From IMG/VR virus record IMGVR_UViG_2671180854_000004: a stretch of 5,686 nt of DNA. One strand, given 5' to 3'. Below are positions 1 through 5,686 of this stretch, piece after piece. How positions within the stretch are numbered: position 1 is the stretch's first letter; every line of letters begins with the position of its first letter. A model generated the notes under the pieces. That model was not told the origin of the DNA, did not search any database, and saw nothing but the letters and a program-made list of their open reading frames with translations. A program made the position numbers and the translations under genes. Source of the stretch: a virus (lineage: Duplodnaviria; Heunggongvirae; Uroviricota; Caudoviricetes).

Positions 1-7
1 GTCTGAC

Positions 8-34
8 AGGTGCCGGATTTCATATCCGGCACTT
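8..34. terminator. Stem-loop just past the end of the gpA reading frames; possible transcription terminator (direction ambiguous)
   Basis: Perfect inverted repeat TGCCGGAT (11-18) / ATCCGGCA (24-31) with 5-nt loop TTCAT, extendable to 8-34 with one G-T wobble. The plus strand has a moderately T-rich tail (33-50); the minus strand lacks a U-tract. It sits about 20 nt past the stop at 55-57. Confidence 0.35.
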
Positions 35-54
35 ACTTTCCTTAACTCTTCGCC

Positions 55-351
55 TTAACGCAAAATCTCACACTGATGATCCTGAATTTCCTCGGCTGAA
101 GCACGGTTAAGCGTCAGTAGATTTCGTTGTGTCGCCAGCAATACAAATGAGTTATCACTCTGCCGTACCATCGCCAGCCCGTAGCGTCCCATATGTTCCC
201 GCGCCTCAGGTACTTCTTCTGCCAGCATCATAAATGGGCTGCGTTGTACCAGTTCGCTTTCCGTTACCCGACGCGCCAGGTAACGAAGCATCACTGCTGG
301 CAGGCTTTCCACAGTTATTGACAGGACTCCGAGGCGCGGCGATGCCGCTTT
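55..351 (-). CDS. Open frame in +1 register relative to gpA; probably the frameshifted true C-terminal segment of gpA, alternatively a separate small overlapping ORF
   Basis: This frame is open from 351 down to the TAA at 57-55 (annotated ORF 55..312 starts at GTG). Its translation has ordinary protein-like composition, whereas the gpA-frame tail over the same DNA is Ser/Gly/Pro/Ala/Thr-rich. It switches register exactly at the T5/A5 run at 349-353. Confidence 0.35.
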
Positions 352-2230
352 TTAAAGTCAAAGGCTCAACGACCGGAACTTTCGGCACAATGCGCCAGTC
401 CGTCGTTCTGGTGATATGAATATGGCGCGCGCCGAGATGCGGCGCGTAAATGCCGACCACTCTCTCGACCTCTTCCTCGTACTCGTTAACGTCATCCGAC
501 GGGCTACGGGCGACCCTGACAGTCTGACAATCGCGCGGGACATTTGCCCCACCCTGCGCGCTGATATACAGCGCAAAATCGCCACTGTCTGCGGCAGCGC
601 GTGCAGCCTCGACGCGTTCGTCAAACTCATCAGCAATGCTGACGCCGCGAGGCAATTTGCGTAGTTCACGGTAAGCCCCCATTGTCGGCAGACCAACCGT
701 TTTAAATTGCGGGATGCGCCACGTTGACGCCCATGCAGTAACAGCCGCGGCAGTATCTTTCAGAGGTCTGCCGGTATCGTTATCGAGCTGACCATCCAGT
801 GCATAGCCGTCGATATTTTTTGAAATGTATTTCGCGATATACCCCGCAGCACCGCCCCGGTTAAGGTGTTTCGCCTGAAAACGGTTTCGCTCGGCTCCTC
901 TTTCGTCGCCATCCTCTTTGAGCGCGTAGCGACGCATGGTTTCGATAATCTGGTTACGCTGACGTGGATTACAAAAAAGCATCATATGCCAGTGCGGCGT
1001 TCCGTCGTGGTGTGGCTCGACGACACGCAAACCGTAGACCTGTAAATCATTATCCTTGAATGCCGTGCGCATCAGGCTCCAGATGCGGCAGAGATAACGC
1101 TGCGCATCCTTTGGATTAAATGCCTCATCGTTCCAGCCGTGATTTAGCTGGACGGTTTTACTTTCGCCTTTTCCGACCTGACGTGTCGGGTGATACTTTG
1201 ACGGCGCGGTCAGCGTGATAAACATCCCCACATCACCCTCTGCGGCGGCGTAACGCTCAATACCGGCAATGGTGTTCATCAGCTCCATCCGGCGAATTTC
1301 AGGATTAGAAATACTTCCCATCACCTTACTGATAAGGTCGATGCGCTCGCCGGTTTCCCTGTTTTCAAGGTCACACGATTTAAGAAATTCCAGATTTGCC
1401 TGGCGGCGCGCACGCACATCACGAATGGCATGTTTACTGGCATAAGGAGAACGGTCTTTATTCACCTCCCCGACAGCAATCAGTAACGCCTCATGCCAGC
1501 GCATACGCTGACCTTTAAGCTGATGAGTCCACCACTCATCGTTAAACAGACGGGCAATGGCAGAATATGCCTGCCTCGTGGTCATCTGTCCTTTACGGTA
1601 TTTTTTCCAGTAGAGAGGGGAAATATTGAAAGCTCGTGCAGCGCCAGCAACATGACCATACAGATGCGCCTGAGCCTCATCCGTAAACAGCGATTCTTTC
1701 TCGCCATGTGCATCAACCCATGCATCGCAGAGTTCCTCATACATCATGAAAAGCTGCGATGAGATACGGGCGGCAAACTTTTTCAGTTCCTTGTCATTCA
1801 TCCCCGGCAGACGCGCATAATGGTCACGCTCTGCCAGAAACAGCAACGACGCGTCGGTGTTCATTTCATGGCGCTGATTCACGCGCTCAATGCGCGGCCA
1901 TAAACGACGCTGAAAAGTGGATGTGAGGAAATAAAACCCGTGCACCGGGCTTTTATTGCGCCGGATGTAGTCATAGCGTGAAGTAAACAGCGAGCGCAAA
2001 AAGTAAGGCAGGCGGTTAATCGTGGATAAAACACCTTGCACCTGACGCATCTCGTCACGTGTAAGGGGTCTTTCGCGCCCGACAGCCTCGCGTGGCGCGT
2101 TCCATGCATAAGCACCGGTAAACGCCTTACCGGTGCCTGCGGCAAATGCTGATGGAGGGACAAAACGCCCGGAGGCTTTAACGGCCATATGAGCCAAAAG
2201 CCTCTGAACAACGCTTGCTGAGTTGCTCAA
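206..2230 (-). CDS. A: Replication initiation protein, P2 gpA-type rolling-circle (HUH) endonuclease; the current reading frame ends in a probable out-of-frame tail
   Basis: 674-aa ORF. HUH-like motif HWHMM is encoded at 986-994 and the dual-tyrosine motif YIAKYISK at 818-841 (checked codon by codon); this matches the phiX174 A / P2 gpA active-site pattern. The ORF-track start at 2230 is TTG; a more likely start is ATG at 2188-2186 (residue 15, MAVKASG...), with GAGG about 12 nt upstream. Confidence 0.8.
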
Positions 2231-2453
2231 CCTGCGCGTTTAAATCAGCAAAAGACTTTGCGCTTCCGGTCAGAATATCGTGATGCATCATGCCGGAAAC
2301 GAGCTGGCTTAATTTCGGGTAATAACCAACCACCGACAGCCATTCCTGACCGGCGTTTTTACCGCTTTCCGCTCTCTTTTTCTCGTGGAGAATAAACTGA
2401 AAGCTGTCACTGGTAACGACATAACGTTCGCCAATTTCAATACGAATACTCAT
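2178..2453 (-). CDS. Hypothetical early protein (91 aa), in the position of P2 orf83
   Basis: ORF with GGAGAA Shine-Dalgarno; its start overlaps the upstream stop as ATGA (2453-2450); GC about 55%. No recognisable motif. Confidence 0.5.
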   Translation of the reverse strand: MSIRIEIGERYVVTSDSFQFILHEKKRAESGKNAGQEWLSVVGYYPKLSQLVSGMMHHDILTGSAKSFADLNAQVEQLSKRCSEAFGSYGR

Positions 2454-2674
2454 GCCGTTCTCCGGTAATGTTTGTTTTTTGCTTCAAAGACTGACTGACA
2501 GGAAACACAACGCGTGGCTGACGGATAAGCCGCACGACGGGCAGCAGGTATTGGCACGTCACACTCTTCGCAAACCAGCGCAGAAACACCGCAATGTTTT
2601 ACCCTTGCCGCGTTAATCTGGCGCTCCAGTAATTCAGCCTGTTGTTCCTGAATGAAATCTACGTTGTCCGGCAT
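2450..2674 (-). CDS. TraR/DksA-family C4 zinc-finger protein (74 aa)
   Basis: Translation contains CEEC ... (16 residues) ... CVSC, the CxxC-x16/17-CxxC spacing typical of TraR/DksA zinc fingers. AAGGAA Shine-Dalgarno; start overlaps the upstream stop (TAATG). P2-like phages commonly carry such a gene before gene A. Confidence 0.7.
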   Translation of the reverse strand: MPDNVDFIQEQQAELLERQINAARVKHCGVSALVCEECDVPIPAARRAAYPSATRCVSCQSVFEAKNKHYRRTA

Positions 2675-2979
2675 TACCAGTTCCTTTTGTCGTTCAGTTT
2701 CTTAAATTCATCAGCGCAATAGCTGACGATTTCTGTCGTTAATTTTGTCAGTTCATCCACGGAGGAAATTTGCTTGTGGAATACAGCGCGTTTAACAAGT
2801 AAATTGACCACATCAGACAGGAGGTTTAATTCATTCTGATAAATCGCGATAACAGATTCAGTTATGTCGCGTTTTTCTTTATCAAGACAAAGTTGAATAA
2901 GAGATAAATCACCATTTTCCATAACGGCGATTTTTAAGGCGTTATTCAGTAATACAACTGAATGAGAACAGGACATCAA
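2674..2979 (-). CDS. AT-rich hypothetical protein (about 100 aa), candidate acquired cargo (moron)
   Basis: ORF-track start is TTG at 2979; the likely start is ATG at 2976-2974 with a GGAGG Shine-Dalgarno about 8 nt upstream. I counted 111 G+C in 306 nt (about 36% GC) against about 50-55% in the flanking genes; the composition shift coincides with the ORF boundaries. Predicted protein is acidic and helical-looking, with no motif I recognise. Confidence 0.55.
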
Positions 2980-3200
2980 AGCACCTCCCCGCGAGACAAT
3001 CCGATATTGTGAAATTTTTCCGACTCCTGACTGAGCAGCTCGACTATCTCCACGCGGGATAACTCCGCCTTTGTGATATGGCGAATCATGGCGTCAAGAT
3101 GAGAAGAAAAGCGCGTCGCAGCGTCGGCCTGTGCTTCGGTTCTGGCCTGTTGCAGCAGTAATGCGTATTTACCGCACTGATTTTCAGAAACTGTATGCAT
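2976..3200 (-). CDS. Hypothetical early protein (74 aa), in the position of P2 orf80
   Basis: ORF with GGAGAAAG Shine-Dalgarno 5' of the ATG at 3200-3198; its stop overlaps the next start (TGATG); GC about 50%. Confidence 0.5.
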
Positions 3201-3226
3201 GACTTTCTCCAGGCAAAAAGAAGCCC

Positions 3227-3242
3227 CGCACGATTAAGTGCG
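3227..3242 (-). terminator. Weak hairpin followed by a T-rich run on the minus strand, between the B-like gene and the next ORF; possible attenuator or partial terminator
   Basis: CGCAC (3227-3231) / GTGCG (3238-3242) with a 6-nt loop. On the minus strand the stem is followed by GGGCTTCTTTTTG. The stem is only 5 bp, so this is marginal. Confidence 0.2.
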
Positions 3243-3263
3243 TTAAAAACTCTGGTTAATTAT

Positions 3264-3764
3264 TTAATGCAGATATTGCTCTGGTTTTACCGACGTCAGA
3301 ATTGTCGGTGCATACTCAAACAGACTGAATAATTCACGTAATGCACGGAATAAAGCATCACGCCAGTAACATGATTCTTCATTAATTCGCCAGTATGGCT
3401 GGTTGAATTCTTTTTCAGTCAATCCGGCATGCATAAATAAAGTACGACGCTGACTGACTGTTAAAAAACTAATATATGCATACTCACTTGCGCCAACCTG
3501 ACGGCGTTTTGAGAATGCCCCACGCAATTCATCAATTGCACAAACCAGCCGTTCACGTTCGACGTCGTTCATTTCTTCAAAACGCATCGTTGCGTGACGC
3601 TGTTTTAACTGCGCATGGAAGCAAACCGTTAGCCGTTCGCGTTCCATCATCTGATTATAATAATCACATGTATCCTGCCAGCGAGGGACGGCAAGATGCT
3701 TGCCAATTATCCGGCGCATAGCTGCTGGCTGTTTTTCAACGAGATTGAGCGTCATCACTGTCAT
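3264..3764 (-). CDS. Early replication-associated protein, 166 aa; assigned as P2 gpB-like by position and size only
   Basis: ORF with a strong GGAGGG Shine-Dalgarno 7 nt upstream of the ATG at 3764-3762; its start overlaps the upstream stop (ATGA). It lies between the cox-like gene and the small-ORF cluster, as B does in P2. The 5' half is about 50% GC and the 3' half about 37% GC. Homology was not verified. Confidence 0.5.
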   Translation of the reverse strand: MTVMTLNLVEKQPAAMRRIIGKHLAVPRWQDTCDYYNQMMERERLTVCFHAQLKQRHATMRFEEMNDVERERLVCAIDELRGAFSKRRQVGASEYAYISFLTVSQRRTLFMHAGLTEKEFNQPYWRINEESCYWRDALFRALRELFSLFEYAPTILTSVKPEQYLH

Positions 3765-3931
3765 TTCCAGACCCTCCGGCTTTTCAGAAAGGTCAGAGCC
3801 TTTTTTAACGGACTCTGTTTTTTGGTACGGATAATGATTCCCTTGCGTCCCTTCCCGTGGGTGATGGTGAAGTCAATCGCCCTGGGGCTTTCGTTACGCA
3901 ATAACTGAGCAATACAACGCGGCTCATTCAT
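3761..3931 (-). CDS. Small basic hypothetical protein (about 56 aa from the ATG at 3931; 65 aa if started at 3958)
   Basis: Lys/Arg-rich ORF. The longer version would overlap the cox-like 3' end by 25 nt; the ATG at 3931-3929 begins 2 nt after the cox-like stop (TGAttATG). Its stop overlaps the B-like start (ATGA). Occupies the position of P2 orf78. Confidence 0.4.
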   Translation of the reverse strand: MNEPRCIAQLLRNESPRAIDFTITHGKGRKGIIIRTKKQSPLKKALTFLKSRRVWK

Positions 3932-3933
3932 AA

Positions 3934-4206
3934 TCACAACCCCATCCACAAAAGCCATGCATCACGCTGTTCAACCGGTCGGTTATAAAACGCCTCACGT
4001 ACAGCGCGATTAAACTCAGGAATGAAAACCCATTTTTCACCGGCACGAGCCTTCGGTTTGCAAGGATCACGCAATTCAATAATTGGTAATTTATTTGCCT
4101 TCACCATTTCACTGACGGCTGTCTTTGGCTTCCCTAATAAATCAGCAAATTTATCCACATGAACCGCATCAAGCGGATACTGAATCACATAATTTTCAGC
4201 GTCCAT
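3934..4206 (-). CDS. cox: Cox/Apl-like excisionase and early-promoter regulator (about 90 aa)
   Basis: First gene of the minus-strand operon, divergent in position from the repressor gene. The ATG at 4206-4204 has a GAGGG Shine-Dalgarno 8 nt upstream; the ORF-track start at 4221 lacks a good one. Size and C-terminal region (RDAWLLWMGL) fit the Cox/Apl family; this is a recollection, not an alignment. Confidence 0.6.
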   Translation of the reverse strand: MDAENYVIQYPLDAVHVDKFADLLGKPKTAVSEMVKANKLPIIELRDPCKPKARAGEKWVFIPEFNRAVREAFYNRPVEQRDAWLLWMGL

Positions 4207-4282
4207 ATATGGTACCCTCATAGGATCCAGCCCTTTCTAAACCACTCAAAACCGTTTAGACGCTGGTTTATTCTCAAATCAA

Positions 4283-4302
4283 TGGAACCTATATAGGTTC
4301 CA
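4283..4302. promoter_or_regulatory. Perfect 20-bp palindrome TGGAACCTATATAGGTTCCA; candidate operator
   Basis: Verified base by base as perfectly self-complementary. Lies just downstream of the predicted minus-strand early transcript start, over a TATATA element. Confidence 0.55.
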
Positions 4303-4319
4303 GTTTTGAGGGAATTTAG

Positions 4320-4335
4320 TCCCTATATAGGCACC
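4320..4335. promoter_or_regulatory. Second, imperfect copy of the operator motif (TCCCTATATAGGCACC)
   Basis: Shares the 10-bp palindromic core CCTATATAGG, and 9 of 11 positions of the right half, with the 4283-4302 palindrome. Centres are 34 bp apart. It falls inside the spacer of the candidate minus-strand promoter. Confidence 0.45.
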
Positions 4336-4342
4336 ATGTCAA

Positions 4343-4636
4343 ATGAAATTAAGCGAAAAGATTAAGGCCTTGCGTGAGGCTGAAGGGCTAAGCCAATCAA
4401 AATTCTGTGAAATCATAGAGTTACCGCTAAGCACACTTAAAAAATATGAAGGAGGAAACTTTGAACCCGGTGGCACAGCTTTGCTAAAAATCACTATGCA
4501 TCCCACATTCCAAAAATATGCTCTATGGCTTATGACAGATAAAACCGCGCCGGACGCAGGACAAATCGCACCGGCTCTCGCGCACATTGGGCCAGAGTCA
4601 ACAGAGTCCAACCACTCCGCGAAAAGGATTGGCTAA
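4343..4636 (+). CDS. C: Immunity repressor, P2 C-like HTH (XRE-type) protein, 97 aa
   Basis: N-terminal helix-turn-helix-like segment (LSQSKFCEIIELPLSTLKKYE). Sits immediately upstream of, and co-directional with, the integrase and divergent from cox, as in P2. Size is close to P2 C (99 aa, from memory). Shine-Dalgarno is weak. Confidence 0.7.
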   Translation: MKLSEKIKALREAEGLSQSKFCEIIELPLSTLKKYEGGNFEPGGTALLKITMHPTFQKYALWLMTDKTAPDAGQIAPALAHIGPESTESNHSAKRIG

Positions 4637-4705
4637 CTCTATATAAAGATTACATTTTCACCATTTGCTACCAAGATGGTGAATACAGCGCCGGAGGGCT
4701 TTCTT

Positions 4706-5686
4706 ATGGCAATTAAGAAGCTCGATGATGGTCGCTATGAAGTGGACATTAGACCTCGCGGTCGCGACGGAAAACGCATCCGCAGGAAATTCGAAAGAAA
4801 AGCTGAAGCACTAGCATTTGAGCGATACACAATCGCCAATGCCAGTCAGAAAGAATGGGGAGGCCAGCGAGCAGACCGCCGGACTTTGAGTGAGTTGCTG
4901 GACATCTGGTGGAAATATCACGGGCAAAACCACGAGCATGGAACAAAAGAGTTTAATCATCTACTCAAAACCATCAGCGGCATAGGTGATATACCAGTGA
5001 GCAGGATGAGCAAAAGGGCTTTGATGGATTATCGTTCCATGCGACTACGTGATGGTATCAGTGCCGCAACGATAAACCGTGACATGTACCGATTATCCGG
5101 CATGTTCACAAAATTAATTCAATTGGATGAATTTTCCGGGCAACACCCAATTCACGGACTGCCGCCACTGGCGGAGGCCAACCCTGAAATGACGTTCCTG
5201 GAAAAAGCAGAAATCGAAAAACTGTTAAATGTTTTGGCTGGTGATGACTTACTTGTCGCGCTTTTATGTCTGAGCACTGGAGGAAGATGGACGGAAGTTG
5301 CCACGCTAAAACCAGCACAGATTACAAATTGCAGGGTTACCTTCCTGAAAACCAAAAACGGTAAAAAGCGAACCGTGCCGATTTCTGAGGAACTGGAGAA
5401 AAAAGTTAAAGAGGAGGCCAGCGCCAAATTATTCAAAGTTGATTATGAGAAATTTTGCGGGATTTTACGCAGAGTGAAACCTGATATACCACCCAATCAG
5501 GCAACCCACATCCTGCGGCATACATTCGCAAGCCATTTCATGATGAATGGGGGCAATATAATCGCACTGCAACAGATTCTGGGACATGCGAGCATTCAGC
5601 AGACGATGGCCTATGCGCACCTTGCGCCTGACTATCTGCAAAATGCCGTCGCTCTGAATCCACTAAAAGGCGGAGTGACGTTATAA
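4706..5686 (+). CDS. int: Tyrosine site-specific integrase (P2 Int-like), 326 aa
   Basis: ORF-track start at 4676, but the ATG at 4706 has a GGAGGG Shine-Dalgarno 7 nt upstream. Tyrosine-recombinase signatures in the translation: TGGRWTE (box I Arg), HILRHTFASHF (HxxR), LGHASIQQTMAYAHLAPDY (C-terminal catalytic Tyr region). The stop TAA is at 5684-5686, the window edge. Confidence 0.9.
   Translation: MAIKKLDDGRYEVDIRPRGRDGKRIRRKFERKAEALAFERYTIANASQKEWGGQRADRRTLSELLDIWWKYHGQNHEHGTKEFNHLLKTISGIGDIPVSRMSKRALMDYRSMRLRDGISAATINRDMYRLSGMFTKLIQLDEFSGQHPIHGLPPLAEANPEMTFLEKAEIEKLLNVLAGDDLLVALLCLSTGGRWTEVATLKPAQITNCRVTFLKTKNGKKRTVPISEELEKKVKEEASAKLFKVDYEKFCGILRRVKPDIPPNQATHILRHTFASHFMMNGGNIIALQQILGHASIQQTMAYAHLAPDYLQNAVALNPLKGGVTL

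Follow-up and report, generated by a model that had tools for sequence, protein, structure and literature searches.

A short open reading frame in the early operon of a P2-type prophage is much richer in A and T than the genes on either side of it. Is it a piece of acquired cargo, recently imported and exchanged between prophages, or an old gene of the operon itself? A preliminary description, made from the sequence, proposed it as a candidate for acquired cargo. The comparisons reported here point the other way: with high confidence, the ORF is the ortholog of orf81 of phage P2, a DUF5405 gene and a fixed core gene of the P2-type early operon. It is already known – the P2 annotation is decades old, and the family is filed in Pfam as DUF5405.

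The AT-rich gene and its surroundings

Family searches, together with the annotation of the P2 reference genome, identify the window – the whole stretch of 5,686 bases that was analyzed – as the integrase-proximal end of a prophage of P2 type (Peduovirus). Across 275–5686, identity is 96–98% with many P2-type phages and reaches 99% with prophages of E. coli. The phage and prophage matches all end at position 275–279; the 3' end of gene A was lost through a deletion that joined A to cdh, and the prophage is a remnant. The features of the window are as follows.

4676–5686, plus strand: int (family searches, P2 annotation)
4343–4636, plus strand: C repressor (family searches, P2 annotation)
3934–4221, minus strand: cox (family searches, P2 annotation)
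3761–3958, minus strand: orf78 (family searches, P2 annotation)
3264–3764, minus strand: gene B, P2 replication protein B, 166 aa (phrog_235, E = 8e-105; P2 gene B annotation)
3227–3242, minus strand: terminator-like hairpin between B and orf80 (terminator scan)
2976–3200, minus strand: orf80, DUF2732, the upstream neighbor of orf81, 50.7% GC (Pfam DUF2732, E = 4e-10; P2 orf80 annotation)
2984–2988, minus strand: GGAGG Shine-Dalgarno sequence of orf81, within the 3' end of orf80 (visible in the sequence itself)
2674–2976, minus strand: orf81, DUF5405, 100 aa plus stop, ortholog of P2 Orf81, 36.3% GC
2906–2933, minus strand: 11-bp hairpin with a U-rich tail inside orf81, codons 15–24 (scan)
2450–2674, minus strand: orf82, TraR/DksA-type zinc finger, the downstream neighbor of orf81, 50.7% GC (Pfam zf-dskA_traR, E = 7e-11; phrog_54)
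2178–2453, minus strand: orf83, second DUF5405 gene, overlapping the start of gene A (Pfam DUF5405, E = 5e-14)
278–2188, minus strand: replication gene A, rolling-circle initiator, truncated at the 3' end (homology; start from the P2 annotation)

The Pfam family Phage_RepB is recorded on orthologs of gene B, and the product of gene A has 98% identity to the A proteins of P2-type phages. A putative rho-independent terminator is annotated in the P2 record at the place equivalent to the hairpin that follows B, and the genes from orf80 through A all lie downstream of this hairpin.

The orf81 gene runs on the minus strand from an ATG at 2976 to a stop at 2674. The preliminary description gave the correct length of 100 aa but placed the outer end of the ORF at 2979, which includes an in-frame TTG upstream; the 100-aa protein annotated in P2 begins at the ATG. 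Its count of G+C between 2674 and 2979 (111 of 306 bases, 36.3%) is exact. In sliding frames of 303 nt, the GC of the window has a mean of 0.484 and a standard deviation of 0.051, and the lowest frame of all is orf81 itself (0.363, at start 2673). The limits of the drop, at about 2700 and 2970, are in line with the boundaries of the gene. A range of 50–58% GC, which had been given for the neighboring genes, is slightly generous, as orf80 and orf82 both have 50.7% and gene A has 53.5%.

The translational coupling and the ribosome-binding site that had been described are also present as stated. The orf80 stop codon TGA (2978–2976) shares one nucleotide with the orf81 ATG (2976–2974) in the sequence TGATG, the orf81 stop codon TAA (2676–2674) shares one with the orf82 ATG (2674–2672) in TAATG, and the GGAGG at 2988–2984 is 7 nt 5' of the orf81 ATG. 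The chain of overlaps, which range from 1 nt to 11 nt, is unbroken from orf80 to A.

An RNA or DNA element was considered as the cause of the AT-richness and rejected. The opposite strand of orf81 has no ORF of at least 40 aa, a consensus scan found no sigma-70-like promoter site inside or just 5' of the gene, and an Rfam search of the region found no family. There is a single lineage-restricted hairpin, at 2906–2933, with a minimum free energy of −10.8 kcal/mol (z = −5.2 relative to shuffled sequences). All 11 of its base pairs are intact in 83 P2-type alleles, while it is lost in divergent lineages and in a 96-aa allele; its significance is uncertain.

The encoded protein aligns with P2 Orf81 (AAD03303.1; AF063097 27246–27548) over 100 of 100 residues with 92% identity, and has 99% identity to other Peduovirus P2 records. 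Residues 10–95 match positions 1–88 of the 88 in the Pfam DUF5405 profile (PF17399; 113.8 bits against a cut-off of 21.6, E = 5e-33), and phrog_265 is matched with E = 9e-54. Full-length Orf81 is found in 75 phage records; for comparison, an A protein of 95–99% identity is found in 77. In an assembly collection, 3,245 indexed blocks contain the identical protein.

The first impression that the protein has no motif that could be named was accurate: DUF5405 is the only Pfam family matched, and a comparative paper lists P2 Orf80–83 as 'unknown' (PMC3091744). That table was the only literature found on orf80–83, and no paper was found that mentions DUF5405. Orf81 has no family match in NCBIfam. 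PADLOC, which models defense proteins, returned no family at E ≤ 0.1 for orf81, orf83, orf80, orf82 or orf78, and searches of PDB sequences with the single sequence and with a profile returned only noise (best E of 0.02 and 0.27). The protein is acidic, as had been said, but only mildly so (pI 5.6, with 14 D+E and 12 K+R).

The ORF is a real coding gene. Across 49 distinct full-length alleles its dN/dS is 0.129, within the range of 0.03 (B) to 0.23 (orf83) in the neighboring genes, which shows purifying selection on the protein.

Conservation of the slot and the cause of the low GC

If orf81 were cargo – a recent AT-rich import with an anti-defense, host-takeover or exclusion function – it would be expected to vary between prophages, and the preliminary description had suggested a survey of whether P2-like prophages carry different genes between orf80 and the TraR-like gene. 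Three sets of relatives were examined. The first, of 85 loci, was chosen on orf81 itself: orf81 adjoins both of its neighbors in 83 of these, and its GC is 35.8–39.0% (mean 37.5%), compared to 50.9% for orf80 and 51.0% for orf82. The second consisted of 80 viral contigs anchored on the TraR-like orf82, and so was blind to orf81. Here orf81 lies between orf80 and orf82 in all 80, in 78 of them without extra DNA.

The third set comprised divergent relatives, found among 1.84 billion cluster representatives and in a follow-up search. Only 20 of the representatives are of the orf81 type, a small subfamily, which is a point in favor of cargo. The follow-up search recovered orf81-type genes from Citrobacter, Scandinavium, Klebsiella, Serratia, Edwardsiella and Edaphovirga. 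These have 37–68% identity to Orf81 in divergent prophages (about 37% in Serratia), and the order RepB, DUF2732, orf81, TraR, orf83, GPA is kept in prophages of Serratia, Klebsiella and Edwardsiella. In Citrobacter, the prophages retain orf81 although TraR is absent from them. A species-level genome scan with orf81 added only three loci, all in Escherichia species, because the peptide patterns that it uses recover close relatives only.

The low GC is found everywhere that the gene is. Orf81-type genes in the divergent lineages have 35.7–39.3% GC and their neighbors 45–55%; even in a Serratia prophage, the gene keeps its low GC amid neighbors of 50–55%. Because divergent P2-type prophages from four further genera keep the slot, orf81 co-diverges with the phage, its composition remaining constant. 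The preliminary description had named a conserved core gene with equally low GC throughout the P2 family as the finding that would overturn the cargo idea, and within P2-type phages this is essentially what is seen.

Much of the low GC is set by the protein. The GC at codon positions 1, 2 and 3 of orf81 is 0.455, 0.257 and 0.376, with position 2 the lowest. Leu, Val, Asn, Ser, Lys, Asp and Ile are over-represented in Orf81, while Gly, Ala, Arg and Pro are scarce, and the amino acids of the protein combined with the codon usage of the other genes in the window give an expected GC of 0.406. In this codon-usage comparison the observed GC is 0.367 and the window average 0.484, and amino acid composition makes up about 67% (two-thirds) of the deficit. 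The remaining synonymous shortfall (0.039) is about as large as that of cox (0.046) and B (0.038), both core genes. Because the deficit lies mostly in the amino acids and the codon-level part is like that of cox and B, the dip in GC is best read as a property of the protein family. On this reading the low GC does not appear to be a mark of recent foreign origin, though an ancient foreign origin is possible. A sharp dip in GC bounded by an ORF is, alone, no evidence of recent acquisition.

A few features of the locus do resemble cargo. The gene is the lowest-GC stretch in the window and has sharp limits. It has two widespread alleles in which the N-terminal half is swapped, and in some loci an extra gene is inserted just 5' of it. 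A large insert 5' of orf81 in locus L101, at first a candidate for alternative cargo, proved to be an IS1 element within the extra 81-aa ORF and was set aside. Loci with identical Orf81 differ after gene A, where they encode SIR2 with DUF87, a phosphoribosyltransferase-like gene and various unknowns. That position is a documented cargo hotspot of P2, between gpA and gpQ, with 1,650 arrangements in 18,150 loci (PMC9122126), and a later survey also describes minor hotspots, one of them within the int-to-gpA interval (PMC13586616).

Another such feature is the absence of orf81 from several other Peduoviridae: 186, EtG, MHG54, SopEPhi and the Klebsiella phage ST11-VIM1phi8.4. In the 186-like, Fels-2-like and Klebsiella relatives that lack it, the DUF2732 gene is joined directly to the TraR-like gene. 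Phages without orf81 have variable genes between TraR and A, including an RNase T-type exonuclease, Dam methylases, a PAPS reductase and an ASCH-like protein. Because it is absent from these phages and kept in divergent P2-type prophages, orf81 is a lineage-specific yet old addition to the P2-type operon, and this is the only sense of 'acquired' that survives.

The source of that addition may be close at hand. Orf81 and Orf83 give no BLASTP alignment, but both match Pfam DUF5405, and an HHalign comparison of the orf81-type and orf83-type profiles gives a probability of 86.6% (E = 4.5e-6). Judged from these profiles, orf81 is an old and distant paralog of orf83, itself a core gene; the phages 186, EtG, MHG54 and YenM_06.16-2 (of Yersinia enterocolitica) have an orf83-type gene close to A. 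In the simplest view, orf81 would have arisen from orf83 by duplication and divergence, or would have come long ago, as a DUF5405 gene, from another phage. With an invariant slot in the orf82-anchored relatives and in P2, a constant composition, kinship to a core gene, coupling on both sides and no promoter of its own in the consensus scan, recent import as cargo is very improbable.

Predicted structure and function

A structural model of Orf81 was obtained with AlphaFold2. The first run, on a shallower alignment dominated by orf83-type sequences, gave an all-helical model with a pLDDT of 59, which was discarded. Divergent orf81-type sequences were added to the alignment for the second run, and the resulting model has a mean pLDDT of 85.6 and a pTM of 0.71, the predicted fold being dependent on the alignment used. 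In this model strands at residues 5–9, 14–18, 24–32 and 37–46 form a four-stranded sheet (residues 5–46), packed against a helical hairpin (49–66 and 73–98). The protein had been described as helical-looking; the two helices of the model fit this, and the sheet does not.

Profile and predicted-structure searches, which the preliminary description had suggested, were carried out and led to DUF5405, to the paralogy with orf83 and to uncharacterized phage proteins of similar fold. In a library of predicted viral structures, the full-length matches (TM 0.6–0.75) are small uncharacterized phage proteins; no solved structural relative of the fold was found. The matches include DUF5405-named proteins of the Salmonella phage vB_SalP_TR2 and the Morganella phage vB_MmoM_MP1, which are not named P2-like. 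Columns conserved across the orf81 and orf83 types are for the most part hydrophobic, with K33 and C87 in addition, and the Orf81 alignment contains no conserved residues of catalytic type.

In P2 lysogens, C represses the early promoter Pe. The P2 record annotates the operator sites. In the proposed mechanism, orf81 would be one link in the overlapping chain of orf80, orf81, orf82, orf83 and A. Because it is co-translated in this chain, 3' of the terminator that follows B, it would be produced in lytic growth alongside the replication initiator A, and would be silent in the lysogen. Because Pe is repressed by C, Orf81 is expected to be an early lytic product rather than a lysogenic conversion or exclusion factor, and for the same reason a role in superinfection exclusion is unlikely.

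What the protein does can be suggested only tentatively. Orf81 may be a compact domain of a sheet and a helical hairpin, without a catalytic motif, that binds some other macromolecule and so assists early lytic development without being essential to it. Its partner may be a protein of the Enterobacterales host or a component of the replication or early-transcription machinery. This guess comes from the small size of the protein, the lack of conserved residues of catalytic type and an analogy with small early phage proteins. The orf83 gene of 186 (DUF5405) and its neighboring ORFs are annotated 'not essential', and the dispensability of orf81 is inferred by transfer from this paralog. The presence of the family in the Salmonella and Morganella phages also favors a non-essential binding protein, and hints that its target may not be tied to P2-type replication.

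A narrower and more speculative version is that Orf81, and DUF5405 proteins in general, are host-directed early effectors, for example inhibitors of a host defense or modulators of a host replication or transcription factor shared across Enterobacterales, with the hairpin as the conserved scaffold and the N-terminal sheet as the surface that determines specificity. This would account for the alleles that differ in the N-terminal half and for the fold in the Salmonella and Morganella phages, and it is possible, though doubtful.

That Orf81 is a replication initiation protein, a DnaD/DnaB_2-like factor that starts P2 DNA replication with A and B, is improbable. The name comes from phrog_265 and phrog_154, which carry this label, and RefSeq phage records copy it. 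There is a weak Pfam DnaB_2 match at residues 44–71 (E = 0.16), but its 12.1 bits are far under the cut-off of 22 bits. The C-terminal domain of DnaD is helical. Half of the Orf81 model, in contrast, is beta-sheet, and no DnaD-like structure was among the matches listed in the fold search. The position of orf81 between the replication genes B and A, its co-translation with A and the usual place of the orf83-type paralog next to A are consistent with a role in replication. However, the paralog in 186 is annotated as dispensable, DUF5405-named proteins occur outside the phages named P2-like, and annotation tables show no ORF of about 90–100 aa 5' of A that might encode a DUF5405 protein in such A-carrying phages as SopEPhi, SEN4 and ST11-VIM1phi8.4. 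Other RefSeq records name orf81 a 'minor tail protein', and automatic names of this kind are unreliable; neither label has support.

It is also highly improbable that the ORF serves mainly as a translational relay, carrying ribosomes from orf80 to orf82, orf83 and A and masking the terminator-like hairpin, with the protein secondary: the continuous chain of overlaps, the conserved hairpin with its U-rich tail and the 186 record (where A seems to be translated only if translation reaches the end of orf84, and a terminator is annotated as active when A is untranslated) are compatible with this. But the low dN/dS and the confident fold of a domain conserved in the family show selection on the protein itself, the fold family is retained at only 37% identity, divergent lineages and the 96-aa allele have lost the hairpin, and 186-like phages manage without orf81.

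The preferred reading, with little confidence, is that of a small, non-essential early binding protein. As found, orf81 is an ordinary gene of little importance, and the main use of this analysis is as a corrective to annotation. Both orf81 and orf83 are nevertheless conserved early genes of a model phage, and with a confidently predicted fold for Orf81 they are a reasonable target for small-scale genetics or structural work.

Comparison with known genes of P2-type phages

The closest known gene is orf81 of P2 itself. The two share the length of 100 aa, the slot between orf80 and orf82, the overlaps at both junctions and the low GC (37.3% in P2, 36.3% here). The differences are allelic only, and the gene described here sits in a prophage remnant that is cut short within gene A.

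The Orf83 proteins of P2 and 186 resemble Orf81 in belonging to DUF5405, in their similar length and in sharing the operon. The conserved positions in common are L26, Y46, L52, I70 and C87 of Orf81, but the identity between the types is 13–19%. The orf83 type is found in many genera of Enterobacterales and in several genera of Peduoviridae, while the orf81 type is confined to P2-type phages, and orf81 is the more AT-rich of the two (36% vs 46% GC).

Genes old and tin of P2 are expressed from the prophage. Along with the defense systems of the gpA–gpQ hotspot (PMC9122126), they are like orf81 in being low-GC genes of accessory appearance in a P2-type genome. The hotspot genes, however, vary between near-identical phages, whereas orf81 is invariant, translationally coupled and part of the repressed Pe operon.

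Truncation of the prophage within gene A

The prophage in the window is a remnant. The P2 gene A is broken off near position 278, about 110 codons short of its end, and is joined to Escherichia coli sequence, with a chimeric ORF across the join:

1–54: tpiA-cdh intergenic region
55–282: 3’ end of E. coli cdh
55–312, minus strand: chimeric ORF left by the cut in gene A

A comparison with 5,426 complete E. coli genomes gave no case of the junction between gene A and cdh that is found in the window.

Variable sites in related prophages

Citrobacter-type P2-like prophages (compared loci L181 and L182, 1839–2446 and 3501–4075) lack the TraR-like orf82 but retain orf81, which is followed directly by orf83. 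These prophages also encode two additional genes, of 139 and 63 amino acids, between cox and orf78, neither of which has a Pfam match. The insertion site between cox and orf78 may be one of the minor variable sites of the int-to-gpA interval (PMC13586616).

Six other P2-type loci (L183–L188, ca. 7000–8300) all encode an identical Orf81 protein, and their gene content after gene A is entirely different: it may be SIR2_2 together with DUF87, a phosphoribosyltransferase-like gene or genes of unknown function, or the portal gene may come immediately after A. These differences illustrate the gpA-gpQ defence hotspot.

Variants and names of the DUF5405 genes

A second allele of orf81, encoding 96 amino acids, is also widespread (compared loci L006, 3525–4057; L015, L134 and L101), and its protein (P0281) was found on more than 1,000 contigs. 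About 45 N-terminal residues, which form the beta-sheet, are swapped in this allele and the helices are almost the same, with an overall identity of 78%. The 96-aa allele is in every case accompanied by an extra 81-aa ORF, which is inserted between orf80 and orf81. This extra ORF has only sub-threshold winged-helix matches (E of about 0.02), and in L101 it is interrupted by IS1. Some DUF5405 proteins of the orf83 type (P0136, P0137 and similar ones) are recorded as 157-aa products in which PF24187 and DUF5405 are combined; these may be genuine fusions or may result from start-site calls that run two genes together.

The automatic names given to orf81 conflict across the matched phage records (e.g. 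NC_001895, NC_070904 and ON239131), and include ‘replication initiation protein’, ‘minor tail protein’, ‘DUF5405 family protein’ and ‘hypothetical protein’. Neither of the two functional names, replication initiation protein or minor tail protein, was supported.

Hairpins in the early operon

Terminator-like hairpins are enriched over the early operon (window 2100–4350), with 10 found compared to 2.6 ± 1.5 expected from shuffled sequences. Two of the ten are:

3242–3227: known terminator-like site after B
4302–4283: perfect 8-bp palindrome in the Pe/Pc switch region

One hairpin lies inside orf81 itself:

2906–2933, minus strand: 11-bp hairpin with a U-rich tail, codons 15–24 of orf81

This hairpin has a minimum free energy of −10.8 kcal/mol (z = −5.2 relative to shuffles). 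All 11 of its pairs are preserved in 83 P2-type alleles, where the only changes are wobble-compatible; the pairs are not preserved in divergent lineages. It is conceivable that the hairpin acts as a polarity signal of a similar kind to one in the related phage 186, whose record annotates a terminator that is active when gene A is untranslated.

Follow-up and report, generated by a model that had tools for sequence, protein, structure and literature searches.

Two related palindromic sites between the genes C and cox of a P2-like prophage are very probably operators of its 97-aa C repressor, because the cores of the sites are uniform in the prophages inspected, both sites are substituted in the lytic phages L-413C and R18C, and palindromes co-vary in relatives. 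The window (the whole stretch of 5,686 nucleotides analysed here) comprises the int-C-cox-B-A early-control region of a P2-like phage, in the orientation opposite to that of the P2 map, as judged from the list of open reading frames and from Pfam matches (Table 1). The dyad symmetry of each operator unit and an account of L-413C and R18C by operator mutation are possibly new points: no description of dyad-symmetric units in the P2-C family was found in a literature search whose reach excluded Karlsson et al. 2006 and Garcia et al. 2008.

The switch region

The genes C and int are read from the plus strand, and cox, followed by orf78, B and A, from the minus strand, an order that fits a P2-type C switch. 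[quoted passage not shown] Over 3900-4700, the window is 100% identical to KC618326 (a record named "Escherichia phage P2") and 99-100% identical to P24B2, vB_YpM_50, R18C, P2_AC1, FSL SP-004 and L-413C; identity of the window to Yersinia phage L-413C is 99.5%. The phage of record KC618326 was induced from an O157:H43 strain, and its immunity region differs from that of P2.

Table 1. Features of the early-control region, with positions in the window
Feature	Position	Strand	Description
A	206-2230	minus	From the ORF list and Pfam
orf83-80 block			Between A and B in gene order; from the ORF list and Pfam
B	3264-3764	minus	From the ORF list and Pfam
orf78			Between B and cox in gene order
cox	3934-4206	minus	90 aa from second ATG; Pfam Phage_Cox, E = 1e-23; 273-nt CDS in RefSeq
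C-cox spacer			136 bp; separates cox from C
Putative Pc extended -10	4210-4218	plus	TGGTACCCT; placed by alignment to WPhi
Extended imperfect inverted repeat around the distal operator	4270-4315	none	Hairpin possible in both convergent leaders
Site 1, putative distal operator (O2-equivalent)	4283-4302	none	TGGAACCTATATAGGTTCCA, perfect 20-bp palindrome; about +6 to +25 of the predicted Pe transcript
Pe -10	4313-4318	minus	TAAATT; 18-nt spacer from the -35; aligns with annotated WPhi TATATT
Site 2, putative proximal operator (O1-equivalent)	4317-4336	none	TAGTCCCTATATAGGCACCA, imperfect palindrome, in the Pe spacer
Pe -35	4337-4342	minus	TTGACA; adjoins the C start codon; aligns with the annotated WPhi and P2 Pe -35
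C, immunity repressor gene	4343-4636	plus	97 aa, P2-C family; from the ORF list and Pfam HTH_3
int	4676-5686	plus	Tyrosine integrase; Pfam Phage_integrase and Int_N; exits the window end

The core of site 1, CCTATATAGG, is repeated at 4322-4331 within site 2, whose 20-mer has 8/10 self-complementary pairs and is identical to site 1 at 15/20 positions. With dyad centres at 4292.5 and 4326.5, the sites are 34 bp apart, about three helical turns, and bracket the Pe -10. The preliminary description of this DNA had reported that site 1 is perfectly self-complementary with a copy of its core 34 bp away, that both sites fall within the cox/C switch region, and that the second occupies the spacer of the early promoter; these points are borne out by the sequence, by the gene map, and by the promoter scan in agreement with the WPhi alignment, respectively. 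Since the unit CCTATATAGG reads the same on both strands, the pair counts as a direct and as an inverted repeat at once, and the choice posed earlier between direct repeats (as for P2 C) and inverted repeats (as for 186 CI) is a false one here: what is present is the direct repetition of a dyad-symmetric unit. One P2-type trait, two repeated units flanking the Pe -10 at two to three turns, is thereby present around a predicted promoter, and another, operator units that are non-palindromic direct repeats, is absent (10/10 pairs in the distal unit, 8/10 in the proximal). On sequence comparison, the real departure from WPhi and P2 is the internal dyad symmetry of each unit.

Perfect palindromes of at least 20 bp occurred in 18/2000 Markov-1 random windows of 5.7 kb. 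Of 2000 shuffles of the 78-bp switch region, two gave a distal palindrome score of 9/10 and none a score of 10/10; in 3 there was a second site that matched the first at 15/20 positions or more. The pairing of site 1 with site 2 is not a product of chance. It is scarcely credible that the palindromes are functionless accidents of an AT-rich promoter region, a reading for which one might point to the five 10-bp palindromes of the window, one of them the unrelated-looking CCATATATGG at 4203-4212, and against which stand the shuffles, the cores free of substitution in the inspected E. coli prophages (420 genomes) and in 34 IMG/VR contigs that are not R18C-like, and the independent palindromes at the same position in other genera. 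As a candidate third operator, CCATATATGG was rejected: it differs at two core positions, it is not conserved in relatives, and 10-bp palindromes are as numerous in the window as just stated. Related sites in the window number two only.

A consensus scan of 4100-4450 returned a sole sigma-70-like promoter, Pe, on the minus strand. In alignment it matches the annotated WPhi Pe (TTGACA, 17 nt, TATATT) base for base, and its transcripts would start near 4307. From the positions of TTGACA and TAAATT it follows that site 2 fills the Pe spacer. The scan of the same interval missed Pc; the pattern TGnTAnnCT of its putative extended -10 is kept across heteroimmune relatives and falls within the annotated WPhi Pc promoter. 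Transcripts from Pc would cross both operators into C, and if TGGTACCCT belongs to Pc, the Pe and Pc leaders would share about 80 bp, with site 1 inside the overlap.

Repressor and immunity type

The C protein matches the P2 C structures 2XCJ/2L49 with E = 1.9e-21 over residues 3-97 (phmmer) and has one domain, which scores above the cut-off for Pfam HTH_3; GQIAPALAH is invariant in C alignment A1, and the trait of a P2-C-type repressor of about 100 aa with an N-terminal HTH is present. Identity is 55.7% with WPhi C and 43% with P2 C, and the recognition-helix region of the protein reads LSTLKKYEGGN vs LGTVKNYESGH in WPhi C. Its identity to L-413C gpC is 100%, and the same protein is found in the other close phages. 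A protein-cluster look-up for C yielded generic names only.

Membership of one immunity class is taken to mean C proteins at least 95% identical and the same C-cox spacer (PMC3448106). By this measure the window belongs with L-413C, from which its spacer differs at three positions. Judged from these comparisons, the immunity type differs from those of P2 and WPhi, yet is known already as the L-413C type. The proposal of a separate immunity group thus stands in part: the difference from P2 is upheld, C being 43% identical where at least 95% is seen within groups, and the group itself is not new, because L-413C has the same C and spacer and the region is found in 7.7% of E. coli genomes. The switch, the protein and the immunity type are ordinary, with many database copies, and very common.

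The same cannot be said of the suggested P2/186 hybrid, which found no footing. That the switch is a recombinant of 186-type inverted-repeat operators with a P2-type repressor, forming a new immunity group, is extremely unlikely. The resemblance is real in that 186 CI, also an immunity repressor of a P2-related phage, recognises inverted repeats, and the window units are inverted repeats; however, 186 CI is a protein of 196 aa with two domains that forms a wheel of dimers, and the window repressor is a single-domain protein of 97 aa, a full-length homologue of P2 C and WPhi C that aligns end to end with P2 C. The genes on either side are cox (Phage_Cox) and a P2-type int, without cII, the intergenic region can be aligned to its counterparts in WPhi and P37, the layout of two sites 34 bp apart is of WPhi type, and the same switch is present in L-413C and in hundreds of genomes. 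186 CI acts at three pR sites and at distant sites, and 186 has a cII-dependent establishment promoter that is absent from the window; a two-domain CI of about 190 aa with a C-terminal oligomerisation domain, apl, cII, and multiple pR inverted repeats with distant sites are likewise absent.

Natural and lytic variants

The comparison of operators across P2-like prophages that the preliminary description had proposed was run, and it yielded conserved cores as well as co-varying palindromes in relatives. The region is present in 420/5,426 complete E. coli genomes (7.7%), as a single chromosomal copy in every case. The site 1 30-mer (4278-4307) is exact in 415/420 prophages, and four of the five variants carry 4303 G>T, one base beyond the palindrome. 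The site 2 30-mer (4315-4344) is exact in 407/420, with the variants 4336 A>G (three genomes), 4335 C>T and 4332 C>T. About 100 genomes differ in the 76-bp query, and 4/4 sampled were changed at 4312-4314, between the sites. All natural variants inspected (4283, 4303, 4332, 4335, 4336 and 4312-4314) lie outside the 10-bp cores; the inspection covered all but one of the site 1 variant genomes and all but about eight of the site 2 variant genomes. The 4332 C>T change shifts site 2 toward the sequence of site 1. Among 35 IMG/VR contigs, 33 are identical over 4271-4345, one has 4283 T>C in the outermost base, and the sole contig with core changes is R18C-like and bears the two substitutions of R18C.

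An alignment over 3900-4700 comprised nine phages with the window immunity region, in eight of which C is identical; in HQ103 it is frameshifted by a 7-bp deletion within the gene. Both sites are intact in 6/9, and the remaining two phages are L-413C and R18C, those described as non-temperate. L-413C arose from the temperate phage L-413 as a clear-plaque or lytic mutant, and the "wild type" for its comparison is the population consensus (the parent is unsequenced). Its site 1 has the change 4285 G>T and its site 2 the change 4331 G>T, and the C protein is unchanged; further differences are 4314 A>G in the Pe -10, a change also present in a natural prophage, and P51L in Cox. R18C, which has been called virulent without a reported lysogeny test and in a paper that does not discuss the cause of virulence, differs from the window over 970 bp (3902-4871) at two positions only, 4297 G>A and 4323 C>A, so that each 10-bp core holds one of them, and its C gene is intact. 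Were two substitutions to fall at random in 970 bp, one would land in each core with a chance of 2 x (10/970)^2, or about 2e-4. R18C 4297 and L-413C 4331 fall on one and the same motif position, five bases to the right of the dyad.

In P2, repression survives a mutation in one half-site and is relieved when both are mutated (PMC1904268); one substitution per unit in the lytic phages is therefore as P2-family biology predicts. Operator mutations in both copies may explain the escape of L-413C and R18C from repression. Virulent P2 mutants studied by Ljungquist, Kockum and Bertani in 1984 are said to map to the operator repeats, and by analogy the changes in L-413C and R18C look like P2 vir operator mutants. 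No statement on the operator substitutions of these two phages was found in the literature searched, from which Garcia et al. 2008 was out of reach. The account offers a testable genetic explanation for the plague-diagnostic L-413C and the Citrobacter/Shigella phage R18C, both in practical use, and it bears on the safety of "virulent" P2-like phages in diagnostics and therapy; L-413C and R18C would be immunity-insensitive, yet they still encode a repressor and an integrase. Its main audience is P2 specialists and the users of L-413C and R18C.

Whether the sites serve the repressor or Cox had been left as alternatives. Conservation and the lytic mutations point very probably to the repressor, and Cox gained no support. 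Binding of Cox (lytic repressor and excisionase) in place of C is highly unlikely: Cox does act in the same intergenic region, and at high concentration in P2 it represses Pe too, but Cox-type targets are about six 9-bp boxes, 10-11 bp apart and spanning at least 70 bp, not two dyads 34 bp apart. A search of 4190-4345 for cox boxes TTAAA(G/C)NC(A/C) with at most 2 mismatches found 5 vs 4.6 expected, with a P2 consensus that may not suit a divergent Cox, and by the same P2 consensus no phased array of cox boxes lies over the palindromes. A clear-plaque phage, moreover, would not arise from lost Cox binding at Pe.

Operators of related phages

Scanning a single genome for each species gave 80 loci with C homologues, which were scored for 20-bp dyads in the 100 bp upstream of the C start, and the best second site was then sought. 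C proteins with a helix of the S[TS]x[KR]KY[ED] type are accompanied by distal palindromes of 7-10 of 10 pairs at the same position. The palindrome-bearing loci are from Kosakonia, Enterobacter, Hafnia, Brenneria, Serratia, Trabulsiella, Pseudomonas, Ferrimonas and others. A window-like helix region, defined as S/N-T/S-x-K/R-K-Y-E/D, is shared by a group of 17 loci, of which 9/17 have a distal score of at least 9/10 (shuffle rate 2/2000) and most have a related second site in the Pe spacer (Table 2). In this group the site sequences vary between phages and agree inside each phage, the pattern expected of co-evolution between repressor and operator. Most WPhi-like (GT[LV]KNYE) and P2-like (YSSLxxYE) loci have distal scores of 5-7 of 10, close to the shuffle mean of 5.6, and a few WPhi-like loci score higher at the distal position (e.g. 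L033, 9/10).

Table 2. Distal and proximal sites at selected loci
Locus	Organism	Distal site	Proximal site	Pairs
L037	Enterobacter hormaechei	TGGAACCTATATGGGTTCCA	AAGACCCTATATAGGTTCCA	
L048	Trabulsiella	AGGTTCCTTATAAGGAACCG	TAGATCCTGATAAGGAACCT	
L032	Serratia	GGTATCCATATGTGGATACC	TATATCCAGATATGGAACTC	
L025	Brenneria	TTGTTCCTATATGAGAACAA	TAATTCCTAAATAGGAACAA	
L067	Pseudomonas soli	ATGTTCCTTGCGAGGAACAT	TTGTTCCGTGCAAGGAACAA	9/10 each
L090	Ferrimonas	TGGTTCGCTGCAACGAACCA	TAGTTCGTCGTGACGAACCA	

In WPhi-like relatives, a co-varying inverted repeat CnnAAAGG-N14-CCTTTnnG brackets the non-palindromic distal operator, with 84% of cells paired, 14 cells changed on both sides, and a score that 0/500 shuffles reach. 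Such a structure would be in keeping with a palindrome whose main role is at the RNA level, as a hairpin that stands at the Pe transcript's 5' end and also lies within the Pc leader, for mRNA stability, attenuation or modulation of the convergent-transcript overlap, repressor binding being secondary or elsewhere. In the Pe leader of the window an 8-bp hairpin is predicted at +6 to +25 (-11.3 kcal/mol, z = -3.25), the plus-strand leader forms an extended stem (-18.4 kcal/mol), a terminator scan flagged the site 1 hairpin on the minus strand, and the site 1 mutations of L-413C and R18C both weaken the stem. With the R18C change at 4297, however, a G-U pair remains in the stem of the Pe leader (-8.7 kcal/mol), the T-run in the tail TTGATTTGAG is poor for a terminator, and Rfam gave no match, its best hit being to a miRNA-family (E = 0.49, far below the gathering score). 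A hairpin also leaves unexplained the second copy in the non-transcribed Pe spacer and the site 2 substitutions of both lytic phages, which fall at motif-equivalent positions, and as the main function of the palindrome we consider it unlikely. Some additional function of the hairpin, compatible with the operator role, is possible, though we regard it with doubt.

Proposed mechanism and precedents

For the sites as C operators, the reading preferred here, binding, stoichiometry, cooperativity, promoter starts and autoregulation would, as we infer them, combine as follows. One C dimer would occupy each dyad unit of about 20 bp, with recognition helices in successive major grooves over the GGAACC/GGTTCC arms, the monomers on equivalent arms, and the TATATA centre acting as a bendable spacer. 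Two dimers 34 bp apart would bind together, probably with cooperativity, across the Pe -10 (about -29 to +25) and would exclude RNA polymerase; cox, B and A would remain silent, lysogeny would be kept and immunity conferred. The shut-off of Pe would also lift convergent transcription into Pc, and C at site 1, some 60-80 nt downstream of the predicted Pc start, could limit C synthesis at high concentration by acting as a roadblock. Autoregulation of P2 C has been published, and both of these Pc effects would fit it.

The P2-type C operators consist of two direct repeats ("half-sites"), which are 8 bp long at 22-bp spacing in P2, 8 bp at 26-bp spacing in P2 Hy dis, and 10 bp at 34-bp spacing in WPhi; for P2 and WPhi the repeats lie on either side of the Pe -10, and by 2007 operators had been located for these three phages only (PMC1904268). 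No binding experiment for L-413C-type immunity was found in the literature searched. WPhi (Liu and Haggard-Ljungquist 1999; PMC1904263, PMC1904268) has the closest characterised repressor and, like the window, two 10-bp units 34 bp apart centre to centre around the Pe -10, in the same register relative to TTGACA and the C ATG, with TTGACA abutting the C start and with convergent Pe and Pc that have long overlapping leaders. Its unit GTCACCAATA was confirmed at L002 407 and 441, 34 bp apart. The WPhi units are non-palindromic direct repeats, whereas the window unit is a palindrome, and only the WPhi O1 lies within a weak 16-bp dyad (6/8 pairs, counted by eye).

P2 C (2XCJ; PMC2995052) is of the same family and fold as the window C; it forms symmetric dimers, each proposed to bind one unit. 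The P2 units are 8 bp long, 22 bp apart and explicitly non-palindromic (PMC2995052), because of which one monomer of each P2 C dimer must touch unrelated DNA; in the window, unlike P2, the two monomers could contact the DNA in equivalent ways. Since the crystal structure was solved, it has been a structural puzzle how the symmetric P2 C dimer recognises a direct repeat that lacks symmetry, and no complex of a P2-type repressor with DNA was found reported in the literature searched. The perfect 20-bp palindromic unit of a common relative offers a substrate for co-crystallisation, which would define the bases contacted per monomer.

By analogy, the closest precedent for the mechanism is C.Esp1396I, a small HTH dimer of P2 C-like structure that binds directly repeated palindromes, one dimer per repeat and a tetramer on the DNA, which is the arrangement proposed for the window. 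Its units are 15 bp apart rather than 34, and it controls restriction-modification, not phage immunity. The 434 and P22 c2 repressors also resemble the proposal, being HTH dimers on dyad operators of 14-18 bp in which the outer bases are contacted and the centre is uncontacted and deformable; P22 c2 on its palindrome superimposes on P2 C, whose recognition helices have the same spacing of 26 Angstroms, a fit for two successive major grooves. The lambdoid repressors differ from the window C in their separate C-terminal domain and in sharing three adjacent operators with Cro; the window has two sites at a distance of three turns, and its Cox system is separate.

A broader generalisation, put forward with considerable reserve, is that the C sub-clade with the STxKKY helix (from E. 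coli to Pseudomonas and Ferrimonas) would bind true palindromes, with one symmetric dimer per unit, direct-repeat binding being a derived special case, and that the distal palindrome would double as a hairpin in both leaders, tuning Pe and Pc at the RNA level. The closest relative with a different operator, a Kosakonia locus (L023; C 82% identical, same helix), has two clearly direct 16-bp repeats, in which the right half TATAGGTTCCA is kept and the left half partly. These repeats are 18/20 identical in direct orientation vs 13/20 inverted, so their symmetry is partial; full symmetry is therefore not obligatory in the clade, and its operator units form a continuum from half to fully symmetric.

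Variation in the switch region and in lytic relatives

Of the 420 E. coli genomes bearing a prophage with this region, ~100 do not match the 76-bp switch query exactly. Four of these ~100 variants were sampled (loci L016-L019), and in all four the changes fall at 4312-4314; three carry A>G at 4313, which alters the final T of the -10 element of Pe, the predicted minus-strand early promoter (TAAATT to TAAATC). A weaker early promoter would be expected from this change on the basis of sequence, and so carriers of 4313 A>G may be attenuated or domesticated prophages.

Yersinia phage HQ103 (L015) has the same immunity type as the window and contains a 7-bp deletion within C, the immunity repressor gene, at window 4499-4505, resulting in a truncated repressor; both putative C operators are intact. 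Judged from sequence, truncation of C in HQ103 is a separate path to a lytic phenotype. Compared with the window and the rest of its phage class, L-413C (L001/L105) has a P51L substitution in Cox (window 4055), which might confound the interpretation of the L-413C phenotype.

Operator orientation and repeats

The pair of operator units is inverted, not direct, in several relatives, including P37 (L003; GTCATTAA vs TTAATGAC), two Photorhabdus loci (L027 and L028), and a Serratia locus (L043) in which GTCTGT-N5-GGAACC units lie on opposite strands, so unit-to-unit orientation, as read from these loci, is variable within the family.

The distal C operator of WPhi-like phages is bracketed by an inverted repeat, CnnAAAGG-N14-CCTTTnnG, located just 3' of the Pe start. 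The alignment of this site (A3) comprises WPhi (L002 393-430), P37 (L003 531-568), and 15 genomic loci; 84% of its cells are paired, 14 cells have changes on both sides, and the score was attained by 0 of 500 shuffles. The repeat could either fold as a hairpin at the 5' end of the early transcript or be an extended dyad in the DNA, and no description of it was found in the literature searched.

Two further repeats are listed in the table. GATCCAGCC, which flanks the nested repeat, is kept in WPhi, P37, and Kosakonia and Klebsiella relatives, and the nested repeat may be the site at which Cox acts or may form RNA structure in the leaders. The third palindrome departs from the operator core at two symmetrically placed bases, and relatives do not conserve it; it is thus probably due to chance.

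Further features of the window
Feature	Position	Remarks
Window start	1-500	gene A 3' end and beyond
Third 10-bp palindrome, CCATATATGG	4203-4212	covers cox start codon (4204-4206) and TG of putative extended -10 of Pc, the putative promoter reading into C
Nested inverted repeat, CCAGC..CTAAAC..GTTTAG..GCTGG	4227-4266	in stretch common to both leaders (Pe, Pc)

Mosaicism and nomenclature

Approximately 140 of the ~245 substitutions relative to both R18C and L-413C fall in window 1-500, and the remainder of the window is 98-99% identical to these two lytic relatives. This distribution places a mosaic boundary, by sequence comparison, close to the end of A.

KC618326 (NC_041848; from O157:H43 strain T22) is titled "Escherichia phage P2", a name that misleads immunity typing because its immunity region is L-413C-type and unlike that of canonical P2 (AF063097).
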